Source of the DNA: Oikopleura dioica
Lineage: Eukaryota > Animalia > Chordata
Length of the DNA: 64,000 nucleotides
NCBI GenBank assembly: GCA_907165135.1
Contig: OU015568.1
Location: 13,330,001 to 13,394,000 of the forward strand
Direction: 5' to 3'
A program made the position numbers and the translations under genes. Below the pieces are notes generated by a model. That model was not told the origin of the DNA and did not search any database. It saw nothing but the letters and a program-made list of their open reading frames with translations. Below are positions 1 to 64,000 of this stretch, piece by piece. How positions within the stretch are numbered: the stretch's first letter is position 1; every line of letters starts with the position of its first letter.

Positions 1-2
1 CC

Positions 3-542
3 AGACTATGTTATACCCTGTTCACCCAAGAGTGCCAGGACGAGTTCGACAAGAACTTCCACCAGCTCTGCAACAACCCCAAGTTGCATGCAAAGATCCA
101 GCTGCCTCTGGACTACAAGCTTCGTGAAGACGAAGAATATGACACCAACACCCATGCTAACCAGAAGCGAGAGCGGGCGGTTAGACATAGGATTAAGTTC
201 GGGACGGCGACAGCCGAAGAAAAAAGATGGTACCTTAACACTAAGAAAAACAAAGCCATCAACGAGGCAGAGTTGAAAAAGGCGGTGCAGAACAGCAACC
301 AACGGAAGAGAGGCGGGAAACCGCAACAGAACAATAGGGGCAATCAGAGTGGAGGAAACTCCAACGATGGGAACGGTAACGGGGGCGGAAACGGAGGAAA
401 CCGAAACCGCAACAACAATAAGAAGGATAACAAGGCTCAGGGAGGAAACTCCAACAACTCTAACAACCAGCCCCCGAACAAAAAGCAAAAGCAGAATGAG
501 CCAAGGGGACCCCCTAAGCAAGAGCCGAAAAAGGAACCATAG
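3..542 (+). CDS. C-terminal part of element ORF1 (gag-like / nucleic-acid-binding, N/G/Q/K-rich tail), 5'-truncated by window
   Basis: Frame is open from position 3 (RLCYTLFTQECQDEF...) to TAG at 540-542. It has a basic low-complexity tail (GGNSNDGNGNGGGNGGNRNRNNN) and lies just upstream of the YR ORF. The gag label is positional inference only. Confidence 0.55.
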   Translation, partial: RLCYTLFTQECQDEFDKNFHQLCNNPKLHAKIQLPLDYKLREDEEYDTNTHANQKRERAVRHRIKFGTATAEEKRWYLNTKKNKAINEAELKKAVQNSNQRKRGGKPQQNNRGNQSGGNSNDGNGNGGGNGGNRNRNNNKKDNKAQGGNSNNSNNQPPNKKQKQNEPRGPPKQEPKKEP

Positions 543-896
543 GTGACTTCGCACAAAGTGTTGCCACTTCTCCTTGTCTTTCTCACGGAAATAAACCGCG
601 GGCGATCGCCCAACTAGTGCTACACCGGCGAGGACCCTCGCAAAACCTCAGCAGATTATACGGCCACGTAAAGGCTTTTACTGTCCCCGAAATATACCCA
701 GGGCTTGGTTGGGAACCCAATCAAGAAGGGATTCATTTATTTATTCTCATGTAATCTTTCCTGTAAATAGAATATATCTGGGAGTAATCCCAAGTTATGT
801 ATTGTTGCCAACAGAGTCTAACGCAACCACTATTCAGAAAACTGTTTCGCTGCAAGCACAACGCGCGCAAGACGAGCGCGAATAATTCGGCGTTAG

Positions 897-2747
897 CCAG
901 CCAAAAGAGAGCCGGACGGCAAGGACGAATGGCCGCCAAAGCGCCCGCCTGACCCAAACCCAATCCGAGTTCCCCCAAAATCACTGGGCTCAGTGAGGAA
1001 GTCTCGGAGGATAGTTGGAGAGGATCCGCTCGATCAGCCCCCTCTGGAAAGCGTTCTACCAAAACGAGCAACACCGGCGAAGCGAAAGCCCCCACCGGCT
1101 ACCGAAACCGCTGGAATCGGGCCTGTTCAGGCCGAAGCTCCAAAGGCGATTGCCTCTGAGAAAGCGAAGCCGAGAAGAAAGAAACCCAAGCCCAAAAGGC
1201 CAAAAGTTCTACCAGTCCCAGCGGAGGATGAAAAAGATTGGTTCGAAGAAGTTCAAGGCGAAGGCCTCGATCTCGTGGACGAAGATGAAGCTTACTGCTC
1301 AGAGTCAGTCTGGACAGACGCTCATATCAGAGTTGCAGTGGCAAGCATGGTGGAGCTAAACAGAGGGAAAACCTTTGACGAAATCACATCAGCCCTTCTG
1401 GATTGGATTGACAAGAATGTTTGTCCACCCAACAGACCAAATAGATACCAGCACTGGTACCAAGTGATACGGGCCGCTCTCGAAAGAGAAAGCAACGCCA
1501 GACTTCCAGGCTCATGCTCGAACGAGATTGTAAGATGGGCCAAAGCGAGGGCCAAATCTCTCGCGGGAAAGAAGCTCTATGAGCCATCACAAGCCGAAAG
1601 GTTTCGCATGTGCGATATGATCGCGCTATGGTCGCATATGCTGGCATCAAGGAAGCCAGTGAGAGTAGAAGCAGCCCTCTATAGCGGTATATGCTTCTTT
1701 ACCGGGGCCCGCGCGATCGAGGTTGGTAAACTCTTTATCGAGGATATCTACGAATCGATCCAAGGAAATGCCTTGGTGTTGCCAATAAGGGAAAGCAAGA
1801 CGAACGTCTTCAAAAACATTCCGGAAAGATTAACAATGTTTTTCGACGACCGTTGCCCCCTGGACTTCAAAGCCCTTTTCTACGAAATCCTGGGCGTCCG
1901 AGAGGAAGGAAAACTCTTCCAACACTGCAGAAACCGCAGAATACTCTGCTACCATTATAGCAAGGCCTCGAAAGAGCTGGGCTGGGCCAGAGTTCCATCG
2001 GGACACTCGGGAAGAACTTCCGCCATCACGATGGGCATTGCTACAGGCATCCCCAAACTAGATCTAGAAATCATGTACCGGTGGACACCGGACTCTAGGA
2101 TGTACCATAGGTACAGGGCTCTAAATATGGAGGAATCCGAAATCGGGGCCCCGGCTATGGTAGCGCGAGCCTTGGTGGATTCTCTGTTCGGAGGTCCGCA
2201 AGGTACGGCGCTCCCGGCGGGAAATTCAGAGAATCTAGTCTCGCCGGAAGTAGGAGCCAGAGTTCTGGCCGATGCTAATTGGTACGCTCGTACAGTAAAA
2301 AGGCTGCACTCTGATCATGTAGCGCATCAGGGGATCCCCTCGGCGCTAGACCCTAAACAGAGAAAAGGCCTTCCTAACAGACCGGTGTTTCGTGATAGGG
2401 AAAGTGGAGCGATGTCAAGTCAACCCCACACTTCCGATTCAAAGGCGCACGCCTCCACCTCTAGTCTGACACATACGCTGGAACCAGCGGCTAAATTGGG
2501 AGAGACCCCTCTCCCGAACCCCCAGACTTCGAAGGAGGTCGAATCTTTTAAAGGAAAATATCCTCTGCAAAGTGATTCGGGGAAACCCGGAGAAATCTGC
2601 ACTTGCTGCGCAAAATGCAAACAGCGTAAAGCAGTCGGGGGGAGCCCCCCGGAAGTCCCGGCGCCAGTAGAAAGATCCTCCTCGCAATTGCCGGATTACA
2701 TTCAACGCCAAATGAGTCGCCTTAACGACACTCCCTTCGCAAAGTAA
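897..2747 (+). CDS. Tyrosine recombinase (phage-integrase fold) of YR element
   Basis: Catalytic residues occur in order: R (FTGARAIE), K (RESKTN), HxxR (SGHSGR), W (MYRW), Y (MYHRY). The frame is open from 897 (ORF track starts at GTG 993). It has a long P/K/acidic N-terminal extension and a Cys cluster (CTCCAKC) in the C-terminal tail. Confidence 0.9.
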   Translation, partial: PAKREPDGKDEWPPKRPPDPNPIRVPPKSLGSVRKSRRIVGEDPLDQPPLESVLPKRATPAKRKPPPATETAGIGPVQAEAPKAIASEKAKPRRKKPKPKRPKVLPVPAEDEKDWFEEVQGEGLDLVDEDEAYCSESVWTDAHIRVAVASMVELNRGKTFDEITSALLDWIDKNVCPPNRPNRYQHWYQVIRAALERESNARLPGSCSNEIVRWAKARAKSLAGKKLYEPSQAERFRMCDMIALWSHMLASRKPVRVEAALYSGICFFTGARAIEVGKLFIEDIYESIQGNALVLPIRESKTNVFKNIPERLTMFFDDRCPLDFKALFYEILGVREEGKLFQHCRNRRILCYHYSKASKELGWARVPSGHSGRTSAITMGIATGIPKLDLEIMYRWTPDSRMYHRYRALNMEESEIGAPAMVARALVDSLFGGPQGTALPAGNSENLVSPEVGARVLADANWYARTVKRLHSDHVAHQGIPSALDPKQRKGLPNRPVFRDRESGAMSSQPHTSDSKAHASTSSLTHTLEPAAKLGETPLPNPQTSKEVESFKGKYPLQSDSGKPGEICTCCAKCKQRKAVGGSPPEVPAPVERSSSQLPDYIQRQMSRLNDTPFAK

Positions 2748-3407
2748 GTTTTATTGCTTCAAGGGTAAATCTCAACCGCTTGTTTTTAAGGAATCTTCAA
2801 GAAGGTTGACGATAGTTTACCCCGGAAGACGCAGGAGTCCTCAAGCAGGACCTTTTATTTTGTTTTCCCCGGTTTTTCTGCTGTATCAGAATAAAACCTG
2901 TTCTCAATTTACTTAAGTCCATTGCTCGACAGCAGGTATCATGCATGCTGATCAGCAACTTGTCTCTCTACTTTTTGCCTTTCGGCATAAAAGCATTCTC
3001 GTAGTGTAGCGACAAGCTCACGACTTTCTCGAGTACCGTTATATCGCCAGGTTAGCTAAGCAGACTATCACTCCTTACCGCACGGTATTTTTAGTGTAAG
3101 TAGCTAATCGGGTTTGATCGCGCCGTTTCTTTTTCGCGCACCTTACTCGAGCGCCTAACGTGGTGACCGGTTTTTTCGCCTTCGAAAGCGTAGGGGTGAA
3201 AACCGGCTCCCATAAAGTTAGGCATGCCCAGGCCGTATTCCCGGTCGGGAAGATGCGCGTAGTAGCTTAGGCTCCGTAGCATTTAAGCCCATCTGTAAGG
3301 CTGGTCCCAGCGTCAATCGTGTTAGTCGAGACTAGCGGGGCCCAGAAGCTGAACAGCTGGCCAACAACTGAGTACGACATATCAATGAGTGGTAGAAGTA
3401 GTGAAGT

Positions 3408-3453
3408 CTTGCGCTTATATTTGCATCTATTGATTTTTCGTCTTTTATGATTA
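3408..3453 (+). repeat. Direct repeat B1 of split terminal repeat
   Basis: CTTGCGCTTATATTTGCATCTATTGATTTTTCGTCTTTTATGATTA, identical to 3874-3919. Confidence 0.9.
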
Positions 3454-3873
3454 GACCTGACCAAAAATCTGGGTGCTCAAACATAGCAAGCCTCGTTGTT
3501 GTTGAGATGCTGTTGAGGTGACGCTTAGTGCGCGCCACCCCTGTTTTGCAGTTTTGTCTCTAGAATTGTTGTGCGCGCGGGCGCGGCGCAAGTCGAAAAG
3601 CTCATTCGCGTTAAAAAGCACGCTCGTGCGGCCGATTTTCGGAGTTCTCCGATGTGACCGACTTAGCGATGCTTTTTATACTTTATTTAATTCTAGCGAC
3701 CCCTCCCTCCTTCCCCCAGTAGAGTCTCCTTATGGCCCTACGTTGGTTTTACCTTGAGAGCGTAGCCCATACCTACCTCCCTGGTCCTGCAACACAGCAT
3801 CTCTTTAGTGCCGGTGGTTAAGGTCTGCTTCCTGCCACATACGGTACGTATACTTATCATAGAAGACGTTACG

Positions 3874-3919
3874 CTTGCGCTTATATTTGCATCTATTGAT
3901 TTTTCGTCTTTTATGATTA
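3874..3919 (+). repeat. Direct repeat B2 (element right terminus)
   Basis: Identical 46-bp copy of 3408-3453, immediately followed by SL intron sequence. Confidence 0.9.
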
Positions 3920-3975
3920 AAGAATCGTCTCCATGCCCTCTCCCTCCTATCCCTCTCGCCTCTTACAAACGAAAC
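3920..3975 (+). pseudogene. Intron (3') half of an SL RNA gene interrupted by the YR element
   Basis: AAGAATCGTCTCCATGCC...CTCCTATCCCTCTCGCCTCT.ACAAAC aligns with 5720-5775 of the intact SL gene with a few substitutions. The SL exon and GT are replaced by element sequence. Confidence 0.85.
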
Positions 3976-4021
3976 ATACTAGCGATGAACAAGACTCAGA
4001 CCAGTTCCAGGTGGATATTAT

Positions 4022-4432
4022 TTATTCGCTTTTATTGAGAAAATTGATTGGAACATTTCTACCGAACTTTCTATCAGCAGTGAATAAAAGGTTTTTGCCA
4101 TCGAATTTGGAAGAAAGTGACTCAAAGTCAACTGTTTTAGGCACAGAAAGGGTTCTCTCCCAGTTGTGTACTGACTCGATCTTCATTCTTTCGACGATCT
4201 CTGATGTTTTTGAAAGGCCAGAGATTTGTAACTCTCTCTTTGACTCGTCCTTGGTGATTTTGAGGTCTTCTTTCTGCGTTGGAAACGAAGTGAGATCGAC
4301 TGTTGCTGACCAGGTTGTAGGAGTGATCATTTCTTGCGAAATGGAGTAGGGCTGGAAGCGACGAACACGGCATTTGCGCTGGGTTGGGCGGTCGAATTCA
4401 GGAGAAAAAGGAAATCCGGCGATTTTGATCAT
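4022..4432 (-). CDS. Small heat-shock protein (HSP20/alpha-crystallin-like)
   Basis: Intronless 136-aa ORF similar to the divergent partner (WSATVDLTSFPTQKEDLKITKDESKRELQISG...WERTLSVPKTVDFESLSSKFDGKNLLF) with an ACD-like pattern. An HSE cluster lies upstream. Confidence 0.8.
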   Translation of the reverse strand: MIKIAGFPFSPEFDRPTQRKCRVRRFQPYSISQEMITPTTWSATVDLTSFPTQKEDLKITKDESKRELQISGLSKTSEIVERMKIESVHNWERTLSVPKTVDFESLSSKFDGKNLLFTADRKFGRNVPINFLNKSE

Positions 4433-4494
4433 CTTTTTATTTTTGAATCTCTTTGAAAGATTTTTGGTTTGAATGTGCTCTTGCTGAAACGAGC

Positions 4495-4680
4495 CGATTA
4501 AATACCTTTGAAAACTTCCAGAAGATTCGGGAAATCAAGTGTAGAATATTACAGAACATTCCAGAATAAATAGAACATTCAAGAAAACGGATCTTTAAAG
4601 AAAGAAGATTCGAGAATAACCTAGCCTGGAAATGGAATTTTCTGGAAGAAACGAGGACAGCAATAAGTGGCTATAAATAC
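4495..4680. promoter_or_regulatory. Bidirectional heat-shock promoter: five perfect HSE arrays plus TATA box
   Basis: Alternating nGAAn/nTTCn pentamers at 4515-4534 (4 units), 4553-4567, 4572-4586, 4603-4617 and 4634-4648 (3 units each). TATAAAT is at 4672-4678, with a TATA-like element on the minus strand near 4497-4504. Confidence 0.9.
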
Positions 4681-4731
4681 CTAGCGGGAGAGGGCTTTCT
4701 CATCACACCAAAGACACAAAAACCAACGAAA

Positions 4732-5163
4732 ATGTTCACTTTTTCCAATGAAAACTTCGAGCCGCTGATCAACCAGATCTTCTCTGAGTTCGCCCATTCC
4801 GCCAGCAAGAAAGGAGGACGCTGCCAAACTGTTGAGAAATCGAGCAAGTGGTGCAGCTGCATCAACCTTTCTTCCATCCCCACCAAACCCGAGGAACTGC
4901 ACGTGAAGGTGGACGAGAAGAGCCGCAATCTGACCGTCTCTGGAAAGTCTGAAACGGAGTCTACCCGACGAGACGGATTAAAGATCTTCTCAACTCACGT
5001 CTGGACAAAACAAATTCGAGTTCCAGAGGATGTGGAGCTGAAGACGATCGCGTCCAAGTTGCACGAGAATCAGCTCACTTTCGGCGCTGAACGAGTTCAG
5101 AAAGAAGAAGACAAGCAACAAGAAATTCCGATCGAGATCGTCGATACTCCTGCCCTTGACTGA
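4732..5163 (+). CDS. Small heat-shock protein (HSP20/alpha-crystallin-like)
   Basis: Intronless 143-aa ORF containing KPEELHVKVDEKSRNLTVSGK...WTKQIRVPEDVELKTIASKL..NQLTF and a C-terminal IPI/IEI motif typical of sHSPs. TATA and HSEs lie upstream. Confidence 0.85.
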   Translation: MFTFSNENFEPLINQIFSEFAHSASKKGGRCQTVEKSSKWCSCINLSSIPTKPEELHVKVDEKSRNLTVSGKSETESTRRDGLKIFSTHVWTKQIRVPEDVELKTIASKLHENQLTFGAERVQKEEDKQQEIPIEIVDTPALD

Positions 5164-5293
5164 GAAGGTCGATTGTCGTTCATTCCTTTCTTACCTGATT
5201 TTACGGAAAACACATAAATAAAGTATTAACCTGCAAAAACATAATCACAATTCATAAATTTGCTATATATTGTGGCTAGAACCGGCCTCCATC

Positions 5294-5413
5294 GCTTAGC
5301 GTCATACCGCGTAGAATAAACCAGTTCTCGTCCGATCACTGAAGTCAAACTACGACGGGCGGGGTTAGTACTTACATGGGTGACCGGTTGGGAATACCTC
5401 GTGCGCTAAGCAT
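5294..5413 (+). rRNA. 5S rRNA
   Basis: About 120 nt, GCTTAGCGTCATACC...TCTCGTCCGATC..GAAGTCAA...GGTTAGTACTT..ATGGGTGACCG..TGGGAATACC..GTGCGCTAAGC. The ends base-pair (GCTTAGCG/CGCTAAGC). Confidence 0.95.
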
Positions 5414-5423
5414 TTTGCTTTTT
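5413..5423 (+). terminator. Pol III oligo-T terminator of 5S
   Basis: TTTTGCTTTTT directly after the 5S 3' end. Confidence 0.75.
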
Positions 5424-5677
5424 GAAACGCTGACTCTTCTTTTTCGAGGATACATTCAGCCTCTGAGTTTCAGAGTCGTGTTGTTGAAGAATCAACTAAT
5501 CAGTAATCGAAAAAGTCACCATGTTTGCGTGAAGTAAGCATTGAGAGTTGAGCTTGCGTGGCGGGCGGCGTGGCACTTGTGAAAAAGCGCCCTCTGCCGC
5601 GCGCTTTTCTGAAAAGAGGCCGAAAATAGGAGCGTGCAGCGACAAAACGACCTCGAAATCAAGCACCCCTTCTCTTT

Positions 5678-5770
5678 ACTCATCCCATTTTTGAGTCCGA
5701 TTTCGATTGTCTAACAGGTAAGAATCGTCTCCATGCCTACTCTCTCCTATCCCTCTCGCCTCTCACAAAC
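5678..5770 (+). ncRNA. Spliced-leader (SL) RNA gene; exon 5678-5717, donor GT at 5718
   Basis: ACTCATCCCATTTTTGAGTCCGATTTCGATTGTCTAACAG|GTAAG matches the 40-nt O. dioica SL as I recall it. It lies about 265 bp downstream of 5S in the same orientation, the known 5S-SL linkage in this species. The 3' end is approximate. Confidence 0.92.
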
Positions 5771-5808
5771 AAAAACTTCTTGGAAGAAAAACCCTCCTGC
5801 AGGGAAAC

Positions 5809-6308
5809 NNNNNNNNNNNNNNNNNNNNNNNNNNNNNNNNNNNNNNNNNNNNNNNNNNNNNNNNNNNNNNNNNNNNNNNNNNNNNNNNNNNNNNNNNNNN
5901 NNNNNNNNNNNNNNNNNNNNNNNNNNNNNNNNNNNNNNNNNNNNNNNNNNNNNNNNNNNNNNNNNNNNNNNNNNNNNNNNNNNNNNNNNNNNNNNNNNNN
6001 NNNNNNNNNNNNNNNNNNNNNNNNNNNNNNNNNNNNNNNNNNNNNNNNNNNNNNNNNNNNNNNNNNNNNNNNNNNNNNNNNNNNNNNNNNNNNNNNNNNN
6101 NNNNNNNNNNNNNNNNNNNNNNNNNNNNNNNNNNNNNNNNNNNNNNNNNNNNNNNNNNNNNNNNNNNNNNNNNNNNNNNNNNNNNNNNNNNNNNNNNNNN
6201 NNNNNNNNNNNNNNNNNNNNNNNNNNNNNNNNNNNNNNNNNNNNNNNNNNNNNNNNNNNNNNNNNNNNNNNNNNNNNNNNNNNNNNNNNNNNNNNNNNNN
6301 NNNNNNNN
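5809..6308. other. Assembly gap (500 N)
   Basis: Run of n. Confidence 1.
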
Positions 6309-7176
6309 AGGTGGGTGAGGTGATAGATTGGAAAAGGTGCACCTTTTAGGTGCACCTAAAAAGACAATTTTTGAAAAGTTTAAGGTGAGGTGGGTGAGGT
6401 GATATTCCGAAAAAGGGTGCACCTTTAGGTGCACCTAAAAGACGGATTTTGGAAGTTTTTAGGTGAGGTGGGTGAAATTTAGGTGATAATTGGTCAAGTG
6501 TGGGCACGGATTTTTAAGGGGCTGCTCCTGACTTCGATTCCTCTGAAATTACTCGCAAATTTCTTCCGGGTAATCCGCAGACTTTTCTACGGGTTACTCG
6601 CGCGGAGACCCGTGCGAGTAGATTGAGTAAATGGGTAAAGGATAATCGCGAGCCACTCGCGAAAGTTTCTAGAAAGAAGAAAAATTCGCTCGTCTGGTTG
6701 CCCCGAGAAAAAGGGTTGCGGGTAATCGCGAGCTACTCGGCGGAAAGGAGAAAACTAGTAGCGCGGGTAGCCCGTGAAAAAACTCTCCGCGCGAGTACCC
6801 CGTTGAAGAATCTGCGGGTTGCCCAGTAAAAAATGCCGGGTGTTACCGAAAGGACTCGAAATCAACAGCCAAGTTTGAATTTCAAACTTTAAAACAACTC
6901 ACCGAGAAAAAGGTGCACCTAAAATCAAAACATTCCTAGGTGAGGTGAGGTGAGGTGATGATCACAAAAGGTGCACCTTTAGGTGCACCTAGAAAAGGCC
7001 CAAATCTCAAAAGTTTAGGTGAGGTGGGTGAGGTGATGATTTCAAAAAAGGTGCACCTTTTAGGTGCACCTAAAACTTAAATCTGAAAATTTTTAGGTGA
7101 GGTGGGTGAGGTGACAATTTGCACCTCACCTAAATTGAACAAGGTGCACCTTTAGGTGAGGTGATTTTGAACCCTG
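6309..7176. mobile_element. MITE-like element with ~80-bp subrepeats (GGTGAGGTGGGTGAGGTG and AGGTGCACCT palindromes); left end in gap
   Basis: Repeated AGGTGCACCTTT(T)AGGTGCACCT units at about 6335, 6415, 6969, 7050 and 7142. It ends ...TTGAACCCTG (CAGGG-type terminus). Confidence 0.55.
6520..6870. mobile_element. Nested older MITE with long degenerate terminal inverted repeats
   Basis: GGCTG...CAGCC ends. Left arm CCGCAGACTTTTCTACGGGTTACTCGCGCGGAGA matches the reverse complement of right arm TCTCCGCGCGAGTACCCCGTTGAAGAATCTGCGG. TSD not resolved. Confidence 0.55.
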
Positions 7177-7425
7177 GCATACAGGCCTGGCAGAACACCT
7201 TTCTTTCCCGTTCGCAATGAAGTCCCCATCACCCTAAAGTGGCATAAATTAGGATGAATTCGATATTATTGTTAGCAATTCAGCATAACAAGCTTGTTTT
7301 CATTTCTAAATTTTTATCAACAGCGGCGCTGCTCTCGCAGCTGTTTAATCTTATCTAGCGAGACACGATTCCTCCATAAAAGTAACGAACGACCTCTCCA
7401 ACAGCATCAAACGAAAACAATAAAC

Positions 7426-7785
7426 ATGAAGCTTTTTAACTTTTTCCTCGCTGTCGCCATGGCTCAATCTACCCTCTCCCCAAGAGGCAAGATCAAGGAT
7501 GAAGAGAAAGGCCCCCGACAGTGCGGAAAAGTCAAGCTCGCTGACAACCCTCTCGCCAACGGTTTGACTATCGAGTGCAAATCTCGAAACGGCAAGGCGA
7601 AGAACCCCCATCGAACCAAGCGATGCAAGGGTAAGTCAATTTATTATCTACTCGAATTTCATTTTACGCTTTTAGCTCGATGTGTTGATTCTAAGATAGG
7701 GTCGGCCAAAAAATCGATCTCGTGTTTCAATTACGAATTATACCTTGTTAGAAAGAGGAGAACGAGACGATTCGAATGGTACTAA
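7426..7785 (+). CDS. Putative small secreted Cys/Lys-rich protein (spliced; 3' end uncertain)
   Basis: ATG 7426 MKLFNFFLAVAMAQS is signal-peptide-like. Cys are spaced through QCGK..IECK..KRCK|ARC..ISC. A GTAAGT...TTTTAG intron lies at about 7631-7676. Confidence 0.5.
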   Translation: MKLFNFFLAVAMAQSTLSPRGKIKDEEKGPRQCGKVKLADNPLANGLTIECKSRNGKAKNPHRTKRCKGKSIYYLLEFHFTLLARCVDSKIGSAKKSISCFNYELYLVRKRRTRRFEWY

Positions 7786-7929
7786 CCATTTGTCTGTGCG
7801 AGTTGGAAATTTTTTAGAATTTTTTGAAAATCGCGATTTTCGTCACTTAAAACGTGAATCTTGGACGTTTCTAAATATCGAATTTTTGGCTACGCCAAAT
7901 ATCAAGCCTTGATTGGCAAGTGATTGCCG

Positions 7930-8270
7930 ACTTCGGTCAAGTTTGGCCACTTATTGCCGGAGGACCTTCCGGAAGACCCTTACTGGAAGACAAACTGCTG
8001 GAGGACCAATAATAGAAAAAATTAAATTGCTTTGGATGGCCACATACTGCCACATTTGACCAATTTCGGTCACTTTCTGCCGGAGGACCTCCGGAGGACC
8101 CCTTACTAGAAGACCAACTGGTTGAAGACCAATATCAAAAAAATATATAAATAGCCTTGCTTGGCCGAAAACTGCCACATTAAACCACTTTCGTTCACTA
8201 TCTGCCGTAAACCTTCCGAGGGAACCCGGGTGAAAGACCAACTCCTGGATGACTTGAGGCGAATAAGCCC
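7930..8270. repeat. Degenerate tandem repeat, ~124-bp unit x3
   Basis: TGCCG(G/T) anchor at 7955, 8078 and 8203, each followed by GGACC(T)TCCGGA..ACC motifs. Confidence 0.6.
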
Positions 8271-8489
8271 GTCTCTAAAATTCAGTAAGGTACAGTGGGT
8301 TGCGCAGATAGTGCACCCCTAAAGAGCGGGCAAAGGGAGCACCAGTCACGCAATCACTCTGAGAAAGTCTAGAAATAAACAGTTCAAAAAGTGCGGGCGA
8401 AGAGTGCACCAACGGCTCAATCTCGAATCATCAAAACTCGAAGCGGACATCGGCCCTCTCTTGAATTCAGTAAAGTAAGGCGCGAAAAC

Positions 8490-9545
8490 GACCCGACGGG
8501 GAGGCGAGCCTCGTCTCTTGAATTAAGTCAGATACGGAACAAAGCCGACCAAAAGGGAAGGCAAGCCCCGTCTCCTTAATTCAGTCAGGTAAGGGGCCAA
8601 GCCGACCCGAAGGGGAGGCCAGCCCCGTTTCTTGGATTCAGTTAGGTAAGGGGCCAAGCCGACCCGGAGGGAGGCAAGCCCCGTCTCCTTAATTCAGTCA
8701 GGTAAGGGGCCAAGCCGACCCGAAGGAGAGGCCAGCCCCGTTTCTTGGAGGTAGGTAAGGAACCAAGCCGACCCGAAGGGGAGGCCAGCCCCGTCTTGGA
8801 TTCAGTTAGGTAAGGGGCCAAGCCGACCCGGAGGGGAGGCCGGCCCCTGCTTCTTGGATTCAGGTAAGGGGCCAAGCCGACCCGGAGAGGAGGCAAGCCC
8901 CGTCTCCTTAATTCAATCAGGTAAGGGGCCAAGCCGACCCGAGGGGAGGCTAGCCCCGTTTATTTTCTACAGTTAGGTAAGGGGCTAAGCCGACCGGGAG
9001 GGGAGGCAAGCCCCGTCTCCTTAATTCAGTCAGGTAAGGGGCCAAGCCGACCCGAAGGAGAGGCCAGCCCCGTTTCTTGATTTAGGTAGGTAAGGAACCA
9101 AGCCGACCCGAAGGGGAGGCCAGCCCCGTTTCTTGGATTCAGTTAGGTAAGGGGCCAAGCCGACCCGGAGGGAGGCCGGCCCCGTTTCTTGATTCAGGTA
9201 GGTAAGGGGCCAAGCCGACCCGGAGGGAGGCAAGCCCCGTCTCCTTAATTCAATCAGGTAAGGGGCCAAGCCGACCCGAAGGAGAGGCCAGCCCCGTTCC
9301 TTTGATTCAGTTAGGTAAGGGGCCAAGCCAACCCGGAGAGGAGGCCGGCCCCGTTTCTTGGATTCAGGGAGGTAAGGAGCCAAGCCGACCCGAAGGGGAG
9401 GCCAGCCCGTTTCTTGGATTCAGTTAGGTAAGGGGCCAAGCCGACCCGGAGGGGAGGCCAGCCCCGTTTCTTGGATTCAGGTAAGTAAGGGCCAAGCCCC
9501 GTTTCTTGGATTCAGGTAGGTAGGGGCCAAGCCGACCCGGAGGCC
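8490..9545. repeat. GC-rich minisatellite, ~56-bp unit, about 18 copies
   Basis: Unit is approximately AGGTAAGGGGCCAAGCCGACCCG(G/A)AGGGGAGGC(C/A)AGCCCCGT(T/C)TC(T/C)TTGGATTCAGTT. It decays toward the left. Confidence 0.9.
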
Positions 9546-9894
9546 TAACCGTATCCAATTAGTGAAGCCTTCTCTTGTCATTGTTAGCATTTGCTACGGC
9601 CTCTGGGTGAATGGTTAGGAATAAGTGATGGCCGAACGCTTCTTTTACGAGTTTATTCTATTTTAATGATAATCTAGTGCGAGTTAAACTGTTTTACGCT
9701 ACTTTTAGTCAAATAATATGAAGTTTAGCTGGTCTAAGCTTGCATCTAGGATAGTAAAACGGTCCAAACTCAAACTTATGATTATTATTTCTCCAAATTT
9801 GAGTCTTTTTCAACCGCCAACCGAAATTCGCAATTCGGGCGCGCCATCCTCGGTTTTATTGGCGTGCCCCCAGTGAGAAACATTAGAGGACTCT

Positions 9895-10925
9895 TAATAC
9901 TTTGAGAATTTTTCAAAAAGACATTTTGTGCATCTTGAACTTTGTTAATGACTGTATGCAATTTCAGAAGTCATTGACTAAGCCTTTCTAATACAAACAC
10001 TGACTTACAGACAATAGGTATCAGTTGAAAGACTTCTGATACTTTGAGGATTATTCAAATAGACATTTTGGGCATCTTAAGCCCTGTTCATGACTGAATG
10101 CAATTTTCGGAGTCATTGACTAAGCCTCTCTATTACAGACACTGACTTACAGATGATAGGTATCAGTTAGAGGACATCTGATACTTTGAGGATTATGCAA
10201 AAGACATTTTGGGCATCGTTAGCCCTGTTTATGACTGTATGCAATTTCGGAAGTCATTGACTAAGCCTTTCTAATACAAACACTGACTTACAGACAATAG
10301 GTATCAGTTGAAAGACTTCTGATACTTTGAGGATTATTCAAATAGACATTTTGGGCATCTTTAGCCCTGTTTATGACTGTATGCAATTTTCGGAGTCATT
10401 GACTAAGCCTCTCTATTACAGACACTGACTTACAGATGATAGGTATCAGTTAGAGGACATCTGATACTTTGAGGATTATGCAAAAGACATTTTGGGCATC
10501 GTTAGCCCTGTTTATGACTGTATGCAATTTCGGAAGTCATTGACTAAGCCTTTCTTATACAGACACTGACTAACAGATGATAGGTATCAGTTAGAGGACA
10601 TCTGATACTTTGAGGATTATGCAAAAGACATTTTGGGCATCTTTAGCCCTGTTTATGACTGTATGCAATTTCGGAAGTCATTGACTGAGCCTATCTAATA
10701 CAGACACTGACTTACAGATGATAGGTATCAGTTAGAGGACTTCTGATACTTTGACGATTATCCAAAAGACATTTTGGGCATCTTTAGCCCTGTTAATGAA
10801 TGTATGCAATTTTCGGAGTCATTGACTAAGCGTTTCTAATACAGACATTACCTTACAGATCATAGGTATCAGTAGCAGGACTTCTGATGATGTTAGCATA
10901 ATTCAAAAAGACATTTTGTGTAATT
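9895..10925. repeat. Satellite, 141-142-bp unit, about 7 copies
   Basis: AGACATTTTG anchor at 9919, 10061, 10202, 10344, 10485, 10626, 10767 and 10909. Confidence 0.92.
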
Positions 10926-11949
10926 TGAACGACTAGAAACTACATTCATAGTGCTGAAGGTCATTCAAGACCTCTTAATGATACAGATAGAGACCAACAG
11001 ATCCTCTGATAATAGACTCTCATGAATATCACTCATAATATCCACACAATACTCAGTTAATAATTTCTTATCATCGTTCAAACATATAGATAAGAATTTG
11101 AGCCTTTTTTGTCCTCTTATAAGACTTTTTTCTTCATTTTTAAGTTCTCGTAAATATCCAGTAGTTTTATTTAAAAATTATTAAAAAAAATTCCCCAACT
11201 CATATAAGCATTCGGAAAGAGCAAAGTTATTCCTTAGTGTTTAATCTAACTTATGAGCAAAAATTTGGGATTGAAACATCTTTTTATTGATTTATGAATG
11301 AATGAATACCTGAGTTAACCATATATAAGGGTAATTGGCACAAAACACCCTTCCATAAAAATGGTATATGAGTACTCAATCTCTTTTCTGTTAACTACCT
11401 GTATAATTTGAACCCTTCTCTATCATATTCTTCCACCAAATATATCATTTGCCTTGAATATATAGTGAATTTAATTTTTAAGCAAGTATGTCAAATTCAA
11501 GTCCCAATTTTTGGAAAAAATGCCCTTGAATGAGACCTGAACATCGGATCTCAGCAATTTTTGGTTTATAAAGGTTTTGAGCACCGCGAATCCACTGAAA
11601 CTGGTTTCAAAAGAATTGGAGATCAAAAAATTTTTTTGGCCGACCCTATTCTAAGAGAAACAACAACACTCCTAAGAAGTTCTTCTGTGTTGACAACAAG
11701 TGGATGAACAAGAAGGGTACCCAGGAGCTCAACGTCAACAACCTCGGTTGCAAGTAAATCAATGAAAAGCCCCAAAAATGAGCATGCTGTGGTGCAAAAC
11801 CCAATATCATCATTTATTCTCTGGCTTACTTTCTCCCTATTGTCATAAACCAATGGTAATCATTTGACAAGATGTGCGTTTTGACCATCTGATTACGCTG
11901 GTTTCACAATCACACATTTCTGTTAATTTGAAAAATAAATAAAAATCGA

Positions 11950-12730
11950 AATCAACGATTATGCGACGTACCATTCATCATTAATATTTTCTGAGGGCTT
12001 GATCACCAGTGGCTCGCCAATGCTGACGGGTAGTTGGCCCTTCACCTTCGCAGAGAGTCCAAATGAAGCGATGTGGGTTGGAACAACAACCTTCAATGAA
12101 TCAATTATGAGAGCGAGTTTTCAAGCACAAACCTTTCCTTTGAGAACAGCAGCATCTACCTCTAAGGGCCTGAATACTCCCCATCCACATAATTCTTTGA
12201 ACGAAGCTTTCGTGATTGGCTTCTTGTCTAAAATCAAAGTTACTACAGGATATTTGAAGCTACGGAACATACAATTCAAAACTTCATACGACAACAAATT
12301 GACTACGATAATATTTGCCTTCAGAAAGGCGAGAATGATTGACTCTGGATTGTTCGGCCGGTCTGTCGTACGCGTCGGAAAGGGAGAGGCACTTTTTAGG
12401 AGGAGCTTGTTTGGCATCGCGGAGACTTTGAGAACGGGAGAGAGGAGCACGGCGCTGAGGAAGAAGTCCTATCGGTTTACTGAACTTGTTGTCAGAATAA
12501 ACATACAAGAAGCAGCTTACTTCGACCGAAGAGAAACAAGCGACTCCATCGAACTTGTGTAATCATCGCGCGTTATTTCGGAGAGATCCATGTCCGAGAA
12601 ATCGTCGATTGTTAAGTCCCGAGTAAGCCTAAAGTTGGTGTGAGATCCCGAATCAAGCGAGCTTTCTTACTTGTTAACATCATAGCAAAAACTCGCCGGC
12701 CGTGGCGAAGACGCCGGTTTCGGCACCATT
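11950..12730 (-). CDS. Hypothetical spliced protein, possibly ending in an SH3-like segment
   Basis: Minus-strand exon fragments (TIDDFSDMDLSEITRDD; LLPQRRAPLSRSQSLRDAKQ; QLPVSIGEPLVIKPSENINDEWYVA) are separated by GT-AG intron-like gaps. The full model was not resolved. Confidence 0.35.
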
Positions 12731-12900
12731 CTTAAAGCAATAAATCAAAGAATCTTTAAATTTAAATTAAATAGAATTACTGTCATCGAGTAACGAGCAG
12801 AAACGCTGAAGAAATCAAGCAGAAGAGTGTTCACAATGATAGTTGAAATCGCTGAAAACTCAAAATATACAAATTTGTTTGACGAGCTAGGACTCCTAGC

Positions 12901-14516
12901 CTAGGAGTTGAAAGGCAGAGTCTCAGCCTTTTCATAATCACTTGGCGAGCTAGAGTAACTGCTCGGCAATTTCTTGCTTTCGCTTTTCTCTTCATTTAGC
13001 GGGAGTGGAATGACGATGAGGATCATTGCGGCGAACGATAATCCAATTCCAAGAAGTTGCTGCGTGCTGAACGTGTTCTAAAATAATTTTATTAGTTTAC
13101 CGGCGCGGCTTTAAATTGCAAGAGTCAGTACCCCCAGAGGAATCGGTCGATAACTGCATTAGCGGGAACTGGGAGACTGTAGCCGATGGCGATTAGGAGG
13201 GGAAAGGTCACAGACACGCCATAATTGACAAGCCAATTGAAGAAGAGTCCACATGTCGACTGAATATAGACGTTATCTTCTTCGTTCCATTATCTCTCAT
13301 CAATTCTCTTACCGAGGCAATAAGAAAAGTCCAAGTTTCTGTGTCCTTTGGAAACTTTTCTATGTCGGTTATAAACACGTAACAGACGGCTGGGAAGGAA
13401 ATAAGAACAGAAAACAGTCCAATTAGTGTCAGGAAAAGGGAGACTTGGCCGCTTGAAATTGTTCCAAGGAGCTTTTTAAAAGTAATTTTGTACGCAGCGG
13501 CACCAAATGCTGCGAAAAGTACTGGAATGAAGAAATTGATCTGATCGGCGAATCCGACACATGTATTTTCTTGAAAAATGTCGATGGAACTAAAATTTCT
13601 TCGGATCTCACCTGTGACCGTTGCATTAGTTCTACTCTCTGCTTCAGGCTCGTCACAATTAGAAGTAAGCGTAAGACACAAAACGCCTCCAAAAGCGAAC
13701 AAGGAAGCTAGTAATTGACGCACATTCGAGGCGACACCTTCATTCTTCACTCCCTGAAAATTTAATTTTTATTCTGCATAAATTCCTTTTTCAAACATTT
13801 CCCTAGGGACCTCAGAGGAAAATTGCCATTTTCGGAAAAGTTCAATCTTTTGATCTTTGATGAAAACATTATTTATTATTTATCTTTATTCAGAAGACTG
13901 AAGTAAATAATGAAAGCATCCTCTTTCGCGTACGACAGAATTAATCCGCAGGCTCCCCAGTTCTGTACTTACGAGTAATAAAAGAGAAAGAAGATATACA
14001 AACATAATTTCGGATGCCATAATAGCCGAGACGGTGGTATTGCTGAGATTGATAAGGGACCGCGCATAGAGGTAGTTGGTGACGAGATAGATAAATGTCA
14101 GAGGAAGAACCTTCGTGAGAATAGGCTTCAAAGAACATACTCGCACTCCAGGGCCAAATAACGAGAACGGAGATGAGAGGCCAAATGTCAACGGTTGTGA
14201 CTTGAATTTGTTTTGAAGAACGACTATTGTTGAGTTGATAAGTTTAAATGCTAATTGCGTGCTTTATTACCTGATAATGCGTACCCAGGGAAACACAAAA
14301 TAAGGAAGAGCGTTGAAAACGCTGTGAAAAATACAGGACTGAAGGTGTAGCCAACAAACTTCTTCATTAATTGAGCCGCAGAAACATTGGCGACCATGAT
14401 ACTTTCACAAAGGTATTGAAAAATATTCGTCGTTGAAATTCTATTTTCTTCCTTGATTTCAAACCTTTCCTAAAAACGAGGACAATCCCGACAATCAATT
14501 GATGACTTCTTCCCAT
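12901..14516 (-). CDS. SLC35F3/F4-like EamA/DMT transporter (multi-exon)
   Basis: Exons encode MGRSHQLIVGIVLVF..SAAQLMKK..FFTAFST; IYLVTNYLYARSLINLSNTTVSAIMASEIMFVYLLS; AAAYKITFKKLLG..VSLFLTLIG; GYSLPVPANAVID. This follows the SLC35F3/F4 motif order. Confidence 0.75.
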
Positions 14517-15539
14517 TTCTCAATCTTTCTCTCGCTCTTAAAAAGAATAAGTTCAACCTCACGGGCGGACAAAACACATCCTCAAATCGGTGCATATGCT
14601 CCAGAGTTGAAAAACGTCCCAAAAGGCTTATCCTACGAATAATTCATCTCGAATGTATAAATAAGTAAAATCCCTGCTTGCCCAGCTGCATTTATCGGAT
14701 TCTATTTTTGGTGTGGGAAGGATTTGTGTGGCTACTGCGCGTCGGTATCGATTAGCAAGGGTACATTATACAAAAAGAGATAGTCAATAATTACTTACTC
14801 AGCAAAGGTTTCGAAGTTATCCTAAGAATCGAAATTAAATATTCTCTCACTAAATAAATAGAAACTCGCTTTATTAGACTTGACACTGAGACATCTATCT
14901 AATTACCTCTGACCATAAAAAGAATTCTCCTTTATAATTTCAACTTGAAAACAAACGTCTCTGTAGAAAAAGTAACAATTTGTAGAGAGGAAAGGTAACT
15001 GCACGAATAGTCTCTGGGGGAAAAGGATTTAATTTGCCGTGGTGGGGAGTTATTGCTCAAACTGTGTCCTGCGCGGCGGCGACATGAAAAGCCAAACTGA
15101 CCACTTTTCAATAAATAAACTGTCGAGGGATACGGGCTAGTATTTTTTATTCAGGTTCAAAAAAGAATTCAATACTGTGTGTCTGGGATAAAATCAATTT
15201 ATGCAGACTCGAAACGACAAGTTTCTCGATAATAAAATCTTTTGATTGTTTATCGGGTAAACAAAGACTGTCTGCATATATTTTGCCTCTGCCACTTTGC
15301 ATTTTTGAAAACACACACAAAATGCAGTATTCAGAAGAACATGTCAACTCAAATTAATAGCAGCAAGATTTATTGCACATCGTAAAGGGGTAAAAATGCT
15401 AGAGAGATAGAGGAACGGAAACGTACTGTTTCCGCGGGTTGAATAAATAAAGGTAACAGTGAATAAAAACAGAAAATAGATGATCTCTACGGGATTTTGG
15501 CTTTTTCTACATTTGTAACAACAGGTTCTTGTCTACCAG

Positions 15540-17168
15540 TCAGTGTGGTATTCCCAAGTTCGAGGATTCGGAGGTGAAATGTACACTAATCTCGTTTAAA
15601 TAACTATGATCCGAAAATATCCTACCTCTTTTGTTCTTATAAAGCGCAGTGACCACCCCGTAGTAACCCATTCGAGGAACACCGGCCTTGAAGTCCTGCA
15701 TAACGCTAATTTTTCTGGCAATATTTTCAAATTCTTTCTTTGTTTCGTAAATCAATTTTACTTCTGGAACTTGTAGCATCTCAAAATCTGAATCTTCGTT
15801 AGCGGAGCCCATCTAACTTTCTTTACCTGAAACTGAGGCAACGGGGACATTTTCAACTTTTCGTAAGAACTGCTCATCATACTGTCTTCGTTTGATGGAA
15901 TTCAAATCGAATTGATTCCAATTGAAGTCGCCATGGAACTCGTGGATTTTCCCCAAGTACTGGTCAAAGAACTGACCGTTCGAGACACCAACTTTTCCAA
16001 ACGTCGAAGTTCGTGGTACTTCTGGGTGAATGCACTGACGGCCTTTTCGTTGCTCGACATTTCTAACCCAGTCGTCCCAGAATGCAGTTGGCCAGGTTGA
16101 CGCGAACTCTTCATCCCAAATCTATAAAATTAGTCAAAATGAAATTCAAACGATATACGTACCTTTTGGAGAGCATCCAACCGAGACCTCCAAAAAGTCG
16201 GTTCTATAGACTAGAGCTGGATTTTGCTCAATTTGATCGTCTTTTCCATTATCATTCCATGTCGAAAGGCAGAAGAGGTTTTCATTGGGGTCATTTAGCA
16301 ACGGAGAGAATTTTCGGAAGAAATCGATAAAATCGTGAGAAACTAGAAGATCATCCTCGACGATGATTGTCCCAAGAGCGCCAGGAAACTTTTTGAAGAT
16401 ATTTGAAAGAGCGAATTTGTAGTGGCGGCTTAAAACAGACTTGATTAGGGTAGAAAACGAAAACCAAATAGTACCTCAATTTGAAGTAGCCTTGCATGTT
16501 TCTTTTTACATCAGGAAAGTCGGACAAATCCGGCTGGTATATTGCACTGATGTGGTCATTTTCACGCGTGTATCTTTCGATGACTTCTTTTGTGCCCGCG
16601 TGGCCGCAGTCTTGCGATATAATAATCGGATGTGATGAAGCTTCAAGGTGTTTTCTTGCAATTAGAATTGAATCAAGTGCTCTGTTGACTGTTACACGAT
16701 TGCATGCTTTATCGAGGGTCGATCATTAACCTCTAGCTAATATGCTAGTAATAGAATTAAAGAAAGAGATCCCTTAAATCGTCAAGGAAATGATCGGCCC
16801 TTCCTATGACGAGGATCGGGATAAGAACATCATCTTTCTTACTGTCCTCTTTGAGATCCGTTCTTGGAGGCCGAGCATGTCTATTAGCTTTTTCTTCAGC
16901 AAAAACCTTCAGTTTGTCATAAATTCCAGACACTTGACCTTTGATAAGACTATTCCGTTCATTAAGTTCTTCAATTTTTGATTCCAGATCCGAGAGAGAA
17001 CTTTGGAAGAGGCTTGAGTGGAAGCGATTTCGATCATCAAAAAGTTCTGAATGTTTTCGTTGAGAAAACGACTCATGTAGATGAATTTTTACCAGAAAAG
17101 AGCGTAAAATTTGTGATAATGGCCACAACAAAAAGGCATCCAAGCCATCGGGCTAGCGAGCGATCCAT
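15540..17168 (-). CDS. MGAT1: Alpha-1,3-mannosyl-glycoprotein 2-beta-N-acetylglucosaminyltransferase (GnT-I, GT13)
   Basis: Type II TM N-terminus, then IPILVI|ACNR, PIIISQDCGH, QPDLS, QGYFK, IIVEDDL and MQDFKAGVPRMGYYGVV. The 3' end is approximate. Confidence 0.9.
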
Positions 17169-17394
17169 CTGAAACTACGTACTCATTCTAAAAAGCGTAT
17201 TTGGAGACCGAAATTGAAAAAGTATCCATGACATGTATTTTTCCATTGAACTTGAATTCGGTGTAAGAGATGAAGAAATGATTAGAAAGATAAATAGAGT
17301 CCCGCTAAAACTAAAAACGGATGGTTAAAAATAAAGGTCGTGTTAATTGAAGGCTGCAACGAGTAGTTTTTGAATTTCGTTGCTCCAATAGAAG

Positions 17395-18331
17395 TTATTC
17401 GTCTTTTTTGTTCCCGGAGTCTTTCGCCTTTCAAAGATTTACATCTATTCGACGGAAAATAAACTAGTTCGGCAATGAAAATCATTCCTGAAGCTCTTCA
17501 CAAACTCGATCGTACTCTCGGGTGAGTCCCTCTGCCTGAGACTTCATGGCTTCAATTTCTTTCTAAATGATAAATTAAGAAGCAGTTTGGAGACTTATTT
17601 CTTTACGTCTTTTTGGTTCAGTTCTTTATTGGCTTCCCCGAGCTCTTTTTGGGCAGACGCCAGTTTCTTCTCCATTTCCTTGACCTTATCTTTGAGCTCT
17701 TGCTCGACCTCGTCAGCACCTATCAACGGAATGAGTAAAATGCACTAATTCCTTGGCCCACCTTTCTCTTCCTTCTCTTTATTCTGGTCAAGAAGAAGCT
17801 CCGCGGTTCGAGAGGCAGATTCCGCCTGAGATTTTGCAGCTGAGGCCTCGGCCTTAGCAGTTGCTTTGTCCTTCAGTAATGACGCCAATCGTTGAATAAC
17901 AATCCACAGAAAGAGTGAGAATCCACTTTGAATTCATCTTATTATCAGCCAAATTTAAAATAACTCCACCTGATGTACAGATTTCGCTGGGAGCGGAATT
18001 TCCACATAAGAATATGGTTCAAAGTGTCTGGATTAACAGTCGCTTCTGCTTTTGCCTGCTCTTCCCGTTCTATGTATTTTTGCATCTCTCGCCAGGCATC
18101 GACGCAGAAAAGACCAAGGATGGAGGCAAGCATGTAGAAAAGGGTCGATCTACAGCTTCAGTTATCAACAGAAAACCCAAAAACAAACCCATTGCTGGAG
18201 ATTTTCTTCGCGATTCCCGATTTGAAGAGAGAGCTCCACCACTTTGAAGAAATCGGCCGCAAGCAGAGCAAAAGCGTTATTCCCAGCTCGACATAAAGAA
18301 TTGCAGCCACAAATTGCCACTGAAACGACAT
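17395..18331 (-). CDS. BCAP31: B-cell receptor-associated protein 31/29-like
   Basis: MSFQWQFVAAILYVELGITLLLC..ISSKWW, coiled-coil AMKSQAEGLTREYDRV, and C-terminal KKDE ER-retrieval motif. Confidence 0.85.
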
Positions 18332-21300
18332 TCTTGAAAGAAACACAACTTGAAAATTGATTTTAACGAAGTTTATTTTGAATTTTCAGTAATCAGTAGA
18401 ACCCTCAAAAGTTTTATTTTCATGCGCTTTGCAGTCCGCGTTTCTTGATTTGAAATTCAAGATATTGTTCATTGACTTTCGTCGACAGGCGCCTATCGAA
18501 TAAATATGCGCTGTGATGATGAGACCGAAGACTATCGATAGAATTGTCCAGCCAAATTTGCGATTTCTACGCCTTGAAAAGAGCGACGAGCATTTTCAAT
18601 GCAACTTGGTTTGACTACATTCGGTGGGGAGGCTCTATCTTTGGCGGTGCTGTGAACTCTCGAAATCTTGAATCAGCGTATTCAACCTCAGGAATCGGTC
18701 TGTCTCTATGCGGCTGAAGACCTGAGGGAACCTGCGATGCGTCGAACATTTCGTCAATTTTCGATAAAAGTGGGGACTAAACTGAGAAGGAGTCTGAGCC
18801 AATGCAAATTTAAATAAGTGCTTATCTATATTCAACACTATTTTCACCACCCTAAATCCTTCTGTTGGAATCCTGCATATTAAAGAGTCACATAATGCGG
18901 GCGCGTTTTCAAACAGAAATTTATTTTTGAAAATATGGAAAGAGCAAACACACAAAATAGGAAGAAATAAGCCAGAAGACGGTGAGTGGTCGAGTATCGA
19001 CTCGAGTCACTGTGCGACAGTACGGGCTTTTAGGTTCAATCTGATAGAAGAGCTACCGTGAGCCGTAGGCTGGGCCCTAAACGCTGGCATTTCCTATTCC
19101 AGTGAGAACAGCCAGCGATCGTTGTAGGTCCGGATTCTATCGCGCATCAACGCAGCTTAGAAATGAAAAAGTGAATGAGGCGCTTGATGATTGCTTGATA
19201 GAACCCGAGCGCACGAAGAAAGCTCGCTGTAGAATCTCACTGACATTGAAAATGTCCAGGTATTTGTCTTACTGAAGGAACAATGCATTGGACACAACAG
19301 CAAGGACTAATGAGTAAAATAATAAAAGGACAGGAAGGGCGGAGCAACCTTTGGCGCAAGGCAAGGAGTCAATGCGGATAGACAGAGAGTAATCTTGCTT
19401 GAAGAATGAAAAAATTTGGGCCCTAAGATATATTTTTGCTGTTTTTTAGATATATAGACTCGCGCGACCGAGTGAGAACTTTTGAAAGCTTATTAGATTT
19501 TAAGCGCGCTGGAAGTAGGAAACAGTTTAATAATAAAATCGAAATAAAAATCATGAGAAAAAAGAAGGGAGGATCGCGAAATGGCGTCGAATCAAATGCG
19601 CTAGCTTGCCTGTAGCTTGGGAGTACAGAAAACGATGTCTCAGTTTTTGGATTCAGTCGGATTTTCTTTTTCATTCAGAGAGGAGAGAGAGTAAATCAGT
19701 GGATAGTATAGAACATCTATGTGAAGGAAGTTGCGTTGCGGGTTTTAGAAGAATACTGAATTCACAGAAATAGTGCCAATTATGAAGTAATATTAAATAA
19801 AAAAGGTTGATCAGTGACTCGACTGACGAGAAGAAAAGTTTGCTAGGGTAGTTGCTTTGAAAGATGAAAGTACTGAAATAGGAAAACTTTGGTGTATATA
19901 AATATCAAAGAATAATATGTGGAAAAATGAAGCTAGGAAAAAAGCGATTGTGGGGAATGCCCCCCAGAAGAACCAAGTTCAATGTTGATTGGTTTTGATC
20001 TTGAAGATCACTTTCCAGGGATGTTGCTTTTCTCGGAAAAGCGCAATCTCGTGAAGGGATTGATGCAAAAATTAGGATCTGGGCAAAGCCGAGCATATAT
20101 TTTGTTTAAATAGAGTCGTGAAGGAGGTTCTCCGGGCACTGTACTGTACTGTAATTGCGAGGTCCGCTAGAGAGCAGCAGCAAAACTTTGTTTTTGGAAC
20201 TTTTTTGAGTAGTGAGTAGGATGAGAAAAGATTTGGGTAATTTTCTAGGCGGGAGGAGGTTCGCTACAAAACGAGTAGTGCCGCGGAGGAAATGCTAAGA
20301 TTATAAGGTTATTTTTAGTAAAAATGTTTTCAGACTTGTTTGGTTGATTTTTCGTGAAGAAGAAATTTTTATGGGGCATTTTTGAAAGGCATATATCGAT
20401 TCATTATTGTTTCATTTTCATTTTTTTGGATGAGCTGACCGGTCGGGCCCGGTTTGTTTCGTGTTTTCTGTGAGTTTGAACTGAGAGTAATTAGAATTTT
20501 AAAGGGAAAAATCAATGAAATGTTGTCTTGAAAGCCCTCGGATGGATCATTTTTTGAGCGTCAGGAATTTTGAATTCCGCTCGGGAAAGGTGTGTCACGT
20601 GGGTGAAGCCACGGCAGAACGGAACTTGAAAGTAGCTAATAAGAGCACCTTTAGTTGAAGATAATACGTAGTAGGCAAATTATGATTTTTTGGTTTTTTG
20701 TTTTTGTAGATTTTTGTGTTTTCGAAGTTTTTAGATATTGATAAAATATATTGAAATTTCAGGAACCACACCAAACTATACACAAAGGCGGTTTGTAACG
20801 GCTTGCTTACCGATAAAGCAAGAAAAGGGGAAAAATGAACTTTCACGCGGCTTGGGAACCGGGTGGTTATGTTGAAGCAATCTGAAGGTAAATGGGAAAT
20901 TGTAAAGACGAGAAAAATTATGGAAACTGCACCTATATATATTTGTATATTATTAGGCCTGAATAAACTCCGAGTGTAGGTACCAGAGTCTAGGATATAC
21001 AGCGTAGAGTGATTTTATGCATTTTGTCCAAAAATCTGATAGTCGGAAAAATTAGATTTTTGGTTGAGGTTGAGACATATATAGACTATGGGTATTGGCA
21101 ATGTTTAAATTCTTTTTGGTTTAGCTTGGGCCGCGCATTTGATTCGAAGCTATTTCTCACGAAGAGCCACTAGTGGCGCTATAAAGACGAATAAAGATGG
21201 TTGTTGAAAAGATTAGGTAGTATCAATAATAATATAATAATAATAGTTATAAGATAAAGAACTAAATGAATGACTTTAAATGGAGAAAGTATGAGCTCGA

Positions 21301-21475
21301 GGGGAGGGGAAGTCTGGAGCACATGCTGAACTTTTCAGTATGTCAGGGTACACCTTTAGTTTGATATCTAGATACTGGTGAAGTTCATGAAGTTGTGCTT
21401 TTCGAGGAATCAACAAATTGTCTTCATTAAAGCAGTCTCAACGCCATTAAATAATTGACGGAATTTATAGGATAA

Positions 21476-23813
21476 TTATTTGATGATCCATTCCTTGGTG
21501 TCCATATCAAAGAGTTGGTGTCCCCTAGTCGGCGGTGGAAGAAACATGTCTGTTTTGATAAATGCGTCTGAATCGAGCCAGCTCGAATTTGAAGAGTCGT
21601 TGTTGTTGTCTAGAATGTTTAAACTCAATTTGTTGAGTCCCAGCTCGTCGGGCGAGTGGGGCTCTTCGGGCGTCTTGATCGGAGGTGGTGGTTGCGGCAT
21701 TGCGTTCGACATTGCCATGTTCGGGTGGGAATTCATGATGGCAGCATGGTTCTGATAACGGGGAGAAAGAGATTCTTGGTTCGGGTAGCTTCGTTGTTGC
21801 TGGTGCGTTGGTGAGGGTTGCTGAAGTTGCAGTTGTCTAGGTCGTTGATTATTCTGACACGGGTTTCGGCGACGCATTAAAATCGTTACTCATTAAATTA
21901 AAAGACAGTCTGCGTTGGCGAAAACCCTTCCTGAAGATTGTTGAAAACATGGTTTTGGTTGTCAAAGTGATTATTAGCAGCATTGTGGAAGTTGGTGTTT
22001 GGTTGGTTATAACTTTGATGATCTGGTTGTTGCTGTTGGTGATAGTGCTGCGGCCGTGGGGCTGCATCGCTGGCGCTTGCTGATGAGGAGCCTGCGGATG
22101 ATGATGTTGGTGGTGCTGTTGGTGGGGATGAAGATGCTGGGGCTTGAGTGGAGAGAGGTGTTGTGGAGATGGAGTAGAATGATGATGCAGAGGAGTGGAC
22201 GGCGAAGCGGGCTGATAGAAGGCGGCCGAGGAGCTGGGCGTAGGCGGAGGAAATGCAAACTGAGTCTGGTTGGAACTTGGTGGAGAAATACTTAAACAGT
22301 CCTATCAAAACACTGTCTGGGCGTCACTTAGTACCTATTGAAGCTTCTGCTAAGTGGCGAGTGGTAGTTCAAGCCGCTGCTACCGTCGGAGCGTGCGTCA
22401 CTTGGCGGCGTGCCGATGATAGAACCTTGCGGGTCGAGGATAGGGAAGGAATTGGACGTGTTGTATTGGTTGAGCTTTTCGTAGATCATCTCTTTTGCGA
22501 TTTCGACTTGCTCGGACTTGCCGCAAATGACGCATAGGGCATTGGAGTCTGTGTGGCCAGTGTATTCTTTGTCGATGTAGACATTAGCACCGGATGTCTC
22601 CTCTGAAGTCGTGGCTTATGAAAGAAGAAATGAAGTCCAACTTACGAATAATCTTGATATTCTTGCCCTTCTTTCCAATAACCATTCCGACGGCATTGAG
22701 CGGGATAAGGATGTTGTCCTGGATGCGTTTCTTGCTTTGTTTTACAAGTTCGCGCTCGGTTTCCCGAGAGTTCCAAGTAGTGTCAGGGCTGGATGAGTTC
22801 CAAACGCCGATTTTCGTGTCATCATTTGTTTTACTACAGCCATAAAGTAAGCGATATATTCTCAGAGCTCAGCAAGGGTACTTACGCGCTGTCAAAATAG
22901 TTTCCATTGTGGTCCGGTTTCATCCCACTGTAGCCCGAGTTGTTTCCGATTGTCTCATTGTAATTATGAGCCGAGCCAGTCGGCTTGTGAATGGGCAAAC
23001 TTGCTTGCGGTGCTTGCTGCATGTTCCTGTGAAGACCAACTTGCTCAAGGAGATTATCCCGGCGAGCTAATAGCTCCAGGACTCGCTTCTCCGCGGCTTG
23101 AACCTGCAGATCGATTAAGACCAGATTTCTGAAGGCGGAGGCATACCTGCACTGAGTTTCCGCGAATGATACATTTGCCAGCGTACTGAGCCGGGACGTT
23201 TTCCTTGTCTACGTAGACGAAGGCGCCTGTCTTGTCCTTGATGACTTGGATGTTCGAGCCACTAAATGTTAAACCAAATTAGGGCGATAGCGTTGAGGGA
23301 ATACTCACCCGGATCCGATGACACGGCCGACATCGTCGCTGGTATTCAAAGCTATGGATTTCTCAGTGGTTTCGCGCTCGCGCAGAAGCTCCTTGATGAG
23401 CGATTCGGCATGGTCGAGGTTGTCAACAGTTGGACCTCGGATCACGCAGACCCGCTTCGTCACATCGTGCTCGAATGGTTCTGACTTGATCGACATCCAA
23501 ACATTGCAAACTTCCTGAAAAGATTGGCTGTTATCGACTTGTCTTAAAAGACTTTTCTTTTTTTGATCGATTATGGATTGAAAGCGCTTTGAAGTTGTGT
23601 ACTGACCTTGATAAGATGTTTCATTCGGCCATTTTTGCCGATGACAGCGCCGGTGCGCTCAGCAGGGAGGTAGATTGTGCGGCTTTGCCCCTTAGGATAC
23701 TCAGGGTTGTGTTTATTAGGTCTGCTGTCATTGCCAGATCCGTTCGAGGCCGAGGAACTGGTCGATTCTTTGCGCCAATCTGAGCCCATATCTTGAGGGA
23801 ACTCCATTGGCAT
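21476..23813 (-). CDS. RNA-binding protein with three KH domains and a long Q/N/S/P-rich C-terminus
   Basis: GxxG loops GAVIGKNG, GRVIGSG|GSNI and GMVIGKKGKNI across spliced exons. The low-complexity exons lie at 21476-22310. Orthology not determined. Confidence 0.8.
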
Positions 23814-26800
23814 GTAAAAAACTTTTCACGTACACCCCAAGTCCAGTCTAAAAATGGAGGATTTGATTAGTTTTCGCATTAAAATCGACTAAAATCAGAC
23901 AAATAAGGTCATTAACAGTACCGAAATGATATTTGAATCAATAAGTCACATAAAGGTAGCATTTTTCTCTTGTTAAAACTGAATGAACAAAAAAATCAAA
24001 ATACAGAAGACATTCTCTCGGCCTCAGTTAATTGCAAAGGAGCGAGTATGGCAAGTAATAAATTGTCTGAGATCGATTTCGGACGCCGCCCTATTCCTGG
24101 GGGACAATTGTGTCGACTCGGCACACCCATATTCTCCATAAACACAAATCCAAGCTACGTGAGCCGATGATTGATAAGTGCTCAAGGGGAATAATTTTTA
24201 ATTTTAGATTTTGATCGATCATCGCAAAAAAGGGCCAAGTGTTCTTTCAGAAACAGTTCTCTCAATCTCCCTCGACTGGGTAAATTAATGCATTGATAGT
24301 GTGTAGTCGCGCTTGGAGCGATTTCTATTTCGAAGATTTGCACACACAATGGAGCTTACACCTGTCCCGACAGGTTACATGATGCACTATTATCACACGG
24401 CTCGGGTCTCACAGACGAAATACTAGTCCTCTTCTGAAAGCAAGGACGAGAACTAAAGACTGTAGTTCGACCGGTTTATACCGTTGTTTTAACTTACTGC
24501 GCTAGACTCTATCTCCCAAAACTAAGAAATATTCAAGTAAGTTTTCCGTCTAGCAGCCAATCTCACAGCTTCGTGTGATGACCCTAAGCGAGTGCATTCC
24601 GCACTAACACTAGTATCTGACAATACGAGGCCTTCCTCTATTTTAAGCGACGCGCTCTTGGCGAGAATCCAACAGCGAGATTGTGACACTACAACTTGTA
24701 TAGAGCTGGCATTGTACAGCCAAAACATATTTTCTCCGTGTTTCAAATAAAAGCGGAGTTCGATCAATTATTTAGGTCATGATACGAGTTATAGCGAGTT
24801 TAGCGAGGCAGGCGCAATTAAAAAGACACTAGCGGAAATGAAGCAATAAATGTAATTATTGAGCAGGGCGGTTTTGAGTGACTCGATCAAAATTGGAGAA
24901 TATACTTTTTAATGAATTCTCTCTTTTGTTTATCGCGGCGGTATTTATTCAGAATAGGGAAAACGGAAAATCCCCATCCCAAAAAACGCCGTGCTTATAC
25001 AAAAAGTGTGTAACTACAAGAGCACTGGAGAATTAAATCCTCAACAAATTCTTAATTCTCGAATTCGAAAAGCAAAATCGGTAAGGTAATTTCCAATTAT
25101 TCGAATGGTTTTATTATAAAACGGATTTCAAATATAGTTCTGTTTGATTCTGCTTGAATTTCACAAAGCTTACGAAATTCAAAGTCTGAAGAGGAACATG
25201 TCAGTAAATATCATATCTCGTAAAAAGTCGATTCTCTTGTAAAAACGCAAAAAAGTCGCTAAAATTTGGAAGAACGGAGCTGGATGCTTCTCGAAAACGT
25301 GATACGTGTGAAAAAGTAAAGAGCGCAAATTCATAACCCGTGTGAAATCGCACGCAAGTACATGCGCTCAGTTACTGTCTCCGCTACTGTATTTACTGTT
25401 ACTCGGTTCAGGAAGGTCCGCACGGTAAACCAATTATCACCTACTTAGTGCCGTTCTCGCGGGAAAATTCCAAGCCTATTATTCGCAACATTCACGTAAT
25501 GGATCTATATTCTGCATATGGAATTGAATTTGAATACAAATCAACTACAGAGCCTGTAGCGCGGGGGCAACATTGCACTACAGTGAACTCTTTTGCCCTG
25601 TGCAAATTTGGCTTCGGGGTAAATTCAAAATCGAAAACAGATAAGAATACGCTTGATAAGGGCTTTTAATGGTCATGTGATGATTCATTAATATTCTTCA
25701 CGATAATACAGTTACGAATAAAACATTATAAAAGAAAATACTCAATATTCGTCTATTGCTATTAAATATCATAAATTAAATATAACAGCGTTATTTAGTA
25801 ACAAATAATTATATTTAAAAATCATTAAAATAACTAAAGAATACTGTGGGCTAATCCAGCAGGCGGAATTCTCTTAAAATCGGCCGATAAGAATCTCTGA
25901 TAAGAATCAGTCTCAGCCGGGTTGAACTGTAGTTCATCAAAGTTGATAAGCGATCTCTTCGATTCACAAATTAAAGTTTTCTTGATACAAAAAGTGGTTA
26001 TTTTCAGAATACAAAGACCGGAGTAGCAGAAGGCGTTTCTCCATCGAATTTCTATTGGCCGGGGCTGGGCTAGCGTAAGAAATCTTTCCCTCAAGGGAGG
26101 GGCGTGCTCTTTTCTTCTTCTACGGAGGACGGGTCAGCCGGGTCTTCAGCTGTTCTTCCGGCTCTTGCGAATGAGGGTCTTTCTGAAGCAAGTGCCTTGG
26201 AAGAGAATGAGGGCCACCTATCGCTGGGCGCCAACCTACGCCCGGTCGCCAATTCCTTTGGTTCGATCGACTCCGTCCGAACCTCTTCTCTCTTTCTGTC
26301 GCTCTCTGTCCAGCTCGAGCTATTGATGTGGCCCTCTTGGGCTCTCGCACCCTGGCCCCGGTGCGACCAGGAACGACCCAAATTTTGTATATGCCTTTTT
26401 GCCACTTTTGGTGTAACAACTTGCGACTGGAAGACACTAAGCCGCGGAGAACAGCCTCCCTTTCATCATTGAACCCATCTTCAAGTTGAACACTATTCTG
26501 TATCATAGATACAGTCAGACGAGCACTTGGAAGCGGAGAAATGGAACATGCGAGGGACGGAACGAACCACCTAAAATAGAAGACTTGGATCGGCTCCGCT
26601 CCGGGTATAGATGGAAAATCTCCGCCACCGGAAATTTGGAAATGTTCCAAACAAACTAGAGCGCATCTTTGAAGTGCTCAAAGTGTTGGTCAACTTCTGG
26701 GATCGAGTTATAATTACAGGGCTTCAAAGTTCGCAGCTTGCTTCAAGCGGAATAATAAGATAAGCGAGCTTCAATTGGAAATTTTCGACAAACGATCGAT

Positions 26801-27411
26801 CCAGTTGAACTAAAATCCACGACAAACAAGTGATATCGTCGACGAGCCCTCATTTGAACAAGGGATGTTTTCGTAAACACGCTTTGGCAATTGAATTTTG
26901 AAATTGCAATTTTGAATTCTAGCAATTGACTCCAAACAATGTCGGTTTTTATGCTCGGCTAGTAGCGGGCCAGGCAATGAGGCACTAATGAAGCCATCGG
27001 CCGAAGTTTCATTTTCTCGAAAAAGAGCACTCACCTGTCTGCTCTCCACTCATGCATACATGACATGCTCTAATCCAGACATAATAGCGGTAAAATATCA
27101 AATTGTAGAAGATCATCAACAGCGCGACTGAAAATTTGAAACTTGAAAATTGAAGGATCAGGCTTGGTAGAAATGGGATGAGTTTGTTCTACTTCCTCGC
27201 AACCGTAATCCTAACCGGGAAGAGATGATAGTGTTAAATTCATGTCGGGTAATTTACATTCTCGTTGGGAATAATTTATGATTCATAAGTAGTCTGAAAA
27301 GGTGTTGTCAAGGGCACACTCATTGTGGAATCGTTAAAAGAGATTAGTCGCCGTTGTATTTTTATACGTCCTCTCTACCTGAGCAATTTTACTCCGAAAA
27401 GAGAAAGGGTC

Positions 27412-27695
27412 CTGGGTGGCGGGCGGCTTCGTTCGCAAAGGCCATTTTGCGAACGGCGTTCGCAAATTACGAACGGCGTTCGCAAAATCGAAAAATTTTT
27501 GGCCGAAAATCGTTCACAACTTTTTTCAAAATGTGTCCCAGCGGTAGAAAAAGACTGCTCCTGCCAAGCCAATGAGTTCTCTACCAGAAAATGCGCGAAG
27601 CGCACGCTCACGGCAAGAATTTTTTTCGTTGCGAACGGCGTTCGCAAGATTACGAACGGCGTTCGCAAATTGCGAACAAGCCGCCCTACACCCAG
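27412..27695. mobile_element. MITE (284 bp) with TIRs and 4-bp TSD GGTC
   Basis: CTGGGTGGCGGGCGGCTTCGTTCGCAA ... TTGCGAACAAGCCGCCCTACACCCAG, with GGTC at 27408-27411 and 27696-27699. Internal GCGAACGGCGTTCGC palindromes. Confidence 0.8.
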
Positions 27696-27718
27696 GGTCC
27701 TGTCAACACACTGAAAAA

Positions 27719-28078
27719 ATGTCTGTTCGAAAAATTGCATCTAAAGAGGAATTCAAAGGGCTAATGAGCGAGGTAAGCTGATTAAGAGGAACGTATTCTA
27801 TCAGAAAATTTAAGAATGCTCTCGTCATTGTGGACTATTTCGCGACTTGGTGCCCTCCATGCCGAATGATCGCCCCCTGGCTCGAGGAGCAAGCCAAGGC
27901 CTTTGACGGAAAAGTCGTCTTCGCCAAGGTGGATGTCGATGAACTGGAAGACGTCGCTGCTGAGCAGAAGATTCAGTGCATGCCGACCTTTGAGTTCTTC
28001 AAGGGAGGCGCCGCTGTTGCAAGAATCGAAGGAGCTGATAAAGCGGGCATCAGCAGCAAAATTGAACAGCTCGCCTAG
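27719..28078 (+). CDS. Thioredoxin paralog 1 (WCPPC)
   Basis: MSVRKIASKEEFKGLMSE|NALVIVDYFATWCPPCRMIAP...MPTFEFFKGG. Confidence 0.92.
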
Positions 28079-28467
28079 AATCTTAGACAATATCAACTTT
28101 AGAAATTCCATTGAAGAAGATCTTGATTCTGCGCATGAAACTTATTGAAACTGATCTAATAAATGTTCCATTTCCCTTTTTAAAAAAATCTCCTCACTTA
28201 GAACTGAAATGGAGTGATAAACCGCTCATCAGCAATTCAGACATGATGACCGGTGCACTTCTCACAAGTGCCCATTTCTTTAAGACAAGTGCCGTCAGAA
28301 TTAACGACAATAGGAGTCGATTTTTTTTCTAGAAGGTGCGAGAGAGCTTCAGGTCTCTCACCTACGCGCATGTTTGCCCAATCACTTTGTGCATAAAAGG
28401 ACGTCACAGTCAAATTTCCCCTCATTTTCCTTTTGTCAAAAGTCGAGAGCGCCCGAATTTGAAGAAA

Positions 28468-28864
28468 ATGTCCGTCAGACAACTCGAATCTAAGGATGAA
28501 TTTGTTGCCCTCAAGGGAGAGGTAAGCTTGTAACTCTTGAAAGGCCTATTTTTTAATATCAATAGATCCCATAAATACCCGTTTCTGACAAAAATTCTAG
28601 AGCCAACTTATCGTTGTCGATTATTTCGCCACCTGGTGCGGTCCATGCCGAATGATCGCCCCCTGGCTCGCCGAGCAAGCCAAGGCCTTCGACGGAAAAG
28701 TCATCTTCGCTAAGGTCGACGTCGACGAGCTGGAAGACGTCGCCGCCGAGCAAAAGATTCAGGCTATGCCAACCTTCGAGTTCTTCAAGGGTGGCAACTC
28801 CGTCGCCCGCTTTGAAGGTGCCAACAAGGACAAACTCCTCGCCAAGATCAACGAGCTCCTCTAA
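28468..28864 (+). CDS. TXN: Thioredoxin paralog 2 (canonical WCGPC)
   Basis: MSVRQLESKDEFVALKGE|..LIVVDYFATWCGPCRMIAP...AMPTFEFFKGG..FEGAN. Confidence 0.93.
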
Positions 28865-29208
28865 GCCGGGAATCATTGTCAATTCCAAATCAATCGTTTT
28901 CCAGCAGAAGATTCACAAAAAGAAACTAAACCACCTAAATACCCTAGAAAAAATTCGTCTCAAGGTCACCATGACTGACAATAGAGCTGCCTTCTATCTA
29001 CAGTTTTTTTACTGTGCAATCAATTCATAAAATCAAAGTACAATTATTTACTATTCTGTTTAATAAATAAAATCAAATTGAAAAGACCGTATCGACTTAA
29101 AAATTTGCTTGTTTGAAATAAGACCATTTTTATCGCCATCATAAAAGAGAAGGCAGGACTTTTGTAGCTTACTTGCTGAGATAGTTTTAATAACGAATAG
29201 AGATCACT

Positions 29209-29713
29209 ATGCTTGTCAGGAAAATAAAAACCTTCGATCAATTTGAAAATTTAACCAGGAAGGTTTGAGTCGTTTCCAATTGACTCCGGAATACCAAAAG
29301 TTTCAGTCAGGTCTGGTGATTGTCCATTACTATGCCAAGCGATGCGAGCCCTGCAAGATCATCCAACCTTGGTTCGAAGACCAAGCCAGAGCGGCAAAAT
29401 GGTTCAATGAGGATGTGATCTTCGCGAAACTAGACGCCGTGGAACTCGTAGGAGCTGTTTTAGAACTTAATTTATGATGAATTGTATTTGGCCCGTAGTC
29501 ACTGTAAATAATGAAACAGCATTTTCGAACTGAGCCGCAGAGATCGCTGCTCAGCAACGGGTCGAGTCACTTCCAACGTTCGAGTTCTTCAAGGGCGGAA
29601 CTTCCATTGATACTGTCGAAGGAGCCAGCTATGAATCGAAGGCACAATTTCGATTGTTGATTGGAGAGCATATGCAGAAGAAAAATCGTCAGTTTTTGAA
29701 TTCTACCCTTTGA
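29209..29713 (+). CDS. Divergent thioredoxin paralog 3 (RCEPC)
   Basis: MLVRKIKTFDQFENFNQE|SGLVIVHYYAKRCEPCKIIQPWFE...|..SLPTFEFFKGGTSIDTVEGA; three exons. Confidence 0.8.
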
Positions 29714-30071
29714 ATAAACAGCAAAACCCTGAAGCATGTAGGCTATTTGGAAAATTAGGGACAATAAATTATTCAATAAAACTAAAATCATGGAGGGTCG
29801 ACGGAAGACAACAAAGCTTAGAAATGAGATTCCATGATTATCAGACATGGATCGTTCCGAGAATAGCTGGGTCCGAACCACTATTTTCAGTAGGCCGCAC
29901 CGAGCCGGTATTCACCAATCAACGGGCTTGAATGCCAACGGCCTCCACCAATATTTGACTCAGAGTGTCCAACTAATGAGAGATTCCTTCCAAAATCTAC
30001 CGTTCTAGAGATGATTTTCTTTGTGTTCTTAGGTGAATATTCGACCGAGGTTAATTGGGTTTATTCTAGAG

Positions 30072-31493
30072 ATGAGCTTGTTCGATATCGCTAAACAGAA
30101 TCCCTTCGGAAAACCCGTTGTTTCTGATGCTGCTACAAGGTAAATATTGTGGCTTTCCTCAGGACGGATTTTTGGAATTTTTTCCGCATTTTTTTAATTG
30201 CTCTTATTCCTCGACGAATTTCGTATTTCGAAATGATAAGTTCAATCTTTGAAATTTCTTACGTAACAATCATCAAAGTTTCAACTTTGCCATAGCATTG
30301 AAATTAAGCGTTCCTGATCCCAAATACAGGTATCGGATCAAAATCACTTCGAATACAAGTTATATAACTAACCCGACAATTTAAGTATGAGCTTTGCCAA
30401 TTATTAATTGGGTTTAAGCACATAATAAAATATGAATTCAGCTGTGAGTTCGGATCCACCGAGTACTACTTGAAATGTATGATCGGTGGTGCTCTCTCTT
30501 GTGGTCTTACCCACACCGCCGTCGTCCCATTGGATTTGGTCAAGTGCCGAATGCAGGTCGACGCTGCCAAATACCCATCCCTCGGCAAGGGCCTCAAGGT
30601 AATATTTCCTCCTTACTTCCATTTTCAACTACCTTTCTTCTCTAGGTCACCGTTGCTGAGGGAGGTGTCAAAGCCCTCGCCCGAGGATGGGCTCCCACCT
30701 TCATCGGATACTCCATGCAGGGAACCTGCAAATTCGGTTTCTACGAAATCTTCAAGAACCTCTACGGAAACGCCATGGGCGAAGAGAACGCTTTCCTTTA
30801 CCGAACATCTCTTTACCTCGCTGCTTCCGCTTCTGCCGAGTTCTTTGCCGATATTGCCCTTGCTCCTATGGAAGCTGTCAAGGTAACCAGCAGCTCAAAG
30901 ATCATCAGATTTTACCCACCGTTTAGGTCCGAATCCAGACCTCCGACTACGCCTCCACCCTTCGCGAGTGCTTCCCCAAGATGCGCGCTGAAGAGGGCAA
31001 CGGAACCTTCATTCGAGGTCTCAAGCCTTTGTGGATGCGACAGATTCCATACACAATGATGAAGTTCGCCTGCTTCGAAAAGACCGTCGAGGCCCTCTAC
31101 CAGTACGTTGTCCCCAAGCCACGAGCTCAGTGCTCCAAGTCCGAGCAGCTCATGGTCACCTTCGCTGCCGGTTACATCGCTGGTGTCTTCTGCGCCATCG
31201 TCTCCCACCCCGCCGATTCTGTCGTCTCCGTCATCAACAAGGATCCTTCCAAATCTGCCGGACAGAGTAAGAATTTCAAACCTTATCCCTTGATTAACGT
31301 TTTCCTAGTCCTCAAGGAGATGGGGCCCAAGGGTGTCTGGAAGGGACTTGGTGCCCGTATCATCATGATCGGTACCCTCACCGCTCTCCAGTGGTTCATC
31401 TACGATGGTGTCAAGGTCGCCCTCCGTCTCCCACGACCACCACCACCAACCATGCCCGAGTCGCTCAAGAAGAAGCTTGGCGTCCAAGAGTAA
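30072..31493 (+). CDS. SLC25A3: Mitochondrial phosphate carrier
   Basis: GGALSCGLTHTAVVPLDLVKCRMQV, GYSMQGTCKFGFYE, LWMRQIPYTMMKFACFE, GTLTALQWFIYD. Confidence 0.95.
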
Positions 31494-31731
31494 ATAGTAA
31501 ATTAATTTATTTCCAGTACCAACAAGTTCTTTGTTAAACTCCATCACTTCATTTCGCTCCCTTTACTCCTCCATCTACCCACCCTTAACTTATTGCGCGC
31601 GCGAGGCAAAAACTCTAGCGCTAGTTCAAATCCAAGTATTCTCTGTCAACTTTGTTAGTCAAGTTACTGTCAAAGTTTGTAAAACAAAAACGATAATAAA
31701 AATCAGTCAAAATCAAAACAAATAGCCTAGA

Positions 31732-32847
31732 ATGAGTTTTTATTTGGAGCAAACTGTAGCGCTTGTTCTTCGGGGAAGCAACGCGAAACCGCCAGAGCTA
31801 GAAATAACGTCTAATGGAAAGCTTTCGCGCATATCGATGACAGAGAAGGAGGATATTATGGGACGATTTGAGAAGTGGCTTGAGGATTGTGTGAGTTTCC
31901 CGCGAGTTCATACGACCAATTCGCCGGTTGTTTTAAGAGATTCTTCTGATGGCCAATTCCTGATGCGTGACTTTAACAAGTTCTCCAAACTTTTGGAAAA
32001 CGTGAAGGCTCGATAATGACTTTTGATAAATTCGAAGCAGCCTATCTTCAACTTTCAAGCCACGTTTCAATTATTTGCAATGGGAAACATCTGAGTTGTC
32101 GAGAAGTCTTTTCTGAGCTTCTTAATGTTTCATCCATGACACAGGCGCAGCTGATGTTTTGGCTATTCCGGGCGAATTACAAACTTGCTGCAAGCACCGC
32201 CACTGTCAAAATTAATCAGCATCGGATTCTGAACATTCCAAAAATGATCAAAGCGAATAGAAAACCTGACGAAGGTGGCATTTCAACTCTGAGAGGAAAA
32301 CATCTCTTGGGCAAAAGGTAGACCTCCAAGAGGATGGTTTGAAGAATCATGGAGTCCAAGCGAACCTGGACGCAATCAAGGAGACATTTTACGTAGACTG
32401 TATCACAGCGGAAGATATTCTCTAGAACTAAAAGATGTTTACGGAAAATGGCGTGACTGGAAGGAGAAACGGCAGATAAAGCTTGAAGAATTGAGAAAGG
32501 CTCACGATATCTCCAAGATCAAACCAGTAAAACAATTCCATTTGTCATGTCTGGAGACGAAGACGGTGAGTGCCCATCAAGTACCATTTATCCAGTCAGT
32601 TATTCCCTCTGAATCTTCTCAAGCAGCTTCTCCAGTTGTTATTTGCAAGCGAGGGACAAAACAGAAGCCATGGGCCAACGACAATAAGGTCGAACATGTG
32701 ATCAACTATTTTACTCCTCATGAACTCGTGCCAAATAGCACTTTCCTTTCAAATAACATTTGCGCGGTAGTAGAAGGTCGTAACGCTCTTTTCTTTAAAT
32801 TTTCTGATACAGAGCTGCCCTCGCCCAACGACTTTGTCAAGAAATAA
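31732..32847 (+). CDS. Hypothetical multi-exon protein between SLC25A3 and ACC
   Basis: Three plus-strand ORF segments, the first two joinable by a GT-AG intron (..WLED|FLQTFGKREGSIMTFDKF..). No recognised motif. Confidence 0.5.
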
Positions 32848-32888
32848 TCACTTGATGGATCCTGTTAAGTTTACTGAATTCAGATGAA

Positions 32889-35800
32889 ATGCACAGTCGT
32901 CGTCGCGAGCAACACACTCCGCAGGAATGTGCCTCTATGGCCGAGTTTGTGTCCCGCCACAATGGTAAAAAGATAATCGAGAAAGTACTGATCGCGAATA
33001 ATGGAATCGCGGCTGTTAAATGCATTCGCTCAATCAGAAGATGGGTAAGATATTGTTGCGAGATGCGTCGTAAGATTACGTACCTTTTTATAGTGTTACG
33101 AGACGTTCCGCAACGAGAGGACAGTAAAGTTCGTTGTCATGGTTTCCCCTGAAGACCTCGAAGCGAATGCAGAGTTCATTCGCCTTGCCGATCAATACGT
33201 TCCAGTTCCCGGCGGCTCGAATCATAACAATTATGCTAACTGCGACCTTATTGCAGAAATCGCCCGCGCTAAAAATGTCCAAGCCGTTTGGGCTGGATGG
33301 GGACACGCTTCTGAGAATCCAAAGCTACCTGACTTACTTGCAAAAAGCGGAATAGAATTCTTAGGCCCTCCAAGTAATGCGATGAGAGCTTTGGGTGATA
33401 AAATCAGCTCTGCCATCATTGCACAGAGTGTTGGATTGCCAACGCTAAAGTGGTCTGGAGAAGGAATAACGTGCGAGAATGGAATAGTGACAGAGAAACA
33501 CTACAAACAAGCATGCGTGGATACACTTGACAAAGCTGTCGATGAGGCAGATCGAATCGGCTATCCGCTAATGATCAAGGCTGCCAATGGCGGCGGTGGA
33601 AAAGGAATACGAAAGTGTGAGCGAAAAGAAGACTTTCCAACGCTCTATCGCCAAGTAAAAGCAGAAGTATCTGGAAGCTCGATCTTCCTGATGGAATTCG
33701 CAGATGAAGCACGCCATCTCGAAGTTCAACTGCTTTGTGACCAGCTTGGAAATGCGATCTCATTGTATGGACGCGATTGTTCAATTCAAAGACGTCATCA
33801 GAAGATCATTGAAGAGGCACCTCAGACAATAGCGCCAAAGGATCAGTGGAAACATATGGAAGAAGGTGCAGTGCGACTTGCGAAACTGGTGGGCTACCAC
33901 TCGACAGGCACAGTTGAGTATTTATATGACCCGAAGAAGGAGCGCTTTTGTTTTCTCGAGCTAAACCCGAGGCTTCAAGTTGAACATCCATGCACTGAAA
34001 TGATTTCTGATGTTAATCTGCCGGCCACTCAACTTTGTGTCGGACTTGGAATAAGTCTTGATGAAATGCCTTTGCTAAGCCCAATTTACGAGACTATCGA
34101 TGGAAAATTGAACATAACTTCTCAAGAAAATCCAAGAGGCCATGTGATTGCGTGTCGAATAACTGCTGAGAATCCAGACGAAGGATTTCGCCCTGGAAGT
34201 GGCACAGTCCAGGAGTTAAATTTCCGAAGCTCAAAGAACGTCTGGGGTTACTTTTCTGTTGTTGCGTCTGGCTCGCTTCACGAATACTGTGATTCGCAAT
34301 TCGGGCATATTTTTGCATGGGGCGAAACAAGAGCGCAAGCTACGTCGAATCTGGGGATGGTCTTGCGCGAAATATCAATCAGAGGCGACTTCAGAACTAC
34401 TGTCGAGTATTTGTCTCATCTGATTGAAAGTGAGACCTTTCGTAACTCGTCATTTTCGACTGGCTGGCTTGATCATCTTATTGCTACGCGTGATCGACCG
34501 GAAGTCCACGATGAACGAATTTCAGCAATTTGCACCGCGCTTCATATCGCTGACAGGCATTGGTCGACTGTAACTGAGCAGTACAAATCAGCTCTAGAAA
34601 AGGGACAAATTCTGCCAATTCAAAGTTTGCCTCCGAAAGAACTCCCGCTTAATCTAATCCTTGGAAACCAACTGATATCCTTGAAGATTTCTCGACCAGC
34701 TCAATCGAGCTTCTGCATCGAGCTCAACAATACGCAACTTATTGTGAGCATCTTCCGACTTTCCGACTCTGGAATTTTGGTTCAACTCAATGGAGTATCG
34801 TACTGTTCTTATTTGCAAGAGACAGCTGAAAACTACCGCGTTACGATCAACAATCAAACTGTTGTTTTTGATAAAGAGAAGGACCCAAGTTTGATTACTT
34901 CTTCTTCCGCTGGCAAACTCGTGCGATTTCTTGTCGAAGATGGATCTCCAGTTGTGGAAGGTCAAGATGTCGCAGAGTTAGAAGTCATGAAAATGGTGAT
35001 GACCGTCAAAGTATCTCTCCCAGGGAAGATCATTCATTCTAAGAAACCAGGCGCGTTCTTGTCAAACGGAAGCGTCATTGCTCGCTTGGAACTTGGACCA
35101 AACTTACGGGTACCAAAACCACAAGTATACATGCGCGACTTATCTGAGTTTGTCCCTGACAATGATTCTGAGTCAACAGCAAGTCTAAGTTCCGGCGAAT
35201 CTCATGCTTCAATTCGTCGGAAAACTGGAAGTGACGGCGCTGCAATAATTGCCCGTGAGATGAGAAAGAAATCTGGATCAACTGGCAGCATACATTCTAC
35301 TTCCACTCGAGACAGAAGACATCCACCGCATAAGCAACTCGAAAAAGTCATTTCGAATATACATGCTGTTCTCGACGGGTATTCTGTTGCCGGAGAAAGG
35401 ATCGAAAAATGGGTCAAACGACTGTAAGATCACATTATTTTGTAACAGGCCTAGATTATTATTTAGCGTATCCCAGATGTTTGCAATATTTCAAAATAGA
35501 CGACTGCCCCTTTACGAACTGAGAGAAGTGATGACTCGACTTTCGGGGAGGATACCGGATGAGTTAGAAGGTCAAATTAATGAGGAGTTGAAAAGATATG
35601 GACATCGTCTTGGTTCCATGCTCACAAGATTCCCTTCTATGAGAATTCTGGTACTAACACATGTTTTGATCCATTTAACAGTTATATTTTAGAAATTCAT
35701 GAATCTGTACGCCGCCAAAATAACTAATCCAGACGACCGAAACTTTCACTACGTTAGTGTCAGCCAAATAGAAACATTGTGTCATAAATATGTCGACGAT

Positions 35801-38800
35801 ATAAGAGGACTTCAGAAGAGCGTTATAAAAGAAATGCTAAAGAAGTTTACCGATATTGAAAAGCACTTCCAGTCAAAGACATTCGAGAAGAGCGTGAAGG
35901 AGATACTTATCAAGAATGAGGATCTTGACTTGACCACGAAAATGATTCTGTCTCATCGAAATCGAATCGAGAAGAGCAAGTTGATACACGAGATCCTCAA
36001 TGTCCTGCTGAAGCACGACGCGGAAATGATTCTAGGTATTCTCTACTCATTGGTGATAGATGACAATCTGAATTTCAGAAATGCAGGAAGAAATTGATGA
36101 AGTGGCAACTTTGCGCTCTTGTTCTTGTGCTCTTACCGCCCGTCAAGTACTAATCACAGGTCATCAACCGAGCTTCCAACGCCGTCACAATCAAATCGAG
36201 AGTATATTTCTATCTGCAATTGATAACTCTGCAAATGCCCTTGTTTTCCCTGCCAGGCTTCAGCAGCTGGTTGTCTCAGAAACAGCTATTTTCGACGTGC
36301 TGCCGGAGTTTTTCTATCACAAACTCGAGCTAGTTCGTTTTGCTGCTTTGGAAGTCTATGTTCAGAGGTTAGAGCACCTTTTAGTATTTAGAAGAGACTC
36401 TGTACCCGAACTTTCATTTTAGAGCCTACACCGCCTACATCATCGAATGCGTCGAATCCATCGAGATTGGTACGTCCAAAGCCGCGGTCGAATTCCAGTT
36501 TTCCCTTCCCTGCAATCACCCATCTCGTCAGTCATCCTTCGCCAACATTCCACCTCCGGGCATTGCACAGAATCGCGAATCTTTTCCAGATCTATGCATC
36601 GCCGGCTATGAATACGAAAAGAACTTTGAAGAGCTGTCTCGTTTCGGTCGAACTGGATTGATGGTAGCATATGAAAATCTTGAAGACTTCGAGAATAATA
36701 TTTACGATGTGCTGACTTGCTTTGGCTACCTAAAGTCAGAAGAATCTGACGAAGAGTCTGACTCGTCAGAACTCACTGAACATCCATACATGAGTGATGA
36801 TGACGACCCTTATGGCGCGAAATCCCCACCAGGCCGAGGATATGATCCGCCATCAGACCAGGTCTTTTTCGTTGGTAAATCGCGTAATCAAGGACCAGCA
36901 GTGCACACACTCAATGTCTTCCTCCGCTCGAAGAAAGGAGGCGAAGATGACGAGATGCTTGAGAAACGTTTCCGCGAGTTTTCACAAAACTATCAAAAAG
37001 ACTTCAGAAACGCATGCATCCGCCGCATAACTTTCGCAGTTCACAAGAAGAGTCACATGCCTAAGTTCTTCACATTCCGATCACGAGATGAGTACAAAGA
37101 AGATGAAATTTACCGTCATCTTGAGCCGGCCCTCGCTTTCCAACTGGAATTGTCTCGCCTGAGAAACTTCACTTTGAAGCTTTATCAAACACAGAATCAC
37201 CGCATGCATCTTTACCATGGAATTGCCAAGAATCAGTGTGGAAAAGAATCGATAGACCATCGTTTCTTTGTGCGCGCTATTATTCGCCATTCAGATCTGA
37301 TCACAGAAGAAGCGAGCTTCAGTTACCTTCGTTCTGAGGGCGAACGGCTTCTCATTGAATCTCTCGACGAGCTAGAAGTTGCCATCAAGTCGCATAGCTA
37401 CAAAACTGACCAGAATCATGTGTTTCTGAACTTCGCGCCATCCGTCAACATGGAGGCCAATGAAGTTCTCAATTCGGTCAGTGAGGTTGTTCTCAAATAT
37501 GGACGGCGGCTATGGGAACTGCGAGTTACACAAGCTGAGCTTAAGATTAATGTCCGCCAGGAAGAGGAAACAACTTCTTATCGCATCTTCCTGAGCTCAG
37601 AAGACGGTTTCCGCCTTGAGACACATCTTTATCGCGAAGTCGTTCAGTCACAAAAGACGATCTTTGTTTCAATCGGCCCAGAAGAAGATCCAGGTCCCCT
37701 CAATGGACTTTCAACTGACACACCTTACAGTACTAAAGATCTTCTCCAAACTGCTCGCTACAAGGCTCAATCAGCTGGCTGTGCATATGCTTACGATTAT
37801 CCGTCTCTCTTCAAATCTGCATTGAAGAGCTCTTGGGAAGATAGAAAGGTAAAACACCCCAAAGATCTGTTTACATGCAACGAGCTTATACTCGACAAAA
37901 GTGGCAAACTTCATGAGGTAACGCGTGATCCAGCACAGAACACTGTAGGTATGGTTGCCTGGCGCATGAAGTTTAGCCAGCCAACGATAGAAGGCAAAAG
38001 GGAGATCGTCGTTATCTCCAATGACAGTACAGTCCAACAAGGTAGTTTTGGTCCCGCTGAAGACGCGTTGTTTGCCGCAGCGAGTAAATTGGCTCGCGAT
38101 GAAGGTATACCGCGAATTTACATAACTGGCAACAATTCTGGCGCCCGGATCGGTCTCAGCAAAGATATACAGAGCTGCTTCCAGGTTGCGTGGAAAGACA
38201 AGGAGGCAGGACTTGTGGAGTATTTTTATCTGTCTTCGACTGATTACAGCAAATTCTCAAGCCAAGTCATTGCGGAACATGTCAATTACGAAAATGAGTC
38301 AAGGTACAAAATTAACGCCATCATCGGATCTGCCGATTGTGGCACAGCAGCTCTAGCTGGCTCAGGGCTGATTGCGGGCGAAACGAGCAAAGCCTATCGC
38401 GAAATCCCAACGATATCACTTGTCACTGGTCGGGCTGTTGGAATCGGAGCTTACTTGGTCAGACTGGGTCAACGCGTGGTCCAGGTCGAATCGAGCTTCG
38501 TGATTTTGACTGGCTTCGTTGCGCTCAATTCTGTTCTTGGGTCCAGTGTCTACTCGTCAAATCAACAACTCGGTGGGCCTCAGATCATGTCAAAGAACGG
38601 AGTATCTCATCTGACTGTTGCCGACGATTATGCAGGCATTAGAACCGTTCTCCATTGGCTGAGCTACATTCCAGTCAAGGGCAAGCTTCTGAAAGTGCCA
38701 AAATTAATTTGTGATGATCCTCCAGAGCGCCAAGTCACCGTTCAAATCAAGGAGAAAATATATGATGCACGCAGGATCCTGGCTGGAGACGACGATCATC

Positions 38801-40548
38801 TTGGCATTTTAGATCGAGGATCTCTGCTTGAACTCCAGCCAGATTGGGCTAAGACGGTTCTTATTGGCAGAGGTAGATTAGGAGGAATCCCAATTGGTGT
38901 TATTGCTGCCGAAACAAGACAAGTAACGAGTCTAGTTCCTGCCGATCCAGCTGATCGAAACTCTCACGAAAAAGTAATCACTCAAGCTGGCTCCGTGTGG
39001 TTTCCAGATTCAGCTTTCAAGACCGCCCAGTAGGGTGGCTCACTTTTTCAACAATTTCCCGGCACACCCGATTTCTTGTGCTTATCTGAAAGAGCTCATT
39101 CTGCTGAGTATTTTGAGCACTCAACCACCCCTGTGAGATTTTCGGAAAGTATTTTTATCTGCCCTTGAAATTCAGGAAAAAGCCTTAAATTTTCGAAATT
39201 TTCGATATTTTGGCCAAAAAACCTGGGGTTAACTGGCCATAACTTTTGTCACACTTCTGTCCGAAAAAAGATATGGGTATCATAATGACTAGCTTGATGA
39301 GCTCTTTCGAAAAATGTAATTTAGTACTAAGGTTCGGGTATGTGCCGAGAAATTACAGTACGAAAACTGTATTTTGAGAATATATTCTGGAAAAAAATTT
39401 TGGGGAAAAAATTTTTTTTTCGAATTTTTATTTTTTATATGTTGTATGGGTAGAAACATTCCACCTGACAAGGATAGAACGTAATCGGAAGACCTTCCCG
39501 AAAAGTGAGCCACCCTACCGCCCAGGCCATCAAAGATATCGACCAAGAAGGCCTTCCGCTGTTGATTCTAGCGAACTGGCGTGGTTTTTCAGGAGGAATG
39601 AAGGACATGTACGACCAAGTTTTGAAATTCGGTGCGATGATTGTCGACGCTTTATCTGAGTTCAAATCAGGACCTGTTCTGATTTACATCCCGCCACTGG
39701 GCGAGCTCCGAGGAGGAGCCTGGGCCGTACTCGACAAGTCCATCAATCCATCGAAAATCGAGCTTTTTGCTGATCCAAATAGTCGATCCGGTGTGTTAGA
39801 GCCAGAAGGAACCGTGAAGATCAAACTAAAGGACAAGAACCTCCAGGAGCTCATGTGTCGCTTTGACCAGCAGATGAAAGAGCTTCAGGCGACTCTCAAC
39901 AGTGGCAATTTGACAACGGAAGAGATCGGCAAAACATCGGAGCTAACGACTTTGAGGAGCAAATCTCTTCATGACGCGTACCACAATCTTGCGATTCAAT
40001 TTGCAGACCTTCATGACATGCCACGTAAGTTATCTTCAAACATCGAAAGTTGAGTTGTGTTTTAGAAGCAGTTGCGAGCAAACGCTGCTTGACAAAAGTT
40101 GTGCCACTTGCAGAATGCCGCCATTTCCTTTACAACCGACTTCGGAGAAAGTTACTTGAGGACAATTGCGTGGATTTGATTCAAGAAAGTGATCCCGATG
40201 TGACCCGGGATGAAGCAATAGCCACACTTGAGCGTTACTTCTTCCAGAACCATCTCAAGAGCGGTATCAAATGGGACGAAGATATCCCCGTTGAAAAGTG
40301 GCTAGCTGAGCAGCTTGAGAATAAAAATTCGCACTTGAACATTTTAATTCAACAAAATCAACACGATCAATGTCTGAAGCAAGTGCTCAAGTTGTCGGAG
40401 AACCAAGAAGTCGACCAAATTGCGGATATGTTCCAGGTAAACATATACTTTTTTCATCATGTTATAAATCCTTGTTTAGAGTTTACTGGACTCCTTGTCA
40501 GATGAAAAGCAGAAACAAGTCCTCTCTATCATCAACGTCAATCGATAG
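32889..40548 (+). CDS. ACACA: Acetyl-CoA carboxylase (BC, BCCP, CT domains)
   Basis: [33 protein letters not shown], biotin motif [52 protein letters not shown]. Last exon [13 protein letters not shown]. Confidence 0.96.
39031..39517. mobile_element. hAT-like MITE (487 bp) inserted in an ACC coding exon
   Basis: 17-bp TIR TAGGGTGGCTCACTTTT / AAAAGTGAGCCACCCTA, with 8-bp TSD CCGCCCAG at 39023-39030 and 39518-39525. Confidence 0.92.
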
Positions 40549-40971
40549 AATACTCAATCAAAGTTCACTTTTTATTATCTGCCATAACTTTCTATCAATG
40601 AGATCTACTGTCTATCGCTTTAATATATTATATATTTTTGATTTAACTGCAAATAAGTACCTATTATGACAGAGCAAAATTCAAGTTTTTGAAGTTACTT
40701 TTTGAAACCTTTCGAACATTCGTACTAGAGTTTTGCCTTTTTACGTCAGAATTCACAACAATTCCACTTCTGTTTTTCGCACCTTGCAACTTTTCCCTGA
40801 TGATTCACAACCTACTATTCTTCAAATTCATTAAAAACCATAGTATGCAAACTTTTAAATCTTCATGTTTAAAAGATCTATTCTCCTCTTAGAATGAGCA
40901 ATCAAACGCACCCATGCAACTCGATAATCTACCCGGGCGCAACCAACCAGACAAAGAGAAAATCTTCCCTT

Positions 40972-41993
40972 TTATGCGAAAAATGCTACTCTTTTTACGT
41001 TTTTAACGAATTTATTAATATCAATCTTGGTTAAGATTTTTCTGTGGACATGTCGGGCTAGGATCGACAAGTCCCACCCGACACCCGATCGAAAACCGAC
41101 GTTTTTGTCGGGTTTTTGTTGGATTCCGCCTACCCTACAAAAACCCGACGTTGAAATTTTGGCGACCCTAGAAAATCGGGTTTTTGTAGGGTCGTTTATC
41201 GGGTTTTTGTAGGGTATTTTTGTCGGGTTTCTCATCGTATCTACTCATCAGTTTCTTTAAAGAGAGCACCAAAACTTCTGTTAGCCAAAAATTATGTCCA
41301 TTTTCGCCGATTTGGATTCAATTTATTTGATTTAACTTCCGTGTTGTGAAAACCCGACGAGAACACGACAAAGACCCGATAAAAACCCGAAAAATACCCG
41401 ACAAAAACCCGAAAAAAATCCTACAAAAACCCGATAAAAAACCCGACAAAAACCCGACGAAAACCCGACGAAAACCCGACAAAAACCCGATCGGAAAAAT
41501 CAGAGCTCAAGAAAATCCGATGAAAACCCGATCCGGATTTCGGGGGCATTTGTCGATCCTAGATGTCGGGACTCTTTCGGGATCCAAAAATTAGTCTTAT
41601 TATTGACGAAAAGTGGCGGAATGCGGTTTTGCCCATAGACGACCTTGAGATTAATTCGGACTTTATTCCTAACGAAGGTAATTGAGTATTTTCTCTTCAG
41701 AAAGACTTAATTCGTCGTGTAAATAAAATAATGAGTAAGAGCGCGCAGAGTTTACGTAACGTAATTTTCAGAGGAAAATGAAGAAAGCAAAGAATGTGCA
41801 ATCGATCTCGAGCGAAAGTGGAACGAACACCTTGATATAGCCACTCGATGATCAGCTCTAGAACAATGTTCTGTTTACTTCGCTCATCCTGAATCGAACT
41901 GGCTGACAGATAAAATACTGTCCTTGTTGCTCCTCTTGGAATACTGTCCTTGTTGCTCTCTGCTAAAAACAGATCATTTTCTGTTCGAATCAT
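40972..41993 (-). CDS. Possible small two-exon gene interrupted by the 41058-41562 MITE
   Basis: Exon 1 (MIRTEND..WLYQ) splices in phase through GT-AG intron 41830-41706 to VFLKRKYS..WIPKESRH. After removing the MITE and one TSD the frame continues VHRKILTK..FFA*. Confidence 0.3.
41058..41562. mobile_element. hAT-like MITE (505 bp) with AAAACCCGAC subterminal repeats
   Basis: TIR CTAGGATCGACAA / TTGTCGATCCTAG, with 8-bp TSD ATGTCGGG at 41050-41057 and 41563-41570. Confidence 0.9.
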
Positions 41994-42076
41994 TTATCGA
42001 ACGTCCTTTAGGAAAATTAAGAAGATAACAATATATAAACTAAGCACGTAAAAACTTTCGATTTTTAAAATTTAGA

Positions 42077-43401
42077 ATGGCCCTTAAACTGACCAAAGAA
42101 GTCTTCATTGTTGGCGCTAAGCGAACCCCCTTCGGTGGATTCGGCGGTGCCCTCAAGGACTTCACTGCCAATGACCTCCAGACTCACGCTAATGTTGCTG
42201 CCATGGCTCAGGCTGGCGTCGATCCCTCCCTCGTCGACTCCGTGTGCGTCGGAAACGTCATGCAGAGCTCCAGCGATGCCGCTTACATTGCCCGACATAG
42301 TGCTCTCCGCGCTGGTATCGACAAGGCCACCCCCTGTTTGACCGTCAATCGACTCTGTGGGTCGGGTTTCGAATCTATCAACATGATTGCCATGGAAATC
42401 GAACTTGGCATGACCCAGATCGGTATTGGAGGTGGTGCTGAATCCATGTCTCAGGCTCCTTACGCCCTCCGAGGTGCTCGATTCGGCACTCGACTTGGCC
42501 AAGATCTCAAGCTTGAGGACACTCTCTGGGCTGGTCTTACTGATCAAAACATCAAGCTTCCCATGGGTATCACCGCTGAGAATCTTGCTGTTCAGTATGG
42601 CATCACCATGGAAGAAGCTAATGCCCATGCTTACCAGACCCAGCAACGATGGCTCGCTGCCAACGAGGCTGGTCATTTCAAGGTTTGAATGATTGAAGTA
42701 TTGGCAATGACTTATATTTAGGCGGAAATGGCCCCAATGGATGTCAAGATCCGCCGAAAGCCCGTCTCGATGGATTTTGATGAACATCCCAAGCCACAGA
42801 CTACCCTCGAGCAGCTCAACAAGCTCAAGCCCGTCTTCAAGAAAGATGGCACTGTGAATGCTGGTAATGCTTCTGGTGTCTGTGACGGTGCTGCCGCTGT
42901 CGTTGTAGCCTCTGCCGAAGCTGTCAAGGCGCACAACCTTACTCCTCTTGCTCGAATCGTTTCCTTTGCTTCCGCTGGCTGTGAACCTAAAGTCATGGGC
43001 ATCGGACCTGTCCCTGCTACCAAGCAGGCTCTTGCTGCTGCTGGTCTCACTTTGGATCAGATGGATCTCATCGAGGTTAACGAGGCTTTCGCTCCTCAAT
43101 TCCTCGCTGTCCAGAAGGAACTTGGCCTCGACAACGACAAGACCAACCTTTGTGGTGGTGCTATCGCCATTGGCCATCCGTAAGTCTCGATATTTATAGC
43201 GTTTGTTCATGTTCTGTTTAGTCTTGGTGCCTCCGGTACTCGAATCACTGGTCACTTGGCCCACGCTTTGAATCGAACTGGCTCCAAGTACGCTCTCGGG
43301 TCCGCCTGCATCGGTGGCGGCCAGGGTATCACCATCATCCTGTAAGACTTTTCAATTCATGCCAGGTTTTTTAATCATTTTTTAGCGAAAACATGCAATG
43401 A
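42077..43401 (+). CDS. ACAA2: Mitochondrial 3-ketoacyl-CoA thiolase
   Basis: VFIVGAKRTPFG, TVNRLCGSG, GNASGVCDGAAA, EVNEAFA, GGAIAIGHP|LGASG, SACIGGGQG; ends IILENMQ*. Confidence 0.95.
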
Positions 43402-43567
43402 TTTCGTCGGATGCTTATTTATTCTGATCACAAGATCGCAAGTACTCATTCATAAAGTAACACGATTGAGAAATTTCTCGTTCTCCACATGTTTACTCCA
43501 CTGATAACTGTTAATGCTAGTTTATAGATTCATAATTTTAAATCTTTCCTTGTTCAGAAATTCGCTC

Positions 43568-43993
43568 ATGACCGCCACAGACACTATTGGTAGCCGTAAA
43601 TCGGGCCGTAGCTGGAAGACCTCTAAGAAGCCCATTCACACGATGACACCAAAGGGAGCTAACTCACAAAAGAAATGGAAAGCTAAGATGGACGAAAAGC
43701 TACGTATGCACCAGATGAAGGTGAGTTCAAGGAGTAATTACCCAATTAACGGGGTTAAGATGAGGGAGCGAGAAATAATTGCTCAAAGGAATGAAGAAAA
43801 GGAAGCCGAGCGTATCCGTATCGAAGAGAAGAAACGTCAGCAAGAAGAAAACGAATGGAAACAGGCGAAGTCTCAGGGTCAAATTGTGACGGACGCAAAG
43901 AAGATCAAAAAGCTCGAAGCGAAAGAAATAAAACAAAAGAAACGGGCCGCCCGACGAAAGTCGAAAATGAAGGGACCATCAAAGTTGAAATAA
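43568..43993 (+). CDS. CCDC86: CCDC86/Cgr1-like nucleolar coiled-coil protein
   Basis: KSGRSWK...KWKAKM..K, a charged coiled coil, and QIVTDAKKIKK; one intron. Confidence 0.7.
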   Translation: MTATDTIGSRKSGRSWKTSKKPIHTMTPKGANSQKKWKAKMDEKLRMHQMKVSSRSNYPINGVKMREREIIAQRNEEKEAERIRIEEKKRQQEENEWKQAKSQGQIVTDAKKIKKLEAKEIKQKKRAARRKSKMKGPSKLK

Positions 43994-44057
43994 ACTCTGA
44001 CACACTGCTCCCTAAACGCAATCCGTATGAACTTCAAATAATCCATTGAACTTCAGA

Positions 44058-44503
44058 ATGAACCGAATTTTGGCTGTCCCCACCCGAGTCCTCTCCCGAC
44101 GAACCCTCGTCTCTTCCCTCGAGACTGGCGGTCATGCTCACGCCCGAAAGCCAGTGGCGCTCTTCTCCGCTCACCCCGCCTACTTCCGACCACTCGGTAA
44201 TATTGAACTTCCTTTTCACTGCTAATTCTATTCAGGTTTGGTTCTTATGGCCACGGCTTACATCCCAGCCATCTACTTTTACTACGACATCACCTTCAAC
44301 CAGCGAAAGGCAGAGACCTCCATCCTCGTCGGCCTTTTCGGAGAGGAGGGATTCCGTAAGTATTACCAAATCAAGATTTATAACCCACCAAACTTTTAGT
44401 CCGAGACTTGAACCTCTGCGTCGTCTTTACCCTCACCGGCATGGTCACCTTCTGGGCCGGCCGAGTGTTGTTCTTCCACAACCTCAACATCTGGTCCGCC
44501 TAA
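44058..44503 (+). CDS. Unknown small membrane protein with mitochondrial presequence-like N-terminus (3 exons)
   Basis: MNRILAVPTRVLSRRTLVSS.. followed by two hydrophobic segments (GLVLMATAYIPAIYFYY; LCVVFTLTGMVTFWAG). GT-AG introns and C/T-ending codon bias as in highly expressed neighbours. Confidence 0.7.
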
Positions 44504-44644
44504 GTGCATTCAAATTAATTTCTGTCAGATACACACTTTGAAATCTCCCTCCTTATTTATTGTCAGTAACGCTTACTAATAGATTATTTGACAGAATACT
44601 CGACTCTTTGTGTTCATTTTTTAATAATTCTTTTGTGTATCAGA

Positions 44645-46126
44645 ATGGCTCGAGGGGCGTTGATAATCTTTGAAGGGGTCGATAGATCGGGCAAGTCGAC
44701 GCAAATCAAGCGTATTTTCAATCAAATGCTTAATAAAGGTGAAAAAGTGTATCTGACACGTTTTCCTGAGGTGAGCTACTTCCTTTGATGCATTGGGTTA
44801 ATAAGAGTTCTAGAGGACAAGCGAAATCGGACAGACCATTAACGGGTACCTGACGAGCTCTAACAACCTTTCGGACCAAGCTATTCACTTGCTTTTCTCC
44901 GCAAACCGATGGGAACATGCTCGTAAGTCTACCTGCGTGAAAAAGGAAAAAAAGTAGGACAAAAATATAGTGAAATTTCGTTCATTATAATGAAAATATA
45001 TATTTTTCGGAGATTCTAATTGTAAAAGTGTATTTGCAGTTTTTTTGATAGAAAATGCTGTAGTGTCTTATCTAGTGCCCATCAATCTTATCCTGACACT
45101 ACATCTCTTTTATTGCATCATGGTGCTATGCACCTCGATGCGCACCGGTTGGTAGCAAACCCTTTATAACTGCTCCCCATCTCTATTCTGACACATTACC
45201 TTACATTACCACAGATCCACACTACAACACACACTCACACAGGCACGACACTACCAATAAACGAGATATGAGATTTTAGTCCTTTTTGGGGCCTTGCGTC
45301 CCTTCGTCTTTAAGATGGCATTAGATGAGACTCTTACAATGCAGGTTTTTCGTTTTAGCTCCATTTCCTCGTGCTCTCCTAGATAGGTTTTCTCATCATT
45401 CGTCCCACCTTTTTAGGAGGCTGATCTGAGAAATCGTCTCGGTTTTTTCTTCAAAAACTTTTTTCTGAAAAAAATTTTTTTGATTTATTTATCTGGTATT
45501 TAATCCTTTCTTACCTTAAATATACGGCGATCGGACTTGAGTAAGTTCGAAAACTGATTATTTTTAGTTCTGATGCCCTGATAACAACAGTTTATCTAGA
45601 GATTTTGCATAAAAATTTAAGAAAAATTAGAAATCTAATTAGTGAATCTCGGGCGAAATTAGTTGGAAAATTTAATGCACGTTCAGAGAGCATTTTGAAC
45701 TACCTGAACAACGGGACATCAGTTTTGGTCGACAGATACGCATTTTCTGGTGTCGCTTTTACCGCTGCAAAGGGGCTTGATCTCGAGTGGTGCAAAAATC
45801 CCGACCGAGGACTTCCAAAACCAGATCTTGTTCTTCAGCTTGACGTTGACGAAGAAACTGCAAAAAGCAGAGGTGGCTTTGGAGAAGAAAGATATGAAAA
45901 AGTGGAGTTTCAGCGAAAAGTTAGAAGCCTATATTCTCGGTTGAAAGAAGAACACAGTGATGTAAGTCGTATAAAACTGAGCTGATTGAAATGAGTGCAT
46001 TAGATTTGGAAGGTGATCGACGCATCTGGAACAGCAGATGAACTGACACCTCAGCTTCAAAGTTTTGTTGATGAAACTATCAAAAACTGTCAAAATAATG
46101 ATATCGAAAAATTGTGGATCAATTGA
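44645..46126 (+). CDS. DTYMK: Thymidylate kinase
   Basis: [55 protein letters not shown]. Confidence 0.95.
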
Positions 46127-46297
46127 GACTAAACATGTGCAATATTTTACCTGCCAACATGCAATAGCCAGAATTTACCATTCCTTCTTTCTACAATTAT
46201 TTTGAGCAAGAATGATCCCTTCAGAATGCAAGTTTGTAAAGATGCACCTGCAGTTAAACTGCTTAAATTAGACACTAAAGAAGCAGTTGCTTCAGTT

Positions 46298-47600
46298 ATG
46301 GCAGAAAATTTGACGACAAGGAAAAATAAAAAGCTCAAAATGGTCAATTTAATGAAGAAACAGTCGCCGCTATCTCCGGAAAAGCTTGACGATACATTCG
46401 CAGAGACCGACTATATAATTGACGAAGAGAAAGGTCTTCGTAGAGTTAGACCTTATTTCTTCACTCATCATAAGTTCGCGCTGAAGAGATGGCTTGGCAT
46501 GTCTGTTTTTGATATGATGATGAAAGAGTTCAGTCTTCATATTTCAACGCCTGAAAAGTTAAATGAAACGGCAGAGCGAGGCTACATGCTTTTAAACATG
46601 GAAAAGATCAACGCTTCGGAGCTCAAAGAAAGGATCATCAAAGACGGGGATATGATTTCAACGAAGGACCATCGCCACGAGCCTCCAATTAGAATCGAAT
46701 TGCCAACAGTCATCGCCGATACTGACGAGTTCTACGTCGTGAAAAAACCATCAAGCGTCCCAATTCATCCTGTAGCACAGTACCGACACAACTCACTGAT
46801 CTTCTTAATTGCCCGAGAATATAAAGTGAACTACCACGTCATTCACAGACTAGATAGACTCACTTCTGGGCTCGTTATTTTTGCCAAAACGAAAGAAGTG
46901 GCAAAGCGCGTAAGCAAAGAAATATCTGACAGAGTTGTTCAAAAACAGTATCTGCTGAGAGTCGTTGGGAAGTTTCCTGAAAAGGCAACGTGCGAAGAGA
47001 GCTTGTTTGAAATCTCTGCGAAGAAGGGTATTTACAGAGTAGCAAAGGATGGCGATGACGAGAAAAAAGTAAAGACTGCTTTGACAAACTTCGAGCTTGT
47101 TGAATTTTTCGAAGATAGCAACGAAAGTCTTGTTCGTGCAATGCCAAAGACTGGTAGAACACATCAAATTCGCGTTCATACTCAGTATTTGGGCTTCCCG
47201 ATCATCAACGACCCGGTTTACAATGATCCTCTGTTTGGGAAAGAACGATTTTTGGAACGACAACAAAGAGAAGATATCACAGAAGATATAGCAGTTGAAG
47301 GGCTGACGAAGTCGAAAAATTGGGGACCAAAGGGTTTTAAGATTGCCGAGGAAAGTGACACGCCTCAGATGGCTTTTGAAAAGGATCCGCTCTGGTAAGT
47401 TGTGGACTGATTTCCTAAATCATGCGCGTTCTAGTGATAAATGCAGGAACACTCCTGCTGATCCCAATCAACACGACCTGATCCTCTATCTTCACGCTCA
47501 AAAATACTCTGGCCCGAACTGGAGCTTCGAAACACCGCTCCCTTTCTGGGCTGAGCGCGACTTCAAAACTCCTGAATATTACAAGAAATACCTTCTGTAG
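46298..47600 (+). CDS. RPUSD2: RluA-family RNA pseudouridine synthase (RPUSD2-like)
   Basis: VVKKPSSVPIHP, catalytic HRLDRLTSGL, TGRTHQIRVH, GFPIINDPVYN, LYLHA. Confidence 0.85.
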
Positions 47601-47676
47601 CAAATATTTTCTAGAACAAAATCCCATCAACTCGAAGTCAGCAATTTGTTTTTAGTTTGAGAATGAGCGTATAAAA

Positions 47677-49220
47677 ATGCCAACAGAGTTCAAATTGAAA
47701 TCGTTGGCCCCGGGTCCGCCCTCGGGTACTATTCTGCAACTTCAAGGAAAACTCTCTTCAGGTAACTTTGGTTTTTGAGGTTTATTCTAGCGTGAATTTA
47801 GTTAACCAAGAAACATTATCACATTCAAGCACTTGTTATAAGCGAAACGACTATTATCACAACACATGTATAGAAATGCTAAGGTAACTTTTTAACACTC
47901 CTCGTTGATCCAACTTTTTTAACTAGAAATGGCTATCACAAAGCATATTCTGAAATGTTCAATCTGATCGAGAAGCGTAAGCTAGAAATAATCGCAGCTG
48001 GGCCTGGAACGCTGATGTCGCTCGCCCCTGTCGTTCACGAAAATAAAGAATACTTGGACACATTCAAGGAGAAGCTCACTGCGGCCGAAGAGGCCGAGCG
48101 GAAAAGCGAGCAAGTCAAAGTCTACTCAAATATTTCCGAATTGGCGCTTTACTTCAGCGAGCGGAAACTCACCTGGCTTTCTCATCACTTCTTCGATAGG
48201 GCACTCGCCATTGCGTCTGAGAGTAAGTGCCAGCCTTGATTCTCTTCCTTGATTTCAATTCTAAAGAGTAGACACTTTCACAATCGTTTTCAGTAACTGT
48301 GGATTCTGGTAAAAGCCTTTGCGAAGCAAGCGAGCGGTGTGGTTTGGCCTGTGAGTCTCGCGGTGAAATCGACGCGTCTCGGAGCCACCTTGAAAAAGCG
48401 GTGAGCCTGTCGCACGGACGGGGAACATGGAAGACAGCACAGGGCGACACGTGGAATCAAACATCGTCGTTTCACCTTTCTCGCGTGCTCAGACTCGTCG
48501 CCGAAAAGGACAGCTCAATCGAGAGCCAACTACAGGTGACCTTTTGCGCGCTAAGCTCCGTCATTATCTACCGGTATTATTGTAGCTACTCGAAAAGTCA
48601 GTGCTCGCCGCGGACACTAGCAAATATGAAAAAACAATCTCAACTGCCAATTACCACTACGGACACAAGTTATTCCAAGCAAAAATGTACAAAAATCACG
48701 TCAAATTCTTGAACGCGGCCTCGAAAACGCCCTTATTATACAGAATGGTAAGAATCAATTCAATTAGATTTCAAATTTATTCAAATGGTCATTTAGATGA
48801 GTTGATTCAAAAGATCACGGCTGTACTGTCCGACCTGATCCGAGCGAAAGGAGCTGGATTTGGAGATGAAATATTGGAATCGGCCGAAGCGATACTCAAA
48901 AAGGCGGTCGATAAAGTTGAATCCGAGGTAGGTCACCGTAAGTGGGTCTCCCTTCACTTCCGTCAGCTGATCAATTTTTTAAAGTCGATATTTTTGACAA
49001 CGATATTTTCAATTATTTTTTCGAGTTTGCCATCCCGTCGAATCCGCTTCTGCAAAATGTAATCAAAGTGGAATATTCATAAATTAAATTCGCTTGGCAG
49101 ATTGATTGAGCTTGCTCAGGCGCGCTTTCAAATTGCAACAAATTTAATTTGCCCAAGCTTGCTCCTTGGGGAAATTCTAAATTGCTTATGCAGGTCAATC
49201 AAATCCGCCAGTGATGGGTG
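47677..49220 (+). CDS. TTC29: Tetratricopeptide repeat protein 29-like (multi-exon; 3' end approximate)
   Basis: GYHKAYSEMFNLIE...LTAAEEAERK..VYSNISELALYF..WLSHHFFDRALAIA resembles the TTC29 N-terminal TPR region as I recall it. Confidence 0.65.
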
Positions 49221-50664
49221 ATCCTCCCTCTCATGGGCTATTCTTGCTGTCTTTCATGACATTTTGAATATGAATTATACATTTTTGGAGGGTCATTTCG
49301 TTCATTTAAATTAAATATATTTCTATAATATTATTTTTCTGTTAATTCCCCAGAATTGCCGAGGTGATCTTTTTTATTTGATATTGCTTCGCTGCTCCGC
49401 TTGGAAAAAAGCCGCGGCGCGTCTTTTTAATAATCGTTTCCAGGACTCTGACTCAGATTTTCTGCACAGGTTGCCCCACAGCTCGCATTGTGGCTTTTAA
49501 CTTATACTTTCTTTCATCAATAGTTTGAATAATAATTTAAAATTTGAAATGAGGTGAGTCATCGTAAAAGCATCATTTTTACGCAGAGGCACTGCCCAGC
49601 GGGCAAGGGAAAGATCATTCTTATTCAGCGGGATTGGTACGTGACTGACTGTGCCAGAAGAGCGTGGTGTCGAGTGCCTCCTTGGCAGGCCGTGTCGCGA
49701 TGTCGTCTTTTTTTCTTCGTTTCTTTTTTTTTCAATTTTGGTCTCCTTTGGTTGATTTGGTCGACGCCTCCGCCCACGCACTTTCTCCCTTTGCTCGATT
49801 TCGCGACGCAGAGCAGAAAGGCGCCCGTCACTCGCCACACTACTCTCTCAGCGCGTCAGAGACAGCAGCAGCCTTTTTCTTGTTTTATTTTTCCAGTGAA
49901 TATTTTGAAAAGTAATCACCACGTGAAGAAATAAACAGCGAACTAGCCAAGCAGCTGATTGGCTGTAACAGTTCGAGAGAGGAAGTCTAGAGAAACCATC
50001 AATGAGTAATGCGATTATTCAGATTAATAATAGAAATATTGAATGAAGCCGGCACTGAACAGAAATCCTAGAAGTGGTTCAGCTTGAGTGAGACTGTAAT
50101 TTACAGTTTCCGAAAGCATCAAGAGCTTGAGCCAGTTCTAATTTCTGCCCAAGGCCGAGGCTGACCAATCGACGCCCGGGAATTTCAAAAAGAGAAAATC
50201 CGCGCTCTAGGGGTGTGTATTTGTTTCCCGCAGCCGCGAAAATGAAACATTTCATGACGCATTCGAAGAATGAAAAAAGCCAATTTGGATAAATAAAGTT
50301 AGGTCTTCGCGCGTCGATTATAATGACGATTGGAAAGATTTTCCAGTCGAAAAAACGGAACTAGAAGAAAATTTGTTTACGCAGCTAGAAGTGCTAAATA
50401 TTGACTCAAAGGCGATGATTCCGGGACGGCAAATATTTTAATAAATTGTTAAATAATTACTCGACTTAGAAAAAAAATGAATCAGCTGACGGAAATCCCC
50501 ATAATTATCATTTGATTGAACGAAATTTGAAATTGCTCCAGATTTTCTCATTTCGTTCGAGAGTTGAGTTGAGTTTTGAATAAATTTCGAAATTCGTTAT
50601 TCGAAATCTCGAAAAAAACGAATTCAGCTTGATCATTCGGGGCATCACATTAACACCACCTAAA

Positions 50665-51795
50665 ATGATATGTCTACAAATAATCTTGCTAAAAATACCC
50701 GGTTTTGTAACTTTCAAGGTGGTCTTACTGTGAGCTCATTTGGATGAGCAAAGACAAGTTGTATTCCTGATTGATTTTAGGGCGGGCAATGCTCCGTGGA
50801 TGCACTTTCGCAAATGTCACTACTTTACAACGCGTACAAAAAGCACCCTCAAGCGACGGAACTCATCCAAAAAGCCTACCATAATTGTGAGGAAGCAAAG
50901 TAAGTAACCGAACAAACCTTTTGCCCTTCTTATCGTTCAACGACGAAATACACGGCGACGATCATTTAGGGTTCAGTGATTTAAAATTGATCCTAATTAA
51001 AGGCGGCCGGGAGGATAATCTAACTCTGAAATTCGAGGAAGCGGCCGGTGAATTTCTTTTTTTGAGACGTTGATACTTTATCCCTTGTTAGATTAGAAAT
51101 TACAGTCACTCGAGGCCGAATTCACTGCGAAGGAATTTCCCCTACAGAAATTACGCAGTTTTTTAATTTTTAGCTTATCAAAGAATTTGTAGATAGGGCG
51201 TACTTGGATAGAATTTTATAAAGCTATAAAAGGTATTTCATCCGCGAGTGACTGTAAATTATTTTTTCAAAAATAAAAGTCGTGCCATCTGCGCAGCCTT
51301 CTTTTTCTTATTCGCGCGATAAGTTTTGATTAAGCATTGAGAATCGATGGCTACTATCGACAGCGGCCTGTTCAGAAATATATTTTTCTATCGATTGGAG
51401 GAATTCCGACAGACGGTTCATATTCAAAAGCAAACTCAATGAATAGCTTTATGCCAAAATAAGATCGATAATATTGCCCTGGCTGGGGTCAATGAGCCCG
51501 AACCTTTTTTTAATTCCTCATCTTACCTCCTTTAATTGCCTCTCTTAATAAAGCAATAATGTTGCCGTTATGATTGTAATATTCTTGATTCGCAAAATTT
51601 ATGAACCAACAATTTAGGAATCGTGAAAGATCGACGCGTGTAGCAGTCGGCACTGTAGTTGGAAACGAGCATCTACTGGAGTACCGCCGTCAACTGTCGC
51701 TAGCTACCAAGAACAAAAAGAACGTTCGCATTTTGGTCAACTGGAAGAACCTTGGAGATCTGCAGACTCTGCAGCCTGATAAACAGCAAAACTGA
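50665..51795 (+). CDS. Hypothetical small spliced protein upstream of FH
   Basis: Phase-consistent exons ..FVTFK|GGQCSVDALSQMSLLYNAYKK..CEEAK|NRERSTRVAVG..DKQQN*. Start uncertain. Confidence 0.45.
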
Positions 51796-51886
51796 ACTTT
51801 CATATTCTATTCTATTTTTCTATTCAATAAATAATCTATATATTTTTTTACTGATTATTGTCGTTATTGAATTGGTACGGTTTAGC

Positions 51887-53873
51887 ATGCGTCAGTTCGT
51901 TTTGTCCCGAGTCGTTCGACCAAAAATCCCATCTCGATTTGTAAGTTGATTAAAATTTTTGTAAATGAGATCACGATACAAGCCCGCTTTTCCCTTCTGG
52001 TCAGTGGGTGGTGCTCGAGACGCAAGTTCTTTATCTTTTTTATGAAACCCATATTTTACTGAAAATTAACATGGGGCACTTTAAAAGAATCACTTTAGTT
52101 GTTACCTTTTTTATTAAAATTAAATCCAATAAGTTATAAAGCGCAGGAATTTTATGGTTCCCTTCAGATATTTTTATATAATCGTAAAATAGGAGAAATG
52201 ATCATAACTAGCCGAGCCACACCTAGTAGGCATCACAATATCGAGAAAAGAGCACTGATAGAAAATGATTCCGGTCAGAATAAAGATTTATATTCAGTTT
52301 CATTGCCATCGTGATAGATTGACCCCTATAAAATGAATTCTAGGCGTCTGGCTTCCGAATCGAGACCGACACCATGGGTGAGATGCAGGTGCCAAACGAC
52401 AAGCTCTATGGCTGCCAGACCGCCCGATCGATGAAAAACTTCCCCATCGGCGGCGAGGCCGATAAGATGCCCCGACAGATCATCCAAGTAATTGATAATT
52501 AAATTATTCTAATTGTAACCGCTCCGCAAGGCTTTTGGTTACCTCAAGAAGGCCTGCGCCGAAGCAAACCAGAAGTTTGGACTCGACGCCAAGCTCGCCA
52601 ACGCGATCAAGGAGGCCGCCGATGAGGTCATTTCTGGCAAGCTTTACGACGAGGGTCACTTTCCTCTTGTTATCTTCCAGACTGGCTCGGGCACCCAGTC
52701 GAACATGAACACCAACGAGGTCATTTCCAACCGCGCTAATCTCATCCTCGGCGGCGAAGTCGGCACCAAGTCCCCCGTCCACCCCAACGATCACGTCAAC
52801 AAGTCCCAGTCCTCGAACTGCACCTATCCTACGGCTATGCACGTCGCCACCGCTCTCGAAATCAACAACGTTCTCCTCCCAGGCCTCAAGAAGCTCCGAG
52901 AGGCCCTCTACGAGAAGCAGAAAGCTTTTGAGCACATTGTCAAAATTGGCCGAACTCATATGATGGACGCTACTCCATTGACTCTCGGACAGGAATTCTC
53001 TGGATACGTTCAGCAGCTCGATAACGGAATCGCCCGTGTTGAAGCCACCCTCCCACGAGTCTACGAACTTGCCATCGGTGGCACCGCTGTCGGAACTGGT
53101 CTCAACACTCGAATTGGTTTCGCAGAGGCTTGCTGTGAGGAGCTTTCCAACTACACCGGTCTTCCATTTGTCTCCGCTCCCAACAAGTTCGAAGCTCTCG
53201 CCAACCACGACGCCATGGTTGAGGTTTCCGGCGCTCTCAATGTTGTCGCCTGCTCCATCCACAAGATTGCCAATGATATGCGCCTCCTCGCTTCTGGACC
53301 ACGATGTGGTCTTGGCGAGCTCAATCTTCCCGAAAACGAGCCCGGATCCTCCATTATGCCCGGCAAGGTCAACCCAACTCAGGTTGAAGCTATCACTATG
53401 GTCTGTACGCAGGTCATTGGTAATAATATGGCTGTCACCGCTGGCGGTATGAACGGTCACTTTGAGCTCAACGTCTACAAGGTAAGTTTTTTCTCTTATC
53501 AACCCATTCATAACACTCAATAATTAGCCAGTCATGGTTTCCAACGTTCTCCGATCTGCCAACCTCATCGGCACTGCCTGCAACGCCTTTGTTGATAACT
53601 GCGTTGTCGGCATCACCGCCAACGAAGCCCGAATCGATCAGCTTCTCAATGAGTCTCTTATGCTCGTAACCGGTGATAACATTTCCAAGCAGCCCCTTTT
53701 TCAACCGCTTTTCAGCTTTGAACCTCCACGTCGGATACGATAAGGCCGCCGCCATCGCCAAGAATGCGCATAAGAAGGGAACCACGCTCCGAGAGTCTGC
53801 CAAAGAAAACGGCATCACGGACGAACAATTTGACGCTTGGGTTGTCCCAACCGATATGCTCGGACCAAAATAA
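51887..53873 (+). CDS. FH: Fumarate hydratase (class II) with separate mitochondrial-presequence exon
   Basis: Exon 1 [18 protein letters not shown]|, then [45 protein letters not shown] and signature [13 protein letters not shown]. Confidence 0.96.
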
Positions 53874-54075
53874 ACTTTTTATTGGGAGAGTGAAACAATT
53901 ATTTATTAAGCGCGCCCATTTCTGTATCTTTTCAGGAAATGTGTTCCTCTAGTGAAATTGCTTTTACATGTGTGTGTTTCTACAAGTTCATATTCAAATA
54001 GTTTTGAAGCATAAAAATGATGCATTATTCGGAAAGCTGTTTCGTTGACGGTATTTTTTCAGGGTTGGGTTAAGG

Positions 54076-55277
54076 ATGTCTACTGCTGCTCGACGACGTC
54101 TTATGCGGGATTTTAAAAGGCTCCAGGAAGACCCCCCAGCTGGTGTTTCCGGAGCCCCAACAGACAACAATATTCTCCTCTGGAACGCTGTAATATTTGG
54201 CCCGGCAGATACACCGTTTGAGGACGGGACGTTCAAACTAACCATAGAATTTACAGGTACACTTTCAAACTTGGCTCTATCTGAAATCAAATTGTAGAGG
54301 AGTATCCAAATAAACCGCCCGTCGTGAGATTTACCTCTAAAATGTTCCATCCGAATGTTTACGCGGATGGGTCCATATGCCTTGATATCCTGCAAAACCG
54401 CTGGTCGCCCACATATGATGTGTCTTCTATCTTGGTTGGTTGTGCATGAGTAGTAATGCTTTTATATGAAGCATATATAACTTCGTATTCGTTCACTGTG
54501 ATGAATTTAAAACTTTTTGCAGGCAAAATTCTAACTTTGCCTGTTTTCATACCTAGCAGAAAGCCCGTAAAATTTCGAGTCGCCTGGACTAGATTTGGGC
54601 CAAAACCGTCATACGGTGACGTCATAAATGACGTATAAAGTTGGCAAAAATGGCGATTTTGGCCAAACTTTGAGTCAGTTTTTAGGGGCTTTATTAAAGG
54701 AATTTTTCGGTGTTTTATAGCTCAAATTGATCCTTGTGAAAAACTGAACTAAGGTTTTCAAGATTTTTTTATTTGGTTGAAAATTTTTTTTCGGGAAATT
54801 CTAGAGCCCAGTTTTTCAAAATTTTTTTAAAAACCCTTAAAAACCTTAGTTCATTTTTAAATAAGCTTTCATTTGAGCTATAGAACACTCCTTAATTCCA
54901 TCGGGAAGGCAATTAAAATTTGACTCAAAGTTTCGCCTATTTGGGACCTTCTGACGTCATTTGTGACGTCATTCTCTAGAAAATTTCAAAAACGATTTGG
55001 TCAAATCGACTCAAAATTTTACGGGCTTTCATAGGGGTACAGAATCCGGCCAGGTCAGAAATTTGCCTGCAAAAAGTTTTTTAAATTCATCTGTAATATT
55101 TGTTCGAACAAGTGTAAATTTGCCGTTTAGACATCCATTCAATCACTTCTCGATGAACCGAACCCCAACTCACCCGCCAATTCCCAAGCCGCTCAACTCT
55201 TCCAGGAAAACAGACGAGAATATGAAAAGAAAGTGATGCAGGTCGTCGAGCAGAGCTGGAAGGAGGACGATGAGTAG
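54076..55277 (+). CDS. UBE2A: Ubiquitin-conjugating enzyme E2 A/B (RAD6)
   Basis: [64 protein letters not shown]. Confidence 0.96.
54500..55091. mobile_element. MITE (592 bp) in UBE2A intron 2
   Basis: TIR GATGAATTTAAAACTTTTTGCAGGCAAA / TTTGCCTGCAAAAAGTTTTTTAAATTCATC, flanked by TGT on both sides. Confidence 0.75.
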
Positions 55278-55429
55278 TCCCGCATCTCATTCCTCACTCC
55301 TTAGTTTCTCTTCAGTGAAGAGCCACATTCTCACTTTTTAATGTAGCAATAAATTATTGTGTGAAAAAACCTCTTAATGAAAAACAAAGACTTCACAACA
55401 GTTGAGTGTTTTTGTTCAGATGATCTTGA

Positions 55430-58094
55430 ATGAATCGGCTGGGATGCACCAGAAGCAGGCTAGTTAGATCCAAGTTAGCAGTGAACATCGAAAACTTGCA
55501 AAATGCGTTGAAATTTGTTCATGAAACTGGGCATTGTTCTTATGTGGAGGGTTTCAACTATGAAACTTTTGAGATTGTTATATTGAAGTGATCATTTCGA
55601 AACCCCGTTACTAGATATCCGACGATGTATTTTGCAAATACGGCGCTTGGAGGACCTCTTTTCGCAGCTCGATAGTAACTCTCAAAGATCAGCAATTCAC
55701 AGTCTTTACTCGACGCCTTCTATAGATCGAAAGTTCAAAATTTCTGAGTTTTCAAAGAATGCCTCAACATCTTTGAATCTCCAAAATGACCTGCCAGATT
55801 TCGAAGTTGCAGCTTCTTACCAATACCTGTCGAGACTTCCCAAATCAAAACCGCTTGTAAATGCTGACAGTCTTGTATTGTTTGAGGATAAGCAAATGGA
55901 TTCTGAACTCAAGGAAAAGGTTCTTGAGGCGATTGTCTGTCAGATGCTTTTCAACTCGTCTCTTAGAGGTTTGATACTACGATTATTTCTAAAAAATATT
56001 TTTAGACAAACTTAAATCGGTGACACAAGTTATCGAACGCGCTTCATCAAGTGGAATCAGGTCGTCCGGAGCTCTTAGTCTTGTGTATCAATATGCGAGA
56101 GTGGCTGGTACCCATGAGAAAAATTATTTACTCGGAGTGAAAGATCAGTTCCTGGAATACGCAGAGCGACTGCAAATCGTTGATGATACGTTTACTTTGA
56201 TAAGACTGGGTAATGCTTTAGAAGTTCTGAATTTCGATGATATCAAGTCCTTCTTTCCCTACTTGGAAATTCTTGCGAATATGAAGCCTTCAACTATTAG
56301 ACCGACAATAACAACGACTCTAGCACAGTACACAAGGCCGCAAAAACCTCAGCAAACCAGCAATCCATACGTTTCAGTATCTCCTTCTTTTGCAAACCCT
56401 TATCATCGAGAATATCAATTTCGAAGCGATTTCCGAAGCCAACTCGAACGCCTGGTCGAGTTTCCATCATATCTTGCTCTGGTTATGCCTTATTTGACGA
56501 AGAAGCAGCGAGATTTACTGCGAAGCAGAGTTAAAAGAACCCATTTACTGAATATCGAACGCGGTTACGATCAGTATCTCGACGTTATCAGAAGCTTTGG
56601 AGGTTCTAATACAGACTCGTCAAATCTAGCTTGTTGGAACCTAGGGCTTCTGCCGTATTCTGACTTTAGCATTGAATGTCCGGTCGATGGCTGGTTTCCC
56701 TGCGAAGACGATTCGTTAACTCTAGCATTACACGAGCATTATACGAGCATCGGACCGGGTCTTCTTTCATGCGTAGAGAATCAGAGAACAAAATGGAAAA
56801 TGAAATCGAAAGTCAAGATTTCCACTGCCTTAGCTGAGCATTATGAAGGTAATCCTGCGCATGCCAAACGACTGGAATATTTAAAATCAATCTGGAGATC
56901 GCAATCTTGGCATCCAGTTCAAGGAATTTTATATGGAGGTTCAGCACGTGGATCAAAAATCCTTTTTGGAGACAACGAAGAGTATGAAAAAGATGACAAT
57001 GGAGACGTTAAATATTTTGCAATCCTGGATCGTTCGTTTGAGTTTTTCAATTTTCAAGAAGCGATGGAAATCGTAGAAGAGATTGGAAAGTTTTTCGATG
57101 AGAATCAATCGGAGATTAATGATTTCTGCTGCTTAAAATTGCCAAGTACCGTCAAATTTTGGGTTCTCTCTGAGTGCTTTTCCTCACTCGACAAAAGACG
57201 TAGAGAAGAACTACAAGGTTTATTGAAGAATAAAAATCTCAATAAATTTTTATGTCTGAAACGAAGAATACAGCAGGACAAAGTTCAGGAGTATGTTTTC
57301 GAATTAATGGATGATGGAGATGGAAAAGGTTTGTCAAAACTTATGTCAAGTCTCCAAAGAGATTCTTCGTGGAAAATAAAGCTTCCGGATTTCGTCTACT
57401 TGGAGGTATTGAAACGAATTCGAGAAGATGACCAATTTTTTCATTTACGTGGACGAAAATGGGAGAAACATTTGTACGAAAAACTTCATAAAAAATATGA
57501 TGACCTTCAAATTCCAACAAAACTTATTTTGGAGAGGGAGCTTAAAAAGAGCTCGATGGAAGAATCAAAATTTATTCAGACGAAAATCAGTAATTTGCCG
57601 AAGAGACCATCTTCTCCAGAAGAAATTTCTCTGAATGTTAATTATCTTATTGGACTGCTGAACTTTAGCTTGGAGTCTTCCTCAAGAATGAAAGGAATTT
57701 TTAAGGCTTTGAAAAATGTGCCAATTTATTGGATTTATTTTATACGTGCTTGTGTCTTTTCTGAGAATCGGCAGTTATTGAAGGATGCTCTTGAAAAGTG
57801 TCTCAGAACAGACTCTATGTCTCAAGGTAATTTTATTAGAAAAATAACCCTATTAATACCACAAATTACACAAACTTAGACGTTCTCATATCTTCAATGA
57901 TAAATATAAAAGAAGAAATTCTACTTACGAATGATAAAAAGCTTTTGAAACTTTATGTCTGTACCCTTGAAAGATTGCCTCAAGTATTTTACTTTTCTGG
58001 GTTAATTGATTTCGTCTCACTTCTGAGAGAATACGGAATGTCGGAGGAAATCGTAAAGATTTCGCATCACTTTCAATCCCAACAACGAACTTAA
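55430..58094 (+). CDS. Orphan large protein, paralog A (multi-exon, presequence-like N-terminus)
   Basis: MNRLGCTRSRLVRSKL..ALKFVHETGHCSY, plus long ORFs 55632-56015, 56020-57879 and 57897-58094. Confidence 0.65.
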
Positions 58095-58135
58095 TTAACC
58101 TTGTCTATCTTTATTCAAATTTGCATTTTTGAAGA

Positions 58136-61100
58136 ATGCTTCGAAGGGCTCGTCCACGATTGAAAAACTTCCCAAGTCGGCAAGTTTCGACAACCATTAT
58201 CGAAGCCATTGAGTTTGCGCATGCGACCGGAAAATGTTCCTATGGCGTTCGAAATGGAATCCACGATCTTGTCTTCCTCGAAAAGTGCGATTTGCCGGAT
58301 GTGACGCTTGATAAAAGCTTGGAAATCATTTTCCGCGTTGGGAGTTTCGATCAACAAATAGATTTCAAGGTAACATTATCTCGTTTACGTCTTGTGTATC
58401 GCTTAGAGATTCGCGACAACTGCTCGAAAGCATGTTGAAACAAGTGAGCTATCGCTGGAGACAAGGACGGCCTGTTTGGGTTACCTCAATTTATCGCAAT
58501 CGAGGATTCATGCTCATCAGTCGGATCTAGTCAGGAAATGGTTTATTCTTGATTTTTAGTGTTATAGACTATAACTTATAGTATGGCTATAACGTATGAC
58601 TGTTTTACTGCATAGCATTTCTGCTTCTGATCACTGTGCGCGCCCAACGCGCGGCGACCTTTCCCTTTTTCCCTTTTTGTTATTAATTATTCACTGCACC
58701 ACCAATAATTTCGGCTGCTCCGCCGATATTCTCGCGCGGCGCTCCGATATTCTCGGAAGGGCCGAGAATATCCGCGGACGCTCTCCCGATATTCTTGGAC
58801 GTTGCTCTGATATTCTCGGATAGGCCGAGAATATCCCTGTAGAAAAGTGTACCCTATATAAGGACGACACCCACCATCAAATCAGTAACGTTCTCAGGGG
58901 TCACTTTGAGCAAGACCTACGGCTTTATGCCTAGAGATTACTGTACTGAGACTGTACTAGCGCTGGTCGCAGAATAAATCGGAAACGCTTATTAGCTTTT
59001 TATTACAATTGTAGTGTGTCTTTATTTCACGCAAGCCATACTGCAACATTGGTGTCAGAAGTGGGATTCTGCCTAGTTATTAATTATTCACTGCACCACC
59101 AATAATTTCGGCGAATTTAAAAAAAAAAAATCTATCAAGAATAAGTATGGAATTTATAACGTGAAATTTTTATTTCCAAAAAGATTAAAACACTAAATCA
59201 TCTCTTTCTTAGTTTTTTCTTCTCTTTCAAAGAGCTGGACAATACGCGAAAAATAGTGCGACTGATCACAAGGGAGGCAAAATGCAGAATGACGTCCGAT
59301 TTCAAAAGCGAAAATTTCGGCGCTGAATACATTAATATTTATGGACAAGCGCGCGCTCTGAATGGCTCGAAGCACCTATATTGACTCAGGCATCCAATCA
59401 GACGATAGAAGAAATAAATTATTCATGAAGTGCGCACCCTCTCAAAATCACCATCTTTTAAAAAGTAAGACTAACTTGTCTTCGAAAATTGAAAAATTTC
59501 AATTTTTTGATATCGTGAAAATGCCAATCAAATCAAAACAAATCCTTTATTATTTTGAAGATGGCACCGAAAAAGAAATGGTTTACCGTTATGTGCTTCC
59601 ACGAGTCCTGTCAATATATCCACCAACCGAACATATACAGAAACCAGAGAAATGGCAAATAATTTTCGACATGATTGCGATTATAGAAGAAATCCGTAGA
59701 GACACGACGGAATTCATAGCCACGCAAAACTTCTCCGTCGGACAATCAGAAGCTCTTTACAATCATTGGTTAATAAGCCAGTCAAGGAAAAGAAGAGACC
59801 AAAGGGAGCACTTAATTCTCTGGATCTGCAAAGCAACATTTGTGTGCGACGTTTGGAAATCAAAACATGGAAATATAACGGGAATCGGGACACAAGTGCG
59901 CGTTGCGTTTGATAAAATGTTCAATGGACAGCAAGAATTTTGGAGAAATTTTATGAAGATGGATACCAACTCTGAGACAAAAATTGCGAAAATTCTGATG
60001 GAACAATTCAAGAACAAAGTTGAAACCTGCCTGTACGGAGGAAGATCAACTACTACTCAAGGATTTTCTGAAGGAGGGAAACCTCGAAATAGGCAGGCTG
60101 AATCAGGCATGGTATCGATGAGTCAAGATTCCGGACATTCTGCAAAAAACGAATCACGTTCGAAGAAAAGGGCACAACAAGTGACGGAGATAAATAAACC
60201 TGAAGTTCTTAATGAGCAATTTCAAGAGATGTATTACGCACCATTGAACAATAATGCCTCAGCTGTCGATATAAGACCACTTCCGATTATTACCAACCAT
60301 CACAGTCAACAATCAAGCCTGCAGACAAAGAACCAACAACTGATGAATCAGACTGGAAACGGCGGAATTCAGCCAAGCCAACAAGCTTTCGACTCAACTG
60401 ATGCGACAGGCCCACCAGCTAAACGGCGAAAAATTGTCGGCGACAGTGACTCTTTCTTCATGGCAAATAACACTGGCGAGAAAATTCAAGCTTACCAATT
60501 GCCTGATAACATTGACAAAATTTTGAATTTAGATGGTAGCCAGGGAAATTTTACCGGAAATATGCATGAAGGGACACACATGGTGGAACCAAGCAATCAG
60601 CTACAGTCAGCAACTACTGACCAACAAACTCATCGACAAACCAAAAGAGCGAGAACTCTTTCAGAGCAAGGATCAACAAATAATGACATGAACATTATTC
60701 TACCAAATCAAAGTGCCGAATCATGGAATGATAACAAGAGTATTGAGCCAGATATACGACCAGCAAACGAAATCGGAGAGCCTAATCAAAATGATTCCAA
60801 CAATTTAAATCCTCCTTTGCCGTGCCTCGATGCAGACACCGACTTTGAATCTTTTTTTGCTCAACTTGAGGCGGACAATGTCAAGAAGTTCGATGAAACT
60901 TTCACCTGGAAGTTCTTTTAAAAACTATGATTCCACCAGGAGTTAGCGGAAAACTCTTCACTCCGTGGAAAAGAGGATTTGTCGTTAGAAAAAGATGCGA
61001 CAAATACACGTATATTGTTACCCCAATCGAAGCTCCTAGGAGGCGATTTCTTGTGCATCGCGATCGAATACGCATCCTGCACCGGAATCTTAAGAATTCG

Positions 61101-64000
61101 CCAAAGGTATGATGACGCGTCAGAAAAGTGTATGTTGATGACTAAACGGAATTACCTAGGAGCAGACGACACTTCAGGAGAAGAATAAAGATAAAGAAGG
61201 AATCGTTAAACCGAATGAAAATTCGGTAGTTAATAGTCAGGCGCCACCAGTAGAAACAGAAGAGGAAACATCAACATCAGCGGTGCCTAGAAGAAAGACT
61301 AGAGGACAGAAAGTGTCGTACAGTAAGTTTTTCTGAGACATGAAGCTAAGGATAGAAGATCGTCCTCCAAGAAACTCCATGTCTACAACTCACGCAGAAG
61401 AGACAGAAAACGTCGATTCGGGAAGAGACTTGACTGCAAAATCAAAATTTGTTAACCTCGATAATTCTTTCTGCGAATAAGCCGAGTAAAAGACAAAACA
61501 CTAACTCTGACTTATTAAGATAACTCGAGGTCTACGATATGAAACGAAAACCAAACAAAGACGAAATTAATCACCAAAATGATATGCATTTTGATAAGGA
61601 AAGCACGGAAAATTTACGAATCAATGACGAAGAAATAGAAGAAAAATCAAACAACTCGCCGAAGAAGAAAAAAGTTAGCTACAAAGAAAACAGTCAAGCG
61701 AAATCGACAAGCAGGGGATCAGAATCGCAGATTCAAACGAACCGACTTATTATTGCCTGTTTGATTTGCTTGGATACTGTTAAAACTCCTAAACAACTAC
61801 ATTGTAACCACACATTCTGTAGTGAATGCATCGACTACTGGTACTTGGTTTCCAGTAAGACTTGCCCCCAGTGTAGGAAAAACATAAGCTGGAGCGTAAT
61901 TAACGGACCAAAATGGAAAACAAATTTGATTAACAAATTCAACGAAGAGAATATAAAAGAACAAAAGGTGACGAAAAGGAAGAAGAACTTCGAAGATTGA
62001 AAAAGTTCTAACCGAAGGGAGGAGAGAAGAGAAAAGAAGTTGAATCTTCTTTAATTATTCTGGATCAATCGAGTTACAAAAATGTTTTCGATTCTTCTGA
62101 CAACTCAAACTTTCGTTGATCAAAAAAAACCTGTTATTCACCATTTAAGAAGCCTTACATAAAAAACGTTGTGATGGGATTAAGTCAAGAGTCAATAAGC
62201 GACATCTTTTCATCTCGAACAAGACCTAAATCGACATCTTTCCCGCCTAAACATTCACTTTCTTCTTTCGATTGTGGACAAAAGTCAACGTTTTCAGTGT
62301 TTCACGGAAAGGATGATTGAATAAGTCGGAACTCTGGTCTTAAAATCGCGCAAAAAGTTTGACCAAGTAATATTGCTGCTAAGAAAATGGACGGAACTTG
62401 AGCACAATATCGGCATCACCTGATGATGAATCCAAAATCGATGAATCAACATTGGAGCCCAAGTGTTAATTAATGAAGGAGGGAAGAGTGTTATAGTATG
62501 GCTATAACGTATGACTGTTTTACTGCATAGCATTTCTGCTTCTGATCACTGTGCGCGCCCAACACGCGGCGACCTTTCCCTTTTCCCTTTTGTTATTAAT
62601 TATTCACTGCACCACCAATAATTTCGGCTGCTCCGCCGATATTCTCGCGCGGCGCTCCGATATTCTCGGAAGGGCCGAGAATATCCGCGGACGCTCTCCC
62701 GATATTCTTGGACGTTGCTCTGATATTCTCGGATAGGCCGAGAATATCCCTGTAGAAAAGTGTACCCTATATAAGGACGACACCCACCATCAAATCAGTA
62801 ACGTTCTCAGGGGTCACTTTGAGCAAGACCTACGGCTTTATGCCTAGAGATTACTGTACTGAGACTGTACTAGCGCTGGTCGCAGAATAAATCGGAAACG
62901 CTTATTAGCTTTTTATTACAATTGTAGTGTGTCTTTATTTCACGCAAGCCATACTGCAACACTAGCACTCAAATAAAAGGGAGAAATATTATATTGATAC
63001 AGTATATTCAAAACCATATTCAGAAGTCATCTTTTCGAAAAAAATACAGATGTTAGAACATGTTCAAAACTGCTGAACATTCTCGTCAACGATCTTCTCA
63101 AAGAATTTTCTGAACAAAATGCGAAAATAATTGACACTCTAATTCAAAAAGTCCATCATGACCGAGGGCCGGAAGCAATAAGAAAATCCTTAGCATCAGT
63201 TCTTTTATTCCAAAAGATAAATCCGCTGCTCAGCCACTTATTCCCTTTTGTAAACGTCAAGTCTTCCGAATTGATTTCATCCGACATTCCTTGGATTCCT
63301 TTACTAAACACGAAATATGGAGATCTACGTAATATAATCAGACATAAATGTGAAGGCCTTGTACGACCAATTTACGAACCAATGAAGACTTTACTCAGCT
63401 CTGATTTGGACCCGGTCTCCAAGAAAAACTTATCATCAGAATTGATTGAAGTCCTCGTTGATTCCAGTTTGCATAATCATTTTAGCAAAGCTTATATGCC
63501 GAACAAATTTCATTTCGACAAAGTAATTGGGAAGTTTCGCCATCAAATAAAGCGAATTTATGAAGACCCAGAATTTGTTCATGCTATGATTCCATACCTC
63601 TCAACTATAAATGCTCATTATCTGAAGAATCATGTCTGTTTGCTTCGGAATATCGAACGTAAGAATGGAAATATCGAGCTGGAGCGCACGATTCTGGATT
63701 TGCAAAAAGAAGTCAAATATGGACGAATTCCATCTTGGGAACTGGGAATGGCACTGAGGGGCTTCAGAACATATGACTTAAAATATACAACACCAAGTGA
63801 ACTTGAAGACTGGCTCGATGAAATTCTTGAATATGACGGAATTAATAAAGATATAGCCAGGCAAATTTTCAAAGACATGAACACACCCTGGCTTTCGTCA
63901 AATAATTCGGAGCTGAAGGTCTTGGAAAAGTTGTATTTCTTCGCAAAAGAAAAGAGAATGAAGAAATCGATTAGAGAAGCCATCGTAAGGGAGATAGGAA
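58136..64000 (+). CDS. Orphan large protein, paralog B; intron 58541-63002 contains the LTR element; 3'-truncated by window
   Basis: MLRRARPRLKNF..AIEFAHATGKCSY. A phase-2 GT-AG join gives VRKC|IFKTIF, and the frame is open from 63003 to the window end. KFRHQIKRIYEDPEFVHAMIPYL..NIER..SWELG aligns with DFRSQLERLVEFPSYLALVMPYL..NIER..CWNLG of paralog A. Confidence 0.6.
58560..59048 (+). repeat. 5' LTR
   Basis: Matches 62489-62961 except a 14-bp terminal insertion, one substitution and two homopolymer indels seen. TATATAA near 58855 and AATAAA near 58973. Confidence 0.92.
59050..59067 (+). promoter_or_regulatory. Primer-binding site complementary to tRNA-Leu 3' end
   Basis: TGGTGTCAGAAGTGGGAT, the complement of ...AUCCCACUUCUGACACCA, 1 nt after the LTR. 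Confidence 0.85.
59362..60921 (+). CDS. Unknown 519-aa cargo ORF in LTR element
   Basis: Intact, intronless ORF. It has an N-terminal globular-looking half, a Q/N/S/T-rich C-half, NLS-like PPAKRRK and an acidic-hydrophobic tail (DTDFESFFAQLE). No CCHC knuckle or capsid motif recognised. Confidence 0.7.
   Translation: MARSTYIDSGIQSDDRRNKLFMKCAPSQNHHLLKSKTNLSSKIEKFQFFDIVKMPIKSKQILYYFEDGTEKEMVYRYVLPRVLSIYPPTEHIQKPEKWQIIFDMIAIIEEIRRDTTEFIATQNFSVGQSEALYNHWLISQSRKRRDQREHLILWICKATFVCDVWKSKHGNITGIGTQVRVAFDKMFNGQQEFWRNFMKMDTNSETKIAKILMEQFKNKVETCLYGGRSTTTQGFSEGGKPRNRQAESGMVSMSQDSGHSAKNESRSKKRAQQVTEINKPEVLNEQFQEMYYAPLNNNASAVDIRPLPIITNHHSQQSSLQTKNQQLMNQTGNGGIQPSQQAFDSTDATGPPAKRRKIVGDSDSFFMANNTGEKIQAYQLPDNIDKILNLDGSQGNFTGNMHEGTHMVEPSNQLQSATTDQQTHRQTKRARTLSEQGSTNNDMNIILPNQSAESWNDNKSIEPDIRPANEIGEPNQNDSNNLNPPLPCLDADTDFESFFAQLEADNVKKFDETFTWKFF
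60927..61336 (+). pseudogene. Remnant of pol 3' end (integrase C-terminal GPY/F-like module)
   Basis: SGKLFTPWKRGFVVRKRCDKYTYIV....FLVHRDRIR fits the KL.P.W.GP..V...Y.....VH..RL pattern. It ends in another frame with a typical pol tail PRRKTRGQKVSY. Confidence 0.65.
61539..62000 (+). CDS. C3HC4 RING-finger protein carried by LTR element
   Basis: CLIC-x9-CNHTFCSEC-x10-CPQC and NLS-like PKKKK; intronless. Confidence 0.85.
   Translation: MKRKPNKDEINHQNDMHFDKESTENLRINDEEIEEKSNNSPKKKKVSYKENSQAKSTSRGSESQIQTNRLIIACLICLDTVKTPKQLHCNHTFCSECIDYWYLVSSKTCPQCRKNISWSVINGPKWKTNLINKFNEENIKEQKVTKRKKNFED
62475..62488 (+). promoter_or_regulatory. Polypurine tract
   Basis: GAAGGAGGGAAGAG directly abutting the 3' LTR TG. 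Confidence 0.85.
62489..62961 (+). repeat. 3' LTR (473 bp)
   Basis: TGTTATAGTATGG...ATACTGCAACA. Confidence 0.93.

Follow-up and report, generated by a model that had tools for sequence, protein, structure and literature searches.

A young DIRS-order retroelement of 18.15 kb has probably inserted, as a one-off event and in the orientation of the gene, into one of the ~55 redundant spliced-leader (SL) RNA genes of Oikopleura dioica. The relatives of the element sit elsewhere, so the evidence points to a single tolerated insertion rather than to a family that is aimed at SL genes. The insertion was found in a 64,000-nucleotide stretch of DNA, called the window here (C1:13330001-13394000), of the 64.3-Mb, 19-scaffold OKI2018_I69 assembly (G000). 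Coordinates without a prefix are window positions, and a slash within a motif or between repeats marks a joint.

Architecture of the Element

The window contains the end of the element, with the following features.

1-3919, plus strand: last 3.9 kb of the DIRS-order retroelement; the whole is 18,154 bp, C1:13315766-13333919
1-539, plus strand: C-terminal part of a 470-aa element ORF with a Gly/Asn-rich tail; the open frame runs from L037:9130 to window position 539
993-2747, plus strand: ORF of the tyrosine recombinase, 584 aa when counted from GTG; the frame is open from 897
3408-3453, plus strand: repeat B1, 46/46 identical to B2
3454-3697, plus strand: repeat A2, a copy of the left end A1; 99.6% identity with C1:13315766-13316010
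3698-3873, plus strand: single-copy spacer that separates A2 from B2; present once in the element and without differences in the contigs of four sequencing runs
3874-3919, plus strand: repeat B2, which forms the right end of the element; three other copies also end in ...TTTATGATTA

The termini are split direct repeats in the order A1...B1-A2-B2, a layout that is also found in a second copy on C4 and in the metagenomic relative L056. The element starts at C1:13315766, 14,235 nt upstream of the window and at the first base after a 500-N gap (C1:13315266-13315765). Because A recurs at this base, the element measures 18,154 bp and its left flank is without assembly sequence. A1 and A2 agree at 244 of 245 positions, and their sole difference is 1 nt, the base that all four sets of reads add at 3635. 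Short-read contigs of all four runs add one base each at the non-coding positions 3087, 3192, and 3635. Given single-base indel errors of the Nanopore-based assembly, the frame breaks in the element ORFs may not be real. These frames are broken at different places in the studied copy and in the C4 copy.

The element encodes a reverse transcriptase (RT; Pfam RVT_1, E 2.8e-8, L037:7177-8829), and an intact 835-aa ORF of a metagenomic relative matches the same family (E 3.2e-9). A methyltransferase-like domain after RT/RNase H is represented by weak matches only, in the RT protein of a relative (RT_RNaseH, E 0.05; PCIF1_WW, E 0.13). The 470-aa ORF is 64% identical to the corresponding ORF of the C4 copy and has no Pfam family match. 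Seven ORFs are kept between the two lineages. Two of them encode orphans of ~1000 aa and 917 aa, and a third encodes 315 aa with weak RING-finger matches. Apart from these RING-finger matches, none of the three orphan proteins has a match in Pfam or the ESM Atlas, where look-ups of the 980-aa and 917-aa ORFs gave nothing usable. No endonuclease family was found in the element ORFs.

The ORF at 993-2747 is identified by its modeled fold as a tyrosine recombinase, Cre-like in structure, that stands in place of a DDE integrase. Searches of Pfam, PDB sequences, and PDB profiles returned no match, and the identification comes from fold search alone. The AlphaFold model, built with 15 homologues, is confident for residues ~110-340 only. 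Its best folds in Foldseek are Cre, Flp, XerH, lambda Int, the Tn1549 integrase, and protelomerases (Cre E 5e-5, prob 1.0), and the top fold matches consist only of tyrosine recombinases and type IB topoisomerases. Residues R240, K269, H338-x-x-R341, W364, and Y374, forming the pattern R-K-HxxR-W-Y, are invariant across 14-15 homologues; these share 42-65% identity, and all are from marine metagenomes save one from the O. dioica genome.

Reverse transcriptase, recombinase, split direct repeats, and an insertion free of target duplication together assign the element to the DIRS order, with a PAT/Ngaro-like architecture. The initial annotation had called it a tyrosine-recombinase retroelement, a description that the Pfam match of the RT, the Cre-like fold, the catalytic residues, and the repeats support. 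DIRS1-like elements have been reported in O. dioica by Volff et al. 2004, as cited in PMC3266345.

Junctions with the Spliced-Leader Gene

Immediately beyond B2 lie the remains of an SL RNA gene and a short array of other genes.

3920-3974, plus strand: interrupted SL RNA gene, 3' remnant from intron +3; base-for-base alignment with the intact paralogue C1:13434127
4022-4432, minus strand: HSP20-like ORF; weak Pfam HSP20 match, E 0.019
4732-5163, plus strand: HSP20 gene; Pfam HSP20, E 7.6e-10
5294-5412, plus strand: 5S rRNA gene; Rfam RF00001, 97 bits
5678-5774, plus strand: intact neighbouring SL RNA gene; exon 5678-5717, GT 5718-5719; the exon is the published SL

At the right junction, B2 abuts the SL intron from position +3 with no gap between them, just as the initial annotation had read it. 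The 18-mer AAGAATCGTCTCCATGCC begins at 3920, directly 3' of B2, and occurs at only two window positions, 3920 and 5720, with 0 matches in 100 shuffles. The stretch common to the remnant and SL genes is 55 nt long, with 91% identity to the neighbouring intact gene and 98% identity to the copy at C1:13434127. The exon of the neighbouring gene is letter for letter the 40-nt O. dioica SL published in PMC6883708.

The left junction was searched for in the assembly in its predicted form and was not found there. Since A1 begins right after the 500-N gap, it is only the assembly that lacks the SL exon. Logan contigs of four public runs were aligned to window positions 3000-4500, and one contig of run X1 extends by 28 unaligned letters to the left of 3454, where A begins. 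These letters, TGAGTCCGATTTCGATTGTCTAACAGGT, correspond to the 3' portion of the SL exon followed by GT (...CTAACAG-GT), and repeat A continues from there with its first base. The support for this junction is one short-read contig of one run, possibly from the assembly's own sample, and contig depths in the Logan runs are unusable for copy number or zygosity. Behind 3697, the loose end in the read contigs (TCTTTACTCAGTACGG...) is A1 continuing into the interior of the element. The left junction is an SL exon, and the earlier statement that the exon is absent is correct for the assembly and incorrect for the short-read contig, in which it precedes A1. The gap of OKI2018_I69 is thereby partly filled, as the missing sequence to the left of C1:13315766 ends in an SL exon.

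The insertion can be reconstructed as exon-GT / A1 ... B2 / AAGAATCG..., with no target duplication and no deletion. The left ...CAGGT/A1 and the right B2/AAGAATCG rebuild the intact SL sequence of the paralogues, which indicates integration without a target-site duplication. After ...GATT, three A's are found at the B2 junction, and the intact SL gene has two A's after GT. This count, combined with the read-derived left junction, places the break exactly between intron +2 and +3. Insertion at the SL splice donor is thus borne out from both sides, and the breakpoint is free of the TA/A ambiguity that was earlier attributed to it, with ...CTAACAGGT standing directly before GACCTGACC, the first bases of A. 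Trans-splicing was considered as the origin of the exon-element joint and was rejected; the intron GT is kept at the left, and the intron resumes at the right.

The element and the intact SL gene share a 20-kb contig with arbitrary 500-N scaffolding gaps on both sides, one at window 5809-6308 and the other ahead of the element start (C1:13315266-13315765). The chromosomal placement of the contig consequently comes from Hi-C scaffolding alone. These boundaries (PMC8008620), the single-base errors of the Nanopore-based assembly here, and the fact that none of the read contigs listed is shown bridging 3886-3944 would fit a chimeric contig whose joint between B2 and the SL intron does not exist in the animal. 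Such an artefact is most improbable, however. An independent short-read contig contains the reciprocal junction, SL exon plus GT plus A, which a true insertion predicts and which makes the misassembly considered earlier unlikely. Reads also confirm that A1 runs on into the element interior, and the remnant stands where paralogous units carry an SL gene.

Empty Sites in a Repeated Gene Unit

The interrupted gene belongs to a unit with the order SL gene, HSP20-like ORF (minus), HSP20 gene (plus), 5S, and SL gene. The position of 5S next to SL fits the 5S/SL linkage known from PMC8008620. Full-length units recur with 86-88% identity at C1:13434223, C1:13736315, C4:12012132, and C4:12016593, and partial copies are found at several more loci. 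An intact SL gene precedes each of the two plus-strand units on C1 (C1:13434223 and C1:13736315) and the unit at C4:12012132; the minus-strand unit at C4:12016593 is flanked by an intact SL gene at C4:12017966. At the paralogue C1:13434127, the exon is present where the element stands at the studied locus, and the rest aligns base for base. Judged by these alignments, the insertion site is seen in its empty state in the paralogous units, which have an intact SL gene at this position.

The insertion is a recent event because B1 equals B2, A1 equals A2 once the read-supported base is counted, and the remnant matches a working copy at 98% identity. This very young integration of a giant DIRS-order element is cleanly resolved, with both junctions recovered and empty sites known from paralogues.

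Small heat-shock genes are embedded in 5S/SL cassettes at window 3920-5790, C1:13434085-13436000, C1:13736198-13738060, and C4:12012011-12018000. To locate the insertion site in other assemblies, the protein of the adjacent HSP20-like ORF was looked up by exact match, and nothing was found. Two SL genes, at C1:16148090-16148200 and C4:12015393-12015480 (both minus strand), are rearranged. One of them has exon bases 14-37 inverted in situ, with an intact ...GGT/AAGAATCG immediately downstream; the other has kept only the last 7 exon bases, and unrelated sequence takes the place of the rest.

Family Copies and the Candidate Core Site

The family has four members in the genome: the studied copy, the C4 copy (C4:8438744-8457069), a copy at C3:1994242-2001549, and a shorter one with its end at C3:680383. 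The C4 copy is 18.3 kb long, complete, and collinear with the studied copy, with seven ORFs in common at 34-85% amino-acid identity. The coding DNA of the two is 64-74% identical, yet their 30+22-nt B/A core is identical. Repeat B matches at 46 of 46 positions in two O. dioica lineages that are ~30% apart in coding DNA. The copy at C3:1994242-2001549 is degraded, truncated, and rearranged. The shorter relative (C3:672351-680383) is without the first three ORFs, and a search for its left end found none. No further family copies were found in a B-repeat pattern search of the genome.

All three other copies have the B2 end ...TTTATGATTA, which is followed by CATCGGAC.., TTCAAACC.., and GAGGATGC... 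In longer form these right flanks are CATCGGACTTG, TTCAAACCGAG, and GAGGATGCAAT, and they are unrelated DNA. The C4 copy lies ~60 nt upstream of the ATG of an opposite-strand open reading frame (C4:8457069-8457160, 8438680-8438743), and in an anchored comparison over 60 positions its target agrees with the joint of the element itself at 27, where ~18 are expected.

Relatives in metagenomes comprise 9 JGI and 5 ENA/Logan loci, of which only L056 is readable past B2. The L056 flank beyond B2 contains no O. dioica SL sequence. A likeness of this flank, ATTTTTGA...ACAG, to an SL exon was judged uninterpretable without the SL of that species. A scan of viral contigs for the B repeat gave a single match, which was unrelated and due to chance. 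The B repeat and the B/A joint are kept from O. dioica to the TARA/JGI marine metagenome relatives (CTTGCGCTT...TTCGTCT-N14-RGACGAA), as seen in window 3408-3480 and in L052, L056, L058-L060, L062, and L063. The B/A joint is a candidate core site for the recombinase.

Site Specificity

The initial annotation had suggested a site-specific family whose recombinase recognises the SL donor as an attachment site. The distribution of the element argues against such a family. An SL census of the genome gave 56 SL-intron matches and 54 exon-intron junctions, or ~55 introns with up to 2 mismatches, and among these introns only the studied one adjoins an element; none of the ~54 other SL genes is occupied. 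Other irregular SL genes have a 2-nt insertion (one gene), a truncated exon (one), or an inverted exon piece (one). When the flanks of the copies are tabulated, most copies are at unrelated sites, as all three others (3/3) end in unrelated DNA, and one of the four 3' ends of the family is in an SL gene. The C4 copy has an identical core and landed in a non-SL site, which also counts against site specificity. The number of insertions of the studied lineage from which to judge is one.

Recognition of the SL donor as an attachment site is similarly disfavored by the target itself. In an anchored comparison with the junction core of the element, the SL target agrees at 16 of 60 positions, as expected by chance. 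For DIRS1, a 3-nt identity between circle joint and target is the published integration rule (PMC3266345; PMC7192593). The circle joint TTA/GAC and the SL target GGT/AAG have no 3-nt identity, and the C4 target shares one A only. The rule does not hold at the SL insertion, where the recombinase has integrated the element with neither a target duplication nor any detectable homology between target and joint.

A weaker preference is conceivable on account of the 12-mer TAAGAATCGTCT, which covers intron +2 to +13 and spans the SL breakpoint. The same 12-mer is found 14 nt outside A1 in the left flank of the C4 copy. It has 54 occurrences in the genome, 15 of them outside SL genes, and the reversed control has 6. 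Within the 12-mer lies the hexamer TCGTCT, which also forms the conserved left arm of the family joint TTCGTCT-N14-RGACGAA. The motif was noticed post hoc, and the chance of the coincidence is ~1e-3 by a liberal estimate that allows for the flanks and SL words examined.

A protein of the element could read approximately TAAGAATCGTCT and integrate within ~25 bp of it, by guidance or tethering, which would make SL genes favored and not exclusive targets. This explanation is unlikely, even with an exact 12-mer at both the SL breakpoint and the C4 copy, just 15 non-SL copies of it in 64 Mb, and within it an arm of the element's own B/A core, which metagenomic relatives have kept. Type-specific target preference is also known for Ngaro elements of Cafeteria (PMC8547959). 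Nevertheless, the motif lies at different distances from the crossover and on different sides of it in the two cases, and this difference in geometry excludes a strict att site. The rest of the C4 left flank resembles neither an SL gene nor a B repeat, and its interpretation as a degenerate form of either was rejected (shuffle P 0.6 and 0.7, respectively). The three readable right flanks (C4, C3:1994242, and C3:680383) and the L056 flank are without the motif, and the ~54 SL genes that have it are all empty. That the whole family is guided to approximately TAAGAATCGTCT with its TCGTCT arm, and uses multicopy SL genes as preferred safe landing sites, is distinctly unlikely.

A preference could instead be regional, with chromatin or intense transcription drawing integration to the neighborhood of 5S/SL cassettes and the exact base being incidental. 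One complete copy interrupts an SL gene and the second lies 27 kb from the SL cluster C4:8484323-8488460, a proximity with an estimated chance of ~2-3%. The two C3 copies, however, are on a contig without an SL gene, and more distant recombinase matches in the genome lie 100 kb to Mb from SL loci. Among ~12 loci outside C3, one at less than 30 kb is no surprise, and a regional preference is quite improbable.

A Probable One-Off Insertion

The one-off insertion is the likely explanation for the studied locus. A circular DNA copy of the element, containing the B2-to-A1 joint that is kept internally as B1/A2, was probably recombined into the chromosome by the element recombinase. In the published model, DIRS-order elements integrate without duplicating their target (PMC3266345; PMC7192593). 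The recombinase would need little or no sequence identity with its target. The insertion may have persisted because the loss of one of ~55 SL genes would be costless where most other sites of the genome are genic, and the position at the splice donor would be incidental.

Several figures weigh against this explanation. SL genes amount to ~5.6 kb in 64 Mb, which gives ~1e-4 per event under uniform random insertion, and with only ~4 family sites an SL target is an unlikely draw. The distance of 27 kb between the C4 copy and its nearby SL cluster adds to this. The comparison with relatives is limited in that, at 64-74% identity of coding DNA, these might have a different preference. The insertion can serve as a marker for whether the element still moves in Okinawan O. 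dioica.

Comparison with Known Systems

The O. dioica element resembles PAT-like and Ngaro-like elements of the DIRS order in its combination of RT and tyrosine recombinase, in its A1...B1-A2-B2 repeats with an internal circle joint, and in its lack of a target-site duplication. Unlike these elements, it is ~3 times longer (18 kb), contains at least three extra conserved orphan ORFs, and does not show the 3-nt identity of joint and target (TTA/GAC vs GGT/AAG). It also differs from DIRS1-like and PAT-like elements in that a methyltransferase domain is only hinted at in a relative (E 0.13).

Non-LTR retrotransposons specific to SL genes are CRE1/CRE2, SLACS, and CZAR of trypanosomatids and NeSL-1 of nematodes. 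They use a restriction-like endonuclease and target-primed reverse transcription, and essentially all copies occupy one fixed position of the SL exon. The O. dioica retroelement is like them in interrupting an SL RNA gene in the orientation of the gene. Unlike them, it has a tyrosine recombinase, terminal repeats, and an intron site, and one of four copies is in an SL gene. If SL targeting were true, it would have arisen independently and be recombinase-based rather than endonuclease-based, and the element would provide a natural recombinase with a defined eukaryotic target. It would then be the first tyrosine-recombinase retroelement tied to SL genes, and an association of this kind would also be new for chordates; no description of a tyrosine-recombinase element in an SL gene was found in the literature.

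Directed insertion is possible in tyrosine-recombinase retroelements, as seen in Cafeteria burkhardae, where Ngaro types differ in target preference. Endogenous virophages are preferred there, with 91% of type 1 and dozens of insertions (PMC8547959). The O. dioica case differs in being a single insertion, and a site at the level of sequence is defined in neither (PMC8547959). Dada DNA transposons target multicopy small-RNA genes with a site specificity that is consistent across the family (PMC8869645). Family-wide specificity of this kind was tested in the O. dioica family and not found, unlike in Dada. What the two have in common is a redundant small-RNA gene as a harmless landing site (PMC8869645).
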